DNA from: Podarcis muralis
Taxonomy: Eukaryota
Length of the DNA: 64,000 bases
Assembly (NCBI RefSeq): GCF_964188315.1
Contig: NC_135656.1
Span: 74,276,001-74,340,000 of the forward strand
Direction: 5' to 3'
Part shown: positions 1 to 64,000 of the stretch, one piece after another
Layout of the letters: each line of letters begins with the position of its first letter
How positions within the stretch are numbered: the first letter of the stretch is position 1
Made by a program: the position numbers and the translations under genes
The notes under the pieces: generated by a model
Told to the model about the DNA's origin: nothing
Databases searched by the model: none
What the model saw: only the letters and a program-made list of their open reading frames with translations

Positions 1-186
1 CTTGGATCTTGCTTGCAGGTTTCCCACAAGGCAGTTGGAGGCAGAAATGCTTCTACCAGTGGCTGGGAACTGCAGGTGGGGAGACAGCAGTTGCGCCCAT
101 GTCTGGCTTTCAGGTTTCTACAGGTTGGCCACCATGAGAACAGGGTGCTGGACTAGATGGGCCATTGGCCTAATGCTGCAGGCTCC
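1..186 (+). mobile_element. CR1-type LINE 3'UTR fragment (squamate), truncated by the window edge
   Basis: Contains 'ggccaccatgagaacagggtgctggactagatgggccattggcct', which resembles the squamate CR1 3' end. A similar sequence is at 21546-21735. Confidence 0.55.
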
Positions 187-189
187 TCT

Positions 190-521
190 TACGGCCTTGG
201 CCCAGTATACCTGAAGGAGTGTCTCCACCCCCATCGTTCAGCCCAGACACTGAGGTCCAGCTCCGAGGGCCTTCTGGAGGTTCGCTCCTTGAGAGAAGTC
301 AGGTTACAGGGAACCAGGCAGAGGGCCTTCTTGGTAGTGGCACCTGCCCTGTGGAACGCCCTCCCACCAGATGTCAAGGAAATAAATAACTACCTGACTT
401 TTAGAAGACATCTGAAGGCAGCCCTGTTTAGGGAAGTTCTTAATGTTTGATGTTTTTAATGTTCTGTTGGAAGCCACCCAGAGTGGCTGGGGAGGCCTGG
501 CCAGATGGGTATAAGTAATAA

Positions 522-554
<33 letters not shown>
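190..554 (+). mobile_element. L2 LINE 3' end (ORF2 C-terminus, 3'UTR and (ATT)n tail)
   Basis: ORF 157..450 contains RAFLVVAPALWNALP...TFRRHLKAALF, typical of the L2 ORF2 C-terminus. It is followed by a 3'UTR and a (TTA)n tail at ~522-554. Confidence 0.85.
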
Positions 555-1639
555 GGCAAGGGGCATGAATTAAGGAGGTATGTGGCTGTGGCTATCATGA
601 GGGGGCCCTGCATTTCTGAATTTGCCCACTACACTACTCACCACAGAGCAGGGGTGAGGAACCACCCACATTCCAGCCACACAAAAGGCCAAAGGCTTTT
701 ACACTGCTGTCACCACACACCACAAGAAAGAGATGTTATTGCAGGTCAAGGCCACATTCCAATGAGGCAAAAGCGCTTGAAGGTGCGGAACAGGGGCCAG
801 AGGCCTGGTATTTGGCCTCTGGGCTTGGCGTTCTCCCCACCCGATGAATGCTGGGTGACATGGACAGAAAGTTTGACCTGACATTAAGCAGCTTCCTCTG
901 TTCCTGAGATCACACAGAAGCTTGACAGGCTTTTAAGAAAGGAGGGAACCTACCTGAGGGGCACCAAAGCCAACGGTGTGGGCCCCTGTCTGCTTCCCCT
1001 GCCCTTTCCACCCCTTTCAATCCATCACAGCTTAGCCTTTGTGTCAGATTTAACAGCATGACCTAATAGTTACCGCTGGGAAAGCCTCCTGTCATTGTGG
1101 AGGATACAAGATGACTCACAAGACAGAAGGGCTGATAGTTTCAAGGAGCTGAAAGTTAATGCCACCATATAAAGCATTATTGTCTTATCACAGAAATCCT
1201 TCTGTCCTGGGGAGCACAGCTGCAATGAAAATAAATGCGCCCTTTCTCCCCCGTTTATTTATTTTATAATCGTGGGCCTCAATAAAGCTCTGTCACGTGT
1301 GGCACTTGCTCTCTGATGGCATTCACTGAGTCCCACAAGCGGAATTCTAACTTCCATTTTTGCTTCACATCTCCCCCAGCAAGGAGTTATGTGTAAGAGG
1401 AGGCATTCAGGGATCAAAGTTAGGATTGGCACTCCCCCATCCCCCAAGCAGTCCTCGCTCACTGACGTTAATGCTTCTGATGCTGATATAATGAGGATAA
1501 TGACTGAAACGAAATGGTTTAAAAGGTTGTGAGCAGGGCTTTCTTTCCAGGTTTGCATAGCGTTTACTCCTTAGCCTTGTCTTCTCCTGAAGATGTCCCG
1601 CAAGGCAGCAGGTACAGATTTTTTCCTTGGGGTTTACTT

Positions 1640-2359
1640 TAAGGTTACCAGATGTTCCCATTTCCCGGGGACAGTCCCCGGATTTGTGAATAAGTCCCCG
1701 GACAAATTCCATCCCCGGAATGTCCCCGGATTTCATCTAACGTCCCTGGGAAACGCAGCAGCGGCAGTCTCAGCAGCCCGGAGCAGTTGGCTCTGGCTGG
1801 TTTCAGGAGCTGCTCGGAAGTCCCCATATGATGGTGGTGCAGGGGCTCTAAGATGCAGCTTCCAGGCTTCCTCCACCTTCCCTGACCCCAGCAACTAAGC
1901 TGTGAAGGGAGGCTTCATGCTGCCTATTGGAGTAGCCTCCCAACTTCTCCTTTGTGCAAGCAGGAGGGGGCACGGATCTCTCAGTTAGGTAGTGGGAAGC
2001 CTTCCTTCCCAGCTGAGGGATCCCTGCCCCCTCCTGCTTGCATGCAAGTAGGAACGGGATTGGGGCTGCTCCAATGGCCCCGCCGCTGCTGCTCTCGGCC
2101 CTCCTTCTCCACCTTCCATGCCTGACCCACCGTCCACCGCCCCCACCACCACTGTAGAACCAACAACTCAGGGGCTGTCCAGACTCATGGAGAAAGGAGA
2201 TAGAAGCCTCGGAGGAAGGGGAAACATGGCAGTTGAGGTCAAGGCTGCGGCCGCCTCTCTGCCACCGCCATCGCTGCAGCATCAACGTCCCGAACGTGCA
2301 GTATTTATTTATTTATTTAAAGTGTCCTCAGATTCATTGAAAAAAACCTGGTAACCTTA
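1640..2359. mobile_element. Non-autonomous hAT (Blackjack-like) DNA transposon, 720 bp
   Basis: Perfect 12-bp TIRs TAAGGTTACCAG (1640-1651) / CTGGTAACCTTA (2348-2359). Subterminal GGGACAGTCCC/TGTCCCCGG motifs resemble Blackjack/MER81/MER94-type elements. No 8-bp TSD is recognisable. Confidence 0.7.
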
Positions 2360-2446
2360 CTCCCGAAGCCTTTCTCATGGGTGATTTAGGGACTTCCCCT
2401 GCATGTGAAGACAGACTCTGGTGGACTGAGCTGATGAGACCAATTG

Positions 2447-2582
2447 CAGACCCTCCAAGCGTCCCTCTTTTTCAGGGACAGTCCTGAATTTACAGACACC
2501 ATCCCAGTTTCTGATTTGATCCTGGAATATCCTTCTTTTCCTTAGGATGTTCCTATTTTCATCGGATAAATGTTGGAGGGTA
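2447..2582. mobile_element. hAT-type MITE (ACCCTCCAA...TTGGAGGGT termini)
   Basis: Inverted termini cagaccctccaag / tgttggagggta. Partial copies of the same family lie at 4384-4424 and 4987-5113. Confidence 0.7.
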
Positions 2583-2616
2583 CTGAGTTTTCCGACCCTC
2601 AAGCCATCTGAAGGCA

Positions 2617-2847
2617 CAGTGGTACCTCGGATTACAGACGCTTCAGGCTACAGACGCTTCAGGTTACAGACTCCGCTAACCCAGAAATAGTACCTCGGGT
2701 TAAGAACTTCGCTTCAGGTTGAGAACAGAAATCGTGTGGCGGCAGTGGGAGGCCCCATTAGCTAAAGTGGTGCTTCAGGTTAAGAACAGTTTCAGGTTAA
2801 GAACGGACCTCCAGAACGAATTAAGTTCTTAACCCGAGGTACCACTG
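2617..2847. mobile_element. Tc1/Mariner (Tigger-like) MITE
   Basis: TIRs CAGTGGTACCTCGG / CCGAGGTACCACTG. The 3' flank is TA and the 5' flank is CA (probably a mutated TA TSD). Confidence 0.85.
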
Positions 2848-4437
2848 TATAGGGAAGTTGTTTTTATGTCTGATGTATACAAATAACCCTGTTTGATTGC
2901 GCCCTACATCTCCCGTTGTGAAACCATCAGGTCTACTAGCATTCTGGTCAAAGAGGTGTTAGAAATACAACTGAAGAAAAATGAAGAATCTTGTGTTGCT
3001 AGACTACAACACCCATAACCCCTGAGCACTGGTCTCTGAGGCTGGGGCTGATGGGACTTGGAGTCTAGCAACAGTTGGAGGCTCAAGGGTTCCCTATCCC
3101 TTATGTGCACACTGAAGCAAAAACAAGGCAGAGTTTTCTCCCCTCAAGTGCTCAGCATTCCTTTACGCCTTGGAAAGGATTCCACCCCCTAGTTTGCTCT
3201 GATTTCCCTCTCTTGCTGAGAGCTGTCAGGGAAGAAGTCTCTGTGACTCATGGATACAAAGGGGTGGGGATCAAACAAGAGAGACTTTGGCACCAGCCAG
3301 AGATAATTCATGGCCGTACAGGTTCACTGTGCTCTGGGATGCTAACTGAGCTTCAAGAGCAGCTGCTCTTGAAAAGCTATAAATATGTCCCTGTAATAAT
3401 AGGATGAGAGGAGGAATTTCCCCACTTCTTACCTATCTTTTATCTGCACCTGGATCCGCTTGTGTGGTGCTCAAAGACTCCTTCTTTTGCTAGAGAAATC
3501 AAATGCACCACCTGCTTTTAATCTTGTGGAATTTTTAAACTTATTGTCCACAAAACACAAACACACTCTCGCAAGTGGAAACACGCCGCTCTCCTCAGCC
3601 TGCCATCTTGACAAGGCAATGAAACCCCTGGTTGGGCTGCTAAGAAGGGGCAACTCAACTCATTATCAGACATGGGAATTACCCTTTTTAGACATTAAAA
3701 CCCAATGCATGCAGAGGGTCTGGGATGAAGGTTTTCAAAACAAGAATAGTTCTGGGGAGAGCTAAAAATGAGTTTTTGCAGCGAGCAAGCTCGGTTTTCT
3801 GTAGATGGCATATGAGTCATCCTTTCTACTGTCCTTGATTTACACTAATGAAAGGCAGACGACACGTACTTGGCTCATGAAAGAGTCTTTCTTAAATCAG
3901 ATGTGAGGGACAGTATGGCCTTGAACGCTGTGCCAATGCAGGGGAAGAACAAGCAAGCACAAGGAGCACCAGCCACTCAGTGCCAGTCCGCATGGAGCAA
4001 CCTGCCCACCAAGTTTGCGAATGTGCAACAAAAGGCAGAATATACCCGTACATAAACCCCGGCTGAGAGCTAATGTGGGTAATGTCCAAGGTACTGGGCA
4101 GTGAACTGGAAAGTGCCCAGCTCGAGTCATATATCTGTCATTTATTTTTATCGATTTATTAGACTTGCTAGTTGCTTGTTACCCAAAGGGGTTATTTGTT
4201 TATTTCTTACATTTTTATGCCACCTTTCCCTCCAAGGAGCTCAATGTGACACAGTAGTTGTTTTCAGGACCAGTTTCACTAGCTCCACATGCTGAAAAAG
4301 GCAGTCACTTTTTGCCCTCTTCGAATAACTTTGCTAGAGCTATTACGAAGTGTAATGATCAGTTGTTGTTTTGATGAGTGTCCCATACCCTCCAACATTT
4401 ATCCGATGAAAATAGGGACATCCTATTGCAACAAGAA

Positions 4438-4786
4438 GGGACACGGGTGGCGCTGTGGGTTAAATCACAGAGCCTAGGGCTTGCCGATCAGAAGGTCGGC
4501 TGTTCGAATCCCCACGACGGGGTGAGCTCCCGTTCCTTGTTCCCTGCTCCTGCCAACTTAGCAGTTTGAAAGCATGAAGTGCAAGTAGATAAATAGGTAG
4601 CGCTCCAGCGGGAAGATAAACGGCCTTTCCGTGTGCTGCTCTGGTTCACCAGAAGCGGCTTAGTCATGCTGGCCAGATGACCTGGAAGCTGTACGCCGGC
4701 TTCCTCGGCCAATAAAGCGAGATGAGTGCCGCAACCCCAGAGTTGGTCATGACTGGACCTAATGGTCAGGGGTTCCTATACCTTTA
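4438..4786 (+). mobile_element. Sauria SINE, full length
   Basis: tRNA-like head GGGACACGGGTGGCGCTGTGGGTTAAA, conserved core and an (ACCTTT)n tail. Flanked by a 16-bp TSD with one mismatch: cctattgcaacaagaa (4422-4437) / cctattccaacaagaa (4787-4802). Confidence 0.92.
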
Positions 4787-7122
4787 CCTATTCCAACAAG
4801 AACAACAGTTTTATTATTTATACCCCGCCCATCTGAATGGGTTGCCCCAGCCACTCTGGGTGGCTTCCAATATAAATAAAAACATAATAAAACATTAACC
4901 ATTAAGATGTCTTCTCAAGGTTGCATAGTTACTTATCTCATTGGTTTGGGGTGTGTGTGGGGGTGTCTTATAACTCCATACTCTTCAGCATTTCTCCGAT
5001 GAAAATAGGGATGCCCTAAGGAAAAGCAGGATATTCTGGTTTCGAATTAGAACCCAGGGCAGCTTCTGTAAATCTGGGACTGTCCCTGGAAAATAAGGAC
5101 ACTTGGAGGGTCTGGTGTCCCCAAGACCCCGGGGAGTTTCAGGCCTTGCTGAATATTTTTCTCCCTCAGAAGTTTCTTCCCATTTCCAGTAAAATCTTAA
5201 ACGGTGCTCCTCCCTGTGTTCTCTGTACATTGGGAGTAAGGCATACAGAGTGCTTCAGACTAGTGAGATGACTTCACAGTGATTACAAGAGGAAGGAAAT
5301 CCACTTCACTCCCGTCTCAAGCATAAAGCAGAGTCCACGACATTAGCGCCCTATGTGCAATTAATTGAGCATGATGTGAGTGCTCTCGGGTGAGTCGCCC
5401 ACACTGGTTGAGCAAGAATAAATGTGCAGCGGTTAGTGTATTTGGGGAAGTAAGGTAATGAAACGCGTTGCTCAAAACCGTTTATTGTAAAACAACCTGG
5501 AGTGGTGGGGGAAGTGAGATCTTTTGCAAGGAGAGAGGCATTTATCATCAGCCCCCTTTGACAGAAGTGTAAATGCATGGAAGTGAGTCAGCGAGAGACT
5601 AGTTGGCCAACTTATTGGCAAACAAAACGACTTCTTTCTTGTGGTTATAAAGTCCTTTGCACTTTAGCAACTTCTATGCGTGTCTAATTTCGAGCAAATG
5701 TAAAGCACTTCTGAAAAACAAATTGCAGTGATTTGTGTAGGACAAAAAAATGATTCGTGTGTGCCTCAAATGTGCCCATTTCTGCTTATTAACTTGCAAC
5801 CATCTTGACAGTAAATCCTACAGTGGCTCAAAAAATGTGGCTTCCAGACTGTGCTATCCTTGGTTCTTGAATATATATTTAAAAAGGCATCTGCTGTTGC
5901 TTTACATTTCCTTTTCCCTTGAGTTTTCCTCCTCAGCACGTCAAGGAAGGTTATTGTGCATTATTTTTATAAATAATCTAAATAGATTTCTCTTCATAAA
6001 TGAGTGTTTGATTTATTGCCCGTGTTATTCAATCTTCACTTGGTGGATGTGTCCCTCTAGTAATCACTGCCAGGGCCAGGCTGCTGGATGATAGGCCTGG
6101 TTTTGTTGTGCACAAGTTGATTCAGGTCATAGCGACCGACAAGGTGAGGCACAGTGTCCTTGTTGTTCAGCTGGCTTCTTAATATGGAGGTTGCTGCTGG
6201 TAACTCAGAGGGAGAGGAATGAGGCTGGCAGGGAGATAGGGGCAGGGCAGGCATAGCAGCGAAGCCATTCTGCCACTGCTGGCACTGGGCCCACATCAAC
6301 CGCACAACAACCTTGCCACTCTTGGTTACTGGCAGAGACCTCTACGTTGGCAAGCCAGGTGAGCAAAGCCACCCCTTCCTCCCTGCCGGCTGCTGCTGGA
6401 TTTAAGTGGCCATGAACGAAAGAAAGCCTAATCCCCATTTAACGTTTGGAGTAGTAATTAGTTAGAAGAATTATATTTCTCACAGTGGACTTGAAATGAT
6501 GTTTTCAGGACAGAACCTTAACTTCTGTTTTCCTCCTTTCTTGTTCCAACCAGGTACCTATGAAGTCTTGTCGAATCCTGGGAACAAATTGCAGTACGTG
6601 TAATGGGGAAAAGCAAGGGCAACTTGACCTTTGCTGCCTGAAGCAGGATGGGTCGCCACCACCTACAGAATCTTCCCAGACTGGCAGCTGAATCTTATTT
6701 TTTTAAATCAACAACAACCACCTTTATTAACATTACTAACAAACCAAGAGTACAGTAGCAGGTTTTACAGCATACCATATAAAAAGCAAATGAACAATAA
6801 ATAATAACAGAAAGAAATGATGACACACCGATAGAAAACAAGGCATCCATATTTCACGAGCTGGTGTGGATGGTGAATGCTGAGCTTCTAAATCCAAAGC
6901 ATAGGAAATATAATCCCACCGAATGTCATAAAAGTGTCCTGGATCCTCAAAATCCCTAGAAAACACAGTTTATGTGGATTCCCCCGCCCCGCCCCGCCCC
7001 GCCCCACCCACAATAGCCAAATTCCATAGAGTCTTAGACCACACAGCCAAATGCAGATTTTTTAAAGTTTTCCATCGCTGAGCTATTGAAATTATTGCTG
7101 CAGTTTACATCCATGTCAAAAG

Positions 7123-7212
7123 CATCGCTGTCAACTTTTCCCTTTTCTAGCGAGGGATCCTATTTGGAATAAGGGAATTTCCCTTTAAAAAAGGGAAATG
7201 TTGACAGCTATG
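7123..7212. mobile_element. 90-bp palindromic hAT MITE with perfect 8-bp TSD
   Basis: TIRs CATCGCTGTCAAC / GTTGACAGCTATG. TSD GTCAAAAG at 7115-7122 and 7213-7220. Confidence 0.85.
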
Positions 7213-7254
7213 GTCAAAAGTTCTTTAGAGCGACCTTTCATGTTCTCCACCCTC

Positions 7255-7610
7255 ATATTCAGTAATGACAGTTGTGCCTAAACAGGTGATTTAATTGTTT
7301 TAGATATTTCTTGATATATCTGGGACTAGATTGATGAAACCTAAGGGCATTCCCACGAAAGACAGGAAGAATGCCCCTTGGAGCTCACAAACCCACCAGC
7401 AATCTTGTGTTGATTGCCAGGCAGTATGATGCCATCTATGCAGAACTTTGAAGGAACATTCCCTTACATATGCCGAAACAGATTTATAAGGTTTAGCCAG
7501 CCATAGCGATTTCCATTCAGATTCCTCTATCTGAACATTTAAATCTTTCTCCCAATAACATTTAAGGCTCGCCAAGGGATCAGTGGTAAGTTCCAAAAGC
7601 TCTTATGCAC
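7255..7610 (-). mobile_element. Degenerate L1/Tx1-like ORF2 C-terminal fragment
   Basis: ORF 7300..7596 (-) has LKCYWEKDLNVQIEESEWKSLW...FKVLHRWH...CWW, resembling the region before the L1 cysteine-rich domain. Confidence 0.65.
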
Positions 7611-10600
7611 ACCCGAGTCTGGTTTGGAGGCTGGAGGGGAGGGGGCGGACCCAGAAAAGATTGGCTACAGCCCTATGAGCTCTCCCAATAAGATTATGTG
7701 TCTGTAAACAATATGGAACACAACTTATGGATTTCTCTTTTGTCCTCTCGTAAACTGAAATACGATTTTTTCACGGTGTCAAGTCTAGAAAGGAGGAAGG
7801 CAGAAGATAAATTGGGATCTACTGATAGACAATTCGCACTGGATCAGCAAGTGTTTCTGGTTGTCTAACAATAGCAATAAATAAAAGGTTCCCCCCACTG
7901 CTAAAACAAGGGAATCTTATGGGAAAACGAGGAGTGGTTTCCCTCCCCTCACCTGGGCTGAACATATGCCATTAATTCTTTCTCAGCTTATGCCCACCCT
8001 TCCTGAGCCACTATTTTGGCTCTCATTGGCTAGTGAATAAAGTCAATCCTGCTAGCCTTAAGACTGCCCCACCCTAGCATAGGCTATGTAAGCCACCTGC
8101 TTGAAGGATCTGTGTGGTTTTGAAGTGAGAAAGCGGGTCAGCAAAGCAGTTGGCGAAAGTGTGAGCCTTGTGCTAATTAATACCGATTATCATCCCATTC
8201 AGCAGAAGTTGCTCATCAGTCAAACAACATAAGGCACTTCAAGAAGGGATGAGTCACTCTCATTGTGGAGTTGAATGTTATGAAATCCAGGGTGACTGAT
8301 GCATTAGATTGAGCTAAGCTCTTCAAACGGCCTGGAAACATAAAAAGGGGGCCTAAGCCCAGCTGTGGTGGAAGCAGAAGCAGCAACTGAATGGCTTCGA
8401 TAGAGTTGTGTGCCTGCTTTGCTCCATTATTGACTTTGGCCTCTAGCTGTTAAAACAACTCGGCATTCATACCTCAGTAAAGGACTAGGCTGGTTTGTGA
8501 ATGGAACACGCTGGAGACATGGCAGCAGAAGAAGAATGGGAGTGGCACTGAAGTAAAACAAAGCAGAAGGGCTAAGACATGAGCATGTGGTCTCCTCCTA
8601 CACCTGAAACACATTTTCTTCAGCTGACATAGTGGACAAGCAGGTCTCAGGAATGAGCAGACTTTCAAGACAACGTCCCCCCTTTTCTTCTACAATGTGA
8701 TTCAGCGTGCTATGTGTGCTACAGCGTTAGTTTAACCAACTACAGATGTCTGGTCAAATTCTGCCTAGAAATATAAACAGGCAGACAATAGGAAACCTAA
8801 AGCCAGCTGAAAAATATGACAGGCAGTTGCTGTTGGGACCGAACTAATCTCTAGCAGAAAGACCACTCAATAGGGCCCCTTGAGCCAAGGAATGGAAGGG
8901 GTGCATTGTGGGAAATGGCCTGTGGCCAGATCACATGAACCCTATTCACTTCTATGTGATTAATAAATGAACAATTACTCCTATGCAGACAGTCCTTGTG
9001 TAGATTATTCCTGCCCTTTTCATGGGAGAATAGATTGCATGAAAGGAGTTGTCATGCGGCGGGGGCTTGGCTGAAGGTTGTGCTCATGCTAATACTACTT
9101 CTGCAGTTTATGGATTACAGTTTCACAAACTAATAAAACAGCAGAGGCTGTAAGGATCTGAATGTCATCTAGTCATCCTTTTGTATTGTGGAAGGGTCCT
9201 CTGCACTAAGGAGCCAAGTGCTGGCCCTACTGTTAGGCAGAGTGGAGTAGGCTGGAAGTTTCTGGATATTGTTAAAGGGCAGAAAATTCCCAGCTAACTT
9301 TATTGTTTAACACAAAAAAATCCATTAGGATTTTCTGCCAAAACGTCTTGGCCCAGCCTTGCAAATATCCCAAAGTCCATGTAGATTTAGTTGAGATTCA
9401 GACTCACTGCAACTGAGACCAGATGTCTCTCTCTGGACTTCCAACTGCTTCCAGAGAGGGTACGGAAATATGAAGAAGTGGAAGAGGGTGATTTTGCTTT
9501 GTTGTGATTAGAACTGACAATGCGCCAAGATATAAAAGTGGATCAATTGTTTTAAGTGCACTAAATGGCATAGGAGGTTGTAAGCAACCCTGTAATATTC
9601 CTGGAAGATCCGTTACTTGGGTTGCTAAGGAAACAAGAAAGTAGACACATGGTGAATATTTTTACTTCTCCCGCCCACACTGGAAGTCACCTCCATCTGA
9701 CACACCTTTTCTTCTCTGTTTGGTGGGCTGAGACCTCCTCTGTTTGGACTGAAAAAGGCAGCGACTTCTAGTGACACAGCTGCAATCAAACTTCTCTTTA
9801 GATCCATGTGATGGTTGGAATTACTTTGCCCTTCAACACACAATACAACAACATCACAACATTTAATGGTTCAGACACACCTCTCCCAGTCTCCTTATTT
9901 CTTCTCAGTGGGATTCTTTTCTTAATAATTCCTCTTGCCTCAGTCCAGATCAAAGTAGAATATTCTAGTGCTGGAATGACTCATTTCCCCATATATATAT
10001 ATATATAGGAGTCACGATGTCTCCTTTGATAGGTGTCATTCATGCACTAAACACTGGCAGAAGTTATGACACAAGAGCATAATTAAATTCCCCAAAGGCA
10101 AAGGAAGAACCCTATTTCCAAGTTGTTTTCTTTGTTTTGTTAAGCAACCTGTTCTGGCGCAGATTATATTAATTTGTAGAGTCTACTGCAGACACTGGGC
10201 TGGAAGCATAATTAACATATATTTCCAATGGCAACGAGCACTTAATCCTTGCAAACAACAAATGTCTGAAACTAGAAATCAGTTTTAGCTCATTCATAAA
10301 TCTATAAACCACTCATCCAGATCCTTCTGAATAATCTGCTCTATTGCTTATGTTTTCCTTCGTTACAAACACCCTTCTAGTGCAGAAAATATACTAGCTC
10401 AGGATGCCTGAACCTCTGGTAGTTATGCAATGGTTTTGCCTTCAAACTTTTTAAATGTTGGCCCAGTTTGCATGCCCTGGTGAACCATTGTTAATTAACA
10501 CACCCTATCTGGGAGGTTTTGCTCTTCTCTGCTAGTGCATTGAGAATAGGAATCACAATCTTAGGTTTTGTGTTACTTTTGAACCAGGGATCATGGTTTG

Positions 10601-10832
10601 GAAAAGATCACAATCCTAAATCTGGATGTACTGCTAAGCCAGGGATTGCGATTTGTTTCCCAGTGCTAGTGGGGACAGGCAAAGTGGGTGTGACCAGCTT
10701 GTCTATGGTTTATGGCTTGTTTATGGTTTATGATGTGCAGACGTGGCCATTGTGTCATATTGCTGGAATTGTGGTCTTGTGAAGTTGTATGTTTTGTAAG
10801 CCACCTTGAATGTCCTGTAAAATGATCATATG

Positions 10833-10839
10833 AATAAAA

Positions 10840-10890
<51 letters not shown>
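10833..10890. repeat. (TAAA)n microsatellite, probably a LINE/SINE tail
   Basis: Direct reading of the sequence. Confidence 0.95.
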
Positions 10891-10891
<1 letters not shown>

Positions 10892-11144
10892 AGTGATATT
10901 AATTAGAGAAGCAGAAATTTCTTATCCTTCTTCCACTATCAATGCACTTGCTACAGTCAACAAAGGGGAATAACCCCAGACCAATCAAAACTAAGAGATA
11001 GTATACAAAGTCAGGACAAAAACCCTACAGGTTTTACTAAAGGTATCCTTATATACAAAAATAGCAACACAACAATAAAATAGAGATGAATATAGAACAG
11101 TGCTTTCAAGTGCTAAATATTAAGATAAGCCAGCTTCTAACTAA

Positions 11145-11316
11145 NNNNNNNNNNNNNNNNNNNNNNNNNNNNNNNNNNNNNNNNNNNNNNNNNNNNNNNN
11201 NNNNNNNNNNNNNNNNNNNNNNNNNNNNNNNNNNNNNNNNNNNNNNNNNNNNNNNNNNNNNNNNNNNNNNNNNNNNNNNNNNNNNNNNNNNNNNNNNNNN
11301 NNNNNNNNNNNNNNNN
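11145..11316. other. Assembly gap (172 N)
   Basis: Run of N. Confidence 0.99.
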
Positions 11317-11532
11317 AATCTGTTTTGGAAGTCCATTCTTAAACTGAAACTGTTATTAAACCAAGGCGCGCTTTCCCTAATGAGGCCTCCCGCCGTCGGT
11401 GCCCTTCCACCGTTCGGATTCCGTTCTTAGACCGAGGTAAAGTTAGCAAACCGGGACACTATTTCTGGTTTTGCGGAGTTCATAAACCGAATCGTTCATA
11501 AACAGGACTGTTCTTAAACCGAGGTACCACTG
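11317..11532. mobile_element. Tc1/Mariner MITE, right part; the left end is lost in the gap
   Basis: Ends in CCGAGGTACCACTG followed by TA, the same TIR as 2617-2847. Confidence 0.8.
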
Positions 11533-13695
11533 TATCTATATCTATCTAGCATCATAGTTCAGATAAACGAAACTTTCAGTTACCACCATAGCCTCCTACA
11601 GATGAAAAATATTTCATGTTTTGACCATGCCATTGGCAGGAATTTCTCTTTTTTGTTTGATTCCAGTCAAAACTTAATAAAATAGGGCCAGAAGTCCTAT
11701 GATGCAACACAGTTTACTCAGTTTACCACTACTTATGCATAAACACGTTTAAAAACAAAACTAATAAGTTTAAAAATATAAAAACGTCTAAACACATTGA
11801 GATCAGGGAGAACAGAGAGAAATGGATATCATTCCCAATAAACATGGCATGTAACTATTCCAGCTGCTAGATGTGTTTCAACCTTGCAGTCTTCTTCAGC
11901 TAGTTAGGTTGACTAGCAGGTTCCCTGCCCCATTCATTTAGGGGACCTTGCTAAGTGGTGAACAGGCAGACTAACCTGCTGTTGCACATGGCTGTTTTGA
12001 AAGGGCCCTGCTTCCCCTTATTTGCCAAAAGCTGCCTTTGTGAAGAACCTCCCCCCACAGCTTTGGGTTGTTTTCCTTTCCCTGTTCTTCTGAAGATGAA
12101 AATCTGAAACAGATGCACAGAGAAGACGGATATTTTTTTTCCACCTCAGTATTACAGCCCAAAGCAAAGACAGTGTTTCTTAGCATACCTTGATTTAAAT
12201 TTGGGGGGTTTGCCATGCCGTGGCCAGAGAAAATTGTTCTGGAAGTGGTGAAGCCATCCCTAATTTATGGGGGCATGCAAGGAGTATATGTTGCAAAATG
12301 AAGGCCTACAGCTTTAATTGGATGCACGAGTTAAATGTATACACACATCCCTATCCCTATATCTGTTCCTGAATGCATGCACTCTGTAACTCCTTTACCA
12401 TGAGATGACTCCAAGGGAGGGACTGCGGCTAAGTGCGAGCAGGTGGGGGAGGAGAGGGTGGGAAAAGCTGAGGGAATAGGCATGGGGATGAAGGACATGT
12501 AAAGGGAGGAGAGGTTGGCCAGGAGTGGGAGAACAGGGATTGCTGGGTAGGCCGGGGTTGGTGAGTGGAGTGTCCAAGGATGGCAGGCAGCCCTGTGTCT
12601 TGTGTGTGCATTGCTGGAAAACTTCACCACAAAATTCAGACAAGCGCAAATTTCAAAGGATAGCTGCATTGTGATTTGCTTATTGTTTGGGGAACTGCAA
12701 ATTTCTCCCCCATCACTATAATGCACCCCATTATTGCCCCAACTCTCGACTCATCTACATTTCTGTTTGTTCCGCCACTTTCCTACAGAGAAACCTGCTC
12801 TTTACCATTGAATTGGTGTTTGCTCTGGTCCAGAAGTAAAAAGAGGGTTTTCTCAGGGAAAGGGAAATAGAAAACAGCTCAGACCCCCTGCTTTCTCCTC
12901 ATGGGACAAGCAGAATTTTGCTACCCCAACACCCTGTTTTTCTGTATAAAGCTTTTTTTAAGGGGATTTTTTCCAAACCTGCTGCTACCTCCCTCATGTG
13001 CATGGATGGTGCCATTTTGACCACATACAGATTCAAACTTGGGAGAATGGATTTGCTGTTAGTATATATGGAGTGGCGAAGACTCTTCTGTTTTGTTAGG
13101 TTTTGATGTCTTACGGGACTGTCAATAAAGGAGCAAAAGGGCATAATGAAGGAGATGGATTAGCTGTGTATGTCATGAGCTGAGTTAAAAGGCTTCTCAC
13201 GTTCACCCGCCACTCCTTTGACACGGAAGCTCTGAGAGGCAACTTGCCTGGCCAAAGCCACCTGACAGTTTCATGGGGGTGGAAGAAGTTAATGAAGCGA
13301 GATTAGGCACTGCGCAGGCTGCAGAGCTAACTTTCTGCTGAGTGGCTTATAAAAGAAAACGTGGATTCTAAACTTTCCTGTGGAACCTTATTATCATAGC
13401 ACAACATTAGCATTGATAAAAATAGCACAAATTAGTGCAGGAGCTGAAAGGCTGGCATAAAAACTCTGAATACATCCCCACCCCACACACTTTTTTTTCT
13501 GGAGAGGCTTAGCCTTTTGCACACATTAGCAAGAATGTGTTCATTCCAAGTTCTGACATTCCCACTTGCCTTGCCATATCAGAACCCTGCTATCCTCAAT
13601 AAGGGCTTGATCCTTAAGTGGGAATAAATCGGCCCACTTTATGTACAACAGAAAGATGAGCACTATGTATATAGTACAGCTCCTCACTATAGTAT

Positions 13696-14548
13696 TGTTG
13701 TGTTTTTGGAGGAGTCCACTGTTGAACAGGCCAGCCAAGTCCCTTTGTGAGAGAATGGCCTTTGTTGCCGTAGTGTAATGGTTCAAGGGGTTGCTCGTGC
13801 GTAAGCCGGTGCCCACACCTGGCTGGGTTGCCTGAGTGAACCTTTTCTGTCCGGACAGCCACTCTCCCGTGGCTGTCTCAATCGCTGGCAGAATCCGTCA
13901 GTGGGCGTTTCTTAAACTTCTTCCAGCAAAGAAGCTCTTTGACGCCTAGTCTCCTCCTACTCTCTCTACGCGAAAGCCTTCTGCGCAAGGAGGGCGTAGG
14001 CAGCGGAGGACCTCTACTCTCCCCGCTGGTCCCCGGCAAGGAGTCATGGGACCGCCTCGCCGCTTCCCCCATCTGCCCCCCTTCTCCACTGGTGCTACGC
14101 TGATTCTCTTCCCCAGAAGATGGGCTGCCTCTCCCACTCCCGGGATGCTCTCTGGAATCCCTCTGGATTTTGCTCTCTCCCTCCGGCACTGATGGCAGTT
14201 CCCTGGGGGCAAATGGGTGGACCCCCTCCCTCACCTGGCTGGTAGTGAGAAAGACAATAGCCAGAGTGGAGTGCATGGGAACCGGGGTTAGAAGAAGGCG
14301 GAAGCCAGAGATTGAGAGCCATGCTTGATTTCTGCTGGAATCCAAGCCTGTGGCAATGGCCTTATTGGGGTGTTAATGCCGTGAGCCCTTCCATCGTAGG
14401 CTCAGGTTGCATATATATGTAACTAAACCATGTATCATAACAACACCCCAGCCTCCAGTGCCTCTCCTTCTGAAGAAACTGAACCCTGGGTAAGAGCCTG
14501 GAACCACTGGGATCTTACACCGCTCAGAGATTGGGGTGGCACGCAACA
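13696..14548. mobile_element. LTR-like relic bounded by TGTTG...CAACA
   Basis: Inverted termini tgttgtgt / acgcaaca. The 3' end 'gattggggtggcacgcaaca' and the minus-strand GC-rich portion resemble lacertid solo-LTR sequences as I recall them. No clean TSD. Confidence 0.5.
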
Positions 14549-15704
14549 GCGTAAATAGTATGGAATCAGGTGGCACATGGAATGTGGGGTCCTGTTCCCA
14601 CAGTGGCAGTTGAGGGGTGGGGTCTTTCCAGCAGTTGAAGCAGGTCTGGCTTCAGCAGTGAGTGGCTTCACCATTCAGCCAGCTTTGGTCCCTTTAGGCT
14701 GCTTTGCTATCCTTGCTGCACCCAACCCGACATTATTGGCCACCTAGACTGAAGCAGACTAAAAAAAGACAAGGTGGTATCCAGGAAAGTTTTACTCAGC
14801 GTAGACCTGTTGAAATGTCAAATCAAAATGACTGTCTTAGGTCCCTTCTTTCCAATAGGTTGGACTACCAGCCCTAGTCTTGAGCAGGAGCGTGGAACCT
14901 GTGGAACGGAGGGGTGCTGTTGACCTCCAACTCCCACCAGCTCCCAGGCAGTATGGCGAAGGGTTGTGGGAATGGCAGTCCAATGAAACATGGAGGGCCA
15001 TAGGCTCCCTGTCTCTGGGGCTGAGCACACAGCTAGCTAGAGGACTTCAATGCAGCAGAACGCTTCTGCAGTCGAATATGGTGTAGGCACAAGCACCCAG
15101 TTCTACACCTTGTCTTGGGCATAGGGGAAGAGCTACAGTAATAGCCTCCTGGCAGGGCTGTTGCAGGTCTTTCCTGCAAAGGGTGCAGCAGCAGTGAGGT
15201 CCAGGTTGCAGAGGTGCCCCAGCAGTGGCACCAGATTAGCTGCGCCGGTGCAACCTCAACGTCACTGCCGATTCCTGGTAAGTCGTAGTGACGTCCCTTG
15301 CTAGGAAACTATTGCTACAGCTTCCCCCTATCAGGCAAGCTGCTCCTGTATGCAGGTCAGAGATGTTGTTGTCAAGGAGAAAATGAGAAAATGCTATGCA
15401 AGTGCTCACCTGGTGAAACCTCAGACTCTTTGCCCCCATCTGTGCTCACGTGGCTGCCACAAAATCACCACTCCTAGAGTTCTGCAGACCTAAACCCCAC
15501 CCTAAATCCATGGCTGAGGTTCATCACCATCATTTTCAAAATAAGTTTATTGTACTAGCCGAAGGCCAAGACAATTCAATCCAATCACAATCAGTTTAAA
15601 ATATAGCTCAGACACATATAAAGTGAGATACTTGAGAACAGGAATGCCTCCACATCTGCACCGAGTTTCAATTTAGTACTTTGCATCCCCCTTACAGTTT
15701 ATGG

Positions 15705-15840
15705 CAGGCATAGGCAAACTTGGCCCTCCAGGTGTTTTGGGACTATAACTCCCATCATCCCTAGCTAACAGGACCAGTGGTCAGGGATGATGAGAACTGT
15801 AGTCTCAAAACATCTGGAGGGCCAAGTTTGCCTATGCCTG
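15705..15840. mobile_element. 136-bp palindromic hAT (Charlie-like) MITE with perfect 8-bp TSD
   Basis: TIR CAGGCATAGGCAAAC / GTTTGCCTATGCCTG. TSD GTTTATGG at 15697-15704 and 15841-15848. Confidence 0.92.
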
Positions 15841-17439
15841 GTTTATGGCTTCTTCCTGATCTTTTTTGCCACCAGAACAAAAAAAGGGCCACCTTATGAG
15901 TCACCAATGCATTGTTGTCACTCAACAACCACTGAAGCATCTCCGTTGGGAGGAAGCCCACCATCCTGTACAAACAGGGGTTTCAGAAAGCACCTCCTCA
16001 GATATGCATATAGGGGACATCATCATCATCCTGGCCCCAAAACTGAAAGGCATGCATTACAGGTTGCCACAGAATTGCCTTAGGAAGCAGCCACCCTGTG
16101 CTGAACATGTCCTTGGCTATGACATGATAAGGTACGGAGGAGGCTCACGAATGATGGCTCCGGTACATGGCATGAATACTCATATCATAGCACCTGGGCT
16201 GGGATGATTCATCAAAGGCCGTTTCTGGTAGCATCTCCATGGCAACTCCTAAGATGTACTCCAGAGCAGGCCAAGGTGGCGTCCTTTCGTGTACCAAAGC
16301 CTCATCCCTCAGTCCCCTTGCTATTTTCACTGAAGAACTTGGCCACTCCTTCCTTAGCAGTGTGACAGGGAAGGAAAAGAGGCTTGGAGGTGTGTGTGAA
16401 GTATGATCTTCAGTCTAAGGGATCCAATTTCGCCCTGCCCCCTTCTCTTTTCTTGTCTTTCCTCTTCCATGAAGACTCTGAGACAGAAGTGGGGAGTGAC
16501 TGTGACATCAGAGGAGGAGGACTGGAAAGCTGACTTCCTCAAGGTCCAAAATGTCTCTGCAGAGGTATGTATGTCCATTTGCCATTTCAAACAGTCAGAC
16601 TACTTTCTAAGTCCCTGGGACCTCAAGGAGAGAAGAGTTTTCCTGTGATGAGCACCTTAACTGACTGTGATTGTTTTCATGCCCAGTTTTGCTCCTGCCT
16701 CACTTATTCTGTCCAGCAGAGGGCAGGGCAGTGATGCACGTATACAAAACTACTTTTGGAAGGTTTGTGTAGCAGAGAAACTGAGAAAAATGTATTCCAA
16801 ATGTTAAATCTCTCCAGGGTTTCAAATGAGGGTAAGTTCACATTTAATGACATTTCTGCCGTACTTCCCCCTCAATTGTTCTTAAATGTTTTGTTCCTAT
16901 GAAAGACCCAGCATGAGAAGTAAAAGTTTTCATCAAAGGAAAGCAAGTTTAAGTGAAAATATAGGGGGGAAAGTTAAATGACATTCTCTGAAAAATTACT
17001 GACTCATCCCAGTCAATATGCTGGTATCACACAAGCTACGAAGTATTGATTCCTGGGCATTTTACCTGCCAGTAAAGCTAGTATAGCAATGTAAAAAAGT
17101 CGTAGACTGCTGGTCTTGTTCTTTTCTGGGGTTAAACACTTAGAGCAACAATCATTTCCTCTGCCCTGGAGGGAAAGAAGCCACAGACTGAGGATGCTCT
17201 GTAAAACCTGCTTGTATTGAGAATGGATGAAGGAGAAAAACAGTAACTAAAGTTAAGACAAAGGTGTCAAAAAGCTTTGGTCCAGCTTGTTCAACACTAT
17301 CAAATCCAACAGAGATCAACTCTTCAGGCCACTGGTTTTCCCTGCCTGGGCTGGATTCCATCTTCCTCTGTAGCTTGTGAATTGCCAAAGAAATATACCA
17401 TATATGTCTCTCCCTTACAGATAATCAATGCCGATTTTG

Positions 17440-18008
17440 TTTTTTTTAAATAAAATTTTTATTAGGGTTTTTTACTTTGCAAAATAGAAAAAGAAAAAAT
17501 ACAAAATACAAAATAAAAATAGTTAAAAACAATCAATCTTTTCATCACATTATTTTTCATTTACTTGTTTCCCGGACCTCCTCATACCTCCCTTTTTTGT
17601 ATTCCAATTCAATTTGTTAGCTCAGCCGTTTCTTTCCCTCTTTATTCTACCCTGATCTTTAATCTTAAGTTATTATAACATTAAATTTTTACTTATAAAA
17701 AACCATTTTTTCATATTCTTTTATACCATTACAGCTAGAAACCACTTAATTTCAATCCAACATTAGTCTAGCATTCATTAATTTTACAATATCTCTGCAA
17801 ATAGTCTTTAAATTTCTTCCAGTCTTCTTCCACCGACTCCTCTCGAGGTCTCGGACTCTGCCAGTCATTTTCGCCAATTCCATGTAGTCCATCACCTTCA
17901 TCTGCCATTCTTCCAGAGTGGGTATGTCTTGTGTCTTCCAATACTTTGCAATGAGTATTCTTGCTGCTGTTGTAGCGTACATAAAGAAAGTTCTATCCTT
18001 CTTTAATC
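17440..18008 (-). mobile_element. 5'-truncated L1 (ORF2 C-terminus, 3'UTR and poly-A)
   Basis: ORF 17752..17982 (-) reads MYATTAARILIAKYWKTQDIPTLEEWQMK. Poly-T at 17440. Perfect 17-bp TSD aatcaatgccgattttg at 17423-17439 and 18009-18025. Confidence 0.9.
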
Positions 18009-18655
18009 AATCAATGCCGATTTTGGAAAAAAGTGTTTTTGTGGAACCCTGCCATACTTAGGATGTTGAATTCTATACCAAATTCTATGTGTGTGTTTTG
18101 ATTTTGACACTTGCTTTGAATTACTAAATACACACTGCTTCTTTCAAGAAGGATTGCAGTGCTCCCTTCCAGCATTTTGCAATATTTATGCATTTCCAGG
18201 GATATACAATCTCCTGCAAAGACCAGGAATGTTATCTGGGTGACGCGGAGATGGTTTGCCTTGTGCATACTAGTCTGACAGGTTTGTGCCTGAGCTCTGC
18301 ACAAGTAAGAGTGCTTCCAAGCAAACTTTTTTTTGTTAAAAAAAAGTATGTATCCAGGTGGAAGTGTCCCGTGCTCTTGGACTGCTGTTTATGTACTGAG
18401 TTCCAAATCTGGAAAGCCAACACCTGCGTTGGAGTGATATAATCACCACCCTGACCTGTATATTCGGGACACTGAGGGGGAAGGGGGTATATTTTATTTA
18501 GTTCAAGATTAGGAAACAGCAAATGAAAAAATGGCAAGCATCCAGCATCAGAAGCAACAGCAAATAGGGACAGTACCCTCCCCCCACCGACACACATTCA
18601 TATTTGCTCTCTGAATTCTTTGTTAGGTAGCAAGCCAACAAGTTTTAATCATGGC

Positions 18656-18919
18656 TAAAGGTAAAGGGACCCCTGATCATTAGGTCCAGTTGTGACCGAC
18701 TCTAGCTTTAGGGGCCGAGGGAGCCGGCGTACAGCTTCCAGGTCATGTGGCCAGCATGACTAAGCCGCTTCTGGCGAACCAGAGCAGCACACGGAAACGC
18801 CGTTTACCTTCCCGCCGGAGTGGTACCTATTTATCTACTTGCACTTTGAAGTGCTTTTGAACTGCCAGGTTGGCAGGAGAAGGGATCGAGCAACGGGAGC
18901 TCACCCCATCGCGGGGATT
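18656..18919 (-). mobile_element. Sauria SINE, 5'-truncated with an internal deletion
   Basis: Reverse complement matches 4438-4786. Tail taaaggtaaagg. About 30 bp of the core is missing. Confidence 0.88.
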
Positions 18920-19584
18920 AGGGAGACTGAATTGCTATAGGTTGTATTCAATGTCATGTGAGCAGAAGGCAAGCTTGCACAATGCATCTTTCTCTCCTTT
19001 CTCCTGTACGGGGAAATCACATAAACTTGGGAGGTTTGTGCAAAGTGGTACAATAATTTTATGCCCAGTTTGGGGCAATTACTCCTGCACCCGCTCACCT
19101 AATACAGTCCCATAAGACACAGTCCACAATGTTTGGTAGTCCACCTAACGCAGTGGAGTTGTTTTTGAGGGGGAGCAATGCAGGGGATGGGGGAAGGAAG
19201 GAGAAAATACTCTGAGTGAGCTGTCTTCCACTTCTGCAGTACTGGATGCAAATCTATGCCAAGTTTTGCCCAATGTGGCCTAACAAGCTGCATGTTTTTG
19301 CATCTCACCGTGTCTTTAGAAATTGCAAGTAGCAGCAGCAGTAGAAACACAAAGCCTGTCAATGCTTTTTATAGGACTAATTGGGGGTGGGGGCGGGGGG
19401 GGGGGAAACCTTCTGCTCCTCCATGGGTTGGATGATGTCAAGGAACGTCAAAATGTTTATTCAGTTCTCCCATATCTGTAGGAGTGTTGCTTGTTTATTT
19501 ACAAGGTGTTCCCTCCGCCTTCAACCATTTGACACTGAAATAAAGGAAGGAACAAACCTCACCTGTGTTTCCTTGCTCTGTGGC

Positions 19585-19864
19585 ACCAGAATAGGTAGAG
19601 AAAAAGTGAGTAAGAGGCAACATGATAGAAGTGTATGGAATTATTCATGGGCTAGAGAAAGTGGAAAGAGGAACATTTTCCTTCCTCACTCGTAATACTA
19701 GAAATCACGGATATCCAATGAAGTTGAATGCTGGGAGATTAAGGACAGGTAAGTAGTTCTTCACACAGTGCATAGTTAAACTATGGAACTCTCTACCACA
19801 GGAGGCAGTGATAACCACCAACTTAGATGTCTTTCAAAGAGATTCATGGAGGAGAGGGCTATGG
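19585..19864 (+). mobile_element. Old CR1 3' region, left part (continues at 21546-21735)
   Basis: Degenerate CR1 ORF2 C-terminal sequence (ttcttcacacagtgcatagttaaactatggaactc...gattcatggaggagagggctat). The 3'UTR resumes after the nested inserts. Confidence 0.7.
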
Positions 19865-19975
19865 ATAGCTCAGTCAGTAGAGCATGGGACTATTAATGGG
19901 TCGTGGGTTTGAACCCCGTTGGGCAAAAGATTCCTACATCGGAGGGTTGGATTAGGTGACCCTCATGGCTCCTTA
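19865..19975 (+). mobile_element. tRNA-derived SINE with CR1-like tail (Squam2-like), split; its tail remainder is at ~21523-21545
   Basis: tRNA-like head atagctcagtcagtagagc...gggtcgtgggtttgaacccc, followed by gggcaaaagattcct...gaccctc. The tail 'caactctgcaattcta' is found beyond the SINE inserts. Candidate TSD tatgg at 19860-19864 / 21546-21550. Confidence 0.65.
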
Positions 19976-21161
19976 GGTAAAGGTAAAAGGACCCCTGACC
20001 ATTAGGTTCAGTCGTGACCGACTCTGGGGTTGCGGTGCTCATCTCGCTTTGCTGGCCGAGGGAGCCGGTGTGCAGCTTCCGGGTCATGTGGCCAGCATGA
20101 CTAAGCCGCTTCTAGCGAACCAGAGCAGCACACGGAAACGCCATTTACCTTCCCGCCGGAGCAGTACCTATTTATAGAATCATAGAATCATAGAATCATA
20201 GAATCATAGAATCATAGAGTTGGAAGAGACCACAAGGGCCATCGAGTCCAACCCCCTGCCAAGCAGGAAACACCATCAGAGCACTCCTGACATATGGTTG
20301 TCAAGCCTCTGCTTAAAGACCTCCAAAGAAGGAGACTCCACCACACTCCTTGGCAGCAAATTCCACTGTCGAACAGCTCTTACTGTCAGGAAGTTCTTCC
20401 TAATGTTTAGGTGGAATCTTCTTTCTTGTAGTTTGGATCCATTGCTCCGTGTCCGCTTCTCTGGAGCAGCAGAAAACAACCTTTCTCCCTCCTCTATGTG
20501 ACATCCTTTTATATATTTGAACATGGCTATCATATCACCCCTTAACCTCCTCTTCTCCAGGCTAAACATGCCCAGCTCCCTTAGCCGTTCCTCATAAGGC
20601 ATCATTTCCAGGCCTTTGACCATTTTGGTTGCCCTCCTCTGGACACGTTCCAGTTTGTCAGTGTCCTTCTTGAACTGTGGTGCCCAGAACTGGACACAGT
20701 ACTCCAGGTGAGGTCTGACCAGAGCAGAATACAGTGGCACTATTACTTCCCTTGATCTAGATGCTATACTCCTATTGATGAGGCCCAGAATTGCATTGGC
20801 TTTTTTAGCTGCCGCATCACACTGTTGGCTCATGTCAAGTTTGTGGTCAACCAAGACTCCTAGATCCTTTTCACATGTACTGCTCTCAAGCCAGGTGTCA
20901 CCCATCTTGTATTTGTGCCTCTCATTTTTTTTGCCCAAGTGCAATACTTTACATTTCTCCCTGTTAAAATTCATCTTGTTTGTTTTGGCCCAGTTCTCTA
21001 ATCTAATTTATCTACTTGCACTTTGACGTGCTTTTGAACTGCTAGGTTGGCAGGAGCAGGGACTGAGCAACAGGAGCTCACCCCATCGTGGGGATTCGAA
21101 CCACCAACCTTCTGATCAGCAAGTCCTAGGCTCTGTGGTTTAACCCACAGCACCACCCGCG
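19976..21161 (-). mobile_element. Sauria SINE interrupted by a CR1 insertion
   Basis: The SINE 3' half (19976-20175) and 5' half (21006-21161) join seamlessly at the duplicated ATTTAT. Confidence 0.9.
20176..21005 (-). mobile_element. Young 5'-truncated CR1 LINE with an uninterrupted ORF2 C-terminus
   Basis: ORF 20276..20974 (-), 232 aa, contains [27 protein letters not shown] and [11 protein letters not shown]. (ATAGAATC)n tail at 20176-20217. TSD ATTTAT at 20170-20175 / 21006-21011. Confidence 0.95.
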
Positions 21162-21167
21162 TCCTTA

Positions 21168-21522
21168 GGTAAAGGTACCCCTGCCCATACGGGCCAGTCA
21201 TGTCCGACTCTGGGGTTGCGTACTCATCTCGCTTAAGAGGCTGGGAGCCAGCACTGTCCGAAGACACTTCTGGGTCACATGGCCAGCGTGACGAAGCTGC
21301 TCTGGCGAGCCAGCACCAGCGCAGCACACGGAAACGCCGTTACCTTCCCGCTATAAAGCGGTCCCTATTTATCTACTTGCACTTAAGGGTGCTTTTGAAC
21401 TGCTAGGTGGGCAGGAGATGGGACTGAACGACGGGAGCTCACCCCGCCGCGGGGATTCGAACCGCCGACCATGAGATCGGCAAGCCCTAGGCGCTGAGGT
21501 TTTACCCACAGCGCCACCTGCG
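21168..21522 (-). mobile_element. Second Sauria SINE (different subfamily), in tandem with the first
   Basis: Full head-to-tail SINE with subfamily-specific differences (gtccgaagacac, ctataaagcggtccc). The flanking TCCTTA motif occurs at 19970, 21162 and 21523. Confidence 0.9.
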
Positions 21523-23289
21523 TCCTTACAACTCTGCAATTCTATTATGGCTACAAGGCATGATGGCTATGTTCTGCCTCCACAGTTACTGAGACAGCAA
21601 TGTTTCTGGATGCCAGTTTTTGGAGAAAAAACAAGAGTGGGGAGTGCTCCTGTGCTCAGATCCTGCTTGCGGGTTTTCTATTGCACCTGACTGGCCACTG
21701 TGTGAACAGGATGCTGGAAAAGATAGGCCTTCTTTGAAGAGAAATTACTCATTTTGCTTTAGAGTGTTGATTTGCATAACAACCTATAAAAGTAAAAAGG
21801 CCTAAGGGCCATTTCACACCCCATTCAAACTCAGCCTTGCCAGCAAGTTGTTGGGTGTTTTTTTTACAAAACCGGCAGCTGCAGCCAACCCCAGCGTCTT
21901 GCGTGACTCATCTGCCTATTTTATGCACTTTAGTAAACACGCGTTTCTTGCATACCTAACATTTACAGGTGTGCACTAAAAACACCTTGATCACCAAAAG
22001 CTTCTGTGAGAGGAGGCCCCGAGTTGCCCATCGGGGCATGCCGAAGCCTGCACGCCTTGAATAGCATCAGCATGCAAGGAAGCAAAGGCAAAGGGCGGGG
22101 GAGCATCGCCTCGTTTTTCACAATGCCTTAAGAATCAACCGCACGATAATCCCAGGAAGGCTAACCGCTGGCCTTCTGCGCAAGCCCGCTCTAGTTTCGC
22201 TGCTCCATTCACTTCCTCCGGTCCCCCTTCCCGCGCTTAGCGACTTGATACACAAGATTCTAAAAGCCCCGCCTCCCTCCCCTGATAGGCCTCTGACATT
22301 CCAACACCGCCTACCTAAGCGGCTCATTGGCGCCCCGTTAAAAGGCGAAAGTCAAGAAGGAAATTATTATTATTATTTAAATAAAGCAGCAAGGCATGAG
22401 GAGCAGGTTGTCAATCAAGTACTCAGTATGAATGTAGAATCAGAATCCGGTCAATAACACTGAAAGCCGAGTCGTTCTATTCCCCCGCTTATATTTTATT
22501 TCCTTTTTATTACTATTTATTTTGTCTGAATAATGCGATCATTCTCCTTCCAGCATCCAGCTCTCTGGGGACAATTCTGGTCGTTTCCTGGGGCAAGCAT
22601 CGCCTGCCTTTCCCAGGTTTCAAGCCGTATATTATATTTAAGCCCTTGCACGCATCGTGGACTCATTATAACCTGACGTTGTGTAGAGGCGCACTGAAGC
22701 TCCCGACGGAACCCTACTATTGGTCCCACAGAGGCAATCATGATAATCTCTGGCGGAGTTGGCTCATGGTACTAGTCCTCAAATCACATGAAAAAGAAAC
22801 CTCACAGCAGCCCCAGTCTATTGATGTGGGGAGGCTGGTTGTTGTCATAAATCACTTGAAGCTGAAGCGGTGGCGTTGAAATGTCTCTAGGACTAGGGAC
22901 TGAATCCTTTTTTTCTTTCCCCTGCCCACAAGTATTATTATGATTCTCCCTTTCTGAGTGATAACAACTAGTCCATAAACACTGTTGCATTAAGGTAGGA
23001 ACACTTTACGTGGTTCAGCCACGATCCCTTCTTATTCCTCCTTTTAAAGCGAGGCTAGGGACTTTTCAGGGGCTTTGAACTATTCTAAACAAATGTAAGG
23101 AAAAAGAAAAGCATTCCCTTCTGGTGCAATCGATTGCAGGCGCTCCTTGGACCAGATGTGAGTGAGATCCTATGGGTCCGCCGTCCGCCCCCCATTCCAC
23201 AGCCCCCATTTATTCCCAGAGAAAAATTTCACGGAGCTCAACGGGGCTTCCTATTTCAGCATCATTTAAATAAACTTGGCACACACACA

Positions 23290-35618: not shown

Positions 35619-36495
35619 TATTATTTTTTCTTTAAAACCATGTCTCTGTGTCACAAATGCCACTCTGGCTTTCTGCCTCTTTATTCCTTTTGCCTTTAAT
35701 ACACTACTTCAACCGTGACCGGTGTTTGCTGGTTGGTGTTTGCATGGCATTTGGTTACACGCGCCGTTTATAATTTTGACAGTCCTGTGGTGAAAGTCTG
35801 GGGGGAAAGGGGCTGGATTAAACCAAAAAAAGCATAAAGAACCATTCTGAAAGACTTGACCTCATCTCACTGGCTGGGAACGCACTGGTTGGCAGGAGTC
35901 GTGTGTCGCGGGTTTCTGTTTATTGGGATCTTGCCAGCTACTTCAATGGCGGATATGGAAGGCCTACATCTGTAAATCAGCCAGAGCCTAGATTTAAAGA
36001 TGTTTGACACCTAAAATTTACACATGAATTAATAGGACCTTTTTGGGCAGCTGGCACCTTGGTTAATCCTGCTTTTCTGGTGCCTGATCCTTACAGACAT
36101 GCTGAGTTCCTGACAGGAATCAGCTTTCTTGAAAGTAATGGTTGCTCTTGAACTATGACAGTGCCATGTCTCCCTTTGCTTCATTTGGCAGGGTGAGTTT
36201 TATTTTGAATGTCACCTGGGAATCGGACTGGGATGAAGGGCGGCTTAAGTCCTTGTCAAGGCTTTACCTGCCTGCCTTATGTGCTGATTCCTGTCAGAAA
36301 CGCTGTGAACACCCTGTGGGTTCACCTTGCACTGTAATTTAACTGTTGGATTTGACAAAATGATGGCCACTTTGCTCCCTACTTCGTTCCCTGCCGGGGG
36401 AGGTTTGGTGCTGACTTTGGAGGGAAAAGGCAGCTATTTCCACTGCATTTTTAGGCTGGGAAAAGGTCTATGCCTGTTAATTTTTTCTGCTTTCT

Positions 36496-36648
36496 ATCCC
36501 AGCTCCTGCCAACCTAGCAGTTCGAAAGCATGCCAGTGCAAGTAGATAAATAGGTCCCGCTGCGGCGGGAAGGTAAACGGCGTTTCCGTGCGTTCTGGCA
36601 CTTGTCACGGTCCTCCGTTCGCCAGTAGCGGTTTCATCATGCTGGCCA
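36496..36648 (+). mobile_element. Sauria SINE internal fragment
   Basis: cagctcctgccaacctagcagttcgaaagc...gtgcaagtagataaatagg...ggtaaacggcgtttccgtgcg core. Confidence 0.85.
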
Positions 36649-39600
36649 TACCATACACCCATCAAGGAGCAGAGGCAGGCAACGGGCATCTAACAAATTG
36701 AGGAAACAAAATAGTAAACAACGGAACAGTGCCTGGATGTAGTGGTGGGATGGATATGGGAAAACAAGATAAGCTTGAATCTTAGAAAGGTGAAGGCACT
36801 GTGGCTGAGAAATTGTCTGCACACTCTCTGAATGAGGACGTACACAATCTGCAGGTGCTTATGGATCCAGCTTTGGCTACACCTGCTATGCCTCATCTGA
36901 CCCACTTTCTGGACTGGGACAGCTTGATCACAGTAGCTGTTTGTAAACTTGCAGCATCACACACATTCATTGAGGGAGCTAGTGTTTGGACAGGTGGTGA
37001 GAATTTTAACACACAAATGACAGCCTTTGTTTTATTTTTTTAAAAGGGAATCTAGATTTCAGTTTCTCCCAGGGGTGGTAAAAGTTCCCCCAGCATTTGT
37101 TCAGGCAGTACAGATTTCTGGATTTCTGGCTTCCTATTTAGGTAGTTGTATACCATAATAAGTTTACGTGGTAAGCAAATGTGAAATGGTCATTTGTGTA
37201 GCCTCTGTGTGACATGGGAAGGGTAGCAGTCAGTCAACTTGAGGGTGGAAATAAGAATAAATAAGTGGGTGCCCCTGGATATAGCTGCTCCAAACAAGCC
37301 TCACCAGCCAGCTAAAAACATGATTATTTCAAAAAAGATAGTGTAATTCCGTTTGTTCTAAGGCCCAGTCTGAAACTCAAGAATAGGATGTGTTATTTCT
37401 GAGGGGGGAGCTGGAGTTGACCATTTCCCACATTGAGGATGCCTCCAGGTTGCCACAATTTTGTGGGAGGGATTCAGTCACATATTGGAAATTAAGGTTT
37501 GCACAATTAAAGTGTATAAAAGCACTCAGGTGTAACAAATCCACATAAAACACACCACCCATTAGGCTTGTTGCATTTAGAACAGTGATGAGGAAATATA
37601 CTAACAAGTGTGGGATACAGATAAATGGATGGGAAAATAGATAACCTTCCCACAAATAAATCAGGAGGATGAATGCTTATTGGCACATAACCCCCACACA
37701 AATAAAATGGATGCTCAATAAAGACCATATTTAATCTAAACCACATACACAAATCAGGATAAATGTTCAATAGACATGTGTTCTGGAGGAACCCAGCATG
37801 TTATACAACAGCACATGTGCCTTCCTATCTTGAGGACATTGCAACGGTAGTTCCTAAAAAAATTCTTTGACTAGTTTGGAGGATGAATTTAGCATTCTAG
37901 ATGAAGGATCTTTTAACGCATACATCATTTTATATTAATGTTTGATCTCCAGGGATTATGATTCTAAAGTCATATATAAAATAATTTAATTTCACACAAA
38001 TGTTAACCCTGGTTCACTATCCTGCAGTGTGGCTGTGCTTAAAGCAAGGACTGGCAACTGTGTGCGTGCAAAACTGACTTCATCACAGGCAGCTTAGGGC
38101 ACAGATGTATTTTGAAGGATGCAAACCAATGAGCAGAGGAGGGTAAACTACTTCCATGCCTTTCTTGCTATGTTACAAAATACAGGGGTTTTGAGGATGC
38201 TTTCAAAAAGCACATATTAGTACAAACATATATTTCCAGCTGGTCTCACTGGCTGTGGTAAGACTGCTTTCTCTCCTCAATCAGGTATGCTTCCCTGGTT
38301 TTTGCTTGACATCCTTGGATAGGATTCAGGTTAATAATAGCATTTAGCATCAACTGTGTGTAAGAGTGTTTCTTTCCCCCTTGCAGTAGCTTGTGTCTTT
38401 CTGGAACAGTACAGCAGCTATTTTTAGCTCTCTAACTGGAATAAATAAGCATAAACTTAACATTCTGTGCGAGAGAGGCTGCATCGCTTCAGAATGGCTT
38501 GATCTGAAGAGGACCCTGCGATAACCACCATGTTACACGTTTGCTGTGCTTGTGACCCAAAGGAAAGGATTTTTGACGTGGCTAGATCTCATTCAGGATC
38601 CTTACCTTTGGAGTTGAGTGGTATCGCCCTAGCGGTCACAGGGAAGAGCGTTTTGTGGCCCTGGTTTTTCTGGCCTACGGTAGCCAGCCAAGTTGCATGA
38701 ATGGCTCACCTCTGTCTGAGTGTCTCTCACTGTGTAGGAATTGCTGATACTGTGAATGTTTTGTGTATACGTGTTGCCATGTTTAGTGAGAAGGAAGCTT
38801 GCGGGGGGGGGGGGAGAGAAACAGGCAATAAAGGCTGAAGCAGGAAAAGTGGGGGTTGGTAGCTGAGAGATGGGGAACAGAAAAATGGGTAAGAGAAGAG
38901 AGGGTGATGGAGCTGAGACCTTGGCGACCCTGGGACCTATTAATGGGTGGGGTATTTTCTGCAGGGTGGGTGAGTTTTCCTTATTGGGGTAAAATGAGGG
39001 TGAGCGAGGGCTGCTCAATTTACCCCTGAGAAGAGGAAGTGAAATTCTGCATGCTTAAGTTAATCCTGGGAAATATGACATGGGCCTTGAAGGCTAAAAG
39101 AGGGTTTGCAGGATTTCTGGCTGCGGTACTTCAGTTTTCATTAAATCCGGACATTTCATGTGTTATTGAGGCCTTTTACTGTTTATGCTTGCTAATGGCA
39201 GGCTGGGCCTGGGACACTTGTTGGGTAGTCAGGTGGGTGGGTTAGAGATTTATTTATTTAAATTGTTAATATTGATCCTGTTTTTGCATTTGATTCCATT
39301 ACCGCAGTATTGAACGTGATTTGTTGATGGTGCCTTATTTGTTTTTATATTTTGGTAACAATTATTTTTAACTGTCTTCTGTTTTGATTTTTGTCTAACA
39401 CGAGTCTCATTGGGCATGGCCTACCATCCAAAAGCGGCATATAAATTAAACTAAACTAAACTAATAAAAAACAGCCTAACCCTACGATGGCACAGAGAGG
39501 AGGAAAGAGAGCACAGATTATATGGGGCGACTAGAGAAAAGGTGATGATGGGATGCAGAGAAGCTTATTTCTGAGTAAAGAAAAAAACGAAAGAGTGGCT

Positions 39601-40339
39601 GAGAAATGAGGGTAAGGAGAGACCAATGGGGCAGGATAAAAGAGAAATACAGTAAACATGCAATAGTATTTGTTGAGAAGCAGTCTATTTCGGTAGCTGA
39701 CATGCTATAGCTTACTATTTGACATGGAAGTCGGCTTTTGACAATATCTGACATGTACATTTACCTAGTAGTCAATAGATGACACAGCCTGACATGCAGT
39801 AGCATTCAGCATTGGAATTATCTGAAAGCTGACATGGTGGCAGTCACTATTTGAGCATTTCCAACATGCAGAAGCATCTAGCTATTTGACATGTAACACA
39901 GAAATGTTGATTGCCAAAACATGACTTTGAGCCTGCCTTCCATGTTGTAGCTATAGCTGAGGGGAAACGAATACTGTATAGTAAGTATAATCTTAATATG
40001 AACACTACATTTCAATTCTTGGTTTTCTAAGGTAGCAGGCCTGGTTTCCTCCACCTCCCACACACACGCACACATTTGTAGCCTTGAAAACATGAGAGCA
40101 TGTAAATAGTTCTGCTAATCAACACATTGTATTTATAGGAGACTGGCACATGCTTGCTGCGAAGTGCTGCACGTGAAGGTGCTGCATTGCGATCACAGGC
40201 TCTCTTGGTTACTTCGAGGCTTCTTCCCCCTTGCTCCACCTCCCAGCTTTGCTTGGTAGACAGGGACATAAATAGACCCGTGTTGGGCTACTGTTGGAAG
40301 AGTGGTCATGCAACAGTCTTAACTTATGCTATGTACAAA

Positions 40340-40512
40340 CCATACATTTACAGTACATGACTTCCCCCAAAGAATCTTGGGAGCTGTAGTTTGTTAAGGG
40401 TGTTTGAAATTCTAACCCTGTGAGGCACAAACTACAGCACCCATGATTCTTTGGGGAAGCCATGACTGTTAAAGTGCTATAAATGTGCCTTAAATGTTTG
40501 GTATGTATGCAG
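40340..40512. mobile_element. Palindromic MITE (further copies at ~41205-41355 and ~54450-54620)
   Basis: Imperfect inverted repeat cccaaagaatcttgggagctgtagtttg / caaactacagcacccatgattctttgggg recurring three times in the window. Confidence 0.6.
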
Positions 40513-41886
40513 CTATGCTTTTCAGATGTGATGCAAGCCAGAGGCGGAGGCTGACAGGATGTGGGATTGCAATTCCTGTTCCTCTGCAGTTCCCCTGAAA
40601 TTGATCTTGCATATCTCTTTCCTGTGAAGCCCTCTGCTTGTCAGGTCCACTTCTCAGGACATATCTGCTCCTGATTTGACACTAGTTGGCAGCTTCTGGC
40701 AACGTAGAACCATATGACAGGCAGAAATTCAATAGTTGAATCTTTGATCACATCATTGTCATCATCTTCATCATCATTCTATTTGTATGCCACACAACAG
40801 TGAGTCTCTATAGTAGAAAAAAGCAGTGGCTGTTGAATTTCTGCCTCTTGTGGAGACATGTCTGAAAAAATATGTGGCAAATTCTCTTTGTGCAGGAAAA
40901 AGTGTTTGAGAAAATGAGGTTTGCAAAGTGTGGGTTTTGAACACCTTCCTCTGAATAGACAGCACCATCATATATATATAACAGCATACAACAGTATGTA
41001 TATATATAACAGTAGTCAAATTTTGAAGTTGCTGTGTAGACATTTTGAAGATGGGGAAAATCAGCCTGAACTGCATGTGGGTGACATGCGCCTTATACGA
41101 GGGGATCTGGTTTGCAGAATTAAGAAGTGGGCCCTGCTGTTAGGCAGACAGAGATGGCTGCCTCAGGTGGTTGATTTTAAATATGAAAGGGCAGGAAACT
41201 CTTAGGCTATATCTGCATTTAAAGCACATGACTTTCCCCAGAGAATGATGGGGATTGTAGTTTGTTAAGGGTGCTGGGAATTATAGCTCCTTGAGAAGCA
41301 ACTACAGTTTCTGGGATTGTTTGGGGTAAGTCATATGCTTTAAATGTATGGGGTATCTCCAGGAACCTGTGTGTCTCACCTACAATAAGCATGGAAACAG
41401 ACCTGGATAACAGCCAGTTCTTGTGTTTTTTAGTGATAGGGAATCAGAGTCATTCTTGTGTTTCTTGTTTTCAGCAGGCCTCAGGGCAACCTGATACCTG
41501 CCTAGCACCCAGTAGCACCCAGCATGGTGGGGCAGCACTGTGGAGCTGGTCTCCCAACACCAGTGTCACTACAGCTTACCTGGATGGTGCAGAGAGAGGG
41601 ACAGGGCATCAGTGAAATTGGATCCATTTTTTTAAACTGTGGCCAGATACAGACTTCATGGCTTCACTCTCAGGCAAAAAAACAAACAAAAACAAAACCT
41701 CTCTCTCACCACTCCTTCCCATTGCTCTGATGAAGAGTGCGGGAGAACTCTTAAAACCTGAGCACTATTTCGTGATATTTTAATTGGCTTAATAAATCGT
41801 GTCCTCCCTAAAAGAGGGCACGTGTTGCGGTGAGACCTGGAGACTGACCTCCTGTGTTGTGGGTGGGTTGGATTGGTCAGCTACAA

Positions 41887-42022
41887 CAGTGTCCCCCAAC
41901 CTTGGGCCTCCAGCTGTTTTTGGACTACAATTCCCATCATCCTTGACCACTGGTCTTGCTAGCGAGGGATGATGGGAGTTGTAGTCCAAAAACAGCTGGA
42001 GGCCCAAGGTTGGGGAACACTG
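41887..42022. mobile_element. 136-bp palindromic hAT MITE with perfect 8-bp TSD
   Basis: TIR CAGTGTCCCCCAACCTTGG / CCAAGGTTGGGGAACACTG. TSD AGCTACAA at 41879-41886 and 42023-42030. Confidence 0.92.
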
Positions 42023-42619
42023 AGCTACAACACGGTAGGTCCCTTGATGTTGGGTTCAATCTGGACAATGGGGCGCAGTCTAAATGGATCAAGGGACCTA
42101 TGCATGTGACCCAGAGCTTCCTCTTTTGGCTCGTGCATTCGGAACAAGCTAACAGCATGTCCTCTGTGCAGCTGAGAGACTTACCTTCAAAGGATCGCCT
42201 TGGTGATTTCTTTCCGTTATTCTTTCCCTTTTGTTAATCCTTTCGTTAATTTTCCCCTTTTCAGTTGTCTTCTTCCCCCCCTTCTCCTTCCCTTCTCTAG
42301 CGGGGCTTTGCTCCACTGGGGCTCAGCCCCTGAGCACTCCTGGTTGAGGAGCTTGCCGCCCCACTCTTACAGCGGCTGGTGTCCCTGTAATTTGGCTGCG
42401 GCTGCAGCTTTGGGGTTTTTTCAGCTAACGTGACTTGGGCAATTTGCGTTTGTCGCTCTCTGGGTGCTTTCGTTCAGCGCTTTGACTAATTTTGCTGCAT
42501 CGAGAGTTCCCTCTCCGTTGCAATATTGATTTCTGTGTGCCCTTTTGAGGAAAGGTTGGTTGGGTATTTGTTTGAGGGCGGAAAACCCTCTTCTTTTCAT
42601 TCCAGCCCAGGTCCACAAA

Positions 42620-44080
42620 AGTAGCAAATCAAAAATCAGTGAGAGAGATGCCTGATATAGCCAGGAAAAAGATCAGGAAGGAACTAGTGTTGGGAAGGAT
42701 GGCTGGACCATTTGAGTGCCCTCCTTATCCAGATTTACACCTTTCCCCGTTGGGTGTGGTGCCCAAGAAGGCCCCTGGGGAATTTCATTTAATTCACAAT
42801 TTAGCTTACCCACGAACTGAATCAGAGTTTGTCCCCATTGCTTTCCATGCAATGGAGCAGAAGGAATCAAGGAGTCCGGCACAGACTTCTGTGCCGGGGA
42901 CAAGTCTGGTTTGCAAGAAGCCCTTGTCGTCTGCTGATGTATCTGTTCTAGTTCCTTCGCAAGTTCCTCCCCTGGGCTCAGCTCGCCATCCCTGCAGGGA
43001 CCCCCACTGGCCAAGGATCCCTGGCACAGTCTCTGGATTGACCCCTGCACAGCGCCAAGAAGTGGCTGGGAACCGTAGCGCATGTCATCCTTGCCTTTGC
43101 CCCTCTGAGGTTCCAGCGTGCTTTCGGATATCTGAATGTCATGGAACGGGATTTGGTCCTCAAAGAGACATTGGAAGCCCCCGTCCACCCATCGGGCAAA
43201 GGGAACAAAAGGAAAAAGGACGATGTTACTCTAGAGGAGGAACTCTCCTGGGCTGAGCTTCTCCAGAAAGAACTACCAGCTGAAGATGATCCCCAGGACC
43301 TGACTTATGAGTCTACCATCTTTGAGACGGAAAGCGAAGAATACAAATCTCAGAATGACACCAATGTCAATTTGGAGGTGGAGGGGAAAGATAGATTCTT
43401 GATGCTGAAGGAAGACCCAGCTCAGCAGGAGGATCCAAGGAAGGAAAATGGTGCTGGGGAGGAGGCCCTGGACCCCCGCTGCTCCAGGGACGGGAGTGAG
43501 CAGCCAGACAAGGAGGTGCCTGACAGGACAACCCGGGTGCGAATCCCACCAGCCCTTCTCTGGAGAGCAGAATGCTCCTCCCATCCCGCGACCCCAGTGC
43601 TGAGATGACCTCCAGTAACAACTCCCAGGGTGAATGTGACCAATGGGTGAATGTGAGCAGCAAATAATGGCAACTGTCTCCTTTCCTGGCTGAGATTGGC
43701 ACTGCAGCATAGCAAGGTGACTATTTCTGACTGTCTGCCCCCTTCCAGCAACCGGATGCCCTCTTTTTGATATGGAAACGTCTTCTCTCTTTTTTGAATT
43801 TGCAATAAAGCCTTAATTTTTCACACGAAAATTAATAATTTTTATCTTACCCACAGGGTACATCAGTAAATTATGCTATCCCTCCTGAGTTTTGTTCTGT
43901 CAAGTATGCCACCTTTGACCAAGCGTTCAAGTTGATTAGGAGCTATGGGAAGGGTGCACTTTTGGCAAAGTGTGATGTGGAATCTGCGTTCCGCTTACTT
44001 CCTGTCCATCCACTTGATTTTAAGTTGCTTGTTGGATGGAGCATATTATGTGGATAAGGCCATGCCAATGGGCTGCTCTA
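42620..44080 (+). mobile_element. DIRS-order (Ngaro-like) retrotransposon reverse-transcriptase fragment, split by a 1032-bp insertion
   Basis: The left part reads KIRKELVLGRMAGPF...LHLSPLGVVPKKAPGEFHLIHNLAYP. Removing 42814-43854 restores the frame into QGTSVNYAIPPEFCSVKYATFDQA...GALLAKCDVESAFRLLPVHPLDF..., then DGAYYVDKAMPMGCS after a small deletion. Confidence 0.85.
42814..43845 (+). pseudogene. Processed retrocopy of an acidic protein gene (tentatively 'oogenesis-related'/org-like) with two premature stops
   Basis: One frame runs 42814-43608 (265 codons) broken only by TAG 42949-51 and TGA 43039-41. AATAAA at 43804-09, A/T-only tail at 43828-45, and a 9-bp TSD CTTACCCAC at 42805-13 / 43846-54. 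The identity is from recalled motif similarity and is unverified. Confidence 0.72.
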
Positions 44081-44088
44081 CACCTCCG

Positions 44089-44542
44089 TGTCAGTGGGGT
44101 TAAGGGATTGGTTATAGGTGTGAGTGGTTGGTGGCGAGCACGGTGCTCGTGTGGTGGATAGGCATTGGTTCAGGTGATAGGGATGAGAGAGCAGTCTCGC
44201 CATCCCTATGTGAAGGGTATTCCGTTAAGGAATCCAGGGACTCAACTGGTTTGGTCAACCCCCGAGAGGGGGTTGTGCCCGTGCCTGAGTCCATCTGGGT
44301 GGTGAACATAGTTTGTTCCCAGCTTTTCGCCTACCCAGGTGTTTACCTTTGGCAGACCTACGCTGGTGCCCTGGGTCAGTGCTGCCTGCAAGGGTGCAGG
44401 GAGCTAGTCGGACCAGAGCCTATGCAACCACTCACCTTCTGTAATCAATACATTTGTGCCCTAAATTCTGCCAAAAACCAAAACTAAAATTGAGTCAAGT
44501 GTGAATTTATTTAGGGGGGAGATCTCTGGGTCTGAACCCGCA
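44089..44542 (+). mobile_element. LTR-like segment (TG...CA) truncating the Ngaro RT
   Basis: Starts tgtcagtgggg where RT homology stops. Has a polyA-signal-like aatcaatac and ends ctgaacccgca. No clean TSD. Confidence 0.4.
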
Positions 44543-47500
44543 AATGTATTCCGCTAAGAATTTTTTCCCCCATTTGTACAAACAGCATGGCATTCTTTCT
44601 ATCTGGGAGTAATTTGCTGGCCTCCTTACCTGGCCTGGCCTGACCCTGCCTAGCCTATAAGAGATAATAGGATAACAGCCCAAGGTGGTTTGACTGCAAG
44701 GCAATTCCCTGGTCCTGGAAAGGAGCCACAGAGAACACAATCTAAAGTGAAAAATCATTCCAGCCAGTGACACTTATTTTCTTTCCCACAAGGCTTCCTC
44801 CTCTAATCCCAGTATAATTAGTCACTGTGGCATTCAATGGGGCAAATGTAACTTCTCATTCAGAAATCCCCATTTCTTTCAGCCAGAGAACCCACCCCTC
44901 TCTTTCACTGGGGTTATTATGGGGCTCCCTACCCGCCTTACCAACTCGTTCCCTGTGCCCTTCACCTCTTGACTGCCTGCCTGCCTGCCTGCCATGGATG
45001 TTTTGAAAAGGTTTGTCTCCTTCCTTCCTCCACGTTATTCTCACCGACTCCCTGGTACCTTTTAAGCTTACCATACGCTGCTTTGTTGTCTCCCCTCCCA
45101 GCGTCACTCTTTGATTTCGCAGCCCCAATATGACATCCTAATCTTAGCTCCCTTCAGGATGTTGGAGGAGATGATTGTCAAGATAGCTCCGGGCAGCGAG
45201 CAGATCGTGAGGAAGGCAGGCTGTGCTACGTGAGGGTGACGGGCAGCCCTTCATTCCTCCCCTTGCCCTCCCTTTCAGGTCTATCTCTTAATCTCTATTG
45301 CTGTAGCAAATGGGTAAGCAGGCCATCCTGAAAAGCAGCATGGCTTGCGGTGCCCATGTGGGAAACGTGCATGTCGCAGGAAGCCTTATCAGGCGGTGGC
45401 ATTTACTCTTCCGCTCCGCTTCCTCCTGCTGTCTCTTGTTTGTTCTTTGTATTGTTGTTACTCGGATAATTATTCACTACATCCCCGAAGGGATGACATT
45501 TTGATGCAGATAACGCTGCCTCTGCCGAGCAATATTGCACGTGCTGCTGCCGTTAGGCCATAGCGAGGATTCCCAAGGGAGGGATCAGGACCTGCCAGTG
45601 GGCCGCACATCCCTTAGGTGGGTGGGTCGCCAGGATGTCTGCTGTGACCGCTGGGAACAATGCAGCTGAGGGAGTTCCCAGAGAAAGATACAGGCGTCAT
45701 CAGGCCCATGCAGAGCGGTTGGGGCAGCCAGGTACACTTGCCCTGGGCCTTGGAGGCCTAAGCTGGCCGAGAGGTCCTGCCACATTATGTAACCAGACCG
45801 GCTGCTTTTTTGTTTGAGTTTATAACTTTATTCCAATGGGACTCCCGCCCTGCCCTGGGCCTCAGGCAAGCTTTGCAAAGGCCTGGGCATAATGATAAGT
45901 AACATGGGCTCTAGTAAATTGGGTTGTGTGGGAGAGATGTGGGAACTCTTATCAGCTTGAGGGCCACGTTGCCTCCTCATTTGACCTTCCGGGGCCACAT
46001 GTCAGTGGTGGGTGAGGCAAATAAACACAGGTTTTGCCTTTGTACTGTTGGCTGTTCCTCCACACCTGCTCTCTGTCCTCCATCCAGGCAAGCAAGAAGC
46101 ATTATCAGAGTTTAAGGACAGATGAAAACACTCAAGGAAGGTGCAAAGTAGAGCTGGTGAGGGGTGTAGTTCAGGAGGGTGTATGGATTTGGGAAAATCC
46201 TGAGGACCACATAGAGAAGGATGGAGGGGCCATGAGGTGCCCCATCCCTGGATGAGATGTATGCATGGTCAAATGGGCCTGAGTGCAAGCAACACGACCA
46301 ATTGCTAGGGCCGGTACAATGTTTTAGGGGTTGCCGCTGAAACGGTGCATGCTTCGAGATGTGTGCCTCCCAGTCCCTCACTATTCTGGGATGTGCCTCT
46401 TGCCGCACATCCCGCCTCTGAGGGCAATAAGATGGCATGGGCCAACTCTGGTAGGAGTCGCATTCCTCTGCCAGTTTCACAGCATGTCATTGTGATAACC
46501 GCTCTATGGGCACCAGTTCTTCTGCTGGAGAGTTGACAAGCAGCGGTGGTGGTGGGGAATAGTACACACAGTGAGTGTTGATAAATTGTTGAGCTGTTCC
46601 AGTGCTACTGCAATGGCCTCATAAATTATGATAACTAGGGAAGAGGTACGAAGTGGAGCTGTTGCGTAGGATTCATGGAATGCCAAACATTTGATTGCTT
46701 TTCTACTTACGTTTTCTATATTAAAATTACAGTTTATCTGGGGCTGGCACCCTCTCTGTCAAGATCTTCAACTTATGTATTTTAAGGCTTTTTGTAAACA
46801 CTCATGGGAACGTGGTCTCCCTTCTGTGGCAACTTGTAACCACCAGGTGAAGGCACTGTATTTCTTCTGGTGTGGTAAGTTTGCTATGATATTGCTTTGC
46901 ATTTGGGAGTTGTTATTTTGGATGTTGCAGTTTAATTTCTCTTGGTGCTATGAGATAATGTATTTCCATTGTATTCCTGTTTACTTCAGTTGGCACAACA
47001 AATACTATTTATTACTTATATCTCTCCTTTCCCCTATTGAATGCAATATGGTCACTATTCCAAGGTGGTCTCATATCCAGGCACTGACTAAGACTAGACC
47101 TGTTTATCTTCTGCAAGATTTCTGTATGCATGGGCAGAGCGTGCAAACAAACAATTCTTCCCTCTCCTTTGCAGCATGGAACCAACAAGGGGGGAACCAG
47201 AAAAATAAGCAGAGGAGTCTGTCCAGTGACAGCTCAGGCATAGATTCCTGCCTGCCTTCTTCACTCACCCTATGCATTTGGTTGTCACAGCTTTCACAGC
47301 CTGCTTCCTTTTCATGCTATAAACAAAATGTACAGAGGTTAACAGAATGCGGCATATTTGCTGCACATGCTTACTGCTCAGTGAAGCAGAATCATAGCCA
47401 GCCACAATACAGAACAATGCAATACACAAGTGGTATGGCTTGAATGTTAGTACTCTGTTAAGATCAAAGCAGGAGAGACACACAAACATACACATTGCCT

Positions 47501-48826
47501 TAGAGGATTCTCTCCCAACCTGGAAGCAAACCCATCATTTGATGGTAGCTGGGGGTTGGCTCTGGGTCTTAATAATTTCCTTTCAAAGAGCCAGGCAGAA
47601 GATTACATGACCTTGATGGAATAGTGGAAGAGACCAGGAACAGAAGGCAGAGAGGATGGCAGGGGAGGGCCAGGCAAAAGACAGAATGTATTTGTCGTTC
47701 TCGTGTTTTCTAAGCAAAAGCCCCCTGTTTGAAGCTGCAAGCTACCTCTATGGCTACAGGAGGTTGTCTAGAGTAGGCCCAGGGCTACACCTGCCTGTGT
47801 GAGGATGTGGCTGAGTTGCATTTTCACATACCCAAGTGTCACCCAAAGTATCTGCTAGCTTGCAGCTCTGAAAAGGGGCTAAGCAGTGCAGCGGCTTGCT
47901 AATCCAGCTAGCACTCTCAAAGATTATAGAACCAAATCTGGTAATACTATATCATGCAGGGGAATCTGCAGCTGAATTTCACATGACCCAATTCCCATGA
48001 GTCTTGCATTAAAAATAAAGTGGCTGTAAAAAAGAAAAGAAAAGTGAGTGATAAATATTTTAGTAGGGCTCCAGACACATTTTCCTTGCAAAATGGATAT
48101 AAACTTTAATCCGTTTATTAGTTGGAAAAGTGAAAGGAAATACTTTAAGGACTGCGTCCTCTGTTCTCTTGAAACTGTGTAAACTGAACAGAGAATTATG
48201 GTTTGTGGAAGAATGTGGTATAAGGCATCTACTGAAAAAATGGGGTTGATACAGCCATGTTACTGAAGAAGTAAACAAGGGGTAAAAGTTAGGGCTGATG
48301 CAATACATTTTGGCACCTACAAAATGGTGCCCCCCCCCCCCCAATTTTGGTGAGTGAAGATCTACACTGGGAACAATGGGGAGAATCAAGTCAACCTTAC
48401 CTGACAATTGAATTGGGATTCAAGGCCATTGTTGGAGGAAAGGAGCCCACTCTGGATCACGCTTGGCTGGTGCAGAAGACCCCAGAGGGCAGTCCCTGCC
48501 ATTTCCTCCCTAGGGTGTGGGAGGAAACCAGCAGTGCCTCCTATTTACCAAGAGACCACTGTAGTGGCAGCATTGGGTGGGCGTTACCAAGGCGGCAGAT
48601 CTGACTTCCAAGGAGCGTGTGATGTGTTTCTTTGAGGCAAGATCTGTCACCCCTGTGAATCCTGCCGCCCGAGGTGATCTTGCCTTGTGGGTAGGCCAGC
48701 CCTCGTAAAAATGTATGAGTAGCTTGAAATGAACATAACAGGATAGTTATAGCTGTAACATGATTTGCTTTTTGCATATAGCTGCTAAACAACAGTATAT
48801 TTTCAGTTTACCAAAGCCCCCAATAC

Positions 48827-49735
48827 TAGGGTTCCCATATTTCAAAAAGTGAAAATCTGGACAGAAAAGTTGCTGAGTGGTTTTTTGGGGGGTGTGGTTT
48901 TTTTTTGTTGTTGTTTTTTTTGCAAAATAAATTGGACGTTTTTTAGCCATTCCTGAGGAAAATTGGCAAAAATGACACTGCATCCGGATTTTCCAAGACA
49001 TTTTCTGCCCGGACACTGCTTGGTTTTTTTTTATTTTATATATGACTATTTATTGAATTTTATAACAAATAATGATACAAATCTCATTCATCACGTTATA
49101 TATAATTATTCTCCCTCCCCTCCTCTGGACTTCCTTCAACTCCCCCTCTGCTGAGTTATTTAGTTTTATTTATTGTATCCTGCTTTTCCTACACAAAAAT
49201 AAAATCCCTTATCATTTCTCTAAAATATCTGCTACTCAAATTAAATTGTGAACGTTTATTCAAATCCTGCCAGTGAATCCACTCCATTCTGTTGTTTCTG
49301 CAAAAAAACTGTAAATGCTTCCCAGACTCTTTTGAAGTCCTTTTTGTCCTTCTCTCATCGTTTGTCTGTTAGCTTAGCCAATTCTGCATAGTTCATCAGT
49401 TTTTCTTGCCATTGTTCCTTTGATGGTATTTCTTCCGTCTTCCAGTATTGTGCAATCAAGATTTTTGCTCCTGTTGTAGCATACATAAATAATGTCCATT
49501 TTTCTTTTGGTAACTCTTGACTTGAGATACCTAACAAAAAGGCTTCAGGATGTTTAACAAAATTCATTTAAATTTTTTTTTCAATTCATTGTATATCATT
49601 CCCCAATATTTTTTTTAATGCATTCACATTCCCTGCACATATGATAAATAAAATGTTCCTTCCTTTTCCTTACATCTGCTTAAGGCTGCAGTATTCCAGA
49701 TATGTCCAGGAAATTCTGGACATATGGCAACCCTG
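48827..49735. mobile_element. hAT (Blackjack-like) MITE containing a nested L1
   Basis: Termini tagggttcccatat / atatggcaaccctg, with an imperfect flanking duplication (caatac). Confidence 0.65.
49021..49685 (-). mobile_element. 5'-truncated L1 (ORF2 C-terminus and 3'UTR)
   Basis: The minus strand reads CKEKEGTFY... then ORF 49355..49567 KHPEAFLLG...FMYATTGAKILIAQYWK. Poly-T at 49024. Confidence 0.85.
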
Positions 49736-52320
49736 CAATACATTCGTGGATTATTAACAGAGCTGAGACGACGACGACGACTACTACTAATAATTTTTAT
49801 TATTTGTACCCCGCCCATCTGACTGGGTTGCCCCAGCCATTCTGGGCGGCTTCCAACAAAGTATTAAAAACAGTGAGACATCAAACATTAAAAAATTCCC
49901 TATACTAACGCACGATGATGTCCCTTCCTGATGAAACCATAGAGTCCTTTTCATCAGATGCATGAAGTGTAAAGTGACAGCAATAAGGGATTATACGTAA
50001 TCCAAAAAACTAGTAAAAATTAGCTGTGGAAAACCCACCTAAGAGGGTACAAACTCTAGCCCCAAATTCTAAGTTATTTTGATGTTTACTGTGTCTGATG
50101 CATTTCTGGTTTATCATAAAGTAAGAGGAAACTGTGAGTGCAAGAGCATAATTCAGAGTCAATCCTCAGAGTCTTTGTTTTGGTTTGACATGTCCCTCCC
50201 TGCCCTGCATTCATAATACATCTAAATGACAGCCCTTTGGAATGAGCTTTATAGAGCAGCTACACTTAATAGAAGGGTTTGGCTAGTTCCTGTCTCTGTT
50301 CCTTTGTTTTCACTTTTGGAATGATAATCTGATTAGGTGAGGCTACTACCTTCCCTGAAAAGCTGGCTCAGTGCCTGACACCTCAACTCAAAGGCCTAGA
50401 ATTCTTCAAAAGCGCTTAGCATACATCGCAGGTTACGGTTATCTTCTATAAGAAACTTTCCACTAAACTCCCAACCTGTCGTACAATTGCCAAGATAGGA
50501 AGAGAAACAAAGAAAATGTCCAGTGAAGTGTGGAAAACAGAAAACTTCTCTTTGCTGTATATCAGATCTGTGAAACCAGATTAATACAACAGCTGTTCAA
50601 AAACCACTGGATGCCCCAGAGGCTAAGAATTCTGCCCCCTCCCGTACTGGCAGTGTGGTCATCAAGAAAGCACTTTAGGGCACCTGATGTTGAATTACCC
50701 AGCAGTGTGTGCTTTGGATGTGGAGTGTATGTTTGAACTTTAGAATCATGTTGTCTTTTCACGTGCGAACTGCAACCCTATTAAACACTGGCATTCCTAG
50801 CGTGCAGAATCAAGATACATGTCATATCCGGCTAATTTTTCAGAGCTGGAAGATATGGACACCTTCAGTCATTCACCAGAACACAGAGAATCTGATTAAT
50901 TTTTCCATTTATGGTGGTAGAGAACACATACCGGTATTTGAAGGAGCCCTCTGTTTGAAGCCCCAAGTCCTTGTAATGACGAAAGACAAGGAGGAGGGAG
51001 GCCACCTGGTCACAGTCTTCCCACCGTGGTGAGTTGTATTGTATCTCCATTCAAACTATATGGAGGAATTCAGCGTTGCGCTGTTGTGATTGTTCAGTCA
51101 CCACAAGCATTTATGCTTGTTGGATGGAGTGGTCTTCCCTCTCCTTCCCCCATTCTCCTGACGCCTCAGAGCTCGGGGGAAATTCGGAAGAAATTCCATT
51201 GCATTGTGCCGGCTCCCACTAGGGCTGAAGATTCATTATTTTATCATTTGTGCCTGTGCATGTTGAATCAGCATATGTGAATATGAAGGGAATCTGTGTC
51301 ATATCTGTCCTGGTGCAACGAGTTCCCCCCTCTCCTTTCCCTGCATGCTCCCCTATGCCGCTGAAACTGGCTCTAGGAAGGCTCAGGAGAACCCCCAGAA
51401 CAGCACACAGATGGAGGAAAGGTGGGGTTCTTTTGTCTGGCCAGCTGGGATGCTTGTGCTGATAAAACAATTAGAAGAGTGTGACATCGGATTCCTCCCT
51501 TATTGTGGCATATGAACTGGTCATATAAACTCCTCTTCCTGGGTTTCTGTTGGTCACAGCTTAGGTTTTTACTTGTCAACAGAGAGATACTATGAGCAGC
51601 TTATCTGCTGGGCTTTCTTCCCCTCTCCCCTCCTCCCTTTTTCCTTAAAATTGCAGCCTGTTTCCTTTGCCTCTATTTTTGCCAGACACCCCACTGTCTT
51701 TTCCCCATGCTATAATGCTTTTTTAAACTTATAATTGCCTTGCACAATCAGCTCTTTTGAAAATCAAGGTACAGTTGAGCTTGCATACATCTGATACCTT
51801 TAAATTACATTCAAAGCACACCCACACCCACCCACCCACCCAGAATTCTGGGCACTGTAGCTTGTTCAGGATTGTTGGGGATTCTGTGACAGGTAAACTG
51901 CAGTGCCTACAATAGAAGCTACTCAGACTGATTCTTTGAAACCTGATGAGAGTTTGGGAAGTTGTCTGTAATTGGCCATGGTCCACTGTTTTTGAAATAT
52001 TGCGTAGGGCAATCCTGGTCAGACTGACCTCAGGCCTGCTGTGTCAAGCTGGTCGGAGTAGGAACTCCTCTTTCTGCTTCTAGCTTTTCTCTGGGGGGTT
52101 GGGGAGACACACTCAGCTACTTTAAATTCTTTACTTTCTCCACTGATGTCCATGCTTAGCTAATCAACATATATGTCATTCACCGGCCATCCTGCATTGC
52201 GGGTCGCAAAAGACTCCTTTAATGTTTGTGCCCTTGAATGTTTTGGGAGAAAACGTTTGAGTCTGTGACATTAGGAGTTTTTAAATACAGCACTTAGTAG
52301 CCATTAACTCTTTCCCCACT

Positions 52321-53310
52321 TATTATCAATTATTATTAATTGAGTTTATATACCGCCCTATATTGAGGCGGTTCACAGAATAAAATCAAAATATAAAACC
52401 ACAGAATACATAATCAAAACAACAACAACAATAACCCATTAAACCCCCCCACCCCATATTTTAAAAGGGCATAGGATGTCAATCAAATCAACCAAAGGCC
52501 TGGTTAAAAAGGAACGTTTTTGCCTGGCACATCAAGGTGCATAATGAAGATGCCAGGTGAACTTCCCTGGGGAGAGCATTCCACAGACGGGGAGCCACTG
52601 CAGAGAAGGCCCGTTCTCATGTTGCCACCCTCCGGACCTCCACACACAAAGAAGGGCCTCAGAAGATGATGTCAGGGTCTGGGTATGGGAAGAGGCGGTC
52701 CTTGAGGTACTGTGGTCCCGAGCTGTTTAAGGCTTTATAGTCAAAACCAGCACTTTGAATGGGGTCCAGGCCTGTGCAGTCAGACCAGGATTGGTGTAAT
52801 ATGCTCAAACCGTCTTGCTCTGGTAAGCAATCTAGCCGCTGAATTCTGCACTAGCTGAAGTTTCCGAACCGTCTTCAGAGGCAGCCCGATGTATACATTG
52901 CCATAATCTAACCTTGAAGTTACCAGAGCACAGACAACAGTAGTTAGGCTATCGCTGTCCAGAGAGCGGCGTAGCTGGGCCACCATCCGAAGCTGATGGA
53001 AGGCACTCTGGGCCACTGAGGCTACCTGAGCCCTTGAGTGTCAGCAAAGGATCCAGGAGTACCCACAAGCTATGAACTTGCTCCTTCAGAGGAAGTGTAA
53101 CCCCATCAAGAGCAGGCGACCCATCAGGTCTAGGGAACCACTCACTAACAGTGCCTCAGTCTTATCTGTACTGAGCTTCAGTTTGTTGGCTCTCATCCAG
53201 TCCATTACTGAGGCAAGACACTGGTCCAGCAGTTCCACTGCCCCACCTGCAGATGTAAAGGAGAAATAGAGCTGAGTGTCATCAGCATACTGCTGACAAC
53301 GTTGGCTCAT
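52321..53310 (-). mobile_element. L2 LINE 3' part (RT YADD motif to tail)
   Basis: Minus-strand ORFs give QQYADDTQLYFSF...LASVMDWMRANKLKL and VTSRLDYGN...LQLVQNSAARLLT. (ATT)-type tail at ~52321-52340. Confidence 0.9.
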
Positions 53311-53534
53311 GTTGGCTCATGGGATGGCTTCCGCCCACTGAGTTTGTCCAGTCCTGTTCCGACAGGTCTCTTCATCTGGCGCAAACTTACTGCTGCTTCC
53401 TCTCTGTCTCCAGTTTGCGTAGGAGGTGTTCGTCTTTCTTAACTTGTGCTGACTTCAGTGTGTGCCCAAACATGTACTGATAACCCACTTTAGGACTCAA
53501 ACTCTCCTGCGATTATTTATGCACTGAGATGACT

Positions 53535-53569
<35 letters not shown>
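53535..53569. repeat. (GTT)n microsatellite
   Basis: Direct reading of the sequence. Confidence 0.95.
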
Positions 53570-54229
53570 AATGGAAGCATGTAGACATCTGAAGGGTGTG
53601 GAGTGGGGGCTGTTATTTAAGGCAGATGAAGCAACGTTTTTTTTCATTTTCATACAAAAGCTGACTCAAGTTACTGCATAATAGACAATATGTCAAGTAT
53701 GGAGCATTTCTCAGAAAAGACATTGCCTTTCCTGGGGCTGAGTTTGTCACTGGGAAATGAATCTGAAAGAGGAAGGGGGGACACCCAAAAAACCACAACC
53801 AATGGTCTATGTTGCAGATATTTGAAACAAGGAAAGACCGGCCACTCTTTTGTGAAAGATAGCCAAGTTTCAAACAGAGGCAGACGAAAAAGGTAAAATT
53901 CCCTCCAGTTCAGGTCTGAATATCTGGGACTTGGGGCGCTTCCAGATATTGGATTTTCCACCGTCTCCTTCCACCTGCACACACTGAAAAGACTCTCCTC
54001 AGAAACGTGTTGTGCGGCAGCTACAGAGTGGGGATGAGGAAATTTTATTTATTCTTATTTATAGAACACTTTTAATCATAGATAGTCACGAAGTGGTTTA
54101 CACAAGAATCAATGAAACAAATCTGTCAACCAAAATAATGTGGTGTTTAAACAGGACTTTATTCAGGTGGAACTCACCAGAACTCAATTCTAGCATCTCT
54201 CAGGTGGCATTATAAGATAACAAGGGAGG

Positions 54230-54447
54230 CGTTCATGGTGATTTCCAGTGCCTTGTTTTCTAAAAAAACAACACTGGGGAAAACTTTCTGTCAGTAAGAA
54301 CTGTTTGACAGTGGGATTGACTCCCTTCAAAGGTGGTGGACTCTCCTTCTTGGAGGTTGTAAAGCAGAGGCTGGATGGCCATCTGTCATGCGTGCTTTAG
54401 TTGAAATTCCCTCATGACCCTCGGGGTCTCTCCCAACTCTATGATTT
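54230..54447 (+). mobile_element. CR1 3' end fragment
   Basis: ctttctgtcagtaaga...ggtggactctccttc...aagcagaggctggatggccatctgtca...caactctatgatt. Confidence 0.75.
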
Positions 54448-54753
54448 AAAACACATTCAACACACATTTAAAGCACATGGCTTCTCCCAAAGAATCTTCT
54501 GTTCATTAAGGGCCCTGGGAAGTGTGGCTATGTGAACTACAGTCGCCAGGATTCTTTGGAGGAGACACCTGTGTTAAATCTGCATCTAAAGTGCTTTAAA
54601 TGTGGGATGTGAATCTGCTTAGTCTCTTTTAATTAGACATTAAATGGGTGGCAACATTGTTAAACAACCAGGAAATGTTGTCTTAAATGGTTTATAATAA
54701 TGATCTAATGAATTTACATTTGAATCATCACATTCTGAATTTTTAAATCAATG

Positions 54754-54803
<50 letters not shown>

Positions 54804-54883
54804 TTTCGTAGATTTTCACGGGTACATGAATGCAGGTTTTGGTGTTCTCGGGTGTCTTCCCATGTAAAAGTTGGGGTGTCTAG

Positions 54884-54921
54884 GCGACGTTTCGACGAGG
54901 TCTCACTCGTCATCTTCAGGC
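54884..54921 (-). ncRNA. Mirror-image minimal hammerhead motif on the minus strand
   Basis: Exact reverse complement of 54988-55025. Confidence 0.65.
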
Positions 54922-54987
54922 TGGTGCTTTCGGCTTCTTGTTACTGGAACAGAGCTCTGTTCCAGTAACAAGAAGCCGAAAGCACCA

Positions 54988-55025
54988 GCCTGAAGATGAC
55001 GAGTGAGACCTCGTCGAAACGTCGC
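54988..55025 (+). ncRNA. Minimal type-I hammerhead ribozyme motif (PLE-type)
   Basis: CUGAAGA (54990-96), one extra U, stem II GACGAG/CUCGUC with a UGAGAC loop, GAAAC (55016-20), GUC triplet (55021-23). Helix III is the palindrome ACGU. Helix I has only 2 clear base pairs. Confidence 0.65.
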
Positions 55026-56083
55026 CTAGACACCCCAACTTTTACACGGGAAGACACCCGAGAACACCAAAACCTGCATATATATATATATATATATATA
55101 TATTCAAAAATCTTACATTGCAAAGCCCCCACCCCCACCCCACCCTGAGGCTGTTTTAGCATGCTGGAGATGTAATCCATGTGACCTAAGAATGTTATTT
55201 TCAGGATGTACAAACTGTCGTTATTATTATTTACATGAAACAAGATTCTGTTCCTCATAAAGGTATGTTTCCTCCACTGATGCTCTTGGAAGCTATGCAA
55301 AGCTGCTATCTTAGCCGGAACACTTTCTCCAAGGGAGAGGCCTCTTTTACTTGTAGGTCAATGAAGACGCATGCTTGTTAAGCTAGATGAGTGCTATTAG
55401 CCAAGTCTATCAGCAGTGAAAGCGGAGGAATGAGTGCTGAGAGCAAAAGCCAAATTATGATGCTTCTCATTATGAGACTGAATAGCTCCTGCCCACACAT
55501 TACCTGGCTTTCACCACCATCATTAGTGCCTTGTCTTCATGGGAACTAACTTCCTCTCCAAGTTTTAGGTAACAGATGATCTAACCAGTTGAGTGACTGG
55601 GCACACCCTTCAGGGCAGAACAAGAAAGGCTTTCTCTTCTGCTTAGCTGCTGTAATCATAGATCTACAACTGACTGACACATAACAAACATGCAATACCA
55701 TTTTATTTGTTTCAGGAATTTTTACCCTGGCTCTTCAGGAAAATAAAAAGAAGAAGGAAGGGGGGGGGGCTCTCGGAGTAGCTTACTAATCAATAAAAGC
55801 AAGACAATCTCTACCCACAGTTTTACAATCTAAAATAAATGACATAAAAGGAAAATGGATTGGGAAGGAAGAAGAAATAAGCAAACTCAGGTACCAGTTT
55901 CTTGTTACAAATCCTTGTTCTTTTAATACTAAATTTCATCTGCCTCTCACTTTAAAAAGGTATCAGAACGACTTGACAATATAAAATGCAGCATACAAAT
56001 ACATGTTAAAGCCAGGAAAATTCAAAATGATGACAGATTAACATAAAATGCTCATCCACCAATATATTGATAAGGACCAAGAC

Positions 56084-56325
56084 CAGGGGTCAGCAAACTT
56101 TTTCAGCACAGGGCCAGTCCACTGTCCCTCAGACCTCAGACTACATTTTGAAAAAAAAGAAAAGAATGAATTCCTATGCCCCACAAATAACCCAGAGATG
56201 CATTTTAAATAAAAGCACACATTCTACTCATGTAAAAACATGCTGATTCCCAGACTGTCCGCGGGCCGGATTGAGAAGGTGATTGGGCCGGGTCCGGCCC
56301 CCAAGCCTCAGTTTGCCTACCCATG
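56084..56325. mobile_element. hAT-Charlie-like non-autonomous element
   Basis: Termini CAGGGGTCAGCAAAC / GTTTGCCTACCCATG, subterminal GCGGGCCGG motifs, and a degenerate TSD (accaagac / gactagac). Confidence 0.75.
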
Positions 56326-59300
56326 GACTAGACCTACCTACCCACCCCACTGAAAGATGAGCACCATCATGGGAGGCAGTATTAATGACAGAGGCAGATT
56401 TAGGGGGCATAGAAGTTTGGGGGTGCTGCCAGGGACACCACAACTATTATTTAGAATGGAGTGCGAGAGGTGGAGGGACACCAAATTTTAGTGCCACACT
56501 GTCTCTGAGTGGACCTGCATCCCTTCCTTTGCTACATCCTGATGGGGTACAGCTGCTGGAGGGAAGATCCTGGTTCCCCAGCAGAGCTGATGGTAGCCCT
56601 GCATCTGTTTTCTTCTCTTCCTGGAGTGATTGGGTTGCATTCAACAAAGTTCTGATCTGAGCAGACTTAAGTTAGTCATGCCCACTAATTTCACTGGATC
56701 TACTGTGACTAACTTTAGATACCAGATTATGAGGATGATGATGATGATACGGAAAAGGGCAGCAGCAAAAATGCAAATGGCAGCACACGGAAGGACACAC
56801 GGAGGCAAAATTCTGCTTTCTTGCTTCTGAGATATTTAAAGGGGGGCATTTGCTTCCCTCCTTGCCTTATTGTCAGCCTCCATTTTGTGTGTGTCAAAAT
56901 TTGTCCTTTTCTCCATTTGAACAAGGCTTCCAATTTCTTTATATGAAAAAGGCTTCTTGACTTTGCTGTTCATATTATATTACGCTGTCAGAAAAGGAGG
57001 AGGTTATGATATTTGTATCTGATGTTTGGTAGGGCCAAATAGTTCTACCATGGCTTTGCATGGAGTTCACAATACATTTCTCATCTATGGATGCAATGTC
57101 ATGAGCCAGATGCACAGTTTGCCCATCTCCATTTGGCCTATGCATGTGCTAGATACTTCTTATCAGCGGGGAGCCACCTCGAAAGAAGATCTGATCATGC
57201 TCCTAGCAAGGCCTGAGGGTGTTGACAAGGAAGAGGAACAAGAGGAGAAGGTAGTTTTTCAATGAAAGGAAGGAAGGAGGGTGTGAAACCACTTTATTGA
57301 ATCGTTATTCCTTGGGTAATAAGCATGTTCACTGCAACTCTTGCTTATTGTGTAAATCAATAAACTAGTATTACTTCATGTATCTGCTAAAGTGGACTCC
57401 ATTCTAAAAAAGCATGTCCCATAATACATTTGTGAGTCTTTAAGATAACACAAGACTCTTCATGGTTTTTGCATTTAACTTTCAGGAGAGAACTGGAAGA
57501 ATAAAACTTCCATTTGTGGTAGCTGCTCAGGCAGACACTTTTTGAAACTGGGCATGATATCATTGTGGTTTACTGCTGATGATAATACTGCATTCTGGTT
57601 GGTCTCTTGGGATTCACAGAAAGCACACCTCTTAGTAGTAGAGAAAAGTTTGTTTTAAATAACCTACAGGTGTACGTTTTGGGCTGTGCAACCAATCAGG
57701 CTGAATTCCAAACCAAATCGGAATAATTTGGACTGAATTGGGGCTCTTATGGATTGGCAGTCCTGTATCACCTTGGGAAAAAAGGAGGGGGGAAGATATT
57801 AAACATGCAGTGGGGCGGTGAGCAAGGAGAAGAAGATGACGCAGGTGAGACTCTCTGTCTGCATCATAGATTACTTCGCCTCCACCCTGCCTGATCCCAA
57901 GGTTGTATAAGGTCCAAATTTAGTTTGAGGCTTGGAGCAATCAGGCCTGAATCGGGGCCCAATCAGGACCACCAAATTCAGCCTTGCCTGAACCCAATTG
58001 GTGCTTTGTACATGCTGTGTACATGTTCTTAGTATAGAGGTGTCAAAGATAAGATCCATCTATACTTTAATTAATAGTTTTAAACCCTTCCAACTCTACA
58101 AGTCTATGATTCTATGAAATTACGCCATTGGTTTTCAGCCCCCTCCCATACAAATTGTTAATTGTAACTGGAAACAATTTCAGTCAAATTTAAACACACC
58201 TAGGCCTGAATGGTTGTGTTTATCAATATCTCTCAGTTCCACAGAGGGACCAGTTCCTTTTACTATATTGTAATGTTGTGGCAAAGTGCTGTTAACACAG
58301 TTCTTGCATGAAAATTATGATATAGGATGGCCTTTAACATCTCCATCTCTATTCATCTGCTGGGAAGCTCCCATGAATCTGTTCATTTTGAGAGGACTTC
58401 TGTGTACGAGAACACCTTGGAGGGTTGTGTGGAAGAGGTCCCTTATACCAGGGGTGCTGAGCATTTTTCAGCTCAAGGGCACCTCTCTGTCCCCCATCTA
58501 GACAAGCAAGAGGCATATCAGAGTTCAGGTACACATTTCAGCCAGGCAAAAACACTTGGGGTGAGAAGCAGGGTCAGTGCAGGATGTGGCCTGGGAATTG
58601 TTCAAGGGTCAGATAGAGGTCTGGAGGTCCATATTTGTGCTTAGCACTGAGGTTCCCCACTCCTGCTGTATGTCATTGATTCTCTGATTTCTGGTGGTGA
58701 TGCCTTAGCACTCTTTTGAAAAAGACATGGAATTGTTTGCAACGAGTGTTTGGAGTAGAATCATGTCAACACTTTAGCCCGTACTTGGTTCCACCCGAGT
58801 TCCTACATTTTTGTCAATTGGTTTAAAGATGGTTATGAACTATTGCATATCATCTGAAGACGAGCAAGGTTGAAAAGTCTAAATAAATAAGTGTACGGTA
58901 AGAGTAGGAGTCAATGTAATTAAGTTTCTGTAGGGTTATAAGGGGATAAATTCTGCAATGCAATGGTTATTGAGCTAATGCTCTAACACAGTTGAACAAT
59001 TAGGGTGTGTGCTCCTATTATTTTACTTAAGCAAAGTATAATACCACACCCCGAAGTAATGTTGCAAGTTCTTGAGAACTAGCAATGTCTGGCCAGCATG
59101 TCCACACACGTTTATACTTGTTAAAATACCATCCTCCTCCTGTCTCTTTGGCCCATGAGAACATGTTTAGTGACCCACTTGTTGGTTAGGTTCCATATAT
59201 TTTATTGCCTTTCCAGACTATTTTTCTGTTTTCTTAAGCTGTCACATTAGTGATGATTAACAAAACAAAACAGAGAATTTAGTGTTGTAAATCACGACGT

Positions 59301-59602
59301 AGCTTGTTTGGAAGTTTCTTAATGTGAAGATTTGGACTGGCGATGACAGTAATGACCTGACCCCATTGTTTGATCAAGTAAATGACTGCTTAGAATGGGG
59401 TATACAGGCTACTGCACCAAAATAAGGGCAAAAATTATAAACTTATAGCAAGGGACTGATTTCCTGGCACAAATATTTAAGATAACAAGAACTGCTTTGT
59501 GAGAGCAAACCATTTCTCTCAGCATTTTGTCTCCAGCAATGGACAGCTGGATTCCTCTGGGATCTTCATGAGCAACGTATATGAGTACTATGGTAATAAA
59601 CC

Positions 59603-60385
59603 AGGGGACACCTGGCTTACTAGCAGCACTTGTGAAAAGGATCTAGGGGTCTTGGTGGACCCCAAGCTCAATGTGAGTCAACATTGTGATGCAGCAACAA
59701 AACAAAAAAAAGCTGACACTTCTAGGCTGCATCAACTGAACTGTAATGTCCAGATCAAGGGAAGTAATGACCGCTCTCTGCATCAAATGGAGGGCGCCCT
59801 TTGCGTGCCCGCGTGCAGCATCCCCGATCCTACGTGACTCCTGGCAGAGTCCTCCTGGACTGCCTCTATTCTGCCTTAGTCAGACCACACCTGGAATACA
59901 GTGTCCAATTCTGGGTGCCACAATTTCAGGATGTTGACAAGCTGGAACGTGTGCAACTAGGATGATGAAGGGTCTAGAAGCCAAGCCTTATGAGGAACGG
60001 TTGAAGGAGCTGGGTATGTTTAGCATGGAAAAGAGAAGACGAGAGGAGATATGATAGCCATCTTCAAATATCTCAAGGGCTGTCACATGGAAGAGGGAAC
60101 ATGCTTGTTTTCTTCTGCTCTGGAAGTTAGGACTCGAACCAATGGCTTCAAATTACAAGAAAGGAGATTCCAGCTAAACATTCAGAAAAAGCTTTCTGAC
60201 AGTAAGAGCTGTCTGACAATTGAACAGTCTCCCTTGGGAGGTTGTGGACTCTCCTTCCTTGGGGGTTTTTAAGCAGAGGTTGGATGGTCATCTGTCATGG
60301 ATGCTTTAGTTGAGATTCCTGCATCGCAGGGAGTTGGACTAGATGAGCCTTGGGTCCCTTCCACTCTAAGATTCTATGATTCTAT
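59603..60385 (+). mobile_element. CR1 3' part (decayed ORF2 C-terminus and (ATTCTATG)n tail)
   Basis: [22 protein letters not shown]... and [16 protein letters not shown]...NGFKLQERRF. Tail gattctatgattctatga. Carries a ~90-bp non-CR1 insert at ~59775-59862. Confidence 0.88.
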
Positions 60386-60389
60386 GAAT

Positions 60390-60950
60390 TATGCACTGTA
60401 CTCCAAGTGTGGATTGACATATTCATAGAGTTGTGCACCATGATCCCATAGTCGTGTTCCTGGTCAGACATTGCCTGTTCAGACCCCATGAACATATATG
60501 TGACATTTATTAAGCTAGCTTCCTGTAATTTCCAGGAACCCCTCTGGATCCCTTTAAAAAATGGTGTTATATTGGCCACTTTCCAATCCTCTGGTATGAA
60601 GACTAATCTGAGTGACATGTTACATATTTTTGTACATATATCAAATTCCACATTTGAGGGTTTTTTTTAAGAAATCTCAAGTGGATGCCGTCTGGAACTG
60701 GAGACTTGGCAGTTTTTATTTTGTCTATTAGACCTAGAGCTTTGTCTCTTATCACCACTATTTGCCTCAGTTCCTCATACTCCCTTCCTGCAAAGTTTAG
60801 TTAGGCACAGCATTCTGCCATATATCTTCTGCAGTGAAGACAGACACAAATAATTTATTTAGTTATTCTGCAATCCCCTTATCTTCTATTAGCACATATT
60901 TGACTCCCTTGTCATCCAAGGGTCCAACTGCTTCCTTAGCTGTTCTCTTG
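60390..60950 (-). mobile_element. Older CR1 ORF2 fragments, minus strand
   Basis: Minus-strand IPEDWKVANITPFFKG motif and a degenerate endonuclease-RT linker. Confidence 0.65.
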
Positions 60951-63900
60951 TGTCGCCCCTCACCCACTCCATGTTTCACACTGCACTATTTGCAAGTTCA
61001 ACTTTCAGTAACAGCAGATTTAGCTGTGCTTTAAAACTAGGCTTACGCTTTATCTATTATGAAAGCTTCCCCCACTCTTTCTCTCTAAGGAATATTTATT
61101 GATGGGCAGCTATATAAATTTAAATTAAATGCATAGCCCGAATTAAAGATTTGTTCACCTTTCTTCTCCAAACTAGTTTTTCTAGTCTCACCTCATTTTA
61201 CTGATTTTGCTGATTCTCCTGACTTCTGCTATATTTTCTGTTACTTCTTTTCATGGTTATATAATGACCCAAAGGCTTTAGCCGGCGCTTGTTGAGATGA
61301 TGCTTCATGGTGCCCTTGATCCTTTCAGTTGCCCTCTCTGTAACTTTTGAATGTCTATGAAGCTGTATCAGTCTATTAGTCTGTTGTCCAGTGTTCTCTT
61401 TTGACCACCTGTACCTTTCCAAGATCCAAAGTTCTTTCTTAGCCCTGTAGCTCTTTACCTGGAGAAGTCTGGGAATGAACACAGGGCTCTATCACCAAGC
61501 CCACTTTCTGCTAGATTTTTGGTACCTTTTGGAACAAAATAACCAGAAATGTAAACTACTCTAATTTTTCTGCACTGTAGATTTCTTCGATAATGACATT
61601 ATATTTATTTCTGCTCTCTTTCATTGTGATAACCTTTAATACTGGGTTCGCCTTATGCAAGGAGTTCTCTAATATGTAGCTCTCCCGTTTTGCATAACTG
61701 GCAACAATAAAATGTGTTGTGGACTAAGCCATAGCTCCTATTGCAGAATAGCATTTTATCCTTGTGCTTTTAAAACTAATGTACGTTCCTAATTATATAA
61801 CTTCCTGTTCCTATGAATGATTTCCTCACAGCACTATTTGCACAAGCTAGCAATTTACTTTTAAACTGAAACTAGTCTTCAGCTGTGGAATGTATTGTAA
61901 GAAAATCAGCAGAGTCCTGAATTTCTAAGTTCAGGAGAAACTTCTTTTGAGATGTAAATAGATGAAACTTCATTAGAATTGAGGCGTAAGGTTTTGACAC
62001 CTTACACAGAAAATCGAAAAAGAAAAACCCAGAAGAAATACAAAAGGGAGAATTACTCCTGCTCCTGTGAGTCTCCTGGTTAGCCTTCATTTGGCACTGC
62101 TCCATGAACACCATCGGTCAGAGGACAAAGGGTCATTGGGAACTTGCACTTCCTAACTCCCAGGAAGAATGTCACATCAAAGGGAAAAGCAACTTGGCAC
62201 CCTACCCATTGCCCAGAGAAGGTCTGCTCCATCTGCCAACTGCCCTGGGATTGCAGAGCAGATGAGAAGCTCGCTTTGGCCGTTGCCATCAGCAGAGGAC
62301 TAAGGGCTGCTGTGTGTGTACGTGTGTAGTTCTGCTTGCGTGTGTTTTCTCTGTTTTGTACTGTTTCAGTCTGCCTTGTTGGTTCAATTCAGAAAGCCAG
62401 AGTAGTATAAAACTTCCAAATGAATAAATCAAGCAGGTGTGCCTGTAGCCAGGCTCATGTTCCATTTCTTAACTGGGATCGTCACTTTCAGTCATTTCAA
62501 ATGCAGTGCACTCTTTAGGAAGGTACACACTGGTGTAGGAAAAATCAACCCACAACCTTGTGTATGCTGGTGAACATCATCACGTCAAGGGTCCCTCTGT
62601 TGCATGTATGGCTTGTTGGACATTCACTGCCAATAGTGCCTTCAGGTTTTGCTCCTGGCATTAGGCAGAATGAGGCAGAGGCAGCCACCTCAAGCAGCTG
62701 ATTTTGGGTGTCACAAAAGAGATGAAAATCATTAGGTATTTTTTATACTGTTGGGGAAGTGTTTGTGCATTTTATTTCTGCCTCAGGTGCCCAAATCAGT
62801 TTGCTGGCCTTTAGGACTATAACACCCCCCCCCCCGTCTCTCTCTCCCCCCCTCTCTCTGTGTATGTGTGTGTAGGCCCCATTTGCTGGTCTGCCTCAGG
62901 CAGCTGAGTGCCCTAGGCTGGTCCTTTCTATTTAGTGTTCCTTCTCCAGAACAAATACACACTACAAATTTCACACCTGGCAATGTATATTACATGCACA
63001 CTTTCTCCCCCTGCATCAATGTACATACATACTGAAAAAGTATTGGAGTGAACCTATATTTTATGTGGCAATGCATTACAATGTTTTTTTCTTCCCTCTG
63101 CAGTAAGAGTGTAAAATGTGAGTGGCAGCCGTGCCTTATTGAATACCCATGATAAATGTGCTTATGAGCTCTGCTTGGGCCACAGATCTCTAGTGCATGT
63201 GAATGATGCGCCTCTGCCATTCATACTTCCAGCTTGCTTTGGGAAGCATCACCCCATTGTGAGCACAATTGTTGAATGAAGTGTAGAGCTTGCAGGCACA
63301 ACCAGCAAGAAGGAAGAGTAGCTTTTGCGTCCCAATATAAAGCCCTGCATTGGTTTGAGGTGTGTTGCAGGAGATTTTTTACCCTACATTCGTAAGGGGA
63401 CTGTATTGCTTGAAGGACTATTTAATGAGGATTTTTTGGGAAGGTTTGGGGAGCCTTTCCTATAAATTACTAGTAAGCTCACTGAAATGTCTGACTCTGG
63501 AGCCTGGCAATCATGTGTGATCAGCCACGTGAATGAAGAACTCCAGGGATCAAAAAAAGAATCACAGGAACAGTTTGTGAATTATTTACAGGCTCTCTAA
63601 AATCAGTCGCTGAATAATTGAACATGATGAACAAAGTCATTAAAAAAGTGCAGATTCTCTTAGTAAATTTATGAATGGAAAAAGCAAATGGATAAAGCTG
63701 TTTAATAAATCACTTGGTGCGAGCAGTTGAACCAGTTCTGGTTCCACTTCTACGAGAGAGAAGGGGTGGCGGTGAGTTGTTTCAGTTGAGTTGTCCAGTG
63801 CCAGTGGATAATTAAGAAAACTTGTTTTTTATTGCTTTTAAAAATAATCAAACTTCAGAAGGTGAAGTTGCTTTAAACATAGTTCTTGAGTACTTCTCTG

Positions 63901-64000
63901 ACACCTTCAGAAAATGCTTATTAGTTGGAAGAACACCAGCTCTTTCCAGTAGCCAAGTGAGTGACAGTACCAGCAGTGTGGTTTGAGTTGGCCCAGAAGC

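Follow-up and report, generated by a model that had tools for sequence, protein, structure and literature searches.

The 64,000-nt stretch of Podarcis muralis DNA analysed here (the window, G000:C2:74276001-74340000) carries, at 42814..43826 on the plus strand, an intronless, processed copy of an mRNA of the oogenesis-related (org) gene family, which is seated in the reverse transcriptase (RT) region of a deleted Ngaro retrotransposon. With high confidence, we consider it a real and full-length processed pseudogene that derives from the lizard org orthologue and is dead. It is delimited by its match to the parent gene, and its first base, a G, is not templated by the parent.

A sequence-only reading of the window had described a 1032-bp insert between exact 9-bp duplications with RT on both flanks. 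When these positions were checked, CTTACCCAC was found at 42805-42813 and again at 43846-43854, with a spacing of 1032 bp between the copies and RT-like sequence on either side, and both coordinates stand. The duplication can be extended to 14 bp with one mismatch (5' copy 42800..42813 and 3' copy 43841..43854, plus strand, last 9 bp exact), and its 3' copy has the same state as the nearest sister elements. At two fixed places the random expectation is approximately 4e-6 for nine exact bases and 2e-7 for 14 bases with one mismatch. None of the 19 sister loci fetched carries the insert and the site is uninterrupted in 18 of them (L028 is deleted at the site; L032 and L036 overlap each other). 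Thus, the comparison with sister Ngaro copies that the earlier reading had proposed points to a one-off insertion with target duplication.

Three other origins of the insert were rejected. Amplified Ngaro cargo was ruled out as no sister carries the insert, and a high-copy transposable element fragment, the second concern of the earlier reading, was ruled out as a single other genomic locus matches it. Segmental duplication was ruled out because the introns are missing from the copy. A DUSP7-like gene occupies 23900-33400 of the window (plus strand); its last coding exon (32918-33379) matches DUSP7 with an E-value of 3e-40, and the insertion site follows about 9 kb further on.

The sole other genomic match of the insert is a locus on contig C18, where it falls into seven pieces. 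This parent (G000:C18:3116864-3129567, minus strand, annotated as LOC114588641) has seven exons and six introns, all GT-AG, and every intron is gone from the copy, so that the multi-exon parent expected of a processed retrocopy was found. Aligned to the parent, the copy has its exon junctions after 42884, 42945, 43165, 43311, 43428 and 43662 (plus strand). The spliced parent model encodes 271 aa, with a start ATG that matches window position 42852 and a stop just beyond the last junction; in the copy, the remnant of this 271-codon ORF extends over 42852..43666 on the plus strand (end approximate, from the parent alignment). The copy supports this 271-aa model (P0053, ATG 42852) over the newer model P0001, for the first 19 residues of which no close match was found within 140 kb. 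In a phylogenetic tree the copy falls within Podarcis (100/100).

The 5' end of the copy is 31 nt behind a TATA-like box of the parent, TATTTAAA (G000:C18:3129567-3129610), and the match to the parent stops at 43826, 17 nt past the polyadenylation signal AATAAA (43804..43809, plus strand), which the earlier reading had placed correctly and which is also present in the last exon of the parent. With such a start and such an end, the copy covers the whole mRNA. It is followed by a G plus an A/T-only stretch (14 nt in all, 43827..43840, plus strand) that is missing from the parent and allows two readings by eye: it may be a decayed poly(A), or partly a longer, decayed target duplication of 16-23 bp. 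The A/T tail, described before as not a clean poly(A), is therefore present as an A/T-rich stretch after 43826, part of which is also readable as duplication. An (AAT)n run about 50 nt beyond the inferred cleavage site of the parent (G000:C18:~3116810, L009) resembles this tail, and the likeness is probably a coincidence.

A LINE reverse transcriptase, probably of the L1 type, is likely to have copied the org-family mRNA in the germ line or early embryo. The process would have been target-primed reverse transcription of a capped and polyadenylated mRNA, and the extra untemplated G at the 5' end would be the copied cap, as an extra 5' G has been read in work on L1. The copy would then have inserted into the deleted Ngaro soon after that Ngaro copy arrived, followed by neutral decay. 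As a retrocopy is heritable, the parent mRNA would have been present in the germ line or early embryo. Elements with both endonuclease and RT are present in the genome; no LINE tail matching that of the copy was found beside L046. Because the tail is not a clean poly(A) and the target has no clear TT/AAAA site, the enzyme is proposed from the anatomy of the insertion. In its lost introns, kept mRNA ends, target duplication, position away from the parent and neutral decay, the copy resembles LINE-made processed pseudogenes. It differs from them in its ambiguous tail and its seat in a Ngaro RT, neither of which makes it a new kind. For lizard, 404 retrocopies are given in PMC3136929, and most vertebrate retrocopies are described in PMC13320880 as having no intact ORFs.

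For the host element, at least 40 genomic relatives of the left flank were obtained (40 of 66 candidates scored). Five relatives (L052, L053, L054, L056 and L057) have split direct repeats in the order A1...B1 A2 B2. ORFs of L054 match RVT_1 (1e-13), Phage_integrase (2.5e-5) and Lipase_GDSL_2 (6e-4), the last two below the curated cut-offs. The RT fragment of the window is 67-73 % identical to L054, and its own short pieces matched no Pfam family. The Ngaro layout (10.1101/2021.08.05.455354) combines split direct repeats with an RT, a tyrosine recombinase and an SGNH/GDSL ORF, and since the relatives show all of these, the proposed Ngaro-type host is supported. The hydrolase ORF, described in that source for amphibian Ngaro elements, is also found in the lizard elements analysed here. 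L053, L054, L056 and L057 are young and apparently complete, with repeats 98-100 % identical and the SGNH/GDSL ORF after the recombinase.

Of the roughly 7.5 kb of a complete element, the copy in the window retains only about 1.6 kb, with one A and one B part and about 450 nt of RT. The 5' repeat (A) plus leader lies at 41794..42603 (71-95 % identical to sisters). The RT fragment is at 42600..42813 on the 5' side of the insert (84-89 % to the four nearest sisters) and at 43855..44080 on the 3' side, where it has an 8-nt gap relative to sisters and stops at a large deletion. The 3' repeat (B) segment at 44082..44546 is 85 % identical to L047, and in L052, L053 and L054 each of the two B repeats matches it. 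All four features are on the plus strand, and L052 contains two matches each to window positions 41794-42146 and 44086-44545. Besides the 8 nt within RT, the element has lost about 2.6 kb upstream of RT and about 2.5 kb downstream of it. A palindromic MITE of 136 bp, which we take to be hAT-like, is inside the 5' repeat (41887..42022, no strand assigned), bounded by the 8-bp duplication AGCTACAA and seen as a gap in the sister alignments.

The RT fragment of the window differs by 10.3 % from each of its nearest sisters, L043 and L044, and by 14.6 % from L045; L047, L048 and L049, whose distances are inflated by partial coverage, were left out. The Ngaro thus has about 5 % divergence per lineage, close to the copy's own branch, and it is likely that the mRNA copy landed soon after the element. 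We infer this timing from the similar divergence of the two, approximately 5-6 % per lineage. The insertion would have truncated the Ngaro RT. It had been proposed that the insert dates the death of the element, and this was not sustained: the window copy has other lesions (deletions, the RT gap and the MITE) whose order is not recoverable, so the insert gives no such date. L043, L045, L046, L047 and L048 carry or adjoin other transposon insertions, several of them very young, which are presumably CR1-like, L1-like and LTR-like.

The copy has decayed. Both stops of the earlier reading are nonsense changes relative to the parent, at 42949 (parent CAG) and at 43039 (parent CGA), the latter in agreement with the proposed CGA>TGA decay. 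As a count of lesions, "only two stops" was too low, as indels of +1 near 42902, -7 near 43525, -3 near 43560 and +9 near 43629 are also present; the total is two stops, two frameshifts (42902 and 43525) and two in-frame indels. The proposed frame of 265 codons from an ATG at 42847 had to be revised as well. It is because the number 265 counts from the start of the insert (254 codons including the stop are obtained from 42847) and the parent ORF begins at the ATG matching 42852. With the frameshifts, the 265-codon frame is a chimera of three frames: about 17 codons at the beginning of the proposed peptide and about 27 at its end do not belong to the parent protein, and the "stop" at 43608 arises from a frameshift. 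The longest stretch open in the parent frame, 43042..43524 (plus strand), contains the conserved org core. The ORF ending at 43256 is, as had been suspected, an RT/retrocopy chimera.

Copy and parent differ at 81 of 1002 sites (8.1 %; K2P 0.086), and 22 of the 51 transitions are at parent CpG sites. The dN/dS comparison suggested earlier was carried out and gave dS 0.099, dN 0.074 and a ratio of 0.76, for which some 16 synonymous and 43 non-synonymous differences were available and in which two lineages are combined. The ratio was equal in the core and the ends of the copy. When 25 outgroup proteins were used to polarize the 43 amino acid differences, 24 were copy-derived, 12 parent-derived and 7 unresolved, and residues nearly invariant across the family are altered in the copy (R71W, E178G and G181R). 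At the nucleotide level, a contig from run X18 served as outgroup over 456 sites, where, among the differences listed, 26 were copy-only (5.7 %), 15 parent-only and 9 X18-only. We infer that the copy has been decaying neutrally since insertion and it is likely to be without function.

Transcripts were also considered. In run X18 (organism B, presumed to be RNA), a spliced contig of 1006 nt is of the parent type and intact. A run search named no RNA run with a match, which does not bear on expression. Run X15 (organism A, also presumed RNA) contains two copy-type contigs at a depth of 3-4 which have the TGA of the copy and are without the stop at 42949; these may represent DNA carry-over or weak transcription. 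As that stop is missing from them, lesions of the copy differ between individuals or lineages. The X15 contigs extend over window positions 42923-43436 and differ from the window by about 2.7 %. In the sampled parts of the raw RNA runs X21 (~6 %) and X23 (~12 %), the insert was covered by no read.

It could be argued that the copy is or was a functional retrogene or a regulatory RNA, for instance one that supplies small RNAs against the parent, with transcription from the Ngaro 5' repeat. A full-length copy does lie downstream of a retrotransposon leader, its dN/dS is slightly below 1, the X15 contigs are of the copy type, and org of the tongue sole is described as regulated by antisense RNA (PMC9369028). 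However, the two stops and two frameshifts, the changes at near-invariant residues, the likeness of core and ends in dN/dS and the lack of insert reads in the sampled parts of X21 and X23 make this extremely improbable. We therefore retain the dead pseudogene.

The homology to org, which the sequence-only reading had proposed, was substantiated by direct and profile matches and by a common intron. The parent shares 41 % identity with salmon org over 165 aa, and the ORF of the copy shares 44 % with coelacanth org over 123 aa. A squamate profile built from five sequences matched 88 representatives at E <= 0.001, of which 20 were looked up by name. Clusters named oogenesis-related included those of Latimeria (1.8e-42), Erpetoichthys (9.4e-38), Rhinoraja (6.3e-34), Hemibagrus (6.9e-30), Callorhinchus (1.1e-28), Amia (9.5e-28), Carcharodon (1.1e-22), Nothobranchius (7.4e-19), Gadus (1.6e-18) and Hemiscyllium (2.4e-16). 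The org-named proteins thus come from sharks, rays, bichir, bowfin, teleosts and coelacanth. Word-based searches (50 + 66 proteins) extend the range to lungfish, tuatara, turtles, birds and a large number of frogs, among them Xenopus with XB5727280, and the family spans amphibians and squamates too. The earlier notion of an amniote gene was accordingly too narrow, as the family spans jawed vertebrates. In the case of the squamate orthologue that the copy was said to reveal, the parent is real, but it was already annotated under its LOC number and UniRef names the P. lilfordi member "Oogenesis-related gene".

The conserved core consists of a basic KGxKRK motif, W..L..EL and an acidic YE..ET(D/E)SEEY.S.NDT. 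Among 50 motif-bearing matches, 26 have a Val directly after YE/YQ, which corresponds to a GT donor read through at intron 4 of the lizard gene; 21 are of the spliced type and 3 are other. As read from these protein sequences, an intron after the YE motif is common to the lizard parent and fish org. When the org part of a fish family protein was used as the query, only the copy (9.7e-18) and exon 4 of the parent were found. A tree built from the copy and 38 chosen proteins (39 rows) recovered sauropsids, birds, turtles, squamates, frogs, ray-finned fish and cartilaginous fish; sauropsids formed one clade (100/98), frogs grouped weakly with ray-finned fish (93/78) and deep nodes were weak.

These results bear on whether the parent is an org-like paralogue, or a look-alike of acidic composition, rather than being orthologous to fish org. 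In favour of such a reading are the low complexity of the protein and its Atlas scores (0.89 for the copy and 0.94 for the parent), both of which come with low recognition values. Yet the similarity goes beyond acidic tracts to non-acidic helices and the KGxKRK motif, the intron position is common, the fish query finds copy and parent exon alone, and the tree broadly tracks species relations. We judge such a look-alike or paralogue quite improbable. Orthology with fish org (zorg) agrees with the conserved core, the 41-44 % identity, the intron after YE and the single copy in lizard. In the tongue sole, org consists of 6 exons, encodes 221 aa and gives a maternal transcript of the oocyte cytoplasm (PMC9369028), whereas its lizard counterpart consists of 7 exons and encodes 271 aa, and the acidic tail is longer.

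The neighbours of the lizard parent are FKBP8, WDR18 and a 7tm_3 receptor, and the parent is adjoined by an exon that we take to be KXD1-like; in human, FKBP8 is presumably followed by ELL. One fish gene model, P0075, fuses org to a short-chain dehydrogenase (adh_short, E-value 4e-12), which is presumably HSD11B1L-like. The fusion hints at a neighbour of org in that fish. The dehydrogenase part of this single fish model had no match on C18 (six scored places).

PMC9369028 states that org exists solely in fish, and the tetrapod family members contradict this claim. A literature search of titles and abstract openings, in which few subscription journals were covered, returned no title on tetrapod org, and for Xenopus XB5727280 no paper was found; in PMC11607696 the term "oogenesis-related" is used generically. 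The retrocopy itself is ordinary. Its by-product is that the fish-only claim is corrected and that unnamed LOC genes of frogs (XB5727280 in Xenopus), reptiles and birds are tied to an oocyte gene, part of this wider range being already implied by database labels.

No mammal was named among the org-family matches, of which 20 of the 88 profile representatives were named and the word-based searches included few fish. No crocodilian or chicken was named either. As these are also unnamed and many of the 88 representatives are without a look-up, loss in mammals is a lead and not a result; org was possibly lost in mammals. Ten gene families without eutherian members, including velo1, are reported in PMC3296468, and org may be among the eight of the ten that are unnamed in its main text. 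Like velo1 and the other eutherian-absent families, which are oocyte-associated and kept in egg-laying vertebrates, org is a candidate for a gene missing in eutherians. If the loss holds, org joins a short list of egg genes shed toward mammals and is testable in Xenopus, where oocyte work is easy. On balance we lean towards a joint reading: org would be an ancient maternal oocyte gene of jawed vertebrates, retained from sharks up to lizards, turtles and birds, lost in mammals alongside yolky eggs, and the retrocopy would be fossil proof of germ-line transcription in a lizard and mark the true start behind the TATA box.

Residues 1-121 of the parent protein have a net charge of +17 and amphipathic helices, and the rest has a net charge of -37 (31 % D+E). 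A transmembrane segment is absent, as hydropathy over 19 residues reaches 1.14 at most, and this pattern recurs in ten other family members. The AlphaFold2 model of the parent is weak (mean pLDDT 59, pTM 0.26) and has helices at 19-45 and 72-90. Foldseek found no match of the model in PDB, and so gave no fold-based function, and a PDB sequence search found none. No Pfam family was found for four window peptides, and 32 org-family members gave single weak matches only. From these predicted features, it is a tentative possibility that the parent encodes a maternal protein of the oocyte, docked on membranes or RNP granules, whose long acidic and disordered tail would bind basic partners.

LTR elements capture mRNAs by template switching, and the Ngaro RT might itself have captured the org mRNA in this way, with an in-frame RT-host fusion as the product. 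Such a fusion can be read, as the Ngaro RT frame continues via the 5' UTR into the parent ATG frame (ORF 42576-43256), but an in-frame joint is expected by chance one time in three on each occasion. The 14-bp duplication around a full-length mRNA copy fits nicking and priming at a genomic target instead, and the absence of the insert from all 19 sisters is also against capture. A second spliced mRNA copy, very young, lies in frame within the RT of sister L045, which would favour capture. However, this insert is 99-100 % identical to its parent and the host element is about 15 % diverged from its sisters, so it landed in an old Ngaro copy, which argues for tolerance of insertions over capture. 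Several sisters hold CR1-like, L1-like or LTR insertions, and the loci may simply tolerate them. In a post hoc and unsystematic screen, a retrocopy was present in 1 of 15 fetched 10-kb loci against about 0.03 expected (404 per 1770 Mb, PMC3136929), again in favour of capture. Taken together, capture by the Ngaro RT is very improbable, and target-primed insertion by a LINE enzyme remains the preferred origin.

The L045 copy comprises the six 3'-terminal exons of a PIN_11 gene in spliced form (L045:3570-4284, minus strand, and past a CR1-like element; G000:C4:105744244-105749083). The parent, at G000:C3:88187775-88193458, is presumably ZNF451-like. This copy is in frame with the RT (P0197, 344 aa), 5'-truncated and without poly(A), and has a 7-bp fold-back at its 5' joint. 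It is split by the young CR1-like element, which is about 4 kb long with a 1008-aa open frame and a 3-bp duplication. At another relative, L050, a receptor-like ORF of 328 aa in a single frame, which we take to be bitter-taste-like, occurs twice, with the Ngaro fragment between its two copies.
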